DNA from: Methanobacteriota archaeon
GTDB lineage: Archaea > Thermoplasmatota > Thermoplasmata > SG8-5 > JAGLSY01
DNA length: 64,000 nucleotides
Direction: 5' to 3'
NCBI GenBank assembly: GCA_020697715.1
Contig: JAEHCO010000001.1
Span: 256,001 to 320,000, forward strand
Under the pieces are notes generated by a model that did no database searches, was not told the origin of the DNA, and saw nothing but the letters and a program-made list of their open reading frames with translations. A program made the translations under genes and the position numbers. This document shows positions 1 through 64,000 of the stretch, piece by piece. How positions within the stretch are numbered: the first letter of the stretch is position 1; each line of letters begins with the position of its first letter.

Positions 1-95
1 CCTGAACTAATCATGAATATACGAGGGGGGATAAGTAGATTTTGGGAGGATTGGGATGATTTACGGAGCCTAGGTGTGTAGGAATTACAGAAAGA

Positions 96-232
96 TTGAC
101 CTCCCCGCCCTCCGCTTCGCTCCAGACAGGGTGTCGAATATCAAAGCACTCTATGACTGTCACTCACTGGCACATCACTGAGAGTACCCCGCCCTGCTGA
201 ATATTTATCGAATGGTCCAGACGGGGCATGTT
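96..232 (-). repeat. Structured dispersed repeat family A, copy 1
   Basis: Shares blocks CCCCGCCCT, AAGCACTCT, TGTCACTCACTGG, CATCACTGAGAGTACCCCGCCCT and CAGACGGGGCATGTT with 13076-13224. Two GC-rich hairpins; mismatches become G-T wobbles on the minus strand. Confidence 0.85.
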
Positions 233-251
233 GTAGAGAACTTGTTGGGAT

Positions 252-1109
252 TCAGTAGGCTGTCGTCATGTCGATTAGTCCGCGACTTCTGGCAACATAG
301 TCACCCAATTTGAAGATGCCAACGGAGATTATCGCGAATACGATCGTGCTGATGCTGAGTATCCATAGACTATCGACCGTGGATATGCCAGCTAATGCCG
401 TGTCTATCCCAACTCCCAGATCCAATGTCCTTCTTATCAGCTCCAGCCAGTAGGTGACTGGCAGTACCTTGGCCAAGGATATGCCCCATGCTGGAAGTAT
501 GCTTATTGGGAATATGACGCCACAAAACATGTAGAAGATGCCAGCGACTCCCTCGTTCATGCCCATGGAATGCTTCGCTGTCAGGAAAGAAAGACCTGCC
601 AATGCTAGGCCGAAAGACATCACACACGCTAATCCGATGAACATCACGACAATGAACAAGAGCCAGTTGACCCCCAGGATGTCGAGTGGGACTCCCAGGA
701 AGAACACTCCGAAGGCCATTGTCACGATCACGGCCAATGTGGTTACCAATAGTTTGCTGATGGTCCTTCCCATCATGTAAACGAAAAAATTGGATGGCGA
801 TATGTACAGGTACTTGAGGGTTCGATAATGTTCTCTATCATCGTGGATGACCCAGGTTATGCCGAATAAGACTTGGGCGACGAACATGAAGAACGCGTTG
901 CTCACGTACATGTAGTGAAATAGACCAATATCCGTCTGGCCTCCGATTCCCGCGATGATGCTGTACATGACCACCAGGATCAGTGAGCCCGCTATGGGTT
1001 TGGCTATCGAGTATATGATGAAAGGGAAAGGATCTGTCCAGTTGCTCTCCAACTGCCAGCCCAGCCAAGTGGACCATTTGAAAACACGACGATTCATGCT
1101 CATTGCCAT
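252..1109 (-). CDS. ABC-2 type transporter permease
   Basis: About 6 TM segments, FCGVIFP/LPVTYWLELIR ABC-2 signature. Start moved to MAMSMN (1109), which overlaps the upstream stop. Confidence 0.85.
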   Translation of the reverse strand: MAMSMNRRVFKWSTWLGWQLESNWTDPFPFIIYSIAKPIAGSLILVVMYSIIAGIGGQTDIGLFHYMYVSNAFFMFVAQVLFGITWVIHDDREHYRTLKYLYISPSNFFVYMMGRTISKLLVTTLAVIVTMAFGVFFLGVPLDILGVNWLLFIVVMFIGLACVMSFGLALAGLSFLTAKHSMGMNEGVAGIFYMFCGVIFPISILPAWGISLAKVLPVTYWLELIRRTLDLGVGIDTALAGISTVDSLWILSISTIVFAIISVGIFKLGDYVARSRGLIDMTTAY

Positions 1110-1957
1110 TTGAGGGTCAGCCTCCCTTCTTTCTTTGCCAGGTTCTCCATGTAGCTCAGGCTGAACCTCGCGAGTATGAGGAATATCACCGTCAGGATGA
1201 TCAAGCATACCAACTCCACCCACAAGGGGAGGAAACCATCGCCAGGGCCGAAGAAACACTGGCGCATTCCATCCAGACCCAGAGTGACTGGTATGATCGA
1301 AGCTCCCACGGCCAGCCAGAAACCAGGATCTCCCATGAGGAATTGAAATCCCTTCACCGGGAAGTAGAATCCGGATACCAAGTAGATGGGCTCTGTCAGA
1401 AGATTGGACATATGCCAGGCCTCCCTACCCCACATCATGTACAGTGAGGCGAACATCATCCCCATTCCATAAAGCGCGGTCATGGTGAATATGAAAATAC
1501 CGATGAACATGAGCGGTTCTTCCAGTGTCAGGGTGATGCCGAAAATGAAAACACCTGCCAGTATCGTGGTCACGGCTCTGACAGTGGATGTGAACATGCC
1601 GCCAATGGCCATACCTGCCATTATGGCCATTCGGGATATCGGTGCGACCATGTAGAGTTCGAGATTGCCCATCTCTTTTTCCCAATAAAGCTGAGCGGCC
1701 ATTCCCCAAAGGACATTCATCCAGTACGCGGTCATGGCCCCACCTATCACGACATATCCAAGATATTGAGGTGGCGCTTGGAGCGCGGTGTAAACATATA
1801 TGTAAGCGGCTATGGCCAGTATAGGAAAGAAGGTGTCAAAGAACACCCAGGACGGTTCCCGATTCACACCGATGATCCTGGGATACGCTCGGCCGAAGGC
1901 GGTCCTCATGTTCATGACCATCCAAGAGGGTTTTTCATATTCCTCTTCGAACTTCAT
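1100..1957 (-). CDS. ABC-2 type transporter permease
   Basis: WEKEMGNLE..APISR and SGFYFPV motifs, hydrophobic. Likely start MKFEEE (1957). Confidence 0.85.
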   Translation of the reverse strand: MKFEEEYEKPSWMVMNMRTAFGRAYPRIIGVNREPSWVFFDTFFPILAIAAYIYVYTALQAPPQYLGYVVIGGAMTAYWMNVLWGMAAQLYWEKEMGNLELYMVAPISRMAIMAGMAIGGMFTSTVRAVTTILAGVFIFGITLTLEEPLMFIGIFIFTMTALYGMGMMFASLYMMWGREAWHMSNLLTEPIYLVSGFYFPVKGFQFLMGDPGFWLAVGASIIPVTLGLDGMRQCFFGPGDGFLPLWVELVCLIILTVIFLILARFSLSYMENLAKKEGRLTLKWQ

Positions 1958-2029
1958 TCCGCATCCCCTCCAGATATCGTTCCAAAAAAGCAAACTGGAT
2001 AGGCAGTTGATGAAGTGGAGCGGGTGATC

Positions 2030-3028
2030 TTACTCGTCACCATGCAATCCCCTTCCCACAAGTGCCACGAAGACATCTTCCAAAGTTGGTTCCGTCTTCT
2101 CCACACTGATTATCTTCGAGCCACATTTGGGGATCTCGGATATGATATCGGCCACGATGGCCTCGTCCTCCAATATGAATTTTAGATCTGTAGTTCCAGT
2201 GGTCGGATCATGCTTGAAGGAAAAGTTCCTCACACCGGGAATGGACTCAAAGGGCTTGACATCCGCGATCTGTTTGATCTGTAATTTCAGGGCAGATTCT
2301 TTAGATATAAGCTTCTTCAAATTATGAGGTGTGTCACAAGCCAGTACTTTTCCATTATCGATTATCGCCACTCTGTCGCAAAGCTCCTCGGCCTCCACCA
2401 TGTAATGGGTTGTCAGAAGAACAGTTCGCGATGGCTTGTCCTTCATCCACTTGTGAATGAAATCACGAATAAGCCTGGAAGCATTGACGTCCAGACCCAA
2501 AGTTGGCTCGTCCAGGAATATCAGATCCGGATCGGTCATGAAGCCCCGGATCATATTGGCCTTCTGCCTCTGGCCAGTGGATAGGGTCCTGACCTTCGCG
2601 TCCTTCTTATCGGACAGGTCCATTATCTCCAACATATTGTCAATACGCCTCTTTGCCAATTTACTCGGCATGCCGTAGAACTGGGAGAACATCCAAAGGT
2701 TCTCCCTCACTGTAAGAAGTCCATAGCCAGATGTTTCCCCGCCGGAGACCATGTTTATCTTCTGTCTTATGTCCTGGCAATGTGTATTCACATCATGTCC
2801 CATGACCTTCGCAGTACCGGATGATGGAAGCAACAATGTGCAGAGGATCTTGATCAAGGTGGTCTTTCCAGCCCCATTCGGACCAAGAAGTCCAAACAAC
2901 TCGCCTTCTTTGATCTGGATGTTCGCATTTTCGAGGGCATGCACTGTGCTTTTCTTGCTTTCGCCCTTGACTTGGCGTACTTTGAAATCCCGGCATAGAT
3001 CCGAGGTCTCGACAGCGTATTTTGTCAT
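2030..3028 (-). CDS. ABC transporter ATP-binding protein (DrrA/NodI-like exporter)
   Basis: Walker A GPNGAGKTT, LSTGQRQ signature, FLDEPTLGLD, TTHYM, C-terminal PTLEDVF. Confidence 0.95.
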   Translation of the reverse strand: MTKYAVETSDLCRDFKVRQVKGESKKSTVHALENANIQIKEGELFGLLGPNGAGKTTLIKILCTLLLPSSGTAKVMGHDVNTHCQDIRQKINMVSGGETSGYGLLTVRENLWMFSQFYGMPSKLAKRRIDNMLEIMDLSDKKDAKVRTLSTGQRQKANMIRGFMTDPDLIFLDEPTLGLDVNASRLIRDFIHKWMKDKPSRTVLLTTHYMVEAEELCDRVAIIDNGKVLACDTPHNLKKLISKESALKLQIKQIADVKPFESIPGVRNFSFKHDPTTGTTDLKFILEDEAIVADIISEIPKCGSKIISVEKTEPTLEDVFVALVGRGLHGDE

Positions 3029-3159
3029 TTATTCATCCCTCTGGTAGGCATTATGATCGGCGTGACGAACCTCATGGTGAAGGGTTCATCTAATTAACAT
3101 ATCAAAAAGAATTTTGAGCTGATACAGATGCACAATGGGAGCCTATCCCCATTGTGGGG

Positions 3160-3351
3160 TTAGGCCTCGTAGTGCTGTCTGTAGCGGGTTACGTATCCAG
3201 CAATGCGGTTCCTCATCATTATGGAGACCACATCTGTAAGTTCGGAGACCATCTTTTTATTGTGTTGATAGTCGTCCGTGAACTTCTCCGGATACAGCTT
3301 CACCAGCTCGATGGCAACTCTTTTGATATATGTTGGCCTTATGTTTCCCAT
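3160..3351 (-). CDS. rps17e: 30S ribosomal protein S17e
   Basis: [11 protein letters not shown]...F..DYQHNK...[10 protein letters not shown] is the S17e signature. Confidence 0.97.
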
Positions 3352-3513
3352 GACTGTACCTCGAAACTGCTGAAGAACTTTTCATACATAAACCTTTACA
3401 TGGAAATTGCTAAATTATTTATAAATTTAAGTCAAAACAAAAACTATATATTTATTAAGACATATTGGTGATAAGGAAGACACAGAGTTCTTCATCAAGG
3501 GGTAGGACAGCGA

Positions 3514-5070
3514 ATGGCTTTATTTAAAAAGAAGAAGAAAAAAGAGGATTCACATTCAGAAGCAGATGTGAACCTTGGAGATATGGGCGCATTGACAGAT
3601 GCCGATAGATCCAGTTTTTCAAAGAAGAAAAAGTCAGAGACATTCACCTTCGAAGAGGTGGATGAGATCACCGAGCCTGAAGAAGAGGTATTTGAAATTC
3701 AGGAAGAGGAAGTTCAGGAGGATGAGACTCAGGAATATGAAGCTCCTGAGCCTGATTACGAAGAGCCTGACATTGCATTATCACAGCCAACCGAGGAAGA
3801 GGATATCGATATTGATTTTTCAGAGATCGAAGATGAGATCGTACTACAGACTGACATTGTTGAAGAAGAGAATGGCTTCGACATAGACGATATACTTCCC
3901 CCGGAGCTACTGGTCATCGAAGAGCTCGAATACATGGAGGAAGAGGAAGAAGAGGTCGTCGAGGTTGTGGAAGAAGCTGACGATAAGGAATCTGATGGCG
4001 AGCAGCAGAAATTAGGATTCATGGCAGCCAGGAAGTTCATGGGCGAGAAAAGGAAACAACTGGATGATAGGGAAGAAGAATTAAGCCAATATGACCAACA
4101 GCAGAAGACCCGTGATCAGCAATTGGATGAGAGAGAGGCTCAGCTGGATACGAAGAATATGCAGATACAAACCGATCTGCAGATACTTCAGGATAAAGCA
4201 GCAGCACTTGAAAAAAGGGAAGCCCAGCAGAATGAGCGTGATTCCCTAATGGATCAAAGAGATAGTGAACTGGTAGCCCAGGAAGATTATATCAAAGAGC
4301 GGGAACAGGCCTTTGATGAGAGGGAGGTCCAGCTGCATGAGAAGAAAGAGCAGCAGGATGCCAGGGAAGCGAAGCTCGCCGATAGAGCAAGTAATCTGAC
4401 AGAGATGGAAGATGATTTCAGAGAAAGAGAGAAGAAATTCAAAGAGAGCATGTTCGAGCTTACCAATAGGGAGGAGGCCCTCCAAACTGGTGAGCAGGAG
4501 TTCAGCCAGAAAATGGATGAACTTGATGAGAAAAGACTAGCAACCCGTCGCAGAGAGGGAGAGCTGGATGACTTCAGAAGAGAGTTAGAGGCCAAGGAAA
4601 AGGAGTTCGAAGCAAGGGAGATCGATGTCGATTCCAGAGAAGAGGAGATCGCCAGAAAGGACATCGAGATCACCGAGAAAGTGGAGAATGCCAATCGTAT
4701 GATGAACGAGTCGATCCAGAGGGAAGAGGAGCTCAATTCCAAAGAGGTTGGTCTTTCAGAGAAAGAGAGAGAATTGGCCACCAATCAGGAAAGGATCGAT
4801 GAATGGAAGAAGAGACTGGAGGCCAAGGAAGAGGATCTCACGTCCAGGAACAATGAGATCGAATCAAAGATCGCCAATGTCAGATCCCAAGAGAGGGAAT
4901 TGGAAGATCGTAAGGCCAGGATCAAATCCAAGGTCATGGAGATCAAGGAATTGGAGACCGAGACCATCAAGAGAAAGAAGGATGTTGATAAGGTCGAACT
5001 ACTTCTCATAGAAAAAGAGACCGAACTCTTCGAAAAAGAGCAGGGATTGACAAAAAGAGCCGCGAAATAA
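3514..5070 (+). CDS. Hypothetical protein: acidic disordered N-terminus and long coiled coil
   Basis: Basic N-terminal tip, E/D-rich region, then about 350 aa of heptad-like (L..RE..L..RE) repeats. Confidence 0.75.
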   Translation: MALFKKKKKKEDSHSEADVNLGDMGALTDADRSSFSKKKKSETFTFEEVDEITEPEEEVFEIQEEEVQEDETQEYEAPEPDYEEPDIALSQPTEEEDIDIDFSEIEDEIVLQTDIVEEENGFDIDDILPPELLVIEELEYMEEEEEEVVEVVEEADDKESDGEQQKLGFMAARKFMGEKRKQLDDREEELSQYDQQQKTRDQQLDEREAQLDTKNMQIQTDLQILQDKAAALEKREAQQNERDSLMDQRDSELVAQEDYIKEREQAFDEREVQLHEKKEQQDAREAKLADRASNLTEMEDDFREREKKFKESMFELTNREEALQTGEQEFSQKMDELDEKRLATRRREGELDDFRRELEAKEKEFEAREIDVDSREEEIARKDIEITEKVENANRMMNESIQREEELNSKEVGLSEKERELATNQERIDEWKKRLEAKEEDLTSRNNEIESKIANVRSQERELEDRKARIKSKVMEIKELETETIKRKKDVDKVELLLIEKETELFEKEQGLTKRAAK

Positions 5071-5259
5071 TATCACTGGCTCAATTATTCGACATCATAA
5101 AAAGAACTAATATCAATAAATCCAATATTATATATATAAACAGTACTTAATCCGGAATAATAAGTGGTAAAAAATCATATATATACGTTCCACTTTATAT
5201 GTGCAAGAGTTCCAAAATGACCACTGGTTATCAGGTGGTCAATATTTGGGGGACTGAAA

Positions 5260-5991
5260 ATGGACGGAGAACAAGACTCAGGGAATAAGGACAAGAGAAT
5301 ACCGACTTACGTCATCAATCTGGATGACATACTTCAAGGTGGCGTGCCCGTAGAGTACATCACTCTATTATGTGGCCACGCTGGAACCATGAAATCATCT
5401 GTTGGATACAGCATTATCTATAATGGTGCCAAGAACGATGGTCTCAAATCCATATATCTGACCCTGGAGCAGGGTAAGCAGAGCATTCTGGAACACATGG
5501 AAAGATTGGGAATGCCTTCAGCAGGATTGGACAATCTTGTAGTAGTTGACCTTTCGAAAGTAAGGAAGGACATCGTCATGGACAAGACAAAGCCACAGAA
5601 TGTGGACTGGCTTAAATCCATTATCGGCGTTCTGAAGAATTACAAAGAAAGGTTTGGATGCGAAGTTCTTGTATTGGACTCGCTCGCAGCGCTTTATGCA
5701 TTGGCTACCTTCAAGAACCCGCGTGGGGAACTGTTCCATTTCTTCGAGCAGATAAGACAGCTGGGAGTAACAACCTTCCTTATCTCCGAAATGCCAACAG
5801 ACAGAGAGGTCTTTGGTCTTTACGGAATTGAGGATTTCCTTTCAGATGGTATCATACACCTGAAAGTTGAGGAAACAGATCAGGGAGCTAACCTGTATCT
5901 GGGTGTTGTGAAGATGAGGAAGACCCACCACTCAAGGAAATATCACCCATTGATATTTGAGAGCGGTTCCTTCGAAGTCGTCCAGCAGTGA
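5260..5991 (+). CDS. KaiC/RAD55-family (RecA superfamily) ATPase
   Basis: RIPT..NLD.IL.GGVP, Walker A GHAGTMKSS, YLTLEQ, LVLDSL, DFLSDGIIHL, KMRKTHH. Confidence 0.9.
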   Translation: MDGEQDSGNKDKRIPTYVINLDDILQGGVPVEYITLLCGHAGTMKSSVGYSIIYNGAKNDGLKSIYLTLEQGKQSILEHMERLGMPSAGLDNLVVVDLSKVRKDIVMDKTKPQNVDWLKSIIGVLKNYKERFGCEVLVLDSLAALYALATFKNPRGELFHFFEQIRQLGVTTFLISEMPTDREVFGLYGIEDFLSDGIIHLKVEETDQGANLYLGVVKMRKTHHSRKYHPLIFESGSFEVVQQ

Positions 5992-6026
5992 TCCAGATCG
6001 GAGATATTTATCTCAGGTGATACCTA

Positions 6027-7385
6027 ATGGCAAAGAAAAAAGGCGGTAAGAAAAAGGGTAAGACCTCTTCAAAGAAGAAAGGCAGTCATCCATCTTCAAA
6101 GAAGAAGGGCAAATCCTCGAAGCCAAAGCAGCAGAAAAAGGCAGATAAGGAAGTTATTGTAGAGCAACCTGTGGAAGAGCCTGTAGAGGAAGTCATCGAA
6201 GAGATACAGATCGATGAAGATATCGCCGAGCCAGAAGAGGTTGTGGAAGATGTCGAAGAAGAGATACAGATCGATGAAGATATTGATGTATCTGAAGAAG
6301 GGGATATCGCTGACGAGATGAGCTTTGATGAAGATATCGCCGAGCCAGAAGAGGTTGAAGATGATTCCAAATTGAGCGATGCGGTTTCTGCCGTGATCTC
6401 CGATGATGGTGGCGAAAAGAAGGTGGAGAAGAAAAAGACCGCCACCGAGAAGAAAAGAGAGAAAATGATCATGCAATGGGTCGCAGAAGGCTATAATGTC
6501 GAAGTCCTGGAAAGCTTCCTGGAGAGCGGCCAGAAGAGAGGAGTTAAGAAATTATTCGATCAGTTTGACTCAAATGTCAAAAGGATCGAAGAGATCAAAG
6601 AAGAGCTGGGATCCGTCGAGAACATTGAAGCCCAGGTGGAAGAATTCAATGCCCTTCTATCAAATCCAAATGATCTTGATAATATTGAATTAGAATTCAC
6701 CAAGCTCAAGGCCTCTAAAAGAGTGGCTGAGATAAAGAAAGACCTTGATGGCATGGTCCTTGATTCCCTGAAAGATCGAGTTGCCGATCTCCACGAGATG
6801 CTTGAAGATCCAAATAACCTATCAAAGGTAGAAGATCTATTGGTAGACCTCAAAAAAGATTACAAAGAGGCCTATTTCGAAGATGGGGTGGAATCTCTCG
6901 TCACCACGACAGATGAGAGTGCGAAGCCAAAGGCTGTGGCAAAGAAACCCGCCCAGAACGGCGCGAACAAGATTCCAATGGAGGTCAAGGATATCTTCCT
7001 CCTTTACAAGGATGGAAAATTCATCTCCCACCACACTGCGAGAGTTGTCCCAAAGGAAGAGCAAGAGCAGTTATTTGCCGATCTCAAAACTGGAAGGAAC
7101 TATCTGAATTCCCCAAAATACAAGCCTCAGAAATTAAATGTCATTTCAGTGAATGGTAGGAAGATCCTCGTACAAGGCGGCCAATACACAGTTATAATAA
7201 TGGTCGTGACAGGAGATGTCAACCCATGGACCGAGAAGATCGTTAAAAAGGTTCAGGGATTACTTGAGAAAGAAGATGCTCAACCACTTATGAAGTGGAG
7301 CGGAGACGTTGCCTCCCTGAAAAGTGCAGGCAAATACATGACCGCCCTTCTTTATGCGTGCATGAAGCTATCGAACAAGAAATGA
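6027..7385 (+). CDS. Hypothetical protein: K-rich/acidic N-terminus, helical middle, C-terminal longin/roadblock-like domain
   Basis: Internal EIQIDEDIAEPEE repeats. C-terminal VKDIFLLYKDGKFISH...KILVQGG..VIIMVVTG...WSGD domain. Confidence 0.65.
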   Translation: MAKKKGGKKKGKTSSKKKGSHPSSKKKGKSSKPKQQKKADKEVIVEQPVEEPVEEVIEEIQIDEDIAEPEEVVEDVEEEIQIDEDIDVSEEGDIADEMSFDEDIAEPEEVEDDSKLSDAVSAVISDDGGEKKVEKKKTATEKKREKMIMQWVAEGYNVEVLESFLESGQKRGVKKLFDQFDSNVKRIEEIKEELGSVENIEAQVEEFNALLSNPNDLDNIELEFTKLKASKRVAEIKKDLDGMVLDSLKDRVADLHEMLEDPNNLSKVEDLLVDLKKDYKEAYFEDGVESLVTTTDESAKPKAVAKKPAQNGANKIPMEVKDIFLLYKDGKFISHHTARVVPKEEQEQLFADLKTGRNYLNSPKYKPQKLNVISVNGRKILVQGGQYTVIIMVVTGDVNPWTEKIVKKVQGLLEKEDAQPLMKWSGDVASLKSAGKYMTALLYACMKLSNKK

Positions 7386-7621
7386 TCGTGTCAAGCTGAT
7401 CGTCCTATAGAAAGTTCGTTTCAAACTATTGTATGATCATATATGCTTATAATTTCGATATATTTAGATACTATAAAGTTCATATATGAATTATATAAAG
7501 AGGGAGATATGCGCGCTGTGATCATTGTCCTCGGGTTTTTGGAACTATCGACAGGTATAGACCTTTCTCTCTCCAATGATAAGCGATAGGTTAGCAATAT
7601 CTATGCAAAAAAGGTGATAAG

Positions 7622-7891
7622 CTGGACAGCATTGGTTTCATATCCGATATAGAAAAAGAATTTGTGCCCATTGCACCCATCGTGGAATTTGCAATAAATA
7701 AGCAAATGCAGGAAGTGGGCGCCAACAAGGAGTGTATGAATCCAAAACAGGCGGAAGAGTTCATAGATAATATGGCAGATGCTCTGGAGATGTTCCTTGG
7801 AAAGGACCAGGCGAAAAGATCCCGAAAATTCATGATGAGCTCATTCAGAAAGCACGCGCCAGAGTATTTCAAGGAAAAAGCCTTGATATAA
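7622..7891 (+). CDS. Small helical hypothetical protein, possible CTG start
   Basis: Frame is open from CTG at 7622, just after the SD-like AAGGTGA. The ORF track starts it at GTG 7664. Confidence 0.55.
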   Translation: MDSIGFISDIEKEFVPIAPIVEFAINKQMQEVGANKECMNPKQAEEFIDNMADALEMFLGKDQAKRSRKFMMSSFRKHAPEYFKEKALI

Positions 7892-7900
7892 GGAGATCAA

Positions 7901-8452
7901 ATGGTAGTTATTGTAGTATCTGGACTTCCAGGAGCGGGAAAGGAGGAGTTCGTCAGAATAGCCATAGAAGAAGGGTTCTCCATGATCCGAATGGGAGACA
8001 TGGTTCGCCAACATGCGATGGACCTGGGATTGGAAATGGGAGATCTGTCCATCGGAGGGCATGCCAATTCAGAAAGAGATCATCATGGCAAAGAAGTATG
8101 GGCCGTGAGAACTATGGAAAAACTACCTCCTGGTAATACCGTCATAGATGGTTGCAGGAGCGAATACGAGCTCGCATACTTCAAAGAGAATATAGAGAAC
8201 ATGATCACGGTGGGCATCGAAGCATCGGTGGAAACCCGCTTTCACAGACTGGTAGCGAGAAAAAGAGATGACGATCCTACCACGATGGAAGACTTCCAGA
8301 GACGCGAGAACAGAGAATTGGGATGGGGTATCTCGGATGCTGTTAAAAACGCTCAGATAAAACTGGGCAATGACGGAAGCCTTGAAGACTTCAGACAACT
8401 GTGCAGGGACACCCTGCTGACAATAGAAAATGGAGATATTAAGGGAGCATGA
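7901..8452 (+). CDS. P-loop nucleotide kinase, dephospho-CoA kinase-like (UPF0200/COG0237)
   Basis: VVSGLPGAGKEE, MGDMVR, VIDGCRS..E, RF.RL..R.R.DD, RE.RELGWGI. Confidence 0.85.
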   Translation: MVVIVVSGLPGAGKEEFVRIAIEEGFSMIRMGDMVRQHAMDLGLEMGDLSIGGHANSERDHHGKEVWAVRTMEKLPPGNTVIDGCRSEYELAYFKENIENMITVGIEASVETRFHRLVARKRDDDPTTMEDFQRRENRELGWGISDAVKNAQIKLGNDGSLEDFRQLCRDTLLTIENGDIKGA

Positions 8453-8552
8453 TCATATACTGATCGTCGCATCCTCTAATCATACAGAAAAATATTAAAA
8501 TGGTTCTTTGCTTGGGCAGTGCATCGAACCCCATATAAATGGAGGGAAATAA

Positions 8553-9695
8553 ATGAAAGAGATCAACATTCACGAGACAAATGCAAAGGACATCATGAGC
8601 AAGAGACCAGTGACCATCGAGTTCCACGAGGAAATATCTGTGGCATTGGGGAAGATGAAGGAGCATGATATCCATGAACTACCCGTTACAGACGATGGGA
8701 AGATGATAGGACTTGTAAGCTATGATACATTTTTGAAAAGAAGGAACATTCCAATGACCACGAAAGTGGAGAATGTCATGAGCTTCCCACCTAGACTTAG
8801 TCCAGATATTTCCATTATGGATATCGCCGAAGTAATGCTTTCCTCCGGTTACAGGGCTGTTCCAGTTACCGAGGATGAGGTTATCGTGGGCATAGTTTCA
8901 AGATCAGATCTCATTAGCTCCATACCGGCTATGGACATACTCAAGGGCATCAAGGTCAAAGAGATAATGACCCATAACCCCAAATGCGTTTCTGGTGATG
9001 ATACGATAGATACGGCAAAGAGTCTGATGAACCGCCTCGATGTAAGAGCTTTGCCAGTTATTGACGATGACAGTAAGATCACCGGAATGGTCGGTCTAAG
9101 GGACATGACCGAATCAGGATGGAGGAAGAAACAGAAGACTGGTGCTGGTGGCGGCGGAGAGAGCAAGCCATTGAAGATCAATATATCCAGTGTGATGAAC
9201 CAAAATCCAATATGCGTTGATGAGGATCAGACCATCGCGGATGCTGTGGAATTGATGCTGGATAATGGAATATCCACCCTCGTGGTATCAAAGCACGATG
9301 TCCCAATAGGTATCGTCGCTCAGTATGATCTGATGGAGCTGATCGCCAGTTTCCAGAAGACCGATGGGGTGTATGTCCAGATCTCGGGTATCGATATGGA
9401 AGATTCCGATGCTTATGACCCAATGTACGACATGATACAGAAATCCATGATCAGAACAGGTAAATTGGTCAAGCCAAAGATGTTCACCATCCATGTATCC
9501 ATGCACAGTGATGGGCATGACGAGCACTCGGGTCATTACCAATTGAGTGGAAGGATGACCACGGATCACGAAATGTACTACGCCCATGCCACTGATTGGG
9601 ATCTTCTGAAATGTCTCAGCGACCTCCTCAGCCAGCTTGACCGCATGGTGAGGAAGGACAAGAGCAAGAAGGATTCCAGACACAAGAAAGGTTAA
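8553..9695 (+). CDS. hibA: 4xCBS + C-terminal HPF/RaiA-like domain protein (HibA-type archaeal ribosome hibernation factor)
   Basis: Four CBS repeats (ELPV..GLVS..D, AVPV..GIVSRSD, ALPV..GMV..D, TLVV..GIV..DL), then VYVQISG...AHATDWDLLKCLSDLLSQLDRMVRK matching the HPF fold. Confidence 0.75.
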   Translation: MKEINIHETNAKDIMSKRPVTIEFHEEISVALGKMKEHDIHELPVTDDGKMIGLVSYDTFLKRRNIPMTTKVENVMSFPPRLSPDISIMDIAEVMLSSGYRAVPVTEDEVIVGIVSRSDLISSIPAMDILKGIKVKEIMTHNPKCVSGDDTIDTAKSLMNRLDVRALPVIDDDSKITGMVGLRDMTESGWRKKQKTGAGGGGESKPLKINISSVMNQNPICVDEDQTIADAVELMLDNGISTLVVSKHDVPIGIVAQYDLMELIASFQKTDGVYVQISGIDMEDSDAYDPMYDMIQKSMIRTGKLVKPKMFTIHVSMHSDGHDEHSGHYQLSGRMTTDHEMYYAHATDWDLLKCLSDLLSQLDRMVRKDKSKKDSRHKKG

Positions 9696-9725
9696 GAACA
9701 AACACTCTGTATGTAAGATAATTGG

Positions 9726-9780
9726 AAACGTGTTGGTTCTTCTAATCGCTAGTGAGATATAGAAAATAGGCGATTAGAAA
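9726..9780 (+). repeat. Palindromic intergenic repeat family B, copy 1
   Basis: TTCTAATCGC-tagtga..N..-GCGATTAGAA inverted repeat, also at 31687-31741 (reverse) and 58679-58734. Confidence 0.85.
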
Positions 9781-9797
9781 TCCAGATAAAACCGAAT

Positions 9798-9824
9798 ACC
9801 TGGCCATTTACACAGTGGCCAGGT
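9798..9824. terminator. Hairpin between convergent genes (putative terminator)
   Basis: ACCTGGCCA...TGGCCAGGT stem followed by T-rich sequence. Confidence 0.5.
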
Positions 9825-9876
9825 CTATTTCCTATTTTTATAGAAGATCATTTCAAATGAATCCTTAATTGATCAA

Positions 9877-10890
9877 TCAAAATTCCCAGTATCTTGATTG
9901 AACTTCCTTCGCTTTGTCCACCCAATCATTTCCAGAGCCTTGTATGTCCATGACCTCATCGTGTATCAAAGGAAATTCCTGATCTTTGAACATGGCCAGA
10001 GTTCCACAGACGACCTCGGCCAATGCATCTGTGTCATATCCGCCCTCGAGCAGGATGGTCATTCTATTCTCGCATAGTTCTTTTCCGAGAGCTAGTAATT
10101 TTGATATCTGATCTAGATATCCCTTGCTTGACAGCGTGAGGGAAGCTAATTGATCTCGATAATGAGCATCACCGCCGAAGCTTATCAGAAGAGCTTCTGG
10201 CTTGTATTGTCTAAGTATCGGGATGATGAGACTGTCAAAAGCATGGTCGAATGTGCCATCACCTGATCCGGACGGTAATGGGATATTGATATTGAATCCC
10301 TCGCCTTCATCAATTCCGACATCGTTGAAATGGCCAGTGCCAGGATATATCCCGTATTGGTGTGTGGATATGTAAAGCACGTCCTTCGAATCCTGGAATA
10401 TGTCATTGGTACCATTGCCATGATGCACGTCGATATCCACTATCGCCACCTTGCGGACCTTGGCCAGTAAATGCTCAGCCGCTATTGCGACATTGTTGAA
10501 ATAGCAGAATCCGCCACCATAGTCCTTTCCCGCATGGTGACCGGGAGGTCTCACCATGGCGTAGCTCGGTCTCTTATTCTCATAGGACCAATCCGCGGCC
10601 TGGATAGTGCCGCCGGCGGCCATCGAGGCCATCTCGAAAGTGTTAGGCCTGATGTAAGTGTCAGCGTCCATGTAACCTTCTGGATGCTGTTCGATCATGT
10701 CGATATAAGGTATGGTGTGTGCGAGAGCCAGTTGCTCCCTTGTGGCTGGAATTGGGGTGATTATCTCACTATCCGATATGACCTCGGGAAGTCTAGCCAC
10801 GATCGCCCGTACACGCTCGGGACATTCTGGATGTCCATGTGTCTGCGTCAATTCTGAATATGAATCATGATAAAATAACATAAAATTCAC
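9877..10890 (-). CDS. Histone deacetylase / AcuC-family Zn-dependent deacetylase
   Basis: HPECPER, RPPGHHA, GFCYFNNVA, DIDVHHGNGT, YPGTG, GGDAH..D, LEGGY. Confidence 0.95.
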   Translation of the reverse strand: MNFMLFYHDSYSELTQTHGHPECPERVRAIVARLPEVISDSEIITPIPATREQLALAHTIPYIDMIEQHPEGYMDADTYIRPNTFEMASMAAGGTIQAADWSYENKRPSYAMVRPPGHHAGKDYGGGFCYFNNVAIAAEHLLAKVRKVAIVDIDVHHGNGTNDIFQDSKDVLYISTHQYGIYPGTGHFNDVGIDEGEGFNINIPLPSGSGDGTFDHAFDSLIIPILRQYKPEALLISFGGDAHYRDQLASLTLSSKGYLDQISKLLALGKELCENRMTILLEGGYDTDALAEVVCGTLAMFKDQEFPLIHDEVMDIQGSGNDWVDKAKEVQSRYWEF

Positions 10891-11514
10891 CTACTGGATA
10901 CGTCCACATCCAAGGCATTTGTACTTATCACCGGATGTCGGGACCAGCTCCCCGCTACAGGATGTGCACTTTCCTTCCAGATCCTTTGTGGGTGCTTCCT
11001 CAGATGGTGTGCTTATTGGCTCTGGAGATGCCTCTTTATTGGCCTCGTCCAGAATATCGTCCACGGAATCGGAATGATAATAATCTGATTCCCCTGTGTG
11101 GATTATCGTGGTCTTGGCCAGCCTGTCGAACAATCTCTGTCGGGGGTCCCCTCTCCCAGCCAGACCGATTAGGGTGTCAATTGGAAGTAGAATATACCAC
11201 AGGGCTTTTGGCATATTTCTGAAGATCATCATGAGCGGGTTACTGTCCCTGTTACCCAGATACCTGGTTCTCAGGCCGAATATCTTCTTCCCGATGGTGG
11301 CTCCAGCAACTGCTTCCAGTATTCCAGAATATAGGAAGAGAGCGATACTGGACACAAGGCCAGCTGTGATGATCGTGTTCTTATCCATCATCACCAGAAC
11401 ACCACCGACCACGAAGAACACTATGAGCATGTCGACGAACATGGCCAGTGCCCGATAAAGCCAATGCTTCCTCAGGTCTCTATCATGTCCAAGAATGTCA
11501 AAGCCGGTTACCAT
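10891..11514 (-). CDS. RDD family membrane protein with C-terminal zinc ribbon
   Basis: RALAMFVD, GATIGKKIFGL, RQRLFDRLAKT, terminal CxxC..CxxC. Likely start MVTGFD. Confidence 0.8.
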   Translation of the reverse strand: MVTGFDILGHDRDLRKHWLYRALAMFVDMLIVFFVVGGVLVMMDKNTIITAGLVSSIALFLYSGILEAVAGATIGKKIFGLRTRYLGNRDSNPLMMIFRNMPKALWYILLPIDTLIGLAGRGDPRQRLFDRLAKTTIIHTGESDYYHSDSVDDILDEANKEASPEPISTPSEEAPTKDLEGKCTSCSGELVPTSGDKYKCLGCGRIQ

Positions 11515-11591
11515 ATCGATCACGGGTAAATGCACTTGGGAATATATGAGAGTTGGGTTACCAAAAAATATCAAGATCACGATGATGATCA

Positions 11592-12785
11592 TCAAAGAAG
11601 AATGATCGCCAATACCAGCACGATGCCCGCCATCAGGCCAGTGGCTGGCCATATGCTCTTGAAAAAGTCTTTCAAGCTAACTTTGAAGTATTCCAGAGAG
11701 ACAGTATTGCACGGATGCACTGGCGATATCAAATACCCCAAGAAAATGCTGAAATAAGTGATCGCGAAGGCCATCGGCTCCATGGCGGCCACCACGAAAT
11801 TGGCAAGGTAAATGGGCGCGATTATGGATATCGGAAGCTGTATGCGGCCAGTTGTCAATCCAAGGAAAAAGGCGACGAACACGCAGAGCACGACCTTGGA
11901 TGGGGAAAGCTCGGATATCTCCTGGGGAGTGCCAGAGGCGACGAACACATTGAGGAATACGAACATTCCTATTACAATTAGACCGTATTTCCATGGCCTC
12001 ATATTGGATATTATCGTCCTGAAGCCTTTGAACTGCATCTTACCCAGCCAGATGGCGAAGAGCAATGATATGATCACGGCTACCAGAAGGCTCGATTCCC
12101 TGTACTCCGGATTCCAGGTATTGAGCATGATGACATCCAGCACCGGGGCAATGAGGATGACGAACATGGGTATCAGAAGGCCAGTCAATGAAAATATGGT
12201 CGTGTATTCCATCTTCGCTCCCGATTTCCTGACGAAGAAAATGTATCCCACTATCAGCAATAGACCGAAGAAAGGAATGAGATACAAAATGGCCTCGTAA
12301 ATATCGAGGCCAGCTATCTTCGCTCCTACAATAAGTGAGGTTGAAAGCGGATATACAAGATAAAGCGCGTGCCTGAACCAGACATTTATCGCCACCTTGT
12401 CAACATCCGACACGTCCTTCCCACCCTTTTCTATCAAGGGGGCGGAAAGAAGTGCGCCTCCAGGCATGGGGAGCATACCGACAAGTGCTGGAGATAGCAT
12501 GAGGAAAGGTCTTTTCCCTATCCTGAGATTATTGACAAGGGAATCCATCAAGCCAGACCGGTTCATTATCCCTCCGATTATCGGGATAATGGTGACTGCC
12601 AGGCCCAGCATCAGAACTCCAGGATCTATCAAAGTTTTGTAAACTTCGGTAAAAGGATCCCTGGGCAGTGTGATGAATGCCAGTATGAGAGAGGCGGAGA
12701 ACATGGCCACCCACAAGCTCCATTTGGAGATGATGAGCAGGGCTGCCAGTGCGACTATGAAGCCTATCCATATTACCAAGTCCAT
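11592..12785 (-). CDS. DUF401-family (IT superfamily-like) membrane transporter
   Basis: PALVGMLPMPGGALLSAP, INVWFRH, SPVHPC motifs and many TM helices. Likely start MDLVIW. Confidence 0.8.
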   Translation of the reverse strand: MDLVIWIGFIVALAALLIISKWSLWVAMFSASLILAFITLPRDPFTEVYKTLIDPGVLMLGLAVTIIPIIGGIMNRSGLMDSLVNNLRIGKRPFLMLSPALVGMLPMPGGALLSAPLIEKGGKDVSDVDKVAINVWFRHALYLVYPLSTSLIVGAKIAGLDIYEAILYLIPFFGLLLIVGYIFFVRKSGAKMEYTTIFSLTGLLIPMFVILIAPVLDVIMLNTWNPEYRESSLLVAVIISLLFAIWLGKMQFKGFRTIISNMRPWKYGLIVIGMFVFLNVFVASGTPQEISELSPSKVVLCVFVAFFLGLTTGRIQLPISIIAPIYLANFVVAAMEPMAFAITYFSIFLGYLISPVHPCNTVSLEYFKVSLKDFFKSIWPATGLMAGIVLVLAIILL

Positions 12786-12994
12786 GCATTCCACAAATAG
12801 TAAGGGGTTTATGTTACTTGCCCTGAAAAGTTGATAAACGATAGTAATATGCCAGCAGCTGGAATTAATGCAAAGCACGAGAGTGGCGATCATATGCCCG
12901 GGTTCTCGAAACCTTAAAATAGAGTTGTGGTATGAAGGGGGAATGCGGAACAATGGTTTTCTTCAGCTTTTGCAAAGGAAATCCATAGTTCAAT

Positions 12995-13066
12995 GCCGTC
13001 GTAGCTTAGTGGTGGAGCGGCTGACTGTTAATCAGCAGGTCACAGGTTCAAATCCTGTCGACGGCG
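12995..13066 (+). tRNA. tRNA-Asn(GTT)
   Basis: Acceptor GCCGTCG/CGACGGC, anticodon arm GCTGA-CT-GTT-AA-TCAGC, T-loop GGTTCAAATCC. Confidence 0.97.
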
Positions 13067-13075
13067 CCTTTTATT

Positions 13076-13224
13076 TTGAACATCCCCGCCCTCAGTCATC
13101 AATATATCATTGTATCAGGCGAGGTTTTCGAATAGGAAGCACTCTGTATTTGTCACTCACTGGGTCATCACTGAGAGTACCCCGCCCTCCTTGGTTCTAT
13201 CATGGCAATCAGACGGGGCATGTT
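13076..13224 (-). repeat. Structured dispersed repeat family A, copy 2
   Basis: Homologous to 96-232. Lies 10 nt past the tRNA-Asn 3' end; minus strand ends ...GGGCGGGGATGTTCAA. Confidence 0.85.
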
Positions 13225-13279
13225 TGAATATAAAATGCCTTGTAGAGATTCGGCTCGGAACGGATAAATTAAATACAAG

Positions 13280-14485
13280 TCATGGAGAAATAGTCAAATA
13301 TATTTCTACAGTATCAAAGTAATCATCAACATTGAATTCATCTAAATAGCCCAATACAAACTTCACCTCTGTAAGTGAGTCTTGTCCGCATGTTACATTG
13401 ATCACTTCTCTATCAATAGTGACATTGTCCTCTCTCAATTCAAAAGTAAATGTGACATCATCATCCAGATCATGTTCAAAAGCTTTTAATTCGCATTCGA
13501 CATCGAAATAATATCCAAATTCTTCGTCATGGTTTAATTGCCAATCATTGTCCCCCAAATCCAATGAGAAAACAGTTCCATAGACTGGGACTGAAGCTAT
13601 AGTTGTTATATTCCAATGGCATTCATATGCCGAATTAAGAGATGCGAAACGAGAATGCCACCCATCAATACCATTTGTTGGATCTAGTCCTATCCACCCT
13701 CCGCCCAAATAACTGCGTATTTTATCCTGCACTTCGCTTCTTGGAGGGGTGTATTCCGGCAAATAAACAGCAACGTAAACATGGCCTATATCCCTACCTT
13801 CGGTTTCATTATACCCTTGTGTGTAGACAAAGGCAACATCCTTCAATCCCCCAGCATAGAGCAGGGAAGCAAGAAGGGAAGCGTAATCCGTACACACACC
13901 TTCCCCATCATGAAGCGTGGTGACGGGATATTGTGAGGACCAAATATCATTATCTTTATAACTTATCTCCTCAGCCACGAAGTAATACGCTTCAATAGTT
14001 TGGGAAACCCTATTATCAGGGTATTCTTCTTTGAATCCATCGGAAATGTTTTGGATGGTCGGAGTCACATGAACGGTCATAAGTTCTTCATGTCTGAAAT
14101 CATGAGAAAAATTGCCCCATAATAATGTAGTACTATTAACTACTAAATAACTTAGTTGCCATGGGGTTCCGGGATACTGCCTGTAAAAAACATCATCATT
14201 TGGATCTATAGGTATTGAATTATAAGAACGGTCGTTCAGTGCAACACTTATGCTTGCGATGATAATCACGATAGCGATGACGACCACAATCCTTTTCCTG
14301 CTTCTTAGTTTGTCCAATATTAGTCCAAAATAATTGATTGACTGTGATTGCAAAGGTTGTTCTGTTTGAGGCTGATGGACAGGCTGGTAATAAGTATGAC
14401 ATTCACTACAATACCATTGCTGTTCATGATCATTCATGGTCATTTGTGAAGCACATTTAAAGCAATTTGGTATATCTTGATCCAC
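13280..14485 (-). CDS. Membrane-anchored transglutaminase-like (Cys-His-Asp) protein with N-terminal zinc ribbon
   Basis: CxxC..CxxC, one TM helix, GVCTDYASLLASLL, GHVYVAV, WIGLDPT triad. Confidence 0.85.
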   Translation of the reverse strand: MDQDIPNCFKCASQMTMNDHEQQWYCSECHTYYQPVHQPQTEQPLQSQSINYFGLILDKLRSRKRIVVVIAIVIIIASISVALNDRSYNSIPIDPNDDVFYRQYPGTPWQLSYLVVNSTTLLWGNFSHDFRHEELMTVHVTPTIQNISDGFKEEYPDNRVSQTIEAYYFVAEEISYKDNDIWSSQYPVTTLHDGEGVCTDYASLLASLLYAGGLKDVAFVYTQGYNETEGRDIGHVYVAVYLPEYTPPRSEVQDKIRSYLGGGWIGLDPTNGIDGWHSRFASLNSAYECHWNITTIASVPVYGTVFSLDLGDNDWQLNHDEEFGYYFDVECELKAFEHDLDDDVTFTFELREDNVTIDREVINVTCGQDSLTEVKFVLGYLDEFNVDDYFDTVEIYLTISP

Positions 14486-14646
14486 TCTCTTCCACCTCTA
14501 TACTACGACGGTCATCCTTTTACTGGTTATCACCCGTCGCTAAGTGGATGGGGAATAGTACCTAAATACATTTCCATTACCAAGAAAAGTGGCTGGCAAT
14601 GTATTAGCAGAGCGTATTGGCATTAATGAGTATGCGGAACAATACG

Positions 14647-14856
14647 AACATGCCCCGTCCCGAGTGTATTTTGCGTTAAATGCGCAAAATAATAGTTCGA
14701 GAAGCGAAGCGATTCGAACTATGACGCAGGGTCGGGGTACTATATTCGATGAGCATTCGAGTGACAGTCGCGATGTGCCAGTAGAAAGATAAACTCCTCG
14801 CTTTCAAACGCGAGGAGTCAAACCAAACCCCGCCCCGATCAAAGCAGGGGCGGAGT
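14647..14856 (+). repeat. Structured dispersed repeat family A, copy 3 (divergent, inverted relative to copies 1 and 2)
   Basis: AACATGCCCCGTC...CAGGGTCGGGGTACT...GAGTGACAGTC..GATGTGCCAGT...CCCCGCCCC..GGGGCGGAG, with extra hairpins inserted in the loops. Confidence 0.7.
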
Positions 14857-14946
14857 CCTTATCCTCACCCAGCTCAACAAATGGACACGAAACATTCTAT
14901 ACATTTTATCCAAACCTATTTTAACCCCTTCTTCATCCCGCGGACT

Positions 14947-16344
14947 ATGTCCGAAATGGCAGTAACAGAGGAAAAAAGTATCGAAAATGACAAACTCATG
15001 AACCGCTGGCTTGTGGTCGTGGGTGCTATCCTGATACAGCTGGCCCTGGGTGCGATATACTCATGGTCGGTCTTCACACCTATATTGACCAAATCAGCTG
15101 CAGATGGTGGTGAGTTCATGTTCACCACCACGGAGACCCAGATGATCTTCAGTGCGGGTCTGGTAACCTTCGCCCTGGTCATGGTCTTAGCTGGAAAGCT
15201 ACAGGCTATCCACGGTCCAAGAAAGATCGCCCTGATAGGCGGTGTTCTTCTTGGTGTTGGTTACATCCTGGCTTCCTTTGTCGGTGATTCATTCATCGGC
15301 ATGCTCGTGACCATCGGAATTATCGGAGGAGCGGGTATTGGAATGGCCTATGTCGTTCCTATCGCCGTCGGTATAAAATGGTTCCCGGACAAGAAAGGGC
15401 TCATATCGGGTATGGCAGTTGCTGGATTCGGATTCGGAGCAACTATCTGGGTCAAGCTCGCAGGCACCTGGGGAAATCTTCTTGAGGATGTGGGACTGCA
15501 CACGACTTACTTCATTTACGGTATCATATTCCTGATAATGGTGGTCGTCGGCTCTTTGCTCATGGTCAATCCCCCAGAGAACTACAAACCAGCTGGATGG
15601 ACACCGCCAGTAGCTAAGAAGGGCGGCCCAACCGGATACAATTACACACCAAAAGAAATGATCAAGACAAAGCAATTTTACATGATCTGGTCCATGTTCA
15701 TATTCGGAGCATTGGCCGGTCTCATGGTCATCGGTATCATCAAGCTTTTCGGAATAGACGCATTACAGGCATCTGGCAATTATACAGATGTCGAAGCGTC
15801 AGCCATCGCAGGTACAGCGATGGCTGTCTTCTACGCGATCTTCAATGGAATAGGAAGAATCGCATGGGGAGCCATAGCTGACAAGATCGGTACCAAGAAG
15901 TCCCTGATGGCGATGTTCGCTTTCCAGGCATTGATGATGTTCATCGTGTTCCAGATGGGCGGCAATGAATATACATTGTACGCGGCAGCTGCTTTGATCG
16001 GTTTCAATTTCGGCGGTAACTTCGCCTTATTCCCAACTACCACGGCCGAGTTCTTCGGAACCAAGACTGTGGGGCAGAATTACGGATTCGTCTTCTCCGC
16101 TTACGGTGTTGGCGGTGTCGTGGGTCCGCTCATGGCCGGATACTTCAAGGACAGTGGAGTAGCAGGTGTGGATGCCTGGTATCCTGCCTTTATAATAGCC
16201 GGAATACTTTGCGTAGTTGCAGTCGTCCTCGCTCTCATGCTCTCAACACCTGAAGATCCAGAAGGAGCGGCAGTGGCGGAAGAACCAAAGGAAGCCGCTG
16301 TAGTGGATGAAATTGCAGACGCACCTGAGGAAGACAAAGAATAA
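14947..16344 (+). CDS. OFA-family MFS transporter (oxalate/formate or L-lactate type)
   Basis: NRWLVV.GA.LIQLALGAIYSWSVF, KWFPDKKGL.SG, NGIGRIAWG..ADKIG, FFGTK.VG.NYG. Confidence 0.9.
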   Translation: MSEMAVTEEKSIENDKLMNRWLVVVGAILIQLALGAIYSWSVFTPILTKSAADGGEFMFTTTETQMIFSAGLVTFALVMVLAGKLQAIHGPRKIALIGGVLLGVGYILASFVGDSFIGMLVTIGIIGGAGIGMAYVVPIAVGIKWFPDKKGLISGMAVAGFGFGATIWVKLAGTWGNLLEDVGLHTTYFIYGIIFLIMVVVGSLLMVNPPENYKPAGWTPPVAKKGGPTGYNYTPKEMIKTKQFYMIWSMFIFGALAGLMVIGIIKLFGIDALQASGNYTDVEASAIAGTAMAVFYAIFNGIGRIAWGAIADKIGTKKSLMAMFAFQALMMFIVFQMGGNEYTLYAAAALIGFNFGGNFALFPTTTAEFFGTKTVGQNYGFVFSAYGVGGVVGPLMAGYFKDSGVAGVDAWYPAFIIAGILCVVAVVLALMLSTPEDPEGAAVAEEPKEAAVVDEIADAPEEDKE

Positions 16345-16363
16345 AGATAAAGGAGTGGAATAG

Positions 16364-16894
16364 ATGAAACCTGTTGAAGCCATGAACGATCTCATAGAGG
16401 GCAATGGCAGGTTCATCGAAAAGACCGATTCGGATCTGAGAGAGCATGTCAAAGGACAGTGGCCGAAGGCCGTTATTCTTTCATGCTCCGATTCCCGGGT
16501 CGTGCCAGAGATCATATTCGACCAGGGTATCGGAGAGGTATTCACGGTAGTGGTGGCTGGCAATGTCGCCTCCGATGATACAGTGATCCAATCAATAGAA
16601 TACGCAGTTGCCCATCTCGATGTCCCCCTGTTGCTCGTAATGGGGCACAACCATTGCGGTGCCGTGGCTCTTACGGAGAAATGCATGGCGGAGGATGTGG
16701 ATGGCGGTGCTTTGGTAGATGAGATATCTGCTGGGTTCGATCTGGATAAAGATCATATAGTTGCCAATGTGAAGAGGCAGTGCAAGATGCTTCCAATAAG
16801 GAGTGAGATCATTGCCAATGCAATCAGCTCTGGCGATCTGGCTCTCATGGGCGCCGTGTACGACCTTGAAAGTGGTCGTGTAAATTTAATTTAA
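16364..16894 (+). CDS. Beta-class carbonic anhydrase
   Basis: CSDSRV, AGNV, SIEYAV.HL, GHNHCGAV, YDLESG.V. Confidence 0.95.
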   Translation: MKPVEAMNDLIEGNGRFIEKTDSDLREHVKGQWPKAVILSCSDSRVVPEIIFDQGIGEVFTVVVAGNVASDDTVIQSIEYAVAHLDVPLLLVMGHNHCGAVALTEKCMAEDVDGGALVDEISAGFDLDKDHIVANVKRQCKMLPIRSEIIANAISSGDLALMGAVYDLESGRVNLI

Positions 16895-16954
16895 GTGGGG
16901 AAATATATTTATCACCCAAGTGCCATATACCTTCTACTTGTCGGATGGTGAAAG

Positions 16955-17836
16955 ATGGGACACAGTGTGCGTAAGATACCAACAGCGGTAGCTGATTTTG
17001 ATGCCATAGTGCATGGAGGACTTCCAGAGGGATCTGTAGTTCTATTACTTGGGGATCTTGGGGCTGGCCAGCAGGAATTCGCCTATACCTCCGCCTCTAA
17101 ACTATCCATCGTGAAAGAACATCCGATGCTGTTCGAGAATTATTGTGGCGCTTATTGCGATATAGCCGGATTGCCAGAAAAGATATGTTATATCTCATTT
17201 TCAAGACCAAAAGAAGATATTCTCAGGGAGATCAGTAGTTCTTTCAATCAGGATTATCACGACGCCTTGAAGAGGAAATTGATCTTCAAGGATCTATCAG
17301 CCAGTTACTTCAGCAAGACCATAGTGCCTTCCTCGTGGACCCACATGGAGCCAAAGGAGGAGAAAGATAATGGCAATGGAGATGCTGATGAGTTCCTGGT
17401 CTTCACCACTTCGCCAAAGGAGTCGGTACTGGAATCACTGGTGAACTTCCTGGATGAGAATGCCCAGGACTCTATGATAATAATAGATTCATTGACAGAC
17501 CTGGTGGTCAGCGGAACTGTGGATATATCCGAGCTTATAGGTGTCCTGAGAGGCATCCAGAGAGCGGCCAAAAGGTGGAATGGAGTGATATACCTTCTTC
17601 TGACAAGGGACGTGATGGACAAGCAGAAGGAGCAGATGATATTGGACAGCGTGGATGGTGTCCTGACATTCGAATGGAGCCATTACCTAAGAAGTACGAA
17701 GAGGCAGAGATATCTGTACATTGAGAAGTTCATGAGCATTCTGCCTCATATTGAAAATGACAGGATGATAAAATTCCCAACGAGAGTGAGTGCCAGTAGT
17801 GGTATCACTGTCGTGAATATGGAGGTTATTGCGTGA
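16955..17836 (+). CDS. KaiC/RAD55-like ATPase with degenerate Walker A
   Basis: IPT.VADFD..VHGGLPEGSVVLLLGDLGAGQQEF (no catalytic Lys), IIIDSL, DSVDGVL.F. Confidence 0.8.
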   Translation: MGHSVRKIPTAVADFDAIVHGGLPEGSVVLLLGDLGAGQQEFAYTSASKLSIVKEHPMLFENYCGAYCDIAGLPEKICYISFSRPKEDILREISSSFNQDYHDALKRKLIFKDLSASYFSKTIVPSSWTHMEPKEEKDNGNGDADEFLVFTTSPKESVLESLVNFLDENAQDSMIIIDSLTDLVVSGTVDISELIGVLRGIQRAAKRWNGVIYLLLTRDVMDKQKEQMILDSVDGVLTFEWSHYLRSTKRQRYLYIEKFMSILPHIENDRMIKFPTRVSASSGITVVNMEVIA

Positions 17837-17928
17837 TATCAGAGATATCAACGAATGATCTCTCGGAAATGGAGGTCATTGCGTGATGAACTTGAGTTCA
17901 TCCCAGCATGATCTCTCGGAAATGGAGG
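17819..17928 (+). repeat. Two tandem units of 50 and 53 bp plus a partial third, each with a different internal palindrome
   Basis: ATGGAGGT(T/C)ATTGCGT-[palindrome]-N5-ATGATCTCTCGGAA occurs twice, then ATGGAGG. Confidence 0.85.
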
Positions 17929-17935
17929 AAGTATA

Positions 17936-18637
17936 ATGTCCGAAAATAAAGTAATGACAGGGATCCAGGGATTGGATCAGATGATCGCAAGTGGCATCCC
18001 AAGTGGGCATATAATCGCATTATTGGGTTCATGCGGAACCGGAAAGACCACCCTTTCTCTCCAATATGCGTGGAATGGACTGGCCATGGGTGAAAAGGCC
18101 ATATTCATAAGCCTGGAGGAAGATGAAGAGGCCATCAAGAAGAATGCCATTAATTATGGGTGGGACCTTCAGCCACACATAGACAATAAGAATCTTCTAT
18201 TGGTCAAGCTGGAGCCCGCGGATGCGAAGAACACGGTCATGAAGATCAAGAGCGAACTACCTCGCATTATTGGGAACTTTGGAGCAAAAAGAGTGGTACT
18301 GGATTCAGTCTCCCTTCTTAGTATGTTATTCGATGACGAGGCCGAGAAAAGAACAAATCTGTTCAATCTCTGCAAGCAGATCAAAGACAGCGGAGCCACC
18401 GCAGTCTTCACTGCCGAAGTTAAAGAGAATAACCCACTGGCATCAAGAGATGGACTTGTCGAATACGTGGCCGATGGTGTTATTTCACTAAAGTACACGG
18501 AGACAGATGATGGAAATGATGTCCAGCTGTCTATCAGGATAATAAAAATGAGAAGAGCCAGGCATGAAAGGAAGATCAAGCCTTACTCGATAACTCAGAA
18601 TGGGATAGAAGTTCATTCACAGGCTGAAATGTTCTAA
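17936..18637 (+). CDS. KaiC/RAD55-family ATPase
   Basis: TGIQGLD.MI.SGIP, GSCGTGKTT, ISLEE, VVLDSVS, EYVADGVI.L, KMRR. Confidence 0.92.
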   Translation: MSENKVMTGIQGLDQMIASGIPSGHIIALLGSCGTGKTTLSLQYAWNGLAMGEKAIFISLEEDEEAIKKNAINYGWDLQPHIDNKNLLLVKLEPADAKNTVMKIKSELPRIIGNFGAKRVVLDSVSLLSMLFDDEAEKRTNLFNLCKQIKDSGATAVFTAEVKENNPLASRDGLVEYVADGVISLKYTETDDGNDVQLSIRIIKMRRARHERKIKPYSITQNGIEVHSQAEMF

Positions 18638-18785
18638 ACAACCGATCCTAAAGGCTCCGAATGTTTAGATTCAAAGGCCATAGTCCCAAACTCGCAGAGG
18701 CTCTACCTCTGCGTTCAGATAATAAAACATTGATGGGACTACGGCAACCGACTACTCATCATGCGTTGGCTCAAATTGTTGATAT

Positions 18786-19091
18786 TCAATATTCTCGCCA
18801 GCTGGCCGAGCACTTGCAACATCTGTAGATCCTGGTCTCTGGCTCGTCGGATGCACGGGTCTGCCTTATAACGAAAAATGCTTCATTGTGTCCACATTTT
18901 GGGCATTCCTGCTTTGTCGTGGGCAGGGTGGCGGTATCCTCGGTTATCACCATCATCTCTTTTTCTTCATGCATTTTGGTGACTATCTTGGTGCTGGCTT
19001 TGGATTTACTCTTGCCTGAGTAACCACATCTCTTGCATGTCAGCACACCATCCTTGGGGAACATCATTGATTTGCATTCTGGACAGAACAT
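18786..19091 (-). CDS. tfs: Transcription factor S (TFS)
   Basis: N-terminal MFCPEC..CKRCG zinc ribbon. C-terminal CPKCGH..QTRASDEPET..Y.CCKC with the acidic DE hairpin. Confidence 0.93.
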   Translation of the reverse strand: MFCPECKSMMFPKDGVLTCKRCGYSGKSKSKASTKIVTKMHEEKEMMVITEDTATLPTTKQECPKCGHNEAFFVIRQTRASDEPETRIYRCCKCSASWREY

Positions 19092-19626
19092 CTTATCTCC
19101 GTCTCATGTAGTGGTATCAAGAATAAATAGATATGGGCAGAATATGTGCCAGTGATAGATCTATCAAAAATGGATATTATATTGATGGAATAGGGGTGTC
19201 CCTCGACATCGGAGTTCCCTAAACACTGGGAAAGGAACTCTAATGTCAAGGTCTGAATATAAAATGAAGGGTGTCCCTCGACATTAACAGTCCGCTTCAT
19301 GGCAAGCTTAGCTCTCTCCGCGACCTGACCCAGCCGAGGGATTGTTGGTTGCCTGGGTTGTCCTTCATTCATCCACAGACGACACGCCTTTGTTGTGAAG
19401 GGACCCTTTAAAGGCAATCTGCCCTTGCCTTGCTCCATGGATCATCTGATCACCATGGTCTTCTTGGCACGGACATACTTGTACATAGAGACTGATGTGT
19501 CATAAGTCTTTCTATGATATTGATAAACCCCACTTACCAGAAAGGCATTTATATATTGCATTCATCATGCACTCAATCTGAACCGCCAGCTGTGTATTGC
19601 TGGTGGAATGATGGGAGAAATATACA

Positions 19627-20219
19627 TGACAGAATCTAACGTTAATGAAGTAAAGGTAGTATTAGCAGAGCCAGGAGTCCTCGGTCTCATAGGTCTGGCG
19701 GTCGCAGCACTTGTTCTAGGAGTGACGGATATGGGATGGGTTGACCCAAATGCGAAGTCCCTTATGATCCCATGGACCATTTTCCTCGGAGCCACAGCAC
19801 AGCTCATTGCTGGTGCTATCGATTTCAAGAGAAATAATATATTTGGAGCAACAGCGTTCACGACCTATTCATTACTATGGTACGCCGTATCACTGACACT
19901 TTATATCACGATCTTCACAGATGCGAGCTTCAACATGGATCATTATGCCTGGGGCCTCATTGGTTTCCTAATATTCAGCGTGATCCTGACCATTGCCAGT
20001 TTCTTGACGAACCATGTCTTTATCGGAATTTTGATCTCCATCGACCTGGCAATCGCCTTCCTTGTCCTGCACATTCTCGCTGGAACCTCGGAAGCCCTTG
20101 TAGGAGCCTTCCTCCTAGCCGTCTCCGCTCTGTCTTTCTATGGGGCATTGGCCACACTCATCAACAACATGGCCGGAAAAGAAGTGTTCCCTGTTGGCGG
20201 TCCAATGTGGAAGCCATAG
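19627..20219 (+). CDS. satP: SatP/YaaH (GPR1/FUN34) acetate uptake transporter
   Basis: LAEPGVLGL.GL, GATAQLIAG..DFKRNNIFGATAFTTY, terminal FPVG.P. Confidence 0.85.
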
Positions 20220-20246
20220 ATACGAAGCTTGTGAAATATTCGAATC

Positions 20247-20271
20247 AAGGCCAGCAAAAAACGCTGGCCTT
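20247..20271 (+). terminator. Putative terminator hairpin
   Basis: AAGGCCAGC-loop-GCTGGCCTT followed by a T-rich tail, downstream of satP. Confidence 0.5.
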
Positions 20272-20297
20272 TACCTTTTCCTTATCTTTTATAAAAT

Positions 20298-20504
20298 TCA
20301 ATCCTTATTGTTAATACCCTTCTCGATCTCAGCTGTTTGCGCTTTAACCCACATCACCGGCGCGGTCATCTGTATCACCATGAGGATCGCGAGCTCCAAG
20401 AATACCTGGGGCCAGTTATCCTGGCCCATCAGTAAGCCAATATGCACTCCGATTGGTGTCGCGAGAGCATAGCATGCTCCAGTTACGAGAAGGTATTTGT
20501 TCAT
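20298..20504 (-). CDS. Small 2-TM hypothetical protein
   Basis: Two hydrophobic segments. Fills the gap between satP and the acyl-CoA synthetase; start uncertain. Confidence 0.4.
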   Translation of the reverse strand: MNKYLLVTGACYALATPIGVHIGLLMGQDNWPQVFLELAILMVIQMTAPVMWVKAQTAEIEKGINNKD

Positions 20505-20706
20505 CGAATGGGGGATTGTGAACCCGGATATATAGTTTCTCAAATTCAAGAAAAATCCGCAATGTTAATTAGTCAAGGATACATTCCCGGACAAAATGAG
20601 GGTGCCACAAAGCAAGGCTTCGGTTACCCTTATTGAATTCAACCAACAAAAGCCATATGCCCATGGTATTAGCTTTTGTTGGGATGATTCAATAGGTTGG
20701 ATTAAA

Positions 20707-22335
20707 ATGACATACGATCATGAAAAGACTTACAATGAATGGAAATGGGACCTCCCAGATTCCTTCAATATGGGATACGACTGCACTGACAAACACGTGG
20801 CTGCTGGCAAGGGCGATAAGGTCGCTCTCATTTACGAGGACGACAAGGGAAATGGTAAGACCTACACCTTCGCCCAGATGAAAGAGCTCAGCGACAAGTT
20901 CGGGAATATCCTGAGAGACCTGGGATTGGGCAAGGGCGATAGATTTTTGATAAGATTGCCAAATGTGCCAGAGTTCCAGATAGCTTTCTTGGGCGGCCTG
21001 AAGATCGGAGCAGTTCCCATACCCTCATCCTGCATGTTCAAACCACATGAAGTGGAATACAGATTGGTGGATGCGAAGGCCAAGTTGGCCATCGCCGTAC
21101 CCGAGTACATGGCAGCTATTGACGAGGTCAAGGGAAACTGTCCAGATCTGAAGAACATCATCACTGTTGGCGAAGCCACGGATGGCAAATTATCCTTCGA
21201 GGAATTGATGGAGAAAGCTTCACCAGACCTCGTGATGGAAGAGACGACATATGATGACATGGCCTTCTTCTGTTACACGTCGGGAACGACCGGACCACCA
21301 AAGGGCGCGGTCCATCTTCACAGATGGACCATCGGGAACGACCCTAGCGCGATGTTCTGGAACCATTACCAGGAAGGGGACATATTGGGTCATACTGGCG
21401 ATCTGAATTGGATATTCCCTCTGGGAAACGGTTTCCTGTACGCGTGGAGGCATGGTATGACCACCTTCATCTACAATGGCCGATTCTCTCCCGAAAAATG
21501 GTTCGACCTCATCCAGAAGCACAAGATCACCAACCTGGCATCTGTTCCAACTTGCTACAGGATGTTCATGCAGCTGGAAAATTTTGATAAGAAATGGGAT
21601 CTCTCATCCCTCAGGCACTGCATAAGTGCGGGCGAGCCTCTCAATCCCGAGGTCGTGACAGGTTGGAAGAAGATACTGGGTATCGACATATTGGATGGAA
21701 TTGGAATGACCGAGTGCATGGTTTATCTCTCCAACCAGAGAGACATGATGATCAAGCCAGGCTCTTGCGGCAAGCCACAGCCAGGCCACAAATGTGCCAT
21801 TGTTGATGAGAATGGAGTCCCACTCGGGCCAAGGACGGAAGGAACACTGGCTATCAGCGCGGATGATCCCGGACTTCTGAAGGAATACTGGAACAAACCA
21901 GAGAAAACAGCCGAGGGTTTCAAGAACGGCTGGTTCCTGACTGGCGATACACTCTACACTGATGAGGATGGATACTACTGGTTCGCCGGAAGGGGCGATG
22001 ACCTGATCATGACAGCCGGATACCGAGTATCTCCCTTCGATGTGGAGAGCGCGGTGAATAGCCATCCAGCAGTCTTGGAGTCTGCTGCAGTTGCTTCTCC
22101 TGATGAGATCCGCGGAGTTATCGTGAAATCATTCATCATCCTTAACCCGGAATTCGAGGCAAGTGACGAGCTGGCCAATGAGATCCAGGCCCATACCAAG
22201 GCCATGATCGCGGCTTACGAATACCCGCGAGTGATCGAGTTCGCCAAGGAGCTTCCAAAGACCCCGAGTGGAAAGACAAAACGAAAGGTGCTCAGGGAAA
22301 TGGAGAATGAGAAGTTCGCCAAAGCGAAGCAATGA
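20707..22335 (+). CDS. Short/medium-chain acyl-CoA synthetase (AMP-forming)
   Basis: YTSGTTGPPKG, SAGEPLNP, GMTE, PGSCGKP, TGD, GRGDD, LPKTPSGK. Start MTYDHE. Confidence 0.93.
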   Translation: MTYDHEKTYNEWKWDLPDSFNMGYDCTDKHVAAGKGDKVALIYEDDKGNGKTYTFAQMKELSDKFGNILRDLGLGKGDRFLIRLPNVPEFQIAFLGGLKIGAVPIPSSCMFKPHEVEYRLVDAKAKLAIAVPEYMAAIDEVKGNCPDLKNIITVGEATDGKLSFEELMEKASPDLVMEETTYDDMAFFCYTSGTTGPPKGAVHLHRWTIGNDPSAMFWNHYQEGDILGHTGDLNWIFPLGNGFLYAWRHGMTTFIYNGRFSPEKWFDLIQKHKITNLASVPTCYRMFMQLENFDKKWDLSSLRHCISAGEPLNPEVVTGWKKILGIDILDGIGMTECMVYLSNQRDMMIKPGSCGKPQPGHKCAIVDENGVPLGPRTEGTLAISADDPGLLKEYWNKPEKTAEGFKNGWFLTGDTLYTDEDGYYWFAGRGDDLIMTAGYRVSPFDVESAVNSHPAVLESAAVASPDEIRGVIVKSFIILNPEFEASDELANEIQAHTKAMIAAYEYPRVIEFAKELPKTPSGKTKRKVLREMENEKFAKAKQ

Positions 22336-22362
22336 TTCAATAATATTTTAAAAAAGAAAGAT

Positions 22363-22390
22363 GCCAGGCTGCCATGATAAACAGCCTGGC
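22363..22390. terminator. Hairpin between convergent genes
   Basis: GCCAGGCTG...CAGCCTGGC with A- and T-rich flanks. Confidence 0.5.
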
Positions 22391-22413
22391 TTGTATTTTA
22401 TTTAGGAATATAC

Positions 22414-23373
22414 TCAGGCCACGCCCTCTTCTATTCCTTCTCCAAGTATCTGAAGGAGTTCCTCACCATAGGTGGCCGCCTTGACCTCCCCTATGCCGTA
22501 TATGTCCTTCAGGCTTTCCAGGGTCTTTGGATTTCTGATGGCCAGATCCTCAATGGTCTTGTTCTGGAGCACGATATAAAGGGGGACGCCGATCTCATTG
22601 GACCTGACCTTCCTCCATTCCCTCAGCTTCTCGAACCTGCTGGATATCTCCGCCGCATCACTTGCATTGTTGATATGGCCAAGGCGAATGTCCGCACCAG
22701 TCTCGAAATCCTCCAGGGTCTCATCACCTTTTGGTGTTATGGTGATGCACGGATACTGCTGATCCTCTGGTATATCGAGATATTTCTCATCAATGAGCCA
22801 GTCTATCAGAATGAGTATCTCTTTCTGGGAAAGACCACGTGCCACACCATATGATCGAAGCTCGTCAATGCCCATTGTCAACACACATCTGGATGTTGAG
22901 CCATTCAGGAGCCTGGCGAATCTCACCCTGCCATATTGACCGTTCATCTCACTGACCGATCTCAATATGGTCAGTGCCAGACTGTCGATGTCCTGCTTTC
23001 CAGGAACTCCACATAGGCCGTGGACCTCTTCAAATCTCAAGGACAGGTATTGCCCATCATCCGTGGAGGCTATGAGCTCGATCTCCGCATCCACCATGTT
23101 CCTGGACATGGATGTTTCAGCTCCAGCACCTATGTAGCAGATGGGGCGGATGCCCTGGCTTAGGTTCTGGACAATCACACTCCCATTGGGGCGGATCAAT
23201 GCCAGCATCTCGCCAGCGAACTCCTTTGATACATCTTCATTGTGATAGTCGCCCAAGGCGGTTCCTATCACGACGATGGTCTGGAGATTGGTGCTCGCTT
23301 CCTGGCTTGCATCGTTGATGGCGTTTGTTTCGTTCTCTGTGCTTGCGTTTTTATTTTCGTTGTTGGTTTTCAT
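22414..23373 (-). CDS. NucS-N-like + RecQ RQC winged helix + HRDC domain protein
   Basis: LALIRPNGSVIVQ..GIRP (NucS N-domain-like), ILRSV..GQYGR..LLNGS..YG..LIDWLIDEKYL (RQC), FEKLREWRK..VPLYIV..P.T...L..IYGIGE.K..YGE (HRDC). Confidence 0.75.
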   Translation of the reverse strand: MKTNNENKNASTENETNAINDASQEASTNLQTIVVIGTALGDYHNEDVSKEFAGEMLALIRPNGSVIVQNLSQGIRPICYIGAGAETSMSRNMVDAEIELIASTDDGQYLSLRFEEVHGLCGVPGKQDIDSLALTILRSVSEMNGQYGRVRFARLLNGSTSRCVLTMGIDELRSYGVARGLSQKEILILIDWLIDEKYLDIPEDQQYPCITITPKGDETLEDFETGADIRLGHINNASDAAEISSRFEKLREWRKVRSNEIGVPLYIVLQNKTIEDLAIRNPKTLESLKDIYGIGEVKAATYGEELLQILGEGIEEGVA

Positions 23374-23549
23374 TTTTTCACCATTTGATTATATTCCGGC
23401 AGGAGCCTGCTCCCCGGAAATCTGCTTCACTTTTGTTCGAAGCTTGAGATGAAAAATGAGCCTAGAGTACTTAATAAAAGAGAATACAACAATATTACAT
23501 GTAGGGAAATTTGATGCTTTTTCGGAAAAATATCTTTGAATATGATGAA

Positions 23550-23600
23550 ATATAATGCAATATAATGTATTATAATACAATATAATATAATATAATAATA
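23550..23600. repeat. AT-rich short tandem repeat (TATAA-based)
   Basis: ATATAATGCAATATAATGTATTATAATACAATATAATATAATATAATAATA. Confidence 0.7.
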
Positions 23601-23650
23601 TGAAAATTGACTGTGATGGCTATGTAAAGATTATAGGTTCAGAACCAGGT

Positions 23651-24361
23651 TCAGTTATTGTCCCTGACACGCTCTTTGAGAAGCCTGAACATTATCCTGG
23701 CACCATCTGAGAATGAGTTCAGCTTGGTCTCATTGGGGCGACATTTGTAGGCAATTGGTATCTCAACTACCTTGAAACCGTTCTTGATACACTTTGTGTA
23801 CATCTCGGCCTCGATATCGAAGTCATCCGCATCCAAGTCCAGGTTATCAATGACCTCTTCCTTGAATCCCCATAATCCCGTGCACACATCGGATGCCTTG
23901 TGACCATTAGGGAATAGGAGATTGGCGGTCATGTTGATCGCACGGTTGCCAACATAATTAAGGGTGGACATCGCGCCTCTTTGAACAGATCCATTTAATC
24001 TGGAGCCAAGTACGACATCACATCCATTCTCAAGGAGGGGGATCATCGTGAGTATCTCTTCAGGATCGTATGTGTCATCGGCATCCAACATGAAAAGGAA
24101 TCTACCCTCGAAGCCTTCGAAAGCAGTTTGAACAGCATCGCCCTTTCCTTTTCCCTTTTGTTTTAAAAGTCTGGCACCCTTGGAGATAGCTATATCCCCA
24201 GTGGCATCCGTACTGTTGCCATCGACCACGACGACATTGACTTCATAGCCTTGAGCCTTTATCTGTTCAAGGGGAATCCTATCTATCACTGCCCCGATGG
24301 TTTCTGCTTCATTTAAAGCAGGCAATAGAATACATATAGTCTTATCGTGCATATGTTCCAT
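23651..24361 (-). CDS. GT2 glycosyltransferase (dolichol-phosphate mannosyltransferase-like)
   Basis: LPALNEA, VVDGNSTD.T, GKG.A, LDADDTY, VLGSR, FDIEAEM. Confidence 0.92.
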   Translation of the reverse strand: MEHMHDKTICILLPALNEAETIGAVIDRIPLEQIKAQGYEVNVVVVDGNSTDATGDIAISKGARLLKQKGKGKGDAVQTAFEGFEGRFLFMLDADDTYDPEEILTMIPLLENGCDVVLGSRLNGSVQRGAMSTLNYVGNRAINMTANLLFPNGHKASDVCTGLWGFKEEVIDNLDLDADDFDIEAEMYTKCIKNGFKVVEIPIAYKCRPNETKLNSFSDGARIMFRLLKERVRDNN

Positions 24362-24539
24362 CCCATATTCCCCTAAATTGTGATAATATATAAATATATC
24401 TGCACTGAAATAACTGTTCAACATTAAATAATCAATAGATCGAGTATAAAAATAATGTTCATTTAGTACAGTTTCTGTAGAATTCGAAAATGTATCGCCA
24501 TAAGTTTTAAATATAGGAGGGTGTATGTTGTATTACATA

Positions 24540-24562
24540 GTTCACAACAATAGGTTGTCAAC
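24540..24562 (+). promoter_or_regulatory. Putative heat-shock repressor operator (ACAAC-N5-GTTGT)
   Basis: Imperfect palindrome GTTCACAAC-AATAG-GTTGTCAAC about 27 nt downstream of a TATA-like TTTTAAATA and just before the SD of the regulator gene. Confidence 0.6.
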
Positions 24563-24572
24563 TGAAGGTGAA

Positions 24573-25256
24573 ATGATGAGCGATATTGATCTTGACACGA
24601 TACTGGCCATAATCGGGAACCCCACACGTAGAAGTATTCTTAGAAAACTGGCTAGGGAAACTCATTACCCTCTCCAGTTATCAAAGGAGCTTAATATCAG
24701 CCAGCAAGCCATAATGAAGCATCTGAAGATCCTGGAAGACAATGATCTTGTTATCTCGATATTGCAAAAAAGTGATGCTGGACCACCCCGGAAATTATAC
24801 TCACCAACAAGGCGTTTTTCCATAGTGATAGACATCTCTCCAAGTACCTTTAACGAGGAGATCCGAGTGTATGAGATCGTTGAGGAGAGAAAGGTTCTAG
24901 GATCTGAAAGAGATAAGCTGGATCTAGAAGAAATGTCTGAAAAACGAGAAGAATTGATAGACCTGGCCACATCTATAAATGAAATTAATCTTAAAATAAG
25001 TGATCTGGAACATCAAAGAAAGAACATGATGCAGGAAAAAGAAGACTTCATGAAACGTGCGTATGAATTGATGGGAATGCTATGCACTGGCTATGATGAA
25101 CGCAAAGTTCTCAGATACATTCTGGAAGAAGATAATATCTCGATCAGTAAAATGAGCGAGAGATTGAACATGCGGGAGATGGACATCGAGCGCATCATGA
25201 GACGACTTGAAGACATGGGATTGCTTGAATTTCACAGAAAGATCATATACGTGTAA
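24573..25256 (+). CDS. ArsR/wHTH transcriptional regulator, Phr/HSR1-like heat-shock repressor
   Basis: IGNPTRRSILRKL...YPLQLSKEL.ISQQAIMKHL..LE...GPPRK.Y, then a coiled coil. First gene of the grpE-dnaK-dnaJ operon. Confidence 0.85.
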   Translation: MMSDIDLDTILAIIGNPTRRSILRKLARETHYPLQLSKELNISQQAIMKHLKILEDNDLVISILQKSDAGPPRKLYSPTRRFSIVIDISPSTFNEEIRVYEIVEERKVLGSERDKLDLEEMSEKREELIDLATSINEINLKISDLEHQRKNMMQEKEDFMKRAYELMGMLCTGYDERKVLRYILEEDNISISKMSERLNMREMDIERIMRRLEDMGLLEFHRKIIYV

Positions 25257-25273
25257 CTGGAGGATATTGGAAG

Positions 25274-25873
25274 ATGAAGAAGAAAGAGAAGAATGTCAAA
25301 GATGAGGTTGATATTGCCGAGGAACCTGCCAGTTCTCCAGAAGTGGAGATAATGGCAGACGATCCTGAGATGACCAAGGAAGATGCGGAGCCAATGGCCA
25401 TCGATTATGAGGACAAATGGAGAAGGTCATTGGCCGATCTCGACAATATGAGAAAGAGAAGCGACAGGGAAATGGAGCATCTGAGAAAGTTCGCTTCCGA
25501 GACCCTGATACTGGATATCATGCGCTCGATAGAGGATATGGAACGAGCGATGGACATGTCCAAGATGAAAAAAGAGGACGGGGTCCAGGATGCGAAAGAA
25601 GAGCATCTGGACATGGTCAAGGGCTTCGAGATGATATTGAAGGACATGAATAGCACACTGGCAAAGAACGGTGTGACTGCGATTGAGACCGTGGGAGCTA
25701 GATTCGATCCCAATGTACATGAGGCATTGATGCAGGCTTGCACGGATTGTCTCGATGATGATAACATGGTCATCGAGGAATTACAAAGGGGCTACATGCT
25801 CCACGACAAGGTAATTAGATATGCAAAAGTAAAAGTTGCGAAATACGAAGAAGGAGGAATGAAAAATGAGTAA
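25274..25873 (+). CDS. grpE: Nucleotide exchange factor GrpE
   Basis: [37 protein letters not shown]. Confidence 0.96.
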
Positions 25874-27713
25874 AATAATAGGAATAGATCTGGGAACGAC
25901 AAATTCGGAAGCTGCTTTTCTGGAAGCTGGCAGGCCGAAGATAATACCAAGCGCAGAAGGTAACACATACGGTGGAAAGAATTTCCCATCGGTCGTGGCC
26001 TTCACCAAAGATGGTGAGCGTTTAGTTGGAGAAGCAGCCAAAAGACAGGCTGTGCTGAATCCAGAGAGGACGATATCCAGGATCAAGAGGAAAATGGGCA
26101 CTGATTACAGTGTGTCCATTGATGACAAGAGCTATTCTCCACAGGAGATATCGGCCATGATACTTCAGAAGATCAAGCATGATGCCGAGCAATTCCTGGG
26201 CGAGGATGTGAAGCAGGTGGTCATCACGGTACCTGCTTACTATAATGATAATCAGAGACAGGCCACTAAGGATGCGGGAAAGATCGCGGGACTCGAGGTC
26301 CTCAGGATCATCAATGAGCCGACCGCGGCAGCACTGGCCTATGGATTGGCAAAGGAAGAAAGTAAGAAGATCATCGTGCTGGACCTGGGTGGCGGAACCT
26401 TCGATGTCACCATCATGGAGACTGGAGATGGTGTCTTCGAGGTCATATCCACCAGTGGAGATACGAAACTAGGTGGCAGTGATATGGATGATGCCATTAT
26501 CCAATATCTTGTTGATGATTTCAAGGCAAAGGAAGGTATCGATGTCTCCAAAGATAAGGCCGTTATGCAGAGATTGAGAGATGCAGCAGAGCGTGGGAAG
26601 ATGGAACTTAGCAGTCAGAACTCCACCACCATCAGCCTTCCATTCCTTTATTCAGATGATAGTGGACCAAAGCATCTGGAGGTCAATATGAACAGGGCGA
26701 AACTGGATGATCTCGTGATGCCAGTTGTCAAGAAATGTGAGAAGCCAATAAGGAATGCTATCAAGGATGCGAAACTTGACTTCAAGGACATTGACAAGGT
26801 CATGCTCGTTGGAGGTCCGACAAGGATGCCAGTTGTCCGTCAATTCTTCGAAAAGATCATAGGAAAAGGCGCGGAGAGCGGTGTGGATCCAATGCAGTGT
26901 GTGGCAATGGGCGCGTCCATTCAGGCCGGAGTTATGGCCGGAGATGTGGAAGATATTGTCCTTCTCGACGTCACACCTCTATCCCTGGGTGTCGAAACCC
27001 TGGGAAGCGTCAGCACCAAGCTCATCGAGAGGAATACGACCATCCCGACAAGGAAGAGCCAGATATTCTCCACAGCCGCGGATAATCAGACCAGTGTGGA
27101 GATCAATATCCTTCAAGGTGAGAGAGAAATGGCCATGGACAATATCTCACTTGGAAGATTCCACCTGGTTGGAATCCCACCCGCACCCCGAGGTATACCG
27201 CAGATCGAGGTGGCCTTTGACATTGACGCCAATGGTATCGTCAATGTTTCTGCCAAGGATCTGGGGACTGGCAAGGAGCAGAAGATCACTATAACCGCGA
27301 CCACGAACCTTTCGGATGACGAGGTCGAAAGAAAGATCCAGGATGCGGAGAAGTATGCGGAAGAGGACAAGGCCAAGCGCGAGGAGATAGACACTCTCAA
27401 TCAGGCTGACAGCATGGTGTACTCCACAGAGCGCACTCTGGAAGAGCTGAAGGACAAGATAAGCGATGAACAAAAGTCCCAGATCGAAGGAGAGCTGGAT
27501 AGTCTGAAGAAGGCTATCGAGACCAAGGAAACACAGCAGATCAAGGATAAGCTGGATTCACTTGGAAAGGTCCTCCATGAGGTCACAACGGCCATGTACC
27601 AACAGGTGGCGCAGGAACAGGCTGCCCAACAGCAGGCGGAGGAAGGCGGAGCAGAACCCGAGCCAGCTGGTGAAGGCGACTATGTCGATGCGGACTTTGA
27701 GGAAGTTGAATGA
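25866..27713 (+). CDS. dnaK: Chaperone DnaK (Hsp70)
   Basis: [48 protein letters not shown]. Confidence 0.99.
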
Positions 27714-27934
27714 GCGACTCACAGTCGCGCATTCAAGACTTCTCAGTGCTTTCGAAGTCTTCAAAATGCAAACTACATTCGCATTTTGAAAAGCTCGAAC
27801 GAGTGAGAGGTTCGGAATAAACAGAAAAATAGGAAGAAAAAGGAATGGCATAAGTCATTCGGGGAATGGTTTGTGCCATTCCCCTTTTATACTTCCACCA
27901 TTTGACCAGTGATTGAGACCCTGGAGCTCGATAG

Positions 27935-29068
27935 ATGGCTGAAAAAAGAGATTATTACGAAGTCCTTGGCGTGGACAAGAAAGCAAGCAAGGAAGAGGTG
28001 AAGAAGGCCTACAGGAAGCTTGCTAAGAAACATCATCCAGATCTCAATAAGGATGATACAAAGGCCGCGGAAGAGAAGTTCAAAGAGGTCTCGGAAGCCT
28101 ATGAAGTACTGGCTGATGATGAAAAGAAGAATTTGTACGATTCATACGGCCATGCGGGAGTGCAGAATAACTTCGGCGGAGGTGGAGGCGGAGGCTTCAA
28201 TTGGTCCGATTTCACCCATTATAATGATATCAGTGATATCTTCGGTGGAGGGGGTGGAGGAGGATCCATCTTCGACATGTTCTTTGGTGGAGGGGGTGGA
28301 GGTCGCCGAGCCAGAAGGAACGGACCCGCTCGTGGCTCCGACCTCAGATATGATATCGAGATGAGCCTGGAAATCGCGGATGAAGGAATAGAGAAGGTAA
28401 TCAACATACCCCGGAATGTCCAATGTGATGGATGTAAGGGGACTGGATCCGCGGATGGAACCACCCCAAATGCCTGTAACACATGCGGAGGCAGTGGGCA
28501 GGTCAAGAGCGTGCAGAGACGGGGTTACAGCCAGTTCATATCGATAAATGCCTGCCCAGCTTGCCAGGGAAAAGGGCAAGTGATCGAGAAGCCATGTGAG
28601 AAATGTAATGGAGCTGGCAAATACCGGAAGACCGGGAAGATATCGATCAAGATACCACCAGGATCGGACACAGGCACAAGGCTGAGACTGGCTGGTGAAG
28701 GTGAAGCGGGCTCAAGAGGCGGGCCGCCTGGAGATCTTTACATAATAGTCCATGTCCTACCACATGAGAGATTCTCCAGAGATGGAAGACATCTCTACAC
28801 AGAGACGAATATAAGCTATCCGGAAGCCGCTCTGGGTGCGGAGATCGATGTCCACACATTGAGCGGTAAGGCAAGCATGAAAGTACCTCCGGGAACACAG
28901 CCAGGGGCTATCCTTCGCCTTAGAGGGAAAGGTGTCAATTCCCTTGGAGGAAGAGGTAGAGGGGACCTGCATGTGAAGATCAATGTCGAGGTTCCCAAGA
29001 AGATGTCCAGGGATGAGAAGAAATTATTAAAGGAACTGGACAGACTGAAAAAGAAAATTAAGTCATAA
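27935..29068 (+). CDS. dnaJ: Chaperone DnaJ
   Basis: J-domain HPD, G/F-rich region, four CxxCxGxG repeats. Confidence 0.99.
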
Positions 29069-29133
29069 TCATATGAATGTGTCTTTCCTTAATTCATAAT
29101 ATGAGTTTTGTCAGGATGAGAAACATAGAAAGC

Positions 29134-29922
29134 TCAATTCATATCTTTTTTCAATAAGCTCATTTCACGCGATTCAAGAGCATCGGGATTCAAGGACACT
29201 ATCAGAGTTCCCTTCTTCGTGACCATGGATTCCGTAAGTGATTGGACAAAACTTAGAACTGAGTTGAATCCATTGTGCGAGATCATATATTCCAGACCTT
29301 CCAATACGACTATACATCCTGGGTTGCCACTCAAAAAATCAAGGATCACGGAATATAATTTTGGTAATTGAGAAGGTCCGATATAATCAAAATCATCCTC
29401 CTCCACTTCTTCAGGTGATAGGGCGATCATGCCTATTGGCGTATGATTGTCAGTCTTCTGACTTTTTGTGAGCCAGATTATCTTTTTTATGCTCACACCA
29501 TCAAACTCATCTATCTGTCCAGGTGCTTTTCGAACCACAGCGAGGCCTGTTCTACCATTTTCCACTTCACGCCTGAAGAGAGCGAAGCATTTTTGAGGCT
29601 TCAATTCCTCGATCATGTAGCTGAGGCCGGGCTTCATATCCTTCACCACTTGTATGATTGGCTCCTCCACCACGGGTATGGGCTTCACAGCATCGGAATC
29701 GATTATATCGGTGGATCCCAGCTCGGATTCCAGCTCCCTTATTTTATCCTCTATATTGATCTTCGCAGAGCTGGATTTGGTCTTCGTCACTATCATCATC
29801 TCATGCTGGGAATAGCCATCCTTGGCCATTTTTAAGAATATTTCCCAACTGTCATTGACCGCATCTCTATAGCCATGGAGATATTCCAGTCTTTTCAGTT
29901 TTTCTTCCCTTGTCTCTGCCAT
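29134..29922 (-). CDS. DUF835 domain protein (inactive KaiC-like fold)
   Basis: PGLSYMIEE.KP, IIWLT, IGPSQL, VVLEGLEYMISHNGF..VL.F, LIVSLNP.AL. Confidence 0.8.
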   Translation of the reverse strand: MAETREEKLKRLEYLHGYRDAVNDSWEIFLKMAKDGYSQHEMMIVTKTKSSSAKINIEDKIRELESELGSTDIIDSDAVKPIPVVEEPIIQVVKDMKPGLSYMIEELKPQKCFALFRREVENGRTGLAVVRKAPGQIDEFDGVSIKKIIWLTKSQKTDNHTPIGMIALSPEEVEEDDFDYIGPSQLPKLYSVILDFLSGNPGCIVVLEGLEYMISHNGFNSVLSFVQSLTESMVTKKGTLIVSLNPDALESREMSLLKKDMN

Positions 29923-30101
29923 ACATTCATCTCTTTGCAATGTGATCCGTGTGTTGATCCTGCATTTACCTAGCTACTACAGCTATGTCACTTAGCTACT
30001 GTATTCCAGAATCATATAATAAGCATTACTGATGAAATTATTCAGTATAAGCTCACAAATACTACATAAAAATTATATTCCCTCCAGATATTCAAGGCCA
30101 C

Positions 30102-31265
30102 ATGACGAGCAAACATTATCTGATATTTGGAGCTGGGCAAATGGGGAAAGCAATTGCTTATGATATTGCCAAGTTCTCACCTGAGGCGGATATCACGCTG
30201 GCAGACTTGAATGTGCCAGCGGGTGAAAGTATTGTGGAATGGCTTGGTAAATGCCATCCCTCAAGACCTGGAGGTATGGTCTTTGAAAAGCTGGACGCTT
30301 CGGATGATCAGCATATTCTGAGACTGATGAAGGATGCGGATATTGCCATTGTCGCACTTCCCTATTCCTTCAATATCAGGTTATTACAACTGGCCATACA
30401 GACAGGCACACACTTTTGCGATCTGGGTGGCAATGATTCCATTGTCGGAGAGCAGTTGAAGATGCAGGAAAAGGCCAAAGAAGCTGGTGTTTTGGCCATT
30501 CCTGATTGTGGATTGGCTCCCGGGATGGCGAATGTCATCGCGATGCATTCCATAAAAGATATGGAGATCGTCAATAAGCTCCATATTCGTGTTGGTGGCC
30601 TGCCACAGAATCCAAAACCTCCATTGAACTACCAGCTCTTTTTTTCGGTCAAGGGCCTTATCAATGAATACAAAGAGGATTGCATGGTTCTGGAAGGTGG
30701 GAGGATCAAACTCCTGGATCCCATGATCGATACAGAAGAACTTCACTTTAACGGTCTTGGAAAAATGGAGGCCTTCAATACCTCTGGTGGGGCGGCCTGG
30801 CTTCCATACTTACTGGAAGGAAAGGTGGACGAGCTCAATTATAAGACCATCAGATATCCTGGCCATGCGGTGATCATCAAGGCCATGCTGGATCTCGGTC
30901 TGACAAGTGAGGAGAAACTGGAGTGCGGGTGTGATACCACTCCACGTGATGTTCTGGAAACCCAATTGATCAGATCATTGACAGGCACGGACAAGGATGT
31001 TGTTCTTGTTCGTGTTGTCGCAAGTGGTGTGGCAGATGGCCAGTCTGTGGAACGAACCTATGATCTGGATGATAGGTTCGATGATGACACTGGACTTACG
31101 GCGATGATGCGTACGACATCCTTTCCCACGGCCATTATCGCGCAGATGGTGGTTGATGGGATCATCAACGAACACGGTGTGATGACCCCGGAGACCTGCG
31201 TGCCAGGAGACCTATTGCTCAATGAAATGGAGAAGAGGAATATAATCTTCAAGATCAGCCAATGA
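30102..31265 (+). CDS. Saccharopine dehydrogenase / lysine 6-dehydrogenase family protein
   Basis: GAGQMG, DLGGN, CGLAPG, VGGLPQ.PKPPLNY, EAFNTSGG, YKTIRYPGH, TAMMRTT. Confidence 0.9.
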   Translation: MTSKHYLIFGAGQMGKAIAYDIAKFSPEADITLADLNVPAGESIVEWLGKCHPSRPGGMVFEKLDASDDQHILRLMKDADIAIVALPYSFNIRLLQLAIQTGTHFCDLGGNDSIVGEQLKMQEKAKEAGVLAIPDCGLAPGMANVIAMHSIKDMEIVNKLHIRVGGLPQNPKPPLNYQLFFSVKGLINEYKEDCMVLEGGRIKLLDPMIDTEELHFNGLGKMEAFNTSGGAAWLPYLLEGKVDELNYKTIRYPGHAVIIKAMLDLGLTSEEKLECGCDTTPRDVLETQLIRSLTGTDKDVVLVRVVASGVADGQSVERTYDLDDRFDDDTGLTAMMRTTSFPTAIIAQMVVDGIINEHGVMTPETCVPGDLLLNEMEKRNIIFKISQ

Positions 31266-31338
31266 TCATTGGAAAAAATGGGAAATCCCAGGGTCTTCCC
31301 AGAATCCACTTAAATATCTATATCGCATTATTAGGTAT

Positions 31339-31674
31339 ATGAATGGAAAGATGAAGGGATTGATAATTACAGCCATTATTATGATATTACTTGGCGTGCT
31401 GGTGAATCCCATATTTCCAGTTGGATTTGGAGGTATATTATTATTGATAGTATGGAACTCCATTGACGCATATGGTGGAAATCCATATAAGAAAAGGCTC
31501 ATGCTACAAAGAAAGAGCGTGTTTACGAAATCATATTACAGATCTGCTGGATCAGATGAGATCGCAGGTGATAGAAAATATGGTGTCAATCCAACTGTGT
31601 TCGTCTTCAGCCTGGGGATAATGGAGATATTTATCGGATTCATTGTGGCATTATCAGATATAGTGATCTTCTGA
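31339..31674 (+). CDS. Small membrane hypothetical protein
   Basis: 111 aa with three hydrophobic segments. Confidence 0.6.
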   Translation: MNGKMKGLIITAIIMILLGVLVNPIFPVGFGGILLLIVWNSIDAYGGNPYKKRLMLQRKSVFTKSYYRSAGSDEIAGDRKYGVNPTVFVFSLGIMEIFIGFIVALSDIVIF

Positions 31675-31686
31675 TCGCCTATGTTC

Positions 31687-31741
31687 TTTCTGATCGCCTA
31701 TATTTTGAATATCACTAGCGATTAGAAAAACTAATACGATT
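31687..31741 (-). repeat. Palindromic intergenic repeat family B, copy 2
   Basis: Reverse complement reads AATCGTATTAGTTTTTCTAATCGCTAGTGATATTCAAAATATAGGCGATCAGAAA. One arm is tandemly duplicated at 31669-31682. Confidence 0.85.
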
Positions 31742-31769
31742 ATATTCATTATTTATTCAGAGTATTTGT

Positions 31770-32249
31770 TTACCTATCTAGTTCTGAAAGGCCCATCCTC
31801 TCAAGTACCAGATCCGTGATATTGCTCTCATCCACCTGGGCCATGATGCCGAATTCACTGGCTCGGCCGATATCTGGCTCCAGGACAGTGTCATCACATT
31901 GCCACCCCATACGAGTTAGAAAAATATCTGGGTCTACATCCCCATGTATTATGATGGCAAGGCTCTCCAAATCGGCTTTAATCCCCATCTTCTGGATAGC
32001 TTTGGATATCTGCCTCTCCGCTCCAGCATACAGTAATACTTCCGTCGGTATGGATTTGGATATGTTCCGGCTCTGAGAAAAGGCCCTTTCAGCTTTTTCT
32101 ACAGCCACTATCAAATGCTCTTTACCAAAGACCAGACCGGCATCCAGTATTTGGATCTCCACGCCCATATCCTGAGATATGTCATTCACTTTCTCAAGTA
32201 TTTGATCCACATCGACTATGGTGTATTTGGAACCAATTATTACAGCCAT
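31770..32249 (-). CDS. cgi121: KEOPS complex subunit Cgi121
   Basis: IQILDA.LVFGKEHL..A..KA.RAF...RNIS.S...EVLLYAGAERQISKAI..MG. Confidence 0.9.
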   Translation of the reverse strand: MAVIIGSKYTIVDVDQILEKVNDISQDMGVEIQILDAGLVFGKEHLIVAVEKAERAFSQSRNISKSIPTEVLLYAGAERQISKAIQKMGIKADLESLAIIIHGDVDPDIFLTRMGWQCDDTVLEPDIGRASEFGIMAQVDESNITDLVLERMGLSELDR

Positions 32250-34093
32250 GTTTTCTTCCTCTCGCCTTTCTTATCTTTATAGACCTTGAGTATGTCGTTC
32301 CTTGAAAGGAATCCAACAAGCTGGTCAGGCTCCTCTCTTGAAACAACTGGCAGGTGGCCCAATTCCATGGATGACATCAGCTCCATCGCCTCCTCCAGGG
32401 TCATGTCTGGATAGACGATCTGAAGATCTTTCTTGGTCTCTATATCACATATATTGGAATCTGCCAGACCTGAGGCCATTGCCTTCCTTACATCCGAATG
32501 GGTCACGATCCCAACAAGCTTTCCATCCGGGCATATGCATGGGAAACCCTGGAAGCCAGATTCCAAAATTATGTCCGAGACCTCTCTGACCTTCATATCT
32601 TCTCTGGCCGTTGTCACATTCTTCACCATCGCGTCCCCGACAGATATGGTTTCCAGAATATTGATCTCTCTCTCATAAGAGTATTTGATGCCTTTCCTGT
32701 TCAGCTTCTTGGTGTAGATAGTATCCTTGGATAATATCTTGGTAACTCCATCACTGACCACGCAGGCGAACATCAAAGGCAGGATGATCTGATAATTACT
32801 GGTCATCTCGAACATGATGAGAATTGCTGTGAGCGTGGCTCTACTGGTACCTGCGAATACCGCCGCCATGCCAACAAGTGCATAGGCCCCATATGGGACT
32901 GGAAGTGAGGGGAAGAAGATATTGACACCAACTCCAAAGGCTCCACCAACCGCTGCCCCGATGAACAGGGAGGGAGCGAAAACTCCACCAGAGCCACCAG
33001 AGCCAAGTGTCAGGCTGGTCGCGAAGATCTTTAGCAAAGCCAAGCCCACTAAAAGGAATAGAAGAGAGTATGTAGCATCAGCACCCAATGCTTCATAGTT
33101 CGTAGGATCGAGTATTGGCATCATGGTACCATACCCAGTACCGAAAACATAGTAATGCCCGAGGTAATAATATGTCACAAGTCCAACAATACCAAGCGCA
33201 AGGCCACCTACCATTGGCTTGAAATATTCTGGTATCTTGATATTGTCAAATGCATCCTCGAATTTGTAAAGAAGATAAACAAATAACATGGCGGCCAGTC
33301 CACTCACTATCCCAAGAAGGATGTACAATGGCATTTCTGTAAGTGGCTGTGTCAGGGTGTATATGTCCTTGATGGGAAAGGCGATCTCCACACCAAATAC
33401 GGCGTGAGCCACTATCGTGGCCGTTACTGAGGATATGACCAGTGGAATGAAAGAACGGGTCTTGAACTCCAGAAGGATCAATTCAATAGCGAACATCATG
33501 GCACCTAAAGGTGCATTGAAAGTGGCTGCTATTCCGGCAGCCGCACCGCAGGCGAGAAGTGTTCTTGTGTCATTGGGAGCCAGTCCGAGGGCTTGCCCAA
33601 GAGCGGAGCCGCCAGTCGCTCCTATCTGGACGATCGGTCCCTCCCTTCCTGCAGAGCCACCAGATCCTATGCAGATGGCGGAGGATAATATCTTGACAAT
33701 ACCCACTCGGGGTCGTATCTTACCCTCATTGGCTATCATGGCGCCCATGACCTCTGGCACTCCATGACCCTTGGCCTCGGAGGCGAATTTCCAGACCAAG
33801 AGTCCGACGATCAATCCGCCTATGGCGGGCGCGATGAACACCATCCATCCAAGATCACTCTCAAGATAGGAAAATGGTCCATCCGAATAAAAACCAAAGA
33901 GACGCCCGATACCGTTTATCATGTACCTGAACACCACTGCTCCGATACCAGCTATCATACCCACTATGACTGCAAGCCATCCGAGAATAGCATATTCTCT
34001 CACATCCTGCTTATGGTGGTCGTGGATCATGTCCTGACCCTGTCTCATTGCCTTTGTTACAGGGTTTTTTGTGGGTTTTCTTTCCTTGGTCAT
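32240..34093 (-). CDS. ClC chloride channel/transporter with two CBS domains
   Basis: GHGVPEV, GGSAGREGP, AATFNAP, GGSGGVFAPSL, C-terminal CBS pair. Confidence 0.95.
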   Translation of the reverse strand: MTKERKPTKNPVTKAMRQGQDMIHDHHKQDVREYAILGWLAVIVGMIAGIGAVVFRYMINGIGRLFGFYSDGPFSYLESDLGWMVFIAPAIGGLIVGLLVWKFASEAKGHGVPEVMGAMIANEGKIRPRVGIVKILSSAICIGSGGSAGREGPIVQIGATGGSALGQALGLAPNDTRTLLACGAAAGIAATFNAPLGAMMFAIELILLEFKTRSFIPLVISSVTATIVAHAVFGVEIAFPIKDIYTLTQPLTEMPLYILLGIVSGLAAMLFVYLLYKFEDAFDNIKIPEYFKPMVGGLALGIVGLVTYYYLGHYYVFGTGYGTMMPILDPTNYEALGADATYSLLFLLVGLALLKIFATSLTLGSGGSGGVFAPSLFIGAAVGGAFGVGVNIFFPSLPVPYGAYALVGMAAVFAGTSRATLTAILIMFEMTSNYQIILPLMFACVVSDGVTKILSKDTIYTKKLNRKGIKYSYEREINILETISVGDAMVKNVTTAREDMKVREVSDIILESGFQGFPCICPDGKLVGIVTHSDVRKAMASGLADSNICDIETKKDLQIVYPDMTLEEAMELMSSMELGHLPVVSREEPDQLVGFLSRNDILKVYKDKKGERKKTWL

Positions 34094-34161
34094 TTGTTAG
34101 GCGATATAACCCCCTATATAAATCGTTATCTTATTATGTAAGAAGCTTCTATATGTTTATC

Positions 34162-34710
34162 ATGGCCGAGCCCAGCTTATTGGAGCCATTTAGACTTCGC
34201 AAGGAAGATGTCCACACCTTTATCAGCAACAGTGATAACCATATCATGAGAAAGGGAAAGGACATGATCGGCTTCTTTCAGGAAGATGCTGACCCAGATA
34301 GGTTGATATACGAGGTCTTCGAGATACGTGGACCCCACTCTACAGATATGGGATTGACCATCATGAAACCTGGAAAAATAGGTAGAGAATATCATATGAC
34401 CAAGGGCCATTTCCACGAATCTGAAAGTGCGGATGAATATTACTTCTGCCTGTCAGGAAAAGGCATTATAGTCATGCAATCTGCTGAAGGCGAGATCAGA
34501 CATTTGCCTATGAATGAAGGAGGAGGAGTGTATGTTCCTTCTGGATGGGCACATAGGACCATCAATATTGGAGATGATGATTTCATGCTCCTGGCCATCT
34601 TCCCAAAAGATGCTGGCCATGATTATGGCACCATTGAGGAGAAGGGATTCAGGATTGTCGTGATGGAAGTTGATGGTCAATTCGCTGTTATGGACAATCC
34701 ATCTTTTTGA
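34162..34710 (+). CDS. Cupin-type glucose-6-phosphate isomerase (archaeal PGI)
   Basis: LIYEVF, PGKIGREYHMTKGHFH..E.Y..LSG.G, YVPSGWAHRTIN.G, AGHDYG.I...GF. Confidence 0.9.
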   Translation: MAEPSLLEPFRLRKEDVHTFISNSDNHIMRKGKDMIGFFQEDADPDRLIYEVFEIRGPHSTDMGLTIMKPGKIGREYHMTKGHFHESESADEYYFCLSGKGIIVMQSAEGEIRHLPMNEGGGVYVPSGWAHRTINIGDDDFMLLAIFPKDAGHDYGTIEEKGFRIVVMEVDGQFAVMDNPSF

Positions 34711-34919
34711 GAGAAATATACCCAAAAACGAAATATAGGTATTCATTATTGATGGTGCGTTCGTCATTCAAAATGAGAGTCTTCCTGGCCAAGTGTTGGG
34801 GAATACAGAAAGAATGAGCGGATATGTCCCGAGGTGCGAACCACAGGACGATAATAAGACAGCGAATAAACAGTCCTGTGGTTACTGCCACGGGACAACG
34901 AATAGATATAGAACATAAT

Positions 34920-34991
34920 AGTCCCGTGGTGTAGCGGTTATCATGCTTGCCTTTGGAGCAAGCGACAGCGGTTCAAATCCGCTCGGGACTA
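34920..34991 (+). tRNA. tRNA-Gln(TTG)
   Basis: Acceptor AGTCCCG/CGGGACT, anticodon arm CTTGC-CT-TTG-GA-GCAAG, GGTTCAAATCC, T-run after the gene. Confidence 0.96.
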
Positions 34992-35054
34992 CTTTTTTCT
35001 TCTTCGAGTCTTCCATAAACCTAAATACCAAAATATCAATATTCCAATGTAGGG

Positions 35055-35843
35055 ATGCACTTGTTCGGTCGTAAGGATAATATCAAGGGAGATGAAACCA
35101 CCCAGGCACTGATGAAGCAGGGTGTGTACAATGTTCCCAATAGAATGTACGACCATCCATTTCACATGGATTCCAAAGCAATAAAGAAAAAGAAGATATA
35201 TGGATTCTGGCCGGGATTGAAATACACCGTGGTCCTGTCCATCCTGCTCTTCTGGATGCCCCCCTTCGGACAGGTGATAGCTGGTTATGTCGGTGGAAGA
35301 AAAGCCGGCACTCCGACAAAGGGAATTTTTGCAACTCTTGTGCCTGTTATCGTGGTATTTTTGGTATTCGGCCTGGCCAGCCTCGGAACTCTTTCAAGCG
35401 TGGAGGATCTCTGGAACAATACATCGGGATCCGTGTTCGACACAGCATCTGGCATTCCTTTGATAGGCCCAATTGCAGATTTTTCCATCGAGTATATGGG
35501 ATTCTTATCCAGTTATATCGGCCTGGACAATGCCTGGATAGCGCCTTATATCCTGACCGTTCTATTTGGTTACGTGGGGGGTATTCTATCCCTCCAGCAT
35601 AAGAGAGAATTGAAAGAATACGAGCACATATTGCACAATACTGCAAGCCCCAGTATAATTCAGATACATAGTGGCTCAGACCCGGAGATCAAACCAGCCA
35701 TATACCCCACCCCCGATGCAAATGGACAAGAGGAGGTGCATGTGGACCTGAACGAGATCGAGAGAGATAATGAGCAGATCGGTATGGATGGTGACATACC
35801 GGTGATCATGGGGAAAAAGCCTAAGGATTGGGATGAAAAGTAG
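35055..35843 (+). CDS. Hypothetical membrane protein
   Basis: LLFWMPPFGQVIAGYVGGRKAG TM hairpin motif and several TM segments. Confidence 0.75.
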   Translation: MHLFGRKDNIKGDETTQALMKQGVYNVPNRMYDHPFHMDSKAIKKKKIYGFWPGLKYTVVLSILLFWMPPFGQVIAGYVGGRKAGTPTKGIFATLVPVIVVFLVFGLASLGTLSSVEDLWNNTSGSVFDTASGIPLIGPIADFSIEYMGFLSSYIGLDNAWIAPYILTVLFGYVGGILSLQHKRELKEYEHILHNTASPSIIQIHSGSDPEIKPAIYPTPDANGQEEVHVDLNEIERDNEQIGMDGDIPVIMGKKPKDWDEK

Positions 35844-35930
35844 AAATATGTATTTGTCATTACCCAAATTTGATAGAACAAACTCTGAAATGTTAAATTT
35901 GGGCCATTAGAGTTGTTATTGTTATTTAAT

Positions 35931-36003
35931 GCAGGTGTGATCTAGTCTGGTAGGATCCAAGCTTCCCAAGCTTGATGCTCGGGTTCAAATCCCGGCACCT
36001 GCA
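35931..36003 (+). tRNA. tRNA-Gly(CCC)
   Basis: Acceptor GCAGGTG/CACCTGC, anticodon arm CAAGC-TT-CCC-AA-GCTTG, GGTTCAAATCC. Confidence 0.95.
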
Positions 36004-36085
36004 TCCCCAATTTCTTCTTTTTAGTCCATCCACTATCAAAACGCTCTGCTAGTAACCATATTTCATTCTGATAAGAAAATGAGAA

Positions 36086-36343
36086 CTATTGCTTGACCTG
36101 TTCAAGCTGGCTGATTATATTCCAGATTAGTGTACGTCCATGTAGAGGTATATTTGGATCATTGGCCAGTTCGTCCATGACGAATATCGCACTGGCTATC
36201 CTCACATCAAGAGCTTCATCTCTCTTTAACAATCTGGTCTTACACTCTGAAGCTCCCCTTCTGATGTTCCTGGGGACGGTTGTGTCTTCGGTTAGCTGGT
36301 CAAGTACAGATATGACCTGCTGAAGTTTTTCCTCTGCATCCAT
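36086..36343 (-). CDS. UPF0147 family protein
   Basis: L.EDTTVPRNIRR.A, MDELANDPNIPLHGRTLIW.IIS.LE. Confidence 0.92.
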   Translation of the reverse strand: MDAEEKLQQVISVLDQLTEDTTVPRNIRRGASECKTRLLKRDEALDVRIASAIFVMDELANDPNIPLHGRTLIWNIISQLEQVKQ

Positions 36344-36477
36344 TATAATCACCTTGTATTTTTGGCCGGATAACACAATTGTGCAATTAAGCCTTTCCCA
36401 TGATTCGAGCCTTGGTACTTAGGGATGTTCCCAAATTCATTGAAGAACATTCATAGTCTTTAAAATGATATACATGA

Positions 36478-37014
36478 CTATGGCATTATGTAGCTGGTGG
36501 TGTCTGGATAGATCATTCTCTCAAATTCCAATACCTTGTGTAATACTAGATCTGTTCTTAGATTGCTTATGGTCACATTGAAAGAGCCTTTGACCAAATA
36601 TCCTTCTGCATTATGAGCCAATGACACGGTATAATTCTCATGTATGGTCCCACCAATGACAGAATACACACCATCTATGATGGTTCTGATATCTCCGCCC
36701 AACCAAATGTCAAATCCTTCCTCAGCCATGATGTTGACATGGCTGTCGAAATCATCATTGAAACCAGAGATATCATTCTCCTGGATCGATTGCCTGGCCG
36801 TGTATATTGCGTGATTTTCCAGATCACGCACGATCTCCTGGGACTTGGACTCCATTTTGGAAATATCCTCCATGCGCAGTCTATAATTGGAATCAACATT
36901 GGTGACGTATGAAAGATAGGACACTGTAAAACTTGCAAAGAACAATAGGACTATGGCCATCAGGGAAAATGATGATACCGCCCTTTCATCCGAAAGCAGT
37001 CTCCTTCTTGACAT
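36478..37014 (-). CDS. Pilin-like secreted protein with class III signal peptide
   Basis: MSRRRLLSDERA|VSSFSLMAIVLLFF: basic leader, R-A cleavage site, hydrophobic helix. Confidence 0.6.
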   Translation of the reverse strand: MSRRRLLSDERAVSSFSLMAIVLLFFASFTVSYLSYVTNVDSNYRLRMEDISKMESKSQEIVRDLENHAIYTARQSIQENDISGFNDDFDSHVNIMAEEGFDIWLGGDIRTIIDGVYSVIGGTIHENYTVSLAHNAEGYLVKGSFNVTISNLRTDLVLHKVLEFERMIYPDTTSYIMP

Positions 37015-37057
37015 TTAAGCCTCCATCATGATAAACATTGGAACTTCTATCATCCTA

Positions 37058-37495
37058 TCACATTGGGCGATAACTGGCCACTTCTCCATCCTTGAATGTG
37101 ATCATATAATGTATCCCAGCCTTTTGTGTGTTCTTGAGCAGGAACTCTGTATAATCACTTCCTTTTTCAATGCTTCTTACCATTACTAATTCTTCAGAGG
37201 TCGCATCAAGATTCTCAACTATCCAGCTCTTCACTTTATCATAATCCGCCTGCCATTTATCCGAGTCAACTACAACGAGTTTCTCACCATCTTTGACTAC
37301 AGAATCAGTGATCACCATGTCAGGTGGCAAGATATTCACCCCACATTTGACCCCGTAATTATTATCCTTGCCCAGTCCCCAATATCCCACAGCGGTCTCT
37401 ATTATACCACTGACCTTCTCACCAGGTTCTACCTCGCACTGGATGCTCGAGCTGTCCTCGGACATCGCATTGCTTAAAAGTATCCGAATTCCCAT
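37058..37495 (-). CDS. Hypothetical protein with N-terminal ubiquitin-like (beta-grasp) domain
   Basis: IRILLSNAM...IQCEVEPGEKVSGIIETAVGYW...YGVKCG..ILP..VITDSVVKDGEKLVVV follows a Ub/YukD-like pattern. Confidence 0.55.
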   Translation of the reverse strand: MGIRILLSNAMSEDSSSIQCEVEPGEKVSGIIETAVGYWGLGKDNNYGVKCGVNILPPDMVITDSVVKDGEKLVVVDSDKWQADYDKVKSWIVENLDATSEELVMVRSIEKGSDYTEFLLKNTQKAGIHYMITFKDGEVASYRPM

Positions 37496-37593
37496 ATTCT
37501 CACTATAAGTATGTATATGGGACACGATTAAAAACCTTCCTATCTAGGCCTTGGATCACTTAGAGCCACATAGGGGTAAACACCTACTCATGC

Positions 37594-38463
37594 TCAAACC
37601 ATTTTCCTGAATTCCCTGGCAGTGAAAGCCAAGGATAGCGGGTTTTGAAAAGAACCCGCTAGGCATCCGCAATTGGAGCAATCCGTGCTTGGACCAAAAC
37701 ATCGCCTTGTATTCCAATTCACATCATAATGTAGTACATCGTCACCCCAGTAGCACCAGCCGCGATGATCGGGCTTCTCATACCAATCCAGCATATTGAT
37801 ACTGGGCAGGAATTGCTTGGGATGGATCTGCTTCACTCTCTTGAGCTCATCAACTATGAGCTTCCTTTCCTCGGCTTTGACATGCATAGGTATCTTGATC
37901 TCTGTTCCGGAAGCACAGATATTGCAGACCACGCCTCTGAAACCATGCTCTTTAGATAGCTGGACGACGTCGTCCAATTCCTTGTAATTATCCATGGTTA
38001 TCGTCATATTGATGGCCACGCGCTTGTCCCCGGAGTAATTCTTCAAGATCTTGTCAAAACCACCTGCTCCCCTGATCGAATCATTGGTCTCCCGCATGCC
38101 GTCCAATGATACGTAAAGTAGATGGTCGAACTCTTTCGGAATGAAGATCGTTCCATTTGTGATCACATACACGAATGGGAAAGTGTCATGAGCCAGCATG
38201 AGCACGTCATTCCTCATAGCTGGCTCGCCACCTACAAGCAGGACGAATCTAATGCCCTGTTTGTAAAGATCTACGAACCGCTTTTTCCAAATATTGATGA
38301 ATATATCCTCTTTCTCAAAATCATCCTTGCCATGAAAATGATAGCAATGCCCACATCGGAGATTGCAATTATCGGTGACGTCGATCTCGGCAAAGTACTT
38401 GACACCTCGAATTTTCCTTCTCAATTCGAGGTAAGCCAGATACGGAATATCAGAGTTTTTCAT
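37594..38463 (-). CDS. Radical SAM protein with C-terminal Cys-rich (SPASM/twitch-like) domain
   Basis: CNLRCGHC, GGEP, ITNGT, VSLDG...NDSIRG, C-terminal C..RRCFG..DCSNCGC. Confidence 0.9.
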   Translation of the reverse strand: MKNSDIPYLAYLELRRKIRGVKYFAEIDVTDNCNLRCGHCYHFHGKDDFEKEDIFINIWKKRFVDLYKQGIRFVLLVGGEPAMRNDVLMLAHDTFPFVYVITNGTIFIPKEFDHLLYVSLDGMRETNDSIRGAGGFDKILKNYSGDKRVAINMTITMDNYKELDDVVQLSKEHGFRGVVCNICASGTEIKIPMHVKAEERKLIVDELKRVKQIHPKQFLPSINMLDWYEKPDHRGWCYWGDDVLHYDVNWNTRRCFGPSTDCSNCGCLAGSFQNPLSLAFTAREFRKMV

Positions 38464-38849
38464 TGTTTCAGATAGTCACACACATAGAGCGTGGGCTTCT
38501 TAACATTAAGCACCAGATCCTTGCCCGCAGGTATCAGCAATGTGTCGTATTGCTTTGGCACGATATCACCCTTGCCAACACCCCAGGCTATCTCCCCATG
38601 CAAAAAGTGCATGGTCTCCTGATTGCCTCCGACATTGAAGACGAACTCGCCAACTGGCAGGTATCCGAATGTCGAAGGAGAAGCTTTGCCCTGCCCCTCG
38701 ATAACCGTGCTCATGACGCCATTATCGTACTCGTTTATCTTTCCGGGCTGCGTGCCCCGGAAATAATCCGCAATTCCTGGGAATGACTCGGCCAGTAACT
38801 GGAAATCTATCTGCTTGCTAAGGAACATCTCTTTAACTTTTGAATCCAT
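38460..38849 (-). CDS. ppnP: PpnP-like pyrimidine/purine nucleoside phosphorylase (cupin)
   Basis: NEYDNGVMS...STFGYLPVGEFVF...ETMHFLHG...IPAG..L.LNV.KPTLYVCDY aligns with the PpnP pattern NEYF.G.VKS...GEYTF...E.M....G...Y.C.Y. Confidence 0.7.
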   Translation of the reverse strand: MDSKVKEMFLSKQIDFQLLAESFPGIADYFRGTQPGKINEYDNGVMSTVIEGQGKASPSTFGYLPVGEFVFNVGGNQETMHFLHGEIAWGVGKGDIVPKQYDTLLIPAGKDLVLNVKKPTLYVCDYLKQ

Positions 38850-38850
38850 A

Positions 38851-38900
38851 TTTTCACCTATACAAGGGTGAATGTCGATGTGTTTGATATGCTTTTTGGG
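38851..38900 (-). promoter_or_regulatory. Shared leader/promoter module, copy 1
   Basis: About 40 of 51 aligned columns identical to 39696-39746; ends in SD AGGTGA. Confidence 0.7.
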
Positions 38901-38909
38901 CTAATTCAT

Positions 38910-39695
38910 TTATTGAATTATATTTAGAATTTTCTCACCCTCGATATATGCTCTTTTGAGAAATTCACCATGGTCTTTGATATATGAATTCATAATCATC
39001 AGCTCCAGCATGACTGGGTTGCTGTATTTCGAGTGCTTGAGCAGTCTGCATATCTCGTCAAAATCCACAAATCCCTCGCCCGGGATCGCATGATCGATGA
39101 AGGGGCGTATTCGATCCGATAAATGCACGGAAATCACCCTGTTGCCAAACTCCTCTAGCAGGTTGAAATCCCTTGGCCCATCCACTTGATCATGGGATGA
39201 ATCATAACAAAAGCCAAAGACCTCCGGGTCTAGCTGAGGCAGACCTCTTCTCAAGACCTCGGTCGCATTATCTGGATGCATGTTCTCGACAGCTATTTTG
39301 ATATTATTTTGTTCAAGTGTGGGTCGGAACCTTGCACAAGTATCCAATAACGACTTCACTTTCTGCTCTATTTGAGATTCGCATATCTCAAATCCAGTCA
39401 CCGGGTGCACGACAATTATCGGAACATCCAGTTCCTTCGCGGCTTCGATAATCCCATTCAATATTTTATCACAATTTGGATTGTCAGTACCGCAGCCGTG
39501 GATGGTGTCAATTGAAAGCCCATATTCTTTCAATTGCTCTTTGATCAACTTTCGATTTTCCTTATCCAGGATATTCGAATGCTCATACCTCCCACTAATA
39601 GAGAAGTGGTTGAAGCCAGCGGATGAGATCATTTCCAATTGTTCATCAAAAGGAATATTGTAATCAAAGCAGGTGGCTATTGAGATTTGCTTCAT
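38910..39695 (-). CDS. Sugar phosphate isomerase/epimerase (xylose isomerase-like TIM barrel)
   Basis: IVVHP, IAVEN, FCYDSSH, VHLSD...DH.IPGEG.VDF, MLEL. Confidence 0.88.
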   Translation of the reverse strand: MKQISIATCFDYNIPFDEQLEMISSAGFNHFSISGRYEHSNILDKENRKLIKEQLKEYGLSIDTIHGCGTDNPNCDKILNGIIEAAKELDVPIIVVHPVTGFEICESQIEQKVKSLLDTCARFRPTLEQNNIKIAVENMHPDNATEVLRRGLPQLDPEVFGFCYDSSHDQVDGPRDFNLLEEFGNRVISVHLSDRIRPFIDHAIPGEGFVDFDEICRLLKHSKYSNPVMLELMIMNSYIKDHGEFLKRAYIEGEKILNIIQ

Positions 39696-39746
39696 TTTTC
39701 ACCTCATATGGAAGTGGATGGTGATGTGTTAGATATGTTTTTGGGG
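39696..39746 (-). promoter_or_regulatory. Shared leader/promoter module, copy 2
   Basis: Homologous to 38851-38900. Confidence 0.7.
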
Positions 39747-39770
39747 TTTTTGTAATAATCCAAAAACTCC

Positions 39771-40655
39771 TTATTTAAAGGTCAATTGAAAGGAAAAGGG
39801 TCCACCTCTATCATCTTTAGTACACATTGAATTAATGCGCTTATATCCAATTTCAGTTAATTCTTCTTCGAGTTCTAATGGATTTATTGGACGTATCTCT
39901 AATGCATAGGATTCCCCTTCTATAATGAAGTCATAATAAGGGTTAAGAGATGAATGTGCTTGGTCATTATCAGTTATTATTAAGATTCCGTTATCTGCCA
40001 ATAAGTTTTTTAAGAGTGAAAAATCAGGGTTATGTGGCATAGAAGAAAGAACCCATGAAATAATTATAACATCGAATTTTTTTCCTTTTAATCGATTATG
40101 AATATTGTCTATATCCTCTACGATAATCTCCGTTCTCAACGGTGCTTCATCCATGATTTCTTGAAATTTCTTAATCATGCTTGTGGATTTATCAACATAC
40201 GTCCATGTTATATTCTCTTTATTGAAAAAATGATTCGTTATTAATTTTCCAGTACCTCCACCCAAATCCAAAATATTGTAGTTTCTATCTTCATTCAAGT
40301 GATTTTCAATTTCTTCAATGACACGCCGGTGCGATTCTAAAAGTTTCTTTGAATTTCGCTCATCATACATTTTAGCTATGGTATTATAAAAATCGATTGC
40401 GTTTTTAATATTGAAATTCTTAATATTGGGCAGGGTTTTATCCACATTTTTACTATCAATAATAACAATCCCTATTATACAAACAATCAGAATTATAGCA
40501 CATACAATCAAACCATACAGTACCTGATCTGGAGGCATCACTACAAGTGATGCAACAAATGCCCCCTCTGCAATTAACGCAATCAATGCTAAAAGTTTCG
40601 TTTTACTATCAATTGCATCAAGAATGCTACTTCGTGATTCACTCATCATATCCAC
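39771..40655 (-). CDS. Class I SAM-dependent methyltransferase with N-terminal 2-TM anchor
   Basis: Two TM helices, then FYNTIAKMYD, ILDLGGGTG, YVDKS.SM, FDVIIISWVL, L..NG.LIITD. Confidence 0.88.
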   Translation of the reverse strand: MDMMSESRSSILDAIDSKTKLLALIALIAEGAFVASLVVMPPDQVLYGLIVCAIILIVCIIGIVIIDSKNVDKTLPNIKNFNIKNAIDFYNTIAKMYDERNSKKLLESHRRVIEEIENHLNEDRNYNILDLGGGTGKLITNHFFNKENITWTYVDKSTSMIKKFQEIMDEAPLRTEIIVEDIDNIHNRLKGKKFDVIIISWVLSSMPHNPDFSLLKNLLADNGILIITDNDQAHSSLNPYYDFIIEGESYALEIRPINPLELEEELTEIGYKRINSMCTKDDRGGPFSFQLTFK

Positions 40656-40733
40656 ATTTTTATTATTCTCTCGATATCATCACATGCTCTTTCATTTATT
40701 ATTACTTTTTGGTTCTTGTATAATAAATAATCA

Positions 40734-41225
40734 TTATGAAATGTCATAGTGTTTTTTCAATAAGAATAACAATTCGGGATGAAATTTATCTCCACTTTTA
40801 ATCATCTGTCGAATAGTATCTATGTTAAAAAATTTCACATAATTAACTTCATTATTATTAATTGATAATTCGCCATTATACACCCCTGAAAAAGTAGATA
40901 GGAATCTCTTAATACCCCTTTCATCGGTATAATAATCCTTGTGTGAAAAAACAATTTCGATCTCTATTCCAAGTTCTTCTTTGATTTCTCGGAGAGCTGC
41001 CATCTCATATGTTTCTCCATAACGTACATGTCCCCCGGCAGAAGTGCTCCAATGTAGAGGACAAAATGATTTTTTATCACTTCGTAATTGCAACAACATT
41101 TCTTCTTTTTCATTTAGAATAAAAATATGGACAATTCTATGGATGGGTAAAATAGTATATACTTTGTCATAAGTCATTTTTCCAATTTCTTCATCATTTT
41201 CATTGACTACTGCTAACCATTCCAT
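40734..41225 (-). CDS. NUDIX hydrolase (IDI/YfcD-like)
   Basis: HRIVHIFILN...LLQLRS..K...P..W..SAGGHV..GETYE.AALREIKEELGI Nudix box. Confidence 0.93.
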   Translation of the reverse strand: MEWLAVVNENDEEIGKMTYDKVYTILPIHRIVHIFILNEKEEMLLQLRSDKKSFCPLHWSTSAGGHVRYGETYEMAALREIKEELGIEIEIVFSHKDYYTDERGIKRFLSTFSGVYNGELSINNNEVNYVKFFNIDTIRQMIKSGDKFHPELLFLLKKHYDIS

Positions 41226-41226
41226 T

Positions 41227-42186
41227 CTATTCCGCCATTTCTATATTTTTTGGAAAGAATTTGCATTCACACAATTTTTTATTACACGATACACAAGCAA
41301 ATTCACCATCATATTTATAACAATCGTTAAGCACATCCTCTAAAGACAACAATTTAAATTTATTTGTGTCTATTATTCCTCTAATTTTGTTCAAAATAGA
41401 GCAATACCAAGAAAATATATCTGCCATTTCAACTATCATATCCATTTTTGCCTTAATTAATCGTTTTGTAATCATATCTGGATCTAATGATGTATAGTCG
41501 ATTTTGTCATCTTTCTTAATGAATTTTTCATACGCATCTACTATCCCCTCAATTGTCGACAATCTATTAATGAAATCCATATCAATTTCGTCGATTTCTT
41601 CAATAACTCCTGCCAACTGGCTTAGCTCACGTATCGCCTTTGCTTCTTCCCCTACTTCTTCAAGAAAATGGAAACCAATGTTTTCTACTGAGAGCATATA
41701 TGTTGTTTGGCCATATATTTTATCAAAAACAGATTGCCAGTTTTGAATAGTATATCTCTCAAATTTTATGTGTTCATCATTCTCACATGTTAGTTTTGCA
41801 TTAAGCAATCTCCTGTATCCGGCAGCTTTGTCTTTTCCACCATCCATTATCTTAGGTTCACATCTGCATGGAGATATATGGCAATGCCCACAAACTACTG
41901 GATATTTAAAAGATATAATGTCAGATAATGACTCTGAAAAGCCGAATACCGAATCTTCGAGTGAATTACATTTGTTGATATAAGTACACATCCAACAGAA
42001 AGAATGTGCAGCCTCATCTAATAATTCAGTAAAATCATATTTCCTGATACTTTCGCCAATAGCACTACAATGGGCAGACAATGCAATCCAGATTTGCTCA
42101 ATATTTTTTTCTTTATCATTTTCCCCATATATTGCTTTAAATTTCTCCGTCCAGTCCGTTATAGATATATCTTCAACCATATACAT
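41227..42186 (-). CDS. Tandem MazG-like NTP pyrophosphohydrolase with Cys-rich zinc knuckles
   Basis: First domain degenerate and ends KYP.VCGHC...PC.C. Second domain has FLEEVGEE..AIR...EMADIFSW and ends C..C...CEC. Confidence 0.8.
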   Translation of the reverse strand: MYMVEDISITDWTEKFKAIYGENDKEKNIEQIWIALSAHCSAIGESIRKYDFTELLDEAAHSFCWMCTYINKCNSLEDSVFGFSESLSDIISFKYPVVCGHCHISPCRCEPKIMDGGKDKAAGYRRLLNAKLTCENDEHIKFERYTIQNWQSVFDKIYGQTTYMLSVENIGFHFLEEVGEEAKAIRELSQLAGVIEEIDEIDMDFINRLSTIEGIVDAYEKFIKKDDKIDYTSLDPDMITKRLIKAKMDMIVEMADIFSWYCSILNKIRGIIDTNKFKLLSLEDVLNDCYKYDGEFACVSCNKKLCECKFFPKNIEMAE

Positions 42187-42191
42187 CCTTC

Positions 42192-43157
42192 CTATTCTCG
42201 ATCAATTATTTGTTCTCCATAATATCTAGCAGAGTGATCTGATGAACTTACATATAAAAAATATTTTATTTCTGAATTGATATTCCCTATCAAGATTTTC
42301 TGGCCAGGCTTATCTCCTTGTGTATAAATTTTCCCATCGCCAATAAGTAAAAATACGCTATTGTGCCTTTTATCTATTTTAGTAAAACATTTAATATTGT
42401 ATTTTTTGCACTTCTTCTTTAGCTTTCTTAATATATCAATGTAATCAGCTTCCTTCAAAAGTTCTTCCTTTTTTGCCAGGTGAGATGGTATGAACCTTTG
42501 AATATACCATTTTTTAATACTTTTTTGTTTTAGATATTCTGGAATCCTAAGCATGGATTCATCATTGCGTTTATGGAGAACACTCTGAATGGCGAGATTA
42601 ATACCTTTGGATTTGAACCAATCAATGTTTTCTAGCTTTTTAAAATAAAGTTCCCTATCTGCTTCCTTCTTCTTTCCAAGGGTTCTAAAAATAGTTTCAG
42701 TTTGAGGTCTTACTGCATCTAATGAAATGCGAACCAAAATATTCTTTTGCTTAATGATTTTTAATAATTCTTTATCAGGCCTAATCGTTCCATTTGTATC
42801 TATGATTATTCCTTTATCGATACGCTTCAACAAAGAAATTAAATCATCTCTTTTTTTAGGCAGTAATGGCTCCCCTCCAGTTATAACCACCACGAAAAAT
42901 GGTGATTCATTAATCCAATTAATTAATTTTTCAGAAATAACGAGATCCCCTACTTTATGCATTTCAAAATCTTTAGCTACACAATGCTTACATTTCATAT
43001 TGCAATCAAAGGTTAAGTCGATGTTGAGGAGCAAAGGATTGCTTACGTATGGAGTCTGCCTATTTTTTTCAAATTCTTTAGTAGGTTTTATGTTAAAAGT
43101 ATGATTAACAGTATTATATTCCACTTTACCCCAATCTTCTTTTCTTGATATTATCAT
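42192..43157 (-). CDS. Radical SAM protein, viperin-like C-terminal half
   Basis: NIDLTFDCNMKCKHC, ITGGEPLL, DTNGT, RISLD, IQSVLHKRN, KKWYIQRFIP, NSVFLL..DG. No SPASM cysteines. Confidence 0.8.
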   Translation of the reverse strand: MIISRKEDWGKVEYNTVNHTFNIKPTKEFEKNRQTPYVSNPLLLNIDLTFDCNMKCKHCVAKDFEMHKVGDLVISEKLINWINESPFFVVVITGGEPLLPKKRDDLISLLKRIDKGIIIDTNGTIRPDKELLKIIKQKNILVRISLDAVRPQTETIFRTLGKKKEADRELYFKKLENIDWFKSKGINLAIQSVLHKRNDESMLRIPEYLKQKSIKKWYIQRFIPSHLAKKEELLKEADYIDILRKLKKKCKKYNIKCFTKIDKRHNSVFLLIGDGKIYTQGDKPGQKILIGNINSEIKYFLYVSSSDHSARYYGEQIIDRE

Positions 43158-44323
43158 TTGAATGCCACCATAATTTTTTCAGGGTGTTTTTTCCTAATTA
43201 CAAAATGCTTTTTTGATACATTTCTCAGCCCTAGATGGTGCCTTTTTTCATCAAATACAATCTTTGTTTGGAATCCATAACATTTCAGCAAGTCTGATAA
43301 AGCAGTATCGATCTCTATAATTTCACCCCTATGCATATTGTCTTGCACGACAACATACAACTTGCCATTTTTAGATAAACTCTGGATTATATTTTCAAAG
43401 GTCCTAAATAAAGTATCAAAATAACGAGTGTAATATTTTGAGTAATACATTACATCTTTTTCCTTCTTTTGTTCAATTGTTGTGATTAAATTAGATAGAT
43501 AGGGTGATTTTGAAAATAGATATTTTTTTCCATGAATAAAACTATCATAAGCTCTGACTGTATTAGTTCCAATTAAATTGGATGGCTTAACTGGAAATCC
43601 AACATTAGAAAGAAAGAAGTTCTCTGGGCCATATAATCGATGATAATCCAACCTATTGGGGTATGGAGGGGAAGTGACAATTAGATCAACAAGTTTAGGT
43701 GTTTTTGCTGTTATTGCATTTTTTATATCAATTACACAACTGCCTTCCACTGTAGGTTCATTGTTTTCATATGATTCTTTATAATACTTTTCAAAACGTT
43801 GAATAGTATCATCCACAATATCATCTAGAGATTTATACGAAGAAATGCCTCCTGCTTTTACCCAAGTTCTATTTTTTGATTTCTCAAAAGATGAATAATT
43901 TCGTAGAGAAACAAGTAATAGAGCCTTAAGAAGAGCCTTCTCTATTTGCTCATATTTTTCAGTAGTCTGCCAAGCTTTGCATAGCCCTTTTAATGTATCT
44001 TTATCATACCAGTCATCTGAAATTATTGAACTTTGATTTTTAACAGATGATAAACATTTTTTTAATTCCTCATAAAACCACTCAGTTCCATTTTTTTTGT
44101 AAGTGTTATATGCATCAATTTTTTTTGCACTATTTACAAAGAAATGAATTGGTAAAACATCATATAGATAAGCATTATGGCCATTTTTTTCGATAAACGG
44201 TATCAAAGGAGCCGTGCCTGCCATAGGGTCTAAAATTGTTGCAGGTGCACTCAATATTTCATCTTTAATATACTCCTGAACACTATTACGATAGGTTGCA
44301 TATTCAGACGAAAGTAATTTCAT
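43154..44323 (-). CDS. Amino (N4-C/N6-A type) DNA methyltransferase-like protein, alpha motif order
   Basis: Motif I ILDPMAGT near the N-terminus, motif IV LIVTSPPYPNRLDY, and L..NGKLYVVV.D. Confidence 0.85.
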   Translation of the reverse strand: MKLLSSEYATYRNSVQEYIKDEILSAPATILDPMAGTAPLIPFIEKNGHNAYLYDVLPIHFFVNSAKKIDAYNTYKKNGTEWFYEELKKCLSSVKNQSSIISDDWYDKDTLKGLCKAWQTTEKYEQIEKALLKALLLVSLRNYSSFEKSKNRTWVKAGGISSYKSLDDIVDDTIQRFEKYYKESYENNEPTVEGSCVIDIKNAITAKTPKLVDLIVTSPPYPNRLDYHRLYGPENFFLSNVGFPVKPSNLIGTNTVRAYDSFIHGKKYLFSKSPYLSNLITTIEQKKEKDVMYYSKYYTRYFDTLFRTFENIIQSLSKNGKLYVVVQDNMHRGEIIEIDTALSDLLKCYGFQTKIVFDEKRHHLGLRNVSKKHFVIRKKHPEKIMVAFK

Positions 44324-44428
44324 TAAAAAGGGCAGGGCTTGTTTGTACTTAAATATTAGCTATTTTAGCCTTGTATAGATGTAAATGCCCATCTCTCAAA
44401 AATGTTTATTCACCTCTTTAATTAAAGG

Positions 44429-44453
44429 TGCCAGGCCCTATTCAGGCCTGGCA
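44429..44453 (-). terminator. Hairpin after the AOR gene, at the island boundary
   Basis: TGCCAGGCC-N7-GGCCTGGCA immediately after the AOR stop. Confidence 0.55.
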
Positions 44454-44462
44454 TTCGAACGC

Positions 44463-46817
44463 TCACCACTTTTCCCAGTACTTCGCATCATCTGTCGGTG
44501 GCTTCTCATCTCCCACGTAGTCACCGCCCCAAGTGTTCAGGCCAGCTGCTTCATCTTCATCGATCTTCTGCTGAAGCATTTCCAGCATCTTGGTCTCGTC
44601 AGCGAATCCAAGCGAGATCATCTTCTGAACTGTCGGCACTCCATTGTGTGTCCATCCTCTTCGGAAGTAAACCGCATCCGCCAGCTTCTGATACCTGTTC
44701 TGGCGGTAATGGTACATCATCTTCATCCTGTCCTCGATGCTCATGGCTTCCAGGCTGTCTGCTGGAACTCCAATATCTTCCACCATCTGCTTGTCGTACA
44801 TTTCCTGGCGTGAGACGTATTCGAGGCGGGTTACGGGTCCCATGGATCTGTATGGTATCCAGTCGTCCGCACGTCTTCCGCGACCCATCCAGACATTCAT
44901 AGATCTTTGCCAGTTGTACGCTCTCTCGCTCTGGAGGATCAGATCTTCCTTGGTCACATTCCAGCCAGTTATCGCGTTCTGGATATCGACGTAGTTCTGC
45001 ACGTGGCCTGGAACCTTTGCCGGCTCCCCGGTTTCGGCATTATCCGCTGGCTCGACATCGTTCCATGGTAGTTTGCATAATCCGTTCAGTCCGAACCACG
45101 TTCTCCACATCGGGAAGTAGTGAAGCGCTTCAGCCTTATCAGCGAAGGTCGGGATCTGATTGTTCACCATGTCCATGAATATGAGCCAGGCCTCGTCGTG
45201 CTGCGGTCCTTTCAATGTCAAACCGTAGCCGCCCTGCATGGCCAAGCTTTCTTTGGTGACGTATTCTGAATATTCCAGACCCTTGGATTCCATTCCACAG
45301 TCCTCGATGAGTTGCTGATCTCCCCAGTTCTTGATCTTGAGCCAGTCCTTCACACGGCGTGCGCCCTTACCCGCTATCTTGACGAACTCGTCATCATCGC
45401 CAGCGGCCATCCTGTGGAGTAATTCCATCATCGCATCCGCGTTTCCAAAGCATAGTTCCAGACCACCGCATCTTTCCTTGTTCAGGATTCCATATTCGTA
45501 CATCTCCATGTAGAAAGCGATGGCAGTTCCTGTGGATATTGTGTCCAATCCGTATGTGTCACAGTAGAAGTTGAACTCCAGCACCCATAGTGGATCCCAG
45601 ATGCTCATATTGGACGAACAACCCAGTGTCTCGTATTCGGGCCCATCGACAGTCACTTTGTGACCCTTGTAAGGTCCGGTCATGACCGTGTAGCCGTCAG
45701 CGGCTTTCGCGCATGCCATCGTGCATCCGTACCAGCAACCGTCGGGTATCACCTGGGTCCACAATTTGTAGAAATGTGGCGAATATATCTTCGGTGCTTT
45801 CGGGTGCTGGCCAAATCGATAGTTCTCGGTTGGTAAAAGGTCATAGGCGTCCATGATCTCCACCAGGTGGCCGGTCCCAACGGTCCTCATATTGCACTGG
45901 TCCTTGTCCAGATCTCTCATTTCCTTGTGATAGTTCGCTCCTATTTCAGCAATTTTATCTAGATCGATAGCATCGTTGGTCGTGGCATCGAACTCGTCGA
46001 TCCTGGAAACAACGGCCTTGATCTTCTTGTGCCTCAGAACTGTTCCCAATCCACCGCGACCATGCTGCTTCAGCCTGGCTACCTTTCTTCTAATATCATA
46101 AAATGAGATGTTAAGACATCCCCAGTAAGAGTTCTCCGCTCCAGTTCCGGCGGATACGACAGCCACGCCCTGTTTGCCCTTCTCGGAATCCTCAAAAGCA
46201 TACAGGTGGGTCAATTGCTCAGCCAGCACATGGGAATTCGTTTCCTCGCCAGGCGCGGTCTCGATACGAACTTTTCCTTCGACACCGTCTATGAGGACGA
46301 TCACATCTTCATCGGCCTTTCCATGTATCTGGACAGCATCAAAGCCAGCAAATTTCATGTATGGCGCGAAGTAACCGCCAGCATTGGAGTCACATATGAT
46401 ATCGGTGGAAGGAGAAACAGATAGTGCCAGTGATTTTCCAAAGCCCGGATACTGTGTGGAACCGCACATCGGGCCCGCTGTCAGTACCAGTCCATTCTCA
46501 TCACTGTCCCAGCGTGTTGAAGGGTTGATGGAATCCCAGAGGAGCTTGAGACCGAATCCACGTCCTCCCGTGAATTTCTTCTTCATGTCCTCGGTTATTG
46601 GTATTTCCCTGATCTCCTTCTTTGTCAGGTCCACATACAGAGTGCGGCCAGCATAGCCCTTGACTATCGGCTTCTTCTCATAAGCGTATTCGGCCAGCAC
46701 GACATGGCTGGCCCTCAATGCGGCCAGATCCCACTTGTGTTCCGTGTTCCCTGTCTGGAAGCCAGTTGCCCGGTTTCCAATCAATTTTGCTTCTGCTTTA
46801 CAATTCTCATCACTCAT
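44463..46817 (-). CDS. Tungsten-containing aldehyde:ferredoxin oxidoreductase family protein
   Basis: GYAGRTLYVDL, GGRGFG, DSNAGG.F, GRGGLG, CWYGC..C, GPEYET, CD.YGLDTIS.G, Y.RRGW..NGVPT. Confidence 0.95.
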   Translation of the reverse strand: MSDENCKAEAKLIGNRATGFQTGNTEHKWDLAALRASHVVLAEYAYEKKPIVKGYAGRTLYVDLTKKEIREIPITEDMKKKFTGGRGFGLKLLWDSINPSTRWDSDENGLVLTAGPMCGSTQYPGFGKSLALSVSPSTDIICDSNAGGYFAPYMKFAGFDAVQIHGKADEDVIVLIDGVEGKVRIETAPGEETNSHVLAEQLTHLYAFEDSEKGKQGVAVVSAGTGAENSYWGCLNISFYDIRRKVARLKQHGRGGLGTVLRHKKIKAVVSRIDEFDATTNDAIDLDKIAEIGANYHKEMRDLDKDQCNMRTVGTGHLVEIMDAYDLLPTENYRFGQHPKAPKIYSPHFYKLWTQVIPDGCWYGCTMACAKAADGYTVMTGPYKGHKVTVDGPEYETLGCSSNMSIWDPLWVLEFNFYCDTYGLDTISTGTAIAFYMEMYEYGILNKERCGGLELCFGNADAMMELLHRMAAGDDDEFVKIAGKGARRVKDWLKIKNWGDQQLIEDCGMESKGLEYSEYVTKESLAMQGGYGLTLKGPQHDEAWLIFMDMVNNQIPTFADKAEALHYFPMWRTWFGLNGLCKLPWNDVEPADNAETGEPAKVPGHVQNYVDIQNAITGWNVTKEDLILQSERAYNWQRSMNVWMGRGRRADDWIPYRSMGPVTRLEYVSRQEMYDKQMVEDIGVPADSLEAMSIEDRMKMMYHYRQNRYQKLADAVYFRRGWTHNGVPTVQKMISLGFADETKMLEMLQQKIDEDEAAGLNTWGGDYVGDEKPPTDDAKYWEKW

Positions 46818-47260
46818 CAGCACACCCCCTGCTTGTGGTATACGGTTTCCTCAACTTCTTCTAGGTCGACCTCTACGAGCTCCAGTGCGCCATTTGGACA
46901 AGCGCTGACGCACTTGCCACAGGATATGCATTTGAAAGGAGTGATGACCGCAGGAGCCTTTCTCATGACCTCGCTGGAACAGAATCCCACACAGGCCTGA
47001 CAGCCGATACACAATTTCTTATTGATGACCACGGTGCCGCTTCCCAGCCTTCTTATCGCCTGGACCGGGCACATGTCGATGCACAGACCGCAATGATTGC
47101 AGTTCTCCATCACTAAGCCAGTATCGCCTTTTATGATCCTTATGGCGGACCATTCTCCACCATTCTCGTTCTTATGGTGGACATTGGAGCATGCTTTCTC
47201 GCATGCCAGATCGCCATCACATTTTGACGGATCGAACTTTATTATCTTGACAGTTGTCAT
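46817..47260 (-). CDS. 4Fe-4S polyferredoxin subunit associated with AOR
   Basis: Multiple CxxCxxCxxxCP motifs; overlaps the AOR start. Confidence 0.92.
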   Translation of the reverse strand: MTTVKIIKFDPSKCDGDLACEKACSNVHHKNENGGEWSAIRIIKGDTGLVMENCNHCGLCIDMCPVQAIRRLGSGTVVINKKLCIGCQACVGFCSSEVMRKAPAVITPFKCISCGKCVSACPNGALELVEVDLEEVEETVYHKQGVC

Positions 47261-47271
47261 TCACACCACTC

Positions 47272-47961
47272 CTAAAGATAGAATATGGCGAACATCGCGA
47301 CCCAGCAGAAGGCTGAGACACTGGCTGCCACTCCGTAATAGTGTTCTTTCCTTATCTCGTAGACATTCATGTACAACTGCTTGGCCATCACAGCCACTGG
47401 TAATGAGATACCACCAAGAGCGGCAGCGAAGAAACCCCTACCGATTATAAGGGGCAGAACCGCGCTGAAGTTCGAGAAATTGAACATGCCAGTCGTTATG
47501 ACCGGAGTGAATATCTGTGTGAACATGTAGCCTGTGACGTAAATTGAGAATCCCGCTATAACGCCGATCATTGCCAGGCTTTTTGGGTTGACCAATGGAT
47601 TTCCGGCTTTTCTAATATCAAATACCGGTCTGTTGAATATCATCTCGAAGACCAAACCCTCAGCGGCTATAGCCAGTGCGGAGCAGATGACACAAGTGCC
47701 TATGGGAGCCCAGAACCTGAGCAATCCAGCAACAAGTGCCATGCCCAATTGCATGCCCAGAACATTGTACGTCTTCCTGGTGTAGGCCATTAGCCCGAGC
47801 CCGACCAGACCGCCCAAAAGAGCGCCCATCGGGAAATTGCTCATGACTCCTCCGAACTTCACACCGCCCAGCGTGCATTCCAGTAGTCCCCACATGGATC
47901 CAAATAATATGATCCCTGCCAGTATCTTCATCCTGTCTTTATTGTTCTTCATTTCTCTCAT
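47272..47961 (-). CDS. Membrane protein resembling an ECF transporter S-component
   Basis: Six to seven TM segments; FGSMWGLLE..LG, AGLLRF..P...C..LAIAAEGLVFE. Confidence 0.55.
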   Translation of the reverse strand: MREMKNNKDRMKILAGIILFGSMWGLLECTLGGVKFGGVMSNFPMGALLGGLVGLGLMAYTRKTYNVLGMQLGMALVAGLLRFWAPIGTCVICSALAIAAEGLVFEMIFNRPVFDIRKAGNPLVNPKSLAMIGVIAGFSIYVTGYMFTQIFTPVITTGMFNFSNFSAVLPLIIGRGFFAAALGGISLPVAVMAKQLYMNVYEIRKEHYYGVAASVSAFCWVAMFAIFYL

Positions 47962-48737
47962 AGTAGATTCACCTCTATTCTTATGACATTTCTAACTTTG
48001 AATTTATTAATTTGATCATCTGGGAGATCGGGGAAGAAGCTTTTGAACTCATCCAAAACCAGATAACCGTTCTGGATACTGTCCCAGTCCACGATCTTGG
48101 AGTAGCCGTCCACTCCAGTTATTGTGTATGTGCGATTGGCCAGGTCCGTGAAGCCCGCATGCTCAAGCACATCTGCCAATTCCACTCCTTCATAAGATAC
48201 TCCGTCCTTGGTGAACTGGACAATATCCAATTCCTCAAATATACCATCCCATGTAAATTCTATGGATGAGCCCTTGAAGGAAGCATCTGGATCCATGTCC
48301 ATAACTACCAAGGCACCCAGTTCGATCTTCTCGATGGATTCAACATCCCTTATGCCGTAAGCCTTAGGGAGATGTGGGAAATAAGAAGCTGTGTCTTCTT
48401 CCAGCAGTATCCCTTGCATCATATCCATCCAGGACACGTTCTTCTGCCATCCGTCCTCCGCGATGATGGTGAACAATGTTTCATTTTTATCATCATCAAG
48501 TTCATTGCCAAAAGCAGTCAAGTTCAGGATATCGCTGAGAGCCAGTCCTTCTTTTCCATCCACTGTTTTGGTTTCCAGATCCTCGGCCAGCTCATCCCAG
48601 GTATATTCATGGCCATCGAACTCCATGGCGTCCCCGGTGTCAATGGCCTCGCCGTCCGGAAGCACAGCGTACAGTATGCCGATTATGATCACAGCTACAA
48701 CAACCAGTGCGATCCCGATTCCCAATTTCTCGCTCAT
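47958..48737 (-). CDS. Membrane-anchored protein with two sulfite-oxidase/Moco-binding-like domains, no catalytic Cys
   Basis: N-terminal TM, two repeats of EG(L/V).L.D(I/V)L....(F/Y)TI...DG(W/Y).K.V.W......(I/V)R.V..IE. Confidence 0.6.
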   Translation of the reverse strand: MSEKLGIGIALVVVAVIIIGILYAVLPDGEAIDTGDAMEFDGHEYTWDELAEDLETKTVDGKEGLALSDILNLTAFGNELDDDKNETLFTIIAEDGWQKNVSWMDMMQGILLEEDTASYFPHLPKAYGIRDVESIEKIELGALVVMDMDPDASFKGSSIEFTWDGIFEELDIVQFTKDGVSYEGVELADVLEHAGFTDLANRTYTITGVDGYSKIVDWDSIQNGYLVLDEFKSFFPDLPDDQINKFKVRNVIRIEVNLL

Positions 48738-48810
48738 ATTGATTTCCTCCTTTTCAATTCGGAAATTTGTTTGCAATCACTTCGTTCTCGCAAACAAAAT
48801 CTCTCCATTA

Positions 48811-49239
48811 TTAACAGTTGATGCAGACTATATCGATAGTCACCAGGTCCCTGACCCAGAAGCTCTTTGTTTGTTCCGTGAATACAACCTTTTTGTCTTC
48901 CAGAACGATATAGCCAGTATTGACATCGTCCCAATCCACATCCTTCTGGTAGCCATCGGCTCCAGTGAATCTGTACTGGAATGTCTCATGATCCTGAATG
49001 TCCGCGTCCTCGATCATGTCACTGAGCTTCACGCCTTCAAAATCCAGGTCACCTACACTGAATGACACTATCTCATAATCATTCTCAATGTCATCCCATG
49101 TGAAGTCCACACCATTGACGATTATCTTATTGGTATCGCCCTGTGGGATAAGTGTGTAGGCGAAGGCCGCACATGATGTAACCAGTATCACCACGGCCAC
49201 GATGCCTAATACCAGATTAAGACGCTTGATATTCATCAT
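48811..49239 (-). CDS. Membrane-anchored single Moco-binding-like domain protein (paralogue of 47958-48737)
   Basis: TM, then FEGVKLSDMI...YRFTGADGYQKDVDW...FWVRDLVTI. Confidence 0.6.
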   Translation of the reverse strand: MMNIKRLNLVLGIVAVVILVTSCAAFAYTLIPQGDTNKIIVNGVDFTWDDIENDYEIVSFSVGDLDFEGVKLSDMIEDADIQDHETFQYRFTGADGYQKDVDWDDVNTGYIVLEDKKVVFTEQTKSFWVRDLVTIDIVCINC

Positions 49240-49377
49240 CTGCCCCAACATTATCATTGTATTCATAAAGGTTTGGTTAAATCATGTGCACGTGTTGCAT
49301 TATCGACGCGCATATGTGCGATTTCCAACATACCAAACCATAAATAGCGGAATGACATTTAATGAATCATAGGACGG

Positions 49378-52194
49378 ATGGGTATGAGAAAGACGATTAT
49401 AATTCTGATAAGCATATTGATGTTCACGAGCATGATGGTAGTTCCGGGAAACACTGGCGATGTGGAAGCTGGTGTTCCAGATACAACTACACTCGCGCTC
49501 ACGCCTCATGCACCGATTCGAATAAATTCGAATGCGGATTTCCCAGGGATAGCGACAGCCGGGGATGGAAGTATTGGCGATCCGTGGATCATTGAGAACT
49601 GGGAGATCAATGGCACAGGGAATGGCACTTGCATTTTTGTCGGAAATGTAACTGAACATTTCGAGATCAGAGATTGTGACCTATCAAACTCAGATGGTTC
49701 AAGTATCTGGCCTCATGTTGGAAATTATGGCTTGATCCTGAATAACACATATGGAGGGAATATCACCAATTGTTCATTTAATTTCAATGAAGCTGGTGGA
49801 ATTCATATCACAGACAGCCAGTATCTGAATTTATCATATAATATCTTTCATGATTGTCCTATAGGAATTGAAATGGTCAGCTCATCAAATCTGATGATCA
49901 AACATAACGATATTCAAAATTGTACAAGTACTGGGATAAATAGCAGAAATTATTCGAATAATAATATCATTGAAAACAACACATTTATGAACAATGATAA
50001 TCGGGCCATTGTGATCAAGGGCTCTTTCAATCTCATAAACAATAATTCATTCTTTGGAAATTACCGTGATATCGATATATTGTATGGAGATAATAATCAT
50101 ATATCAAATAATTCGTTTAATAATTGTACAGATATCAGCATTATCACTATCTTGAGCTGGTTCAATCAAATTTACAATAATACCTTCACCTACAACAATA
50201 TAGACATAAGCATTGAATGGGATGGCGGCGGTCAGAAAATATATCACAATATGTTCATAGACAGTGCATTACCTCCTTATGATTCAGGATCTACTGATTC
50301 TGAATGGGATAATGGATATCCCTCAGGAGGTAATTATTGGTCAAATCATACTGGCTATGATAATTATTCAGGCCCTGATCAAGACATTCCTGGAAGCGAT
50401 GGGATAATCGATACAAATTATACTGGTTTCAGCGGTCTGTTCAATGCTGTCGATAACTATCCATTTAAGAAGCCATTTGATTATGTGGATTCTCTGGCTC
50501 CTAATTCATCAGTGGTCTCTATAATACCATACCTGCAAACAGATCCAGTTGATATCACAGCCACTGCTGTTGATGATGATGCTGGCATTGCCAATGTCAC
50601 CCTTTTCTATCGCTATTCATCGGACAATGTCACCTTCGGCAACTGGACATTCTTCGGACTTGATGCTGTATACCCATACGAATGGAACTTCGACTTCCCT
50701 GCTGGTGAAGGCTTCTATCAATTCTATTCCATCGCTATCGACAACCTCAATAACACGGAAGATGAGCCAGTAACAGCAGATGCCCACTGTGTGTATGATA
50801 TCAATCCGCCTATATCCAGTGTCGATGATCCAGCCCCATACTGGCACAATACCCCGATCAATATTTCTATAAATGCAAGTGATGCAGGTATAGGGGTCGC
50901 CAACGTCACCCTCTTCTACAACTATTCCCCGGACAATGCCACATCCGTCTTCGGAACCGAGTTCGGAACTGATCTTGCAGCGCCCTGGAACTTCACCTTC
51001 GACTTCCCAGCTGGCGAAGGTTATTATGAATTTTTCTCCATAGCCACGGACATATTCAACAACACCGAGAGCCTGCCATTATCCGGGTACGCTTCTTGCG
51101 GCTACGATGCCACCACCCCGCAGTCTGAAGTACTGCAGCCGGACTTCTGGCAAGACAATCACACCGTGTACTTGGAATGGGAGACGAACGAGACTTTGAG
51201 TGGCTTCGGCCCTCTTTCACTTGGCCAGTATCCTTCCCATGATAATGTCGACCTCTGTATGCGCTACAGCCTTGACAATCAAACATGGGGTATCTGGAAA
51301 CTGGTCACGGAAAATATGGTCAATTCCTCCACACACAATATCACGGTATTGGAAGATGGATATTATCAATTCTACACCATCGCGCAGGACATTGCTGGGA
51401 ATCTGGAAGCCCCGCCTATGGATTCAGATTCATCTGTGACTTATGACATATATATCGGCATTGACACGGTGTCACCAGTGGCAGTCGCTGCCGATGAACA
51501 GAACTACACGATATCTCAATTCAGTACGGTGATGTTCGACGCCTCTGCTTCGACAGACAATATGGGCATACACAGCTACACATGGAATTTCACGCATATC
51601 GTCAATGGCACTTTGCAGGAAGTGGTGATCCACGATCCGGCCTTCAATTTCACCTTCGGATACTATGGGCAATACCCGATCACATTGACCGTGATAGACC
51701 AGGCTGGCAATATGGACCAGGACATCATGAACTTCAATATCACGGATGATGAAGCTCCGATCGCCAATGCGGGCCCGGATCAACACAAGGATCAGTTGGC
51801 CTGGGTGACCTTCAGAGGTATCGATTCATCGGATAATGTCGGCATAGTGGATTACACATGGACCTTCTCATACAATGGCACGATCATCACTCTGGAGGGG
51901 GCACAGCCCAAGTTCAGGTTCATGTATCATGGTAATTACAATGTCACGATGACCGTCACGGACCTTGCGGGAAATACAGCATCGGACAATGTCATGATAT
52001 ACATTGCGGAGGACATAAGCTCGACTGGTAGCGGTTATAACTGGATAATCGTGATATTCGTACTGGTACTGTTGTTATGCGTGATCATGATAATGGCCTT
52101 TTATTTCAAAAAGACCAGTTCCGTGGGTTCTGAAGAGCGTGATGATGAATATGATGAGTATGGGGAAGATGATAGGTACGATGGAAGAAGATAA
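49378..52194 (+). CDS. Cell-surface glycoprotein: NosD-like beta-helix, Ig-like repeats, PKD domains, C-terminal TM
   Basis: Signal peptide, HAPIRIN..., Asn-rich beta-helix, GGNYWS, repeated G.Y.F.SIA.D..NN.E, F.AS.STDN.GI..YTW.F (PKD), TM anchor, many N-x-S/T sites. Confidence 0.88.
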   Translation: MGMRKTIIILISILMFTSMMVVPGNTGDVEAGVPDTTTLALTPHAPIRINSNADFPGIATAGDGSIGDPWIIENWEINGTGNGTCIFVGNVTEHFEIRDCDLSNSDGSSIWPHVGNYGLILNNTYGGNITNCSFNFNEAGGIHITDSQYLNLSYNIFHDCPIGIEMVSSSNLMIKHNDIQNCTSTGINSRNYSNNNIIENNTFMNNDNRAIVIKGSFNLINNNSFFGNYRDIDILYGDNNHISNNSFNNCTDISIITILSWFNQIYNNTFTYNNIDISIEWDGGGQKIYHNMFIDSALPPYDSGSTDSEWDNGYPSGGNYWSNHTGYDNYSGPDQDIPGSDGIIDTNYTGFSGLFNAVDNYPFKKPFDYVDSLAPNSSVVSIIPYLQTDPVDITATAVDDDAGIANVTLFYRYSSDNVTFGNWTFFGLDAVYPYEWNFDFPAGEGFYQFYSIAIDNLNNTEDEPVTADAHCVYDINPPISSVDDPAPYWHNTPINISINASDAGIGVANVTLFYNYSPDNATSVFGTEFGTDLAAPWNFTFDFPAGEGYYEFFSIATDIFNNTESLPLSGYASCGYDATTPQSEVLQPDFWQDNHTVYLEWETNETLSGFGPLSLGQYPSHDNVDLCMRYSLDNQTWGIWKLVTENMVNSSTHNITVLEDGYYQFYTIAQDIAGNLEAPPMDSDSSVTYDIYIGIDTVSPVAVAADEQNYTISQFSTVMFDASASTDNMGIHSYTWNFTHIVNGTLQEVVIHDPAFNFTFGYYGQYPITLTVIDQAGNMDQDIMNFNITDDEAPIANAGPDQHKDQLAWVTFRGIDSSDNVGIVDYTWTFSYNGTIITLEGAQPKFRFMYHGNYNVTMTVTDLAGNTASDNVMIYIAEDISSTGSGYNWIIVIFVLVLLLCVIMIMAFYFKKTSSVGSEERDDEYDEYGEDDRYDGRR

Positions 52195-52199
52195 CTTGT

Positions 52200-53981
52200 T
52201 CACTTCTTCTTCAGACATTTGTTCTCAATGGCCCAGATGAATCTCTCCTTCTCGCCCTCTGGTATCCTTATCCTGTCACCCTTTTGATGCTTCTTGCCAG
52301 AGGTCCATTCCGTGAATTTCTTGGTAACTTCATAGAGATCGCCGCCAGTCGATAATTTCGCCTTTCCCGCTTTCTTTCGATAAGCGGAATAATTGCCGCT
52401 GAAGGTCGTGAGCGCCCCGTCCCTGAGGTCGAATATGTTCTCGGCCACACTGTCCAATAGTGCTCGATCGTGAGTTATTATCATCACTGTTCCTTCATAA
52501 TCCATCAAGGCCTTTTCCACCGAGGCCTTGGCATACAGGTCCAGATAGTTCGTGGGCTCGTCCAGTATCAGCATATTGTGATCGCTCATCAGGAGCTTGG
52601 CTATCGACAATCTCGCCCTTTCTCCCCCACTCAGGGTGAACACCTTCTTGAACACGTCCTCACCTCTGAAGAAGAACTTGCCAAGGTATTTCCGCACCCA
52701 TTCTTCTCCCGCGTCCTTCTTATGCTTCCGAATTTCTTGGATAACTGTGTTTCCACGTACGAGGCCATCCTGTTCCTGGGCATAATAACCGATCTTCGTG
52801 CCCTTGCTCACTTTGATAGTGCCAGTTGTGGGTTCGAGCTCTCCCATTATCATGCGTATGAGCGTGGTCTTTCCAGAGCCATTGGGCCCGATAAGACCGA
52901 TGCGCTCTCCTTTTTCTATCCTGAAGTCGCATTTGCCGATAATCGATGCCTTTCCGTATGATTTCTTCACATCCAGCGCGTCTACAGTGTCCTTCCCGCT
53001 CTTTTCCGCTGTGCCGAACTCCAGAGCCAGTTTCCTCGAGTGGTCTGTCGGTCTGTCCATCTTGTCCATGCGATCCAGCTTCTTCTGCTGGGTCTTGTGC
53101 AGGGAGCTGAAACTGTACACACTGTGCATCCACTCGATCATCTCCTTCTGCCTCAGGATCTCCTTCTGCTGTTTCGCATACGTCTTCAGGTTCTTCTCGA
53201 GGTCGAAAGATTTCTTCTCCAGATAGTCAGAATAATTTCCCGAATATATATTGGATCTAGTATTTTCGATCTCCACGCTCTTGGTGATGATCTTGTCCAT
53301 CATGTATCGGTCGTGGGACACTATCAACACCGCACCAGGGTAATTGGCCAGATAATCCTCCAGCCATTCGGTCGTCTCTATGTCAAGGTGATTCGTGGGC
53401 TCGTCCAGTAGAAGAAGATCCGCTCCTTTTGCTTCCAGAAGTATGCTGGCCAGTCTTGCTTTGGTCTTCTCACCACCACTTAGATCACCCACTTTTGTGT
53501 GAAAGTGTCTTTTCGTGAACTTCAGATCCTCGAGCACTGCCTCCGCTCGGGTTGGCTGGCCGTAACCCCCACTCGACGCAAACTCCTCTAAAGAATTGGC
53601 ATACTCTTTAGAGATCTCCTCCAACTGCTCCGTCGATATGGTACCAGGATTCTCAAGTCTATTCTCTAAAAAGGCGATCTTCTTGGCAAGCGAACCCAGC
53701 TTGCCAGTGGGTTTGGATATGGCCTCGATCAGGGTCTTGGAATCCTCAAGGGGACTGAGTTGGGTCATGTAACCCAATGTCTTGTCCTTCAATCCCGTGA
53801 TCTCGCCATTATCAGCCTTTTCAATACCGTAAATTATGTTCAAAAGCGTGGTCTTGCCAGTGCCGTTCTGGCCAATGAGTCCCACCTTCTGGCCTTCGTC
53901 TATTATGAATGAGATATCCGATAGCACTGTCTGTGGGCCATATGATTTACTTATCGAATTCACGGATATGAGAAGGGGCAT
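52200..53981 (-). CDS. ABC-F family ATPase (ribosome-associated)
   Basis: Two ABC cassettes (GQNGTGKTT/LSGGEK/DEPTNHLD and GPNGSGKTT/LSGGER/DEPTNYLD), no TM segments. Confidence 0.93.
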   Translation of the reverse strand: MPLLISVNSISKSYGPQTVLSDISFIIDEGQKVGLIGQNGTGKTTLLNIIYGIEKADNGEITGLKDKTLGYMTQLSPLEDSKTLIEAISKPTGKLGSLAKKIAFLENRLENPGTISTEQLEEISKEYANSLEEFASSGGYGQPTRAEAVLEDLKFTKRHFHTKVGDLSGGEKTKARLASILLEAKGADLLLLDEPTNHLDIETTEWLEDYLANYPGAVLIVSHDRYMMDKIITKSVEIENTRSNIYSGNYSDYLEKKSFDLEKNLKTYAKQQKEILRQKEMIEWMHSVYSFSSLHKTQQKKLDRMDKMDRPTDHSRKLALEFGTAEKSGKDTVDALDVKKSYGKASIIGKCDFRIEKGERIGLIGPNGSGKTTLIRMIMGELEPTTGTIKVSKGTKIGYYAQEQDGLVRGNTVIQEIRKHKKDAGEEWVRKYLGKFFFRGEDVFKKVFTLSGGERARLSIAKLLMSDHNMLILDEPTNYLDLYAKASVEKALMDYEGTVMIITHDRALLDSVAENIFDLRDGALTTFSGNYSAYRKKAGKAKLSTGGDLYEVTKKFTEWTSGKKHQKGDRIRIPEGEKERFIWAIENKCLKKK

Positions 53982-53999
53982 CTAAATTCCTCTACTGGC

Positions 54000-55892
54000 T
54001 CAGCCTCTGAAAGATATCCTTCTACTCAGGAGCATGGGTAATGGGAGTGGTGCTGTTGGCATTCCCTTTTGCATTTCCGCAAGCTTGCTGGCCAATTCCT
54101 CCATGGTCAGCTCTTCCTGGGTTCCATCCCTTCTTCTGATGGACAGCTTTCCGCTTTCCTGTTCCTTCTCTCCAAAGACGATTATGAAATCTATCCAGTC
54201 CTTTTCCGCATCCCGGATCTTCTTGCCAATGCTCTGGTCACGATCATCCACATCCGCCCTGGCATTGAGCTTGCTGGCCAATTCCTTGCAGTTCTCCAAT
54301 ACATCATCGTGAACTGGCAGGAATCTCACCTGAGTTGGAGCCAGCCAGTACGGGAATTTCGGCTTCTCGCCCGTCATCTGTTTCAAATGTATATTCTCCA
54401 GAAGCGCGTACATCACCCTCTCAATGGCACCAGATGGTGACTGGTGCAGGATATATGGATGGTGATTCTTCCCATCCGCTCCGACATAAGTGATGTCATA
54501 TCTCTCGGCATTCTCCACATCCAATTGATCCGTATTGAGGGCACTGGCCTTTCCCTGAGCATCCACGAAGTTCCATTCGTATTTGAATATGAAATAAAAG
54601 AATCTCTTATCCCACATCTCGACAAGTGCTGGCTTGCCCCATTTTTTGACAAGGTCAGCAAGGAATTCCGAGTTCTCATCATAGAAGTCTTTGGTAACTC
54701 TGATGGCGAATTCAAGTTCATCCGGAACCTGGAAGCCAATACCATTTAGGACATCCCAGGAGAGTTGAAACCTTTCCTGCATTTCCTGCTTGGCCATTTC
54801 GATATCGGCACAAAATGAGTGGCAATCCGGCATTGTGAAGGTCCTCAACCTTCGCAGACCAGTAAGTTCTCCACGCTGCTCCGCTCTGAAGGAATAGTGG
54901 CTCATCTCGTACAGCCTCATTGGCAGATGCTTGTATGACACTGTCGCGTCATGCATCATGAGGAACTGGCCGAAACAGGCCGCGAATCTAAGGAACACTC
55001 TTTTATCAGGTGTCTGGATCGAATATTGGCGGGCGGGGAATCTGTGAAGATAGCTTTTGAGTGATGGGTGCTCGAAATCGTACATGATCGGTGTCTCTAT
55101 CTCCATGCCCCCAGTTCTCTGAACTTCCTGGTTCACGTAAGTCTCCAGCAAGGATTTCATCATCCTGCCCTTTGGATAGTATCGGAAATTGCCGGGATCG
55201 GATGCGGGCTCATAATCCACCAGTTCCAGTCGCTTCATCAGGTCCACATGCGGCGGTTCCTTTCCAGCCGCCCTGCTCTTCGCCATCTCGTACTGTGTGA
55301 ATTGCTTCAGTCGCTTGTGATCTCCGAAATCATAACCCTTGACCTTGTTGTTCTTGGTCTCAAGGGGCTTTAGCTCTCCATCCAGGCCAAGTACGAACCA
55401 ACTGGACACTGCCTTTTCCTCGGACTTGAGGGCTTCAGACACTTCCTCACCATCGCCTCCCTCATCTTCTCCAGCGACTATCTCCCTGGACAGCTCGGAT
55501 AGGGGATGTCCCTTGCAGCTTATCTTGAAGCTCTTGTACCAGCCGAAAGGCGAGCTGAGAACTGCATAACCTTCTTCTTTCAGTATCTCCGCGGTCCTTT
55601 CCAAGATCTCCTTACCAGATGCTGGCTTTCCGAGGGACGAACTAAGATGAGCATATGGATACAGAACCGCGTTCTTGGTCTCCACTTTTTCAGCAATTTC
55701 CATGACATTCGATGCCAATAATTTAGCACTGGCTTCTTCCTTCCCCTCATCGATCTCTTCGAAACTGATGTAGGTGACCAGAGCTTCCTCTATACGGCCT
55801 TTCTTTTCCGCATCTGATATGTCATCAGCCAGTTTCGTTTTCTTCTTCGCCTCGTATTCGAGGTAGTCAGCATGGATGAATAGTGCCCTCAT
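54000..55892 (-). CDS. thrS: Threonine--tRNA ligase (archaeal type)
   Basis: Archaeal editing domain (LFIHAD, YPYAHLSSSL, PFGWYK.F.ISCKGHPLSELSR), FLRFAACFGQF, RLRTFTMPD.H, SPSGAIER. Confidence 0.97.
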   Translation of the reverse strand: MRALFIHADYLEYEAKKKTKLADDISDAEKKGRIEEALVTYISFEEIDEGKEEASAKLLASNVMEIAEKVETKNAVLYPYAHLSSSLGKPASGKEILERTAEILKEEGYAVLSSPFGWYKSFKISCKGHPLSELSREIVAGEDEGGDGEEVSEALKSEEKAVSSWFVLGLDGELKPLETKNNKVKGYDFGDHKRLKQFTQYEMAKSRAAGKEPPHVDLMKRLELVDYEPASDPGNFRYYPKGRMMKSLLETYVNQEVQRTGGMEIETPIMYDFEHPSLKSYLHRFPARQYSIQTPDKRVFLRFAACFGQFLMMHDATVSYKHLPMRLYEMSHYSFRAEQRGELTGLRRLRTFTMPDCHSFCADIEMAKQEMQERFQLSWDVLNGIGFQVPDELEFAIRVTKDFYDENSEFLADLVKKWGKPALVEMWDKRFFYFIFKYEWNFVDAQGKASALNTDQLDVENAERYDITYVGADGKNHHPYILHQSPSGAIERVMYALLENIHLKQMTGEKPKFPYWLAPTQVRFLPVHDDVLENCKELASKLNARADVDDRDQSIGKKIRDAEKDWIDFIIVFGEKEQESGKLSIRRRDGTQEELTMEELASKLAEMQKGMPTAPLPLPMLLSRRISFRG

Positions 55893-56173
55893 TTGGAACC
55901 CCATCCACCAGAACAATGACATTGGTATAAAAATATTGGTAAATGATCCGAACATCTATTGCTTGATCTGGCAGGCCATATCATAGATTATCATTTTGTT
56001 AAGGTGTGTCGATCGATAGTGTACATAATGATTATCGATGATAATTTTTCGATGATTTTTTATAGCCAGTATACCCAAAGGCTTAAATATATTCATTAGC
56101 CATACACTACTGGCCATGGTATGGTTCGATGAGCCAGTCATGCTAAATAAAATAAAACGTGGAGGAAATGAAA

Positions 56174-56392
56174 ATGGTAATGGAACCAATTACAGTAGAC
56201 AAAGCAATAGACATAGCGAAGAGAAAGGGATTAAAGCCAGGCCGTGTTAAGAACACACAGGGCATTCAGTTCACAAAGGGCAAGAATGACCGCTTGGAGA
56301 TCATCGACTGGGACGAGTTCAAAACAACTCTCGGCAAGAGGAAGCTCCAGGTATACGAGAGTGGCGGCTGGATGAAAATAATGAAGAAGTGA
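56174..56392 (+). CDS. Small basic hypothetical protein
   Basis: GGAGG SD 8 nt upstream; K-rich; LEIIDWDEF; followed by a T-run terminator. Confidence 0.75.
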   Translation: MVMEPITVDKAIDIAKRKGLKPGRVKNTQGIQFTKGKNDRLEIIDWDEFKTTLGKRKLQVYESGGWMKIMKK

Positions 56393-56526
56393 TGCTAGCC
56401 ATCACTTCTTATTTTTCTTTTTTTTAAAATATAAAAAACCTTTTCTCAGAATGGCCTTTGTTAAAATGGGCTATACACTTATATATGCGTCCTTATATTT
56501 CAGCAAATCCCTAATGGAGCAATTGA

Positions 56527-58335
56527 ATGGCATTGCATATTGACCAGTTCCTTGTGATAATGATGGTGGCCGTGATCGTGGCCATCGTGGCAAAGTACAT
56601 AAGGTGGCCTTATACCATCGTGCTTTTGATATCTGGCCTGGTCATAGCTTATTTCAATGTCGATCCGCCTTTTGTTCTTGATAAGGACATGATCTTCCAT
56701 ATTCTTCTGCCTCCACTCATCTTCGAGGGTGCTCTGCACATGCGCCTGAAGCACTTGAAGGAGAATGCGAAGGTGATCTCATTATTGGCCATACCCGCCT
56801 TGATAATATCATCCTTTTTCGTGGGCTGGTTGATATATCTTTTTACAAATTCCTTCATGGCTTCCGCCCTTACCTTTCCCATAGCCCTCCTGATAGCGGT
56901 AATTATTATCCCAACTGATCCAGTATCCATACTAGCAATTTACAAGGACACCAAGATACCAACTAAATTGAAGAACATTATCGAGGGTGAAAGTATCTTT
57001 GATGATGGGACCTGTCTTGTTCTATTCGCTGTTATTCTGGATCTCATCAGAAGTGGCAATCTGGATCTCATGACAGGTATTGTTGATTTTCTCAGGATGG
57101 CCATATTCGGTATCCTTCTGGGATTGGCTGTCGGTTACATACTCTTCCTGATCATCTCGAAGATAGATGACAAGTTCACCGAGGTCATGATCACGCTCAT
57201 CATGGTCTTTGGTCTTTTCGCAATGGCCGAGAACATGGGTGCATCCGGTGTGTTCGCCGTCGTGATGGCTGGCCTTATTCTTGGAAATTATGGTACAAGG
57301 TTCGCAATGACCCCATCTGCCCGGCATACCCTTCTGAGCTTCTGGGGCTTCATAGTGTTCTTGGTAAATTCCTTCCTTTTCATAGTTGTTGGAATGAATG
57401 TCGATCTGGGAGCTGTTTGGAATGAGATCGAATTGGTGATATTCTGCGTATTGGCTCTCTGGTTTGCAAGAGGTGCGTCGATATATCTAATTGGCATAAT
57501 ATTGAATAAAAAAGGCGCTTCCCAGACCCTACCAAGGAAATGGCAAGCGGTCATGTGGTGGGGTGGGTTAAGAGGAGCAATCCCAATTGCTCTGGCATTA
57601 TCGATACCACTCACACTGGATGATGGTACATTATTCCCGCATCGTGATATGATATTGGCCATCACCTTTGGCGTGGTCCTTATCACTCTTCTTGTGCAGG
57701 GTTTGAGTCTGAAGACATTGATCGGAAAATTAGGATTCCATTCAGTATCCAAGAAGGAGGCTGAAAAGGAAGAAAGAGAGATCGCCACACTTCTGAAAGA
57801 TACGGTGGATGAACTGATACAATTGAAGGAAGATGGCGAGATATCCAATGCGGCCTATGAGTGGTTGATTCACAGATACGGTCAGGCCAATTCCCAACTT
57901 CTGACGGAATTAGGCCTTCTTGTTCAGGAACACGGATTCATACCTCGTGAGGAATACACCTATTCGGTAAAGGAGACCCTTGAGGCAAAAAAGGAGTCGG
58001 TCAAGGAAGCCTGGGAAAAGAACCTGATAAAAGGATCTGTGGGTGAGAGGCTTTTGTCCGAGATAGATTTCCAGATACAGACTTTGGCCGTCGAGACAGA
58101 GGGATCCTCACTCAGAACTCCAACCGATATCTTGAAAAGTGTCACAGTCAATAGAGCAAACAATGGCTCACAGACAGATCTGGAGACAAATTGTGCAATA
58201 TGTATGAATTCTATAGGTGATGGATGTGCTTTCGTAAAATGTAGATGTGGGACAACCTTCCATCAGGAATGCAGTGATGATACAGAGAGGTGTCCGGTTT
58301 GCATCGCCCCACTTGGAAGCTGCGAATTGAAATGA
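56527..58335 (+). CDS. CPA1 (NhaP-like) Na+/H+ antiporter with C-terminal RING-like zinc finger
   Basis: LLPPLIFE, PTDPVS, EGESIFDD, WGGLRGA, TLLVQG. Tail CxxC-x12-CxC-x4-HxxC-x6-CxxC. Confidence 0.9.
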   Translation: MALHIDQFLVIMMVAVIVAIVAKYIRWPYTIVLLISGLVIAYFNVDPPFVLDKDMIFHILLPPLIFEGALHMRLKHLKENAKVISLLAIPALIISSFFVGWLIYLFTNSFMASALTFPIALLIAVIIIPTDPVSILAIYKDTKIPTKLKNIIEGESIFDDGTCLVLFAVILDLIRSGNLDLMTGIVDFLRMAIFGILLGLAVGYILFLIISKIDDKFTEVMITLIMVFGLFAMAENMGASGVFAVVMAGLILGNYGTRFAMTPSARHTLLSFWGFIVFLVNSFLFIVVGMNVDLGAVWNEIELVIFCVLALWFARGASIYLIGIILNKKGASQTLPRKWQAVMWWGGLRGAIPIALALSIPLTLDDGTLFPHRDMILAITFGVVLITLLVQGLSLKTLIGKLGFHSVSKKEAEKEEREIATLLKDTVDELIQLKEDGEISNAAYEWLIHRYGQANSQLLTELGLLVQEHGFIPREEYTYSVKETLEAKKESVKEAWEKNLIKGSVGERLLSEIDFQIQTLAVETEGSSLRTPTDILKSVTVNRANNGSQTDLETNCAICMNSIGDGCAFVKCRCGTTFHQECSDDTERCPVCIAPLGSCELK

Positions 58336-58460
58336 AGATAAGATCACTGGACCAGGCAATATCATGCTGATGATCTGAATATGCAAACCTTTACTAATGA
58401 TAAGAAAATAAACCCTGGAAACCAGAGTGGATTATATCGGGCTAAGATAACTAACATCCT

Positions 58461-58588
58461 GTCGGGGTGGCTCAGCCTGGTGGAGCGCCGGACTCATAGG
58501 GACCCATTAGGGTAAAAATGGCGCCCAGAAGTCTAACCCTGGATCCTGAGCGATCCGGAGGTCACGGGTTCGAACCCCGTCCCCGACA
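58461..58588 (+). tRNA. tRNA-Met(CAT), elongator type, with 54-nt intron (58499-58552) at position 37/38
   Basis: Acceptor GTCGGGG/CCCCGAC, anticodon stem CCGGA/TCCGG, CT-CAT-A loop, bulge-helix-bulge formed by CTCA/TGAG, GGTTCGAACCC T-arm. Confidence 0.92.
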
Positions 58589-58678
58589 CATTTATTTTAT
58601 ATTCAATAGGGGACGGAGCAAGGTTCGAACCCCGAGTATACCGCCGTGGAGCAAATACTGTGATTAGAATACAATTTG

Positions 58679-58734
58679 AATCGTATTAGCTCTTCTAATC
58701 GCTAGTGATATGCAGAATATGGGCGATTAGAAAA
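58679..58734 (+). repeat. Palindromic intergenic repeat family B, copy 3
   Basis: AATCGTATTAGCTCTTCTAATCGCTAGTGATATGCAGAATATGGGCGATTAGAAAA. Confidence 0.85.
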
Positions 58735-59012
58735 CTCATCAAAGAGAATTTGAATAAAACGCGGAGCCTTTAACTCCGCGTTATCGAGCCTATGGCCTAC
58801 GAATGTACCTATTCGCCTATGGGCAATCAGGTGCAACTCCGTCCCACGACCAAAATACCAGGTTCAATTCTCGGCTACGACAATCGCAGATACTATCGAA
58901 TTCCATCATGTATCCAACCCCTCATTACCTGTACATACACAATCCCCTATCAATTCAATGGTAGTTTTTATATAGGAAATATAATATCCCACCCATTCCA
59001 GGAGAATCTTAA

Positions 59013-59723
59013 ATGGCAGCACCAAGAGGTCGAGGAGGCCCAAAGAAAGATAAGTGGAAATCCAAAAGCTGGTATAATGTAATGGCTCCCGATATGTTCG
59101 ACAGGGCAAAGGTATCTGAAGCCCTGGCAGACGAGCCGGAAAAGCTTATTGGTAGAGTAGCAGAGGTCACTGTACAGGACCTTACCGGGGATTTCGCAAA
59201 GATGCATATTAAAATGTCATTCAAGATTATCGATGTCAGGGGATCGGACGCCCACACTACTTTTGTTGGTCATGATATGGCAAGTGATTATGTCAGAAGG
59301 ATGACCAGAAGGAAGAGGACGAAGACAGATCTCATCGTCGATGCTTATACCAGGGATAAATTCTTACTTAGGATCAAACCCTTGATAATATCCGAGCGCA
59401 GGATCAAATCCTCCCAGCAGACGGCCATCCGTAAGAAGGTCTACGATGTGATCAACAACTACACACGTACAAGATCCTTGAACGAGGTTGTCAAAGGCAT
59501 CATCGGAGGCCAGATGGGTCGAGAAGCGGCCGTCGCCTGTAAGGTGATCCAGCCAATGCAGAGGGTGGAGATCCGTAAGACCGAGGTCCTTCGCCAGGGT
59601 GACATCGTGCACGTCTACGAAGATGAGCATGAAGAGGAAGAAGCAGCAGAGGTCGTGGAAGAGAAGCCCGTTGCAGAAGAGGTTCCAGAACCACCTGTCG
59701 CACCTGAAGAGGCAAAAGAATAG
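59013..59723 (+). CDS. rps3ae: 30S ribosomal protein S3Ae (eS1)
   Basis: KDKWKSKSWY.V.AP..F, LIGRV.E.T..DLTGD, DYVRRMTRR, VEIRK.EVL. Confidence 0.97.
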   Translation: MAAPRGRGGPKKDKWKSKSWYNVMAPDMFDRAKVSEALADEPEKLIGRVAEVTVQDLTGDFAKMHIKMSFKIIDVRGSDAHTTFVGHDMASDYVRRMTRRKRTKTDLIVDAYTRDKFLLRIKPLIISERRIKSSQQTAIRKKVYDVINNYTRTRSLNEVVKGIIGGQMGREAAVACKVIQPMQRVEIRKTEVLRQGDIVHVYEDEHEEEEAAEVVEEKPVAEEVPEPPVAPEEAKE

Positions 59724-59755
59724 GCGAGTTTTACCTATTTTATTAAAACAATAGC

Positions 59756-59780
59756 CTGGGCTCTAAATCTTTGAGCCCAG
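59756..59780. terminator. Hairpin between convergent genes
   Basis: CTGGGCTC...GAGCCCAG followed by a T-run. Confidence 0.5.
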
Positions 59781-59811
59781 TTTTATCTTATTTTACCCTA
59801 TTCTATCAAGA

Positions 59812-60366
59812 TCATTTCAAAAGCGGAGCCACATCCTTGAATTCCTGAGTTCCGGCTTTTTCCATTATTTCGAACATGAACATCTCCGTGCTGGATATCG
59901 TCGCACCCAATGTTCTCATGCGATCCAAACCCACTTTCTTATTCTCAGGTATTCTGGAAGAAACCCCATCACTGATGATGTGGACTTCGTATCCTCTGGC
60001 CAATAAGTCTCTCGTGGTCTGGAACACACACACATGGCATTCGATGCCCGTGATGGCGATGGTCGTCGCACCCAGCTCTAATAATCTATCTTCTATTCCA
60101 TCTTCCCCACAGCAGCTGAAGGTGGTCTTTTCATGAGGCTGGTATTCGCCCAGAGCTTGCTTAATATCTTCCAATGTCTCCCCCAAGCCTCTTGGGTATT
60201 GCTCTGAAAGCACAATGGGTATTCCGATGATCTTTGAGAATTCTATTAATTTGATGACATTCTTTTTTAGTTCTTCTTTGTCCTGGATATTTGGAAATAG
60301 CTTGTCCTGAATATCGATGATCACCAATGCGAGCTTCTCTCTGTCAATACCAGTCTTTTTAGCCAT
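59812..60366 (-). CDS. Isochorismatase-family hydrolase
   Basis: LVIIDIQDKL, SEQYPRGLG.T, KTTFSC, GIECHVCVFQT..DL, DGVSSR. Confidence 0.92.
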   Translation of the reverse strand: MAKKTGIDREKLALVIIDIQDKLFPNIQDKEELKKNVIKLIEFSKIIGIPIVLSEQYPRGLGETLEDIKQALGEYQPHEKTTFSCCGEDGIEDRLLELGATTIAITGIECHVCVFQTTRDLLARGYEVHIISDGVSSRIPENKKVGLDRMRTLGATISSTEMFMFEIMEKAGTQEFKDVAPLLK

Positions 60367-60481
60367 TATACCACATTTCCTGAGATATGATTTACTCCAT
60401 CTTCGAGATAAGGTAAATCACATTCAGATTAATAAAACATTATCATGCAATGGATCCGATCTGTTATTGAACATACATCGA

Positions 60482-61450
60482 TCACAATATCGCATTGAAC
60501 AGCAGTGTCATGACATTGCCAATGATGAAGCTGAATATGAATCCGATGAACATTGGAACGATAAATGGTAATTTGGGGGTGACCCAGACATCGGATATCC
60601 CAAATTCCTTCAATTTCACCAGCTCTTCTTTGGTATCTGCTTTGCGCTTTCCGAAAAGGTACATGACGATCTCTTCATCTCTGACAACTTCCATAAGCCA
60701 GACGAATTTCTTCGGAACATCAATGATATTCATTTTATAACCAAAGAACAAGGCCGGAAATAGATGGTCTTTTCTTTTCATGTTCAGCATAAACATGAAC
60801 AGGACAAAGCCAATAACAGATATTATGGCGGCATTCATCAATACCAGAAAAGCGAAGGGGAACATCATGGGCATGATCTCCACCATGTTCTCGGGATATT
60901 GGATCATGGGAATCACATCGCCAATGGTTGGAAGGAAAGGCACAAGGATCGCGATGGACATGAAGGCCTTCGCATCAGCACCTCCATGGATCAAGCCAGT
61001 GTAGAAGAATATGTATCCAATTATTATCATCATCGGGATGGACAATAATTGAATCGTCGGTATATCCAAACCATTCTTATTGACGACCACGAGAGCGGAT
61101 ACGATCACGATGATGAAAGCCGCCAGGGCGGTGAAGTTCACACCCTTATCACCGACCAATGGCTCCCTGTCCCAGAACACGTCATAGAACATTATCACCG
61201 TCGGAACCAATGCAAGAAGATGAATGGACGAGTACCTATCGGTGTTGATATCCACACCCCCTATAAGATCCACCAGTACCTCGGCGAAAAGAATGATGAT
61301 GGCGGCTGTACCCATTATTATCCAATATTTATTGTCCACGGTCCTTGTTCTCAGATCACTTATGGAAGCCAGACCCAGGATGGTCATGCCCACTATCATC
61401 CTGGCAATGGAGAATAGATCGCTCATCTTGTTTTGGATTGTCTCGCCCAT
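60482..61450 (-). CDS. A24 family prepilin/prearchaellin peptidase (FlaK/PibD-like)
   Basis: ASISDLRTR.V, GGADAKA, C-terminal VWVTPKLPFIVPM..G. Confidence 0.9.
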   Translation of the reverse strand: MGETIQNKMSDLFSIARMIVGMTILGLASISDLRTRTVDNKYWIIMGTAAIIILFAEVLVDLIGGVDINTDRYSSIHLLALVPTVIMFYDVFWDREPLVGDKGVNFTALAAFIIVIVSALVVVNKNGLDIPTIQLLSIPMMIIIGYIFFYTGLIHGGADAKAFMSIAILVPFLPTIGDVIPMIQYPENMVEIMPMMFPFAFLVLMNAAIISVIGFVLFMFMLNMKRKDHLFPALFFGYKMNIIDVPKKFVWLMEVVRDEEIVMYLFGKRKADTKEELVKLKEFGISDVWVTPKLPFIVPMFIGFIFSFIIGNVMTLLFNAIL

Positions 61451-61512
61451 ATATATAAATGTCGAATTGCCAAACCATTTATATAACAGCGGAGTAATAT
61501 CAAAATAGTAAT

Positions 61513-64000
61513 ATGAAAATCATAGAGAACAAGGGGCTGGAAATGAAGATCATGACCATATCCATGGCCATGATATTATTGTTATCTGGTCTTCTTCAGA
61601 TCTTGCCAATTGCGGGGGCGGGGGACATTCCATATGAAATAAGTGACGACGATATGGGGCACACTCTCCAAGATATCGATCAGACACAGGAGATCGAGAA
61701 CATCCTCAACAATATAACAGAGGAATTGATGCAGAGTCGCATACAGGAATTGCAGGATTTCGATACACGTTATTCCTATGCTCTGGAAAATAATTATGCT
61801 GCTGGAGAATACATTTATGAATCCTTTTTGTCAAACGGCCTGGTAACAGAATATGATCCGTTCGTTTATAATGGACATCCGGCAAGAAATGTGATCGCGG
61901 AGCTTCCTGGAAAAACAGCTTCAGATCAGATATTCATCATCTGTGGCCATTATGATTCCACTTCAGGCATACCTTATAAGCTGGCTCCTGGCGCGGATGA
62001 TAATGGGAGCGGAACTGCTGGAGTGATGGTCGCTGCCGAGGTCTTGTCTGACTATGAATTCAATCACACAATAAGGTTCATAGCTTTTTCTATGGAGGAG
62101 CAATGGATGGTAGGCAGCCAGGGTTATGTGAATGATATGATATTGGCTGGAGATAATATCAGCGGTGTTATCAATCTCGATATGATAGCTTACAATCCAG
62201 ATGCTGGAACTAATTTTGTAAATATCTGCCCAGATTTTGATGATGCTGGTGTTTCCACAGACCTAGTGAATTTCGCAAACCAGACTGCTCAAAAATACGA
62301 GCATATTTCCAATATACGGACATTTGATGAGCCTTATGGGAACAGTGATCACGCCTCTTTCTCTCCATCTTTTCCTGCCTTCATGTTCATCGAGAAAGAG
62401 TGGCAATCTAATCCGAACTATCACCTACCCACAGATACATTGGCAGCATTGAACATGACCTATTGTGCCAATGTCACCCAGGTGGCTGTCGCCATCATGG
62501 CTGAACTTGCAGAGATGCGAAGTTCAGATAATTCATCCCCCGTCATGCACGATATATTCCCGGATGATGAAGGTTGGGGCAGTGAGAATACTACGATCTC
62601 ACTGGAAATTGTGGATCCATCTTTGATAGATCCAACCAGTGTCAAGCTCTTCGTGAATGGCACAGGGGTATCTCCATTATTGACGCCCATTCCATTGGGA
62701 TACAATGTCTCTTTCATTAATCCAGTTGACTTTCAGGATCTGGATATCATCACAGTCAATATAATTGCTAATGACACGGCCGGTAATGTATTGAATAGCA
62801 ATTGGACCTTCACTATTGATGGGGTGTACCCATCGATTCCAGCAGATATCAATATAGATTTTGTAAGGATAGAAATGGACAAACAAGGCCTGGTTCTGGA
62901 TAGAGGAACTGCAGGAGAATATGATGACACGCATGTTGTCAGTCCAAGTGTGATCTTCCATGATAATGAGTACAAGATGTGGTATGCTGGCTATGATGGG
63001 GCAAGATATAGGATATTGTATGCGAATTCCACGGATGCTGTGAATTGGAACAAGCATGGTCTTGTTCTATCTACAGGAGCAATTGGCAGTTCGGATTATT
63101 ATCATGTCTTAGACCCCTCGGTGATCTTCCATGATAATGAGTACAAGATGTGGTACTCGGGATTGGGCGATACTTGGACCATATTGTATGCGAATTCCAC
63201 AGATGGCATTAACTGGGTCAAGCAAGGGATATCCATAGACCTTGGATCTATTGGTGATAATGACGAAATATCGGTCGTAAGATCATCCGTGATGTATGAT
63301 GGGGAATACAAGATGTGGTACTCGGGATTGGGCGATACTTGGACCATATTGTATGCGAATTCCACGGATGGGATCAATTGGGATAAGCTTGGCAGTCCAG
63401 TCTTGAGCAATAATATAGCTGGTGATATGGACACCTTCCATACCCTTTATCCGACAGTGGCGAAGATGCCGGATGGCTACGGGATGTGGTATGCTGGGTG
63501 TTCGGAGGATGTCGTATACAGGACCTTGTATGCTAATTCCACCAATGGTATAAACTGGACAAGGCAGGGATTGGCTATCGATGTAGGATCTGGTATGGGT
63601 CCTGATGTGGAGCAGGTCAGCCGGCCAGCTGTTCTGATAAAAGATGGGGTCATTCATATTTGGTACTCCGGAAAGAGCAATGAGAATATTTGGAGAATAC
63701 TCTATTCCAAGCTCACAGGGGCAGAGGAAAAGACAGATCTATCGATCAACTGGCCAGCATCCACTTCGGATGATGTTCAATATTATGACCTGATAAGAGC
63801 AAATGACCCCAAAGATCTGCAAACTGCAGGCAGTTATATCCATCTCTCTTCCAATGCCTATGTGGACACAGGGGTTGGAGAGGGAAATTCATCAAATTAT
63901 TATTACACATTGAAGGTGGTGGACAAGGTCGGGCATGTGAGCCAACATACCATCGTGGTCGGGAAGATAGGGGTTGAAACACAATATGGATGGAATCTTT
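61513..64000 (+). CDS. Secreted M28 aminopeptidase fused to Ig-like and five-bladed beta-propeller repeats (runs off the window end)
   Basis: Frame is open from ATG 61513 (or 61543) to the end, so it is missing from the ORF track. Signal peptide, IICGHYDS, PGADDNGSG, FSMEEQ..GS, NLDMI, SDH.SF, YH..TD, then repeated PSVI...YKMWY.G....ILYANSTDG.NW blades. Confidence 0.88.
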   Translation, partial: MKIIENKGLEMKIMTISMAMILLLSGLLQILPIAGAGDIPYEISDDDMGHTLQDIDQTQEIENILNNITEELMQSRIQELQDFDTRYSYALENNYAAGEYIYESFLSNGLVTEYDPFVYNGHPARNVIAELPGKTASDQIFIICGHYDSTSGIPYKLAPGADDNGSGTAGVMVAAEVLSDYEFNHTIRFIAFSMEEQWMVGSQGYVNDMILAGDNISGVINLDMIAYNPDAGTNFVNICPDFDDAGVSTDLVNFANQTAQKYEHISNIRTFDEPYGNSDHASFSPSFPAFMFIEKEWQSNPNYHLPTDTLAALNMTYCANVTQVAVAIMAELAEMRSSDNSSPVMHDIFPDDEGWGSENTTISLEIVDPSLIDPTSVKLFVNGTGVSPLLTPIPLGYNVSFINPVDFQDLDIITVNIIANDTAGNVLNSNWTFTIDGVYPSIPADINIDFVRIEMDKQGLVLDRGTAGEYDDTHVVSPSVIFHDNEYKMWYAGYDGARYRILYANSTDAVNWNKHGLVLSTGAIGSSDYYHVLDPSVIFHDNEYKMWYSGLGDTWTILYANSTDGINWVKQGISIDLGSIGDNDEISVVRSSVMYDGEYKMWYSGLGDTWTILYANSTDGINWDKLGSPVLSNNIAGDMDTFHTLYPTVAKMPDGYGMWYAGCSEDVVYRTLYANSTNGINWTRQGLAIDVGSGMGPDVEQVSRPAVLIKDGVIHIWYSGKSNENIWRILYSKLTGAEEKTDLSINWPASTSDDVQYYDLIRANDPKDLQTAGSYIHLSSNAYVDTGVGEGNSSNYYYTLKVVDKVGHVSQHTIVVGKIGVETQYGWNL

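Follow-up and report, generated by a model that had tools for sequence, protein, structure and literature searches.

A candidate cytosine-nucleotide modification cassette in an AT-rich archaeal island couples a viperin-fold radical-SAM enzyme to an amino-methyltransferase and a MazG-like pyrophosphatase

Do the five co-oriented genes of a short AT-rich island in an archaeal genome form a single nucleotide-modifying module, and if so, which of them belong to it and on what would it act? The island (39771-44323) lies in the window, by which we mean the whole 64,000-nt stretch of DNA analyzed, and has a GC content of ~31%, against 44-52% in its flanks. The change is abrupt: 500-nt bins from 39500 to 44499 range from 0.296 to 0.354 GC, compared with 0.468 in the adjoining bin below and 0.520 in that above, and on the upper side it follows a terminator-like hairpin directly after the stop codon of the AOR gene (44463). 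The features of the region are as follows.

44453-44429, minus strand: terminator-like hairpin after AOR, the final sequence common with congener G003 before the island
44323..43154, minus strand: M (ORF call), 389 aa, alpha-class amino-methyltransferase with the motif IVTSPPYPNRLDY
43157..42192, minus strand: R (ORF call), 321 aa, radical-SAM enzyme with a viperin fold and the motif CNMKCKHC
42186..41227, minus strand: Z (ORF call), 319 aa, two-lobed MazG/dimeric-dUTPase-like pyrophosphatase
41225..40734, minus strand: NUDIX hydrolase (ORF call and Pfam), 163 aa, YfcD/IDI-like
40655..39771, minus strand: TM-methylase, or gene 5 (ORF call and Pfam), 294 aa, membrane-anchored class-I SAM methyltransferase
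38910-39695: TIM-barrel gene of normal GC, inside the AOR/Ppnp-like variable slot
38896..44424, strandless: variable slot from AOR to a Ppnp-like gene, containing the TIM-barrel gene and the five AT-rich genes

M and R share 4 nt (43154-43157), and the intergenic gaps that follow are 5 nt (R-Z), 1 nt (Z-NUDIX), and 78 nt (NUDIX to TM-methylase); the composition shift, hairpin, orientation, and spacing all agree with the preliminary description of this DNA. Two congeners show that the slot is variable. In G002, the AOR stop codon and the beginning of the Ppnp-like gene are separated by ~15 nt, leaving an empty site, and the segment at ~38896-44424 of the window is therefore an insertion relative to that genome; in G003, the same slot is filled by an unrelated 251-aa ORF. 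The only matches to R in the comparison genomes are non-orthologous radical-SAM genes at 25-29% identity. Horizontal acquisition of the AT-rich segment, as originally proposed, is supported. A 23-nt inverted repeat (38850-38872/44364-44386) was considered as the ends of a mobile element and rejected, because its left arm belongs to a stretch immediately upstream of the Ppnp-like gene that is conserved in G003. McrA was not found in the genome itself (93.8% complete), and for the island no sequencing runs and no RNA holder are listed.

The five genes had been proposed to form one module. A recurrent unit does exist, but it consists of three genes, M-R-Z, usually accompanied by a dCMP deaminase gene (D) that is missing from the window. 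Z has R upstream of it in 47 of 50 loci retrieved by way of Z, R is preceded by M in 33 of 35, and 46 of 56 contain D; the stop codon of M is merged with the start codon of R in the sequence ATGA in 17 of 35 cases, and in the window as well. Pairwise distances among M, R, and Z are correlated across 24 loci (r = 0.87-0.93), a level reached in none of 999 permutations. Single natural fusions join R to Z (P0285, 42% identical to the R of the window), Z to D (P0288), and a distant Z to a cytidylate kinase (P0401), each being a single record on one or two contigs that could be a frameshift artefact. The synteny counts, the co-divergence, and the ATGA coupling contradict the view that unrelated genes merely happen to adjoin here, and no relative of Z was found in 2.9 million viral contigs, 50,697 phage records, or plasmids, which speaks against a prophage remnant; although neither the membrane methylase nor the TIM-barrel gene is a conserved partner, we give an explanation by chance or prophage decay almost no weight.

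The last two genes of the row fare differently from the first three. Gene 5 matches class-I methyltransferase models of Pfam at 33-43 bits (Methyltransf_31, 42.8 bits) and has hydrophobic segments at residues 19-42 and 36-73 (Kyte-Doolittle, 19-residue window), but in tblastn searches it adjoins the module in none of 86 other loci, its sole hit (in L031) being weak and far from the module; it is local cargo, AT-rich like the island, and no conserved partner, contrary to the earlier assignment. The proposed NUDIX partner also needs correction. A MutT/NudG-like NUDIX gene (N), divergently oriented and upstream of M, occurs in 14 of 26 loci, but the NUDIX of the window, which matches the Pfam NUDIX model at 68.5 bits and the NCBIfam YfcD model at 80 bits (cut-off 152), lies downstream, is co-directional, and reaches no more than 33 bits against the profile for the NUDIX proteins linked to the module, which makes it at best a functional stand-in.

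The hosts of the cassette include Chloroflexia, Eubacteriales, Pirellulales, Thermotogae, and Bathyarchaeota. A rare, widely travelling cassette that occurs in archaea and several bacterial phyla, and of which the window holds a horizontally acquired copy, is the best explanation of the AT-rich stretch; integrases or a transposase lie close to the module in L043, L051, L053, L058, and L063. PADLOC-DB 2.0 yielded no full match to any one named anti-phage system, only single-protein hits (MTase_II, pVip, PDC-S07, mad2) and none for Z, and a literature search found no description of the cassette, in line with the earlier failure to recognize a named system. The gene set goes unmentioned in the accessible parts of two papers on viperins (10.1101/2023.09.13.557418 and PMC13592299), whose supplements may list outgroup families. 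The cassette seems to be undescribed so far.

Its neighborhoods bear on its purpose. Of 16 loci examined, 6 have restriction-modification (R-M), BREX, OLD, or Gabija-like genes at a distance of no more than 6 kb, and the other 10 have no known defense gene close by; around the island of the window we saw no defense or mobility genes. In the related archaeal loci L031, L041, and L044, the module sits among housekeeping genes, a stable position that would suit a metabolic cassette, one whose product would be a modified nucleoside or nucleotide serving as a natural product or as the precursor of a cofactor, and in which D and Z would belong to the pathway or confer self-resistance. The set of enzymes resembles a pathway, and cytidine-deaminase-type resistance to cytosine nucleoside antibiotics is known. 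A metabolic role is nevertheless improbable in our judgment, given the very patchy spread over two domains, the R-M, BREX, or OLD neighbors, and the loci themselves, in which we found no conserved transporter, glycosyltransferase, or other tailoring gene.

Z has the four-helix-bundle, all-alpha NTP-pyrophosphatase fold in two lobes, a layout resembling dimeric dUTPases and two-domain MazG, and the original call of a tandem MazG protein holds. The C-terminal lobe has an intact EExxE...ExxD metal site, with E174, E175, E178, E251, and D254 invariant, as in MazG, dimeric dUTPase, HisE, and DCTPP1. Z differs from these in several respects: the N-terminal lobe is degenerate, keeping only E43 of the metal-site residues; a Cys4 knuckle is found in each lobe; the genes of the family are linked to those of dCMP deaminases; and no Pfam family, MazG included, matches at E <= 0.01. 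A distant member of the Z superfamily (P0404) matches PF03819 at 28.3 bits. Foldseek with the Z model gave no match at E <= 0.001, and the fold matches come from a wide VIA search used in its place.

The deaminase D matches the Pfam model dCMP_cyt_deam_1 at 51-72 bits, and its best NCBIfam model is ComEB. It also resembles anti-phage dCTP deaminases (64-79 bits on the deaminase domain of the PADLOC dCTPase model; a partial match to the NCBIfam anti-phage dCTP deaminase), but far under the cut-offs, and it is a stand-alone protein of ~180 aa that lacks the kinase-like domain and works beside a pyrophosphatase. Phage T4 combines a dCTPase and a dCMP deaminase (gp56/cd) in its DNA hypermodification. 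The cassette has the same pair of enzyme classes, which would act on dCTP and dCMP, but it is not accompanied by a linked dNMP kinase, hydroxymethylase, or polymerase, and it has no relative in the viral collections.

R is a partial (beta-alpha)6 barrel closed by a conserved C-terminal extension and preceded by a conserved 37-residue N-terminal beta unit. Invariant residues (C52, C56, C59, G94, G95, and E96) mark a single CxxxCxxC [4Fe-4S] site (C52-x3-C56-x2-C59) and the GGE SAM motif, here GGEP; with one further near-invariant cysteine (C257), too few remain for a second cluster, which indicates that there is no auxiliary cluster. Pfam Radical_SAM matches at 57 bits. R had been described as viperin-like, and its fold is that of viperins: every one of the top ten solved structural matches is an NTP-binding viperin, GGEP is joined by the NG and SxD motifs, profile-profile comparison with local viperins by hhalign gives a probability of 98.4%, and the PADLOC pVip model scores 75 bits (E = 1.4e-21). 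If R were an ordinary prokaryotic viperin, it would make the chain terminators ddhCTP, ddhUTP, or ddhGTP, and the neighboring genes would be helpers.

Several observations make this most improbable. Identity to viperins is 19%, and R reaches 59.8 bits on the NCBIfam viperin model NF038283, whose curated cut-off is 180, whereas 401 genomes of the phylum contain 14 viperins that exceed it, with scores of 225-299 bits; the genome of the window has no viperin at E <= 1e-30. On sequence, other radical-SAM models match R as well as the viperin model does, and in a sequence-profile search of the PDB, viperin, anSME, and MoaA are inseparable at 31-37 bits. The viperins of the phylum share the consensus SVNWH and the invariant residues K83, R152, K176, N178, R201, K203, Y252, and R297, positions that are linked to CTP binding in mouse viperin. 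The hhalign alignment places V or M at K83, approximately R158 at R152, A or V at K176, Q191 at N178, a variable residue at R201, Y218 at K203, and F at Y252; R297 is unaligned, and the viperin histidine (H41 in this numbering) is missing from R. Judged by this alignment, R lacks the basic cradle and histidine that accommodate a nucleoside triphosphate. Since K83, K176, R201, K203, and H41 are not kept, neither an NTP substrate nor ddh chemistry is implied, and ddhNTP production should not be assumed. R further differs from viperins in its N-terminal beta unit and, in loci fetched through Z, in its coupling to a methylase and a MazG-like gene.

M carries SAM motif I (DPMAGTAP, residues 32-39) ahead of a catalytic TSPPY (217-221), which is the alpha-class order. 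Across 20 sequences, D32, P33, G36, T217, S218, P219, and N223 are invariant, some members having SPQY, SPWY, SPSY, or SPPF in place of SPPY, and the central region is strongly conserved, with W118, R141, W154, G158, and G159 invariant. M matches PADLOC MTase_II at 68 bits but remains under the gathering score of Pfam N6_N4_Mtase (20.6 bits; cut-off 26.7), and a sequence-profile search of the PDB returned only a weak hit to a putative methylase. The family has 145 relatives among 5.8 billion proteins, nearly all named "hypothetical protein" at source (one fragment is a "DNA modification methylase"); 1 of the 120 listed carries PF01555. It appears to be specific to the M-R-Z module. M and R are predicted to form a complex, with an ipSAE of 0.64 (runs of 0.64, 0.66, and 0.61) against 0.00 for the best control, contact agreement of at least 95%, and partner pLDDT of at least 84. 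Solved complexes reached that mark in 58 of 80 cases and mismatched pairs in 2 of 110, counts that are only rough because our own alignments were used. In the model, the predicted R-binding face of M is its central region.

We tentatively favor the view that the cassette modifies cytosine nucleotides, probably as part of the conflict between viruses and their hosts; the nucleotide-modification theme of the preliminary description is supported. The data show linkage, co-divergence, folds, intact catalytic motifs, and a predicted M-R contact, and the substrates, order of steps, and antiviral role given next are inferred. The cassette would act on free cytosine nucleotides, with a core of M (a putative N4-cytosine-type SPPY enzyme), R, and Z with its one intact catalytic site, to which most copies add D and N. 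Z may cleave (d)CTP or modified (d)CTP to the monophosphate, the M-R complex would both transform a cytosine nucleotide by radical chemistry and methylate it on nitrogen, and D and N could convert or dispose of cytosine nucleotides, either protecting the host pool or draining the natural competitor; the likely use would be conflict with viruses. Support for the free-nucleotide theme comes from the fold and metal site of Z, the family matches of D and N, the viperins nearest to R in structure, the single fusions, and a distant Z clade (21-29% identity), in which D still adjoins Z in 7 of 18 loci; the empty site in G002, the range of hosts, and the defense genes, integrases, or transposase near some loci speak for mobility and conflict. 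A more specific version, which we hold to be possible though unlikely, is that M-R makes a novel cytosine nucleotide, with a radical-modified sugar or base and N4 methylation, that escapes deamination by virtue of its methylation, while Z and the deaminase deplete normal (d)CTP by converting it to (d)UMP; viral polymerases would be poisoned and the natural competitor removed, and the dead lobe of Z might sense the product.

M and R are both basic (median pI, 9.2 and 9.1) and M resembles DNA methylases, properties that fit a nucleic-acid substrate. M, alone or bound to R, might write N4-methylcytosine or a further-modified cytosine on host DNA, with Z, D, and N keeping modified (d)CTP and (d)CMP from DNA turnover out of the precursor pool by hydrolysis to the monophosphate and then deamination. 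PMC6712171 describes M.DraR1, a proven N4C enzyme with the same order of N-terminal SAM motif, central region, and C-terminal SPPY as M, and according to PMC13139568, the human all-alpha enzyme DCTPP1 hydrolyzes modified dCTPs. The language-model look-alikes of M are clusters named N4-cytosine DNA methylases (scores of 0.95-0.97), and the closest match among plasmids, a weak one (26.8% over 140 residues), is to a DNA methylase gene of the D. radiodurans plasmid CP1. In L089, L092, L096, L098, and L099 of the distant Z clade, D and Z lie beside a C5 DNA methylase and an HhH-GPD (MutY/Mig-like) glycosylase, the latter scoring 108 bits on the PADLOC "type II nicking endonuclease" model; cleaning of the pool after DNA methylation would explain this arrangement at least equally well. 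In M, however, the central region is conserved, although a target-recognition domain would be expected to vary there, and it is the predicted R-binding face; there is no partner nuclease, and the family does not spread among R-M systems. DNA marking also leaves a closed-barrel viperin-fold enzyme without a role, and we know of no prokaryotic precedent for three genes devoted to pool cleaning. We regard it as an unlikely alternative.

To our knowledge, viperins are the only radical-SAM enzymes of antiviral nucleotide chemistry. R belongs to what looks like a sister family that has their fold but a different substrate pocket and that, in both archaea and bacteria, is tied to a methylase of its own and to a MazG-like enzyme. 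If the more specific version given above is true, the cassette would add a new branch to nucleotide-based immunity, next to viperins and in both domains; a product that is a new nucleotide analogue would widen immunity chemistry and offer a new scaffold for antiviral nucleotides. If the cassette instead marks DNA, R would be the first radical-SAM partner of an N4C-type methylase, and the cassette would give the first prokaryotic example of genes devoted to pool sanitation in connection with DNA methylation.

One apparent variant of the family proved to be something else: 180-aa downstream genes that BLAST single-linkage clustering had grouped as a "short Z" were seen on reading to encode HAE...PCxxC deaminases, which had clustered with Z because of fused or overlapping ORFs.

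GC content is 0.30 to 0.35 in all 500-nt bins from 39500 to 44499 and 0.47 and 0.52 in the bins bordering this stretch, which bears out the shift to AT-rich sequence reported in the preliminary description, and ORF calling reproduces the overlaps and gaps described there for the island of five minus-strand genes (39771 to 44323). A terminator-like hairpin (44453 to 44429) lies directly 3′ of the flanking AOR gene. In the congener genome G002, the Ppnp-like gene that flanks the island on its other side starts about 15 nt from the AOR stop; in a second congener, G003, an unrelated 251-aa ORF occupies this place. Homology to G003 breaks off at ~44424 and picks up again at ~38896, so that the gap between the AOR and Ppnp-like genes is a variable slot (38896 to 44424), filled in the window genome by six genes: the five AT-rich genes and one of normal GC content.

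38910 to 39695: TIM-barrel gene resembling xylose isomerase (77 bits on AP_endonuc_2), with normal GC content, inside the variable slot

The surroundings are archaeal housekeeping DNA (an archaeal ThrRS editing domain, ribosomal protein S3Ae, and CGI-121), and no defense or mobility genes were found near the island in the window. Two copies of a 23-nt near-palindromic motif (38850 to 38872 and 44364 to 44386; complementary at 19 of 23 positions) lie upstream of the Ppnp-like gene and of the island's methyltransferase gene, and the former copy is kept in G003. At 37594 to 38849, a NirJ-like radical-SAM gene (289 aa; 64 bits, far below the cut-off) overlaps the 129-aa Ppnp-like gene; because both directly follow AOR in the congeners, they may belong with it. 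A second shift from AT-poor to AT-rich sequence (GC 0.35 to 0.38 at 49500 to 50499) marks the start of a gene for a 938-aa beta-helix/PKD surface protein (49378 to 52194).

The island's pyrophosphatase (Z; two-lobed, MazG/dimeric-dUTPase-like) has no match in Pfam, PADLOC, or NCBIfam and only 37 word-indexed relatives, whose alignment (A1) served as the query for fetching loci:

Species genomes: 6 loci fetched (Chloroflexia, Eubacteriales, Pirellulales, Thermotogae, Bathyarchaeota, and one further bacterium)
Metagenome contigs: 80 loci fetched out of 83 matches

The same search returned no Z loci from viral contigs. Profiles made from the loci's own ORFs were then run on six-frame translations; the resulting linkage counts cover 69 loci with a close Z and, since all were found through Z, are conditional on it.

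The SPPY amino-methyltransferase gene (M) lies directly upstream of that for the viperin-fold radical-SAM enzyme (R) in 33 of 35 loci (the exceptions being L059 and L072), and the two overlap as ATGA in 17 of the 35. Pairwise distances among M, R, and Z co-vary (r = 0.87 to 0.93 over 24 loci, with none of 999 permutations as high), which shows joint inheritance of the three, not interaction. Gene order departs from the usual at L085, where R and M converge on a Z fragment, and at L081, where a distant R-like gene follows Z. A MutT-like NUDIX gene is divergent from M in 14 of 26 loci and missing from the other 12. The window holds M, R, and Z, plus a NUDIX that scores weakly on the module-NUDIX profile (33 bits); profile search found no deaminase in the window, although a deaminase homologue lies ~122 kb away on the same contig. 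Neither the membrane methylase nor the TIM-barrel gene adjoins the module in any fetched locus, and the latter lacks the island's AT richness. In the Eubacteriales locus L021, a second radical-SAM gene (593 aa; 5907 to 7688) is directly upstream of M and adjoins a type I restriction subunit. At two loci, a SorC-type sugar-phosphate-binding domain (PF04198) is fused to the module's dCMP deaminase (L037:4146-5507 and L064:3870-5336).

The R family has at least 120 members. The predicted structure of R has a pLDDT of 92.3. By sequence, R falls short of the curated viperin model, scoring 59.8 bits (cut-off, 180); 14 of 401 same-phylum genomes have matches above the cut-off, at 225 to 299 bits. Profile alignment of the R family with ten of these viperins gives a probability of 98.4% at 19% identity. 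The two share an Asn before the cluster, the GGEP, NG, and SxD motifs, and probably one Arg; however, viperin-invariant K83, K176, R201, and K203, as well as the His of the SVNWH consensus, the residues that hold the CTP triphosphate in mouse viperin, are not kept in R. R has its own invariant residues (Q191, Q220, K260, D262, R264, N266, H308, R311, and Y312), with R221, H265, and K287 near-invariant.

The M family is small, at 145 proteins, almost all of them annotated as "hypothetical." M scores below the Pfam cut-off; its motif order is motif I followed by TSPPY, and its look-alikes are clusters named N4C DNA methylases. This resemblance, together with the basic character of M and R, makes a serious rival of the view that M, alone or with R, marks cytosine in host DNA while the pyrophosphatase, deaminase, and NUDIX clean the precursor pool. 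M and R are predicted to be in contact (0.64; best control, 0.00), with contacts agreeing at ≥95% and partner pLDDT of ≥84, and the side of M involved is its conserved central region. The predicted interface comprises residues 98-103 and 147-163 of M and residues 149-153, 168-175, and 199-211 of R. Of 80 solved complexes, 58 reached 0.64, as did 2 of 110 mismatched pairs; these counts are only approximate, the predictions having used our own alignments.

The predicted structure of Z (pLDDT 91.0, pTM 0.90) has two lobes, each with four invariant cysteines at its end. In alignment A1, E174/E175/E178 and E251/D254 of the C-terminal lobe are invariant, and E43 is the only site residue kept in the N-terminal lobe. 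Out of 1.84 billion representatives, 729 belong to the wider superfamily at E ≤ 0.001. Fusions, each known from a single record, join Z to R (P0285; 42% identity to the window R) and to a deaminase, and distant Z domains to TIR, cytidylate kinase, and PilZ (P0404, P0401, and P0418). In a distant Z clade, a deaminase immediately precedes Z in 7 of 18 loci. An HhH-GPD glycosylase occurs in 5 of the 18, four of them also with a C5 DNA methylase; these neighbors were assigned to clusters by BLAST, with one representative scanned per cluster. This tie of deaminase and Z to DNA methylation lends further weight to the DNA-marking rival. The set of distant Z, dCMP deaminase, MutY/Mig-like HhH-GPD glycosylase, and C5 DNA methylase (L089, L092, L096, L098, and L099) may provide damage control for 5-methylcytosine. 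Elsewhere, short Z-like genes adjoin a dCTP-deaminase-like gene (L088, L101, and L102), with a serine recombinase at the latter two; L102 also has a gene resembling PurA/PurZ, which scores 363 bits on archaeal PurA and 231 bits on PurZ.

Of the five conserved families, four act on free nucleotides, and a link to cytosine recurs in the deaminase, in the fusion to a kinase, and in the SPPY motif; on these grounds, we favor a cytosine-nucleotide modification system. That R has lost the triphosphate cradle, that Z is steadily present, and that one R-Z fusion exists together suggest that R may work on a monophosphate supplied by Z. As the preliminary description had supposed, no named system matches: PADLOC models fit single proteins only, and full-text literature searches found no paper on the M-R-Z gene set. 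We file the module as a putative viperin-fold-based variant of nucleotide-based conflict systems. A role in defense has modest support: known defense genes lie within 6 kb of the module in 6 of 16 loci (the scan covering 73 of 110 neighboring ORFs, a set that excludes ORFs of <90 aa and some others). Three related archaeal loci have the module among housekeeping genes, and in five loci integrases or a transposase lie nearby.
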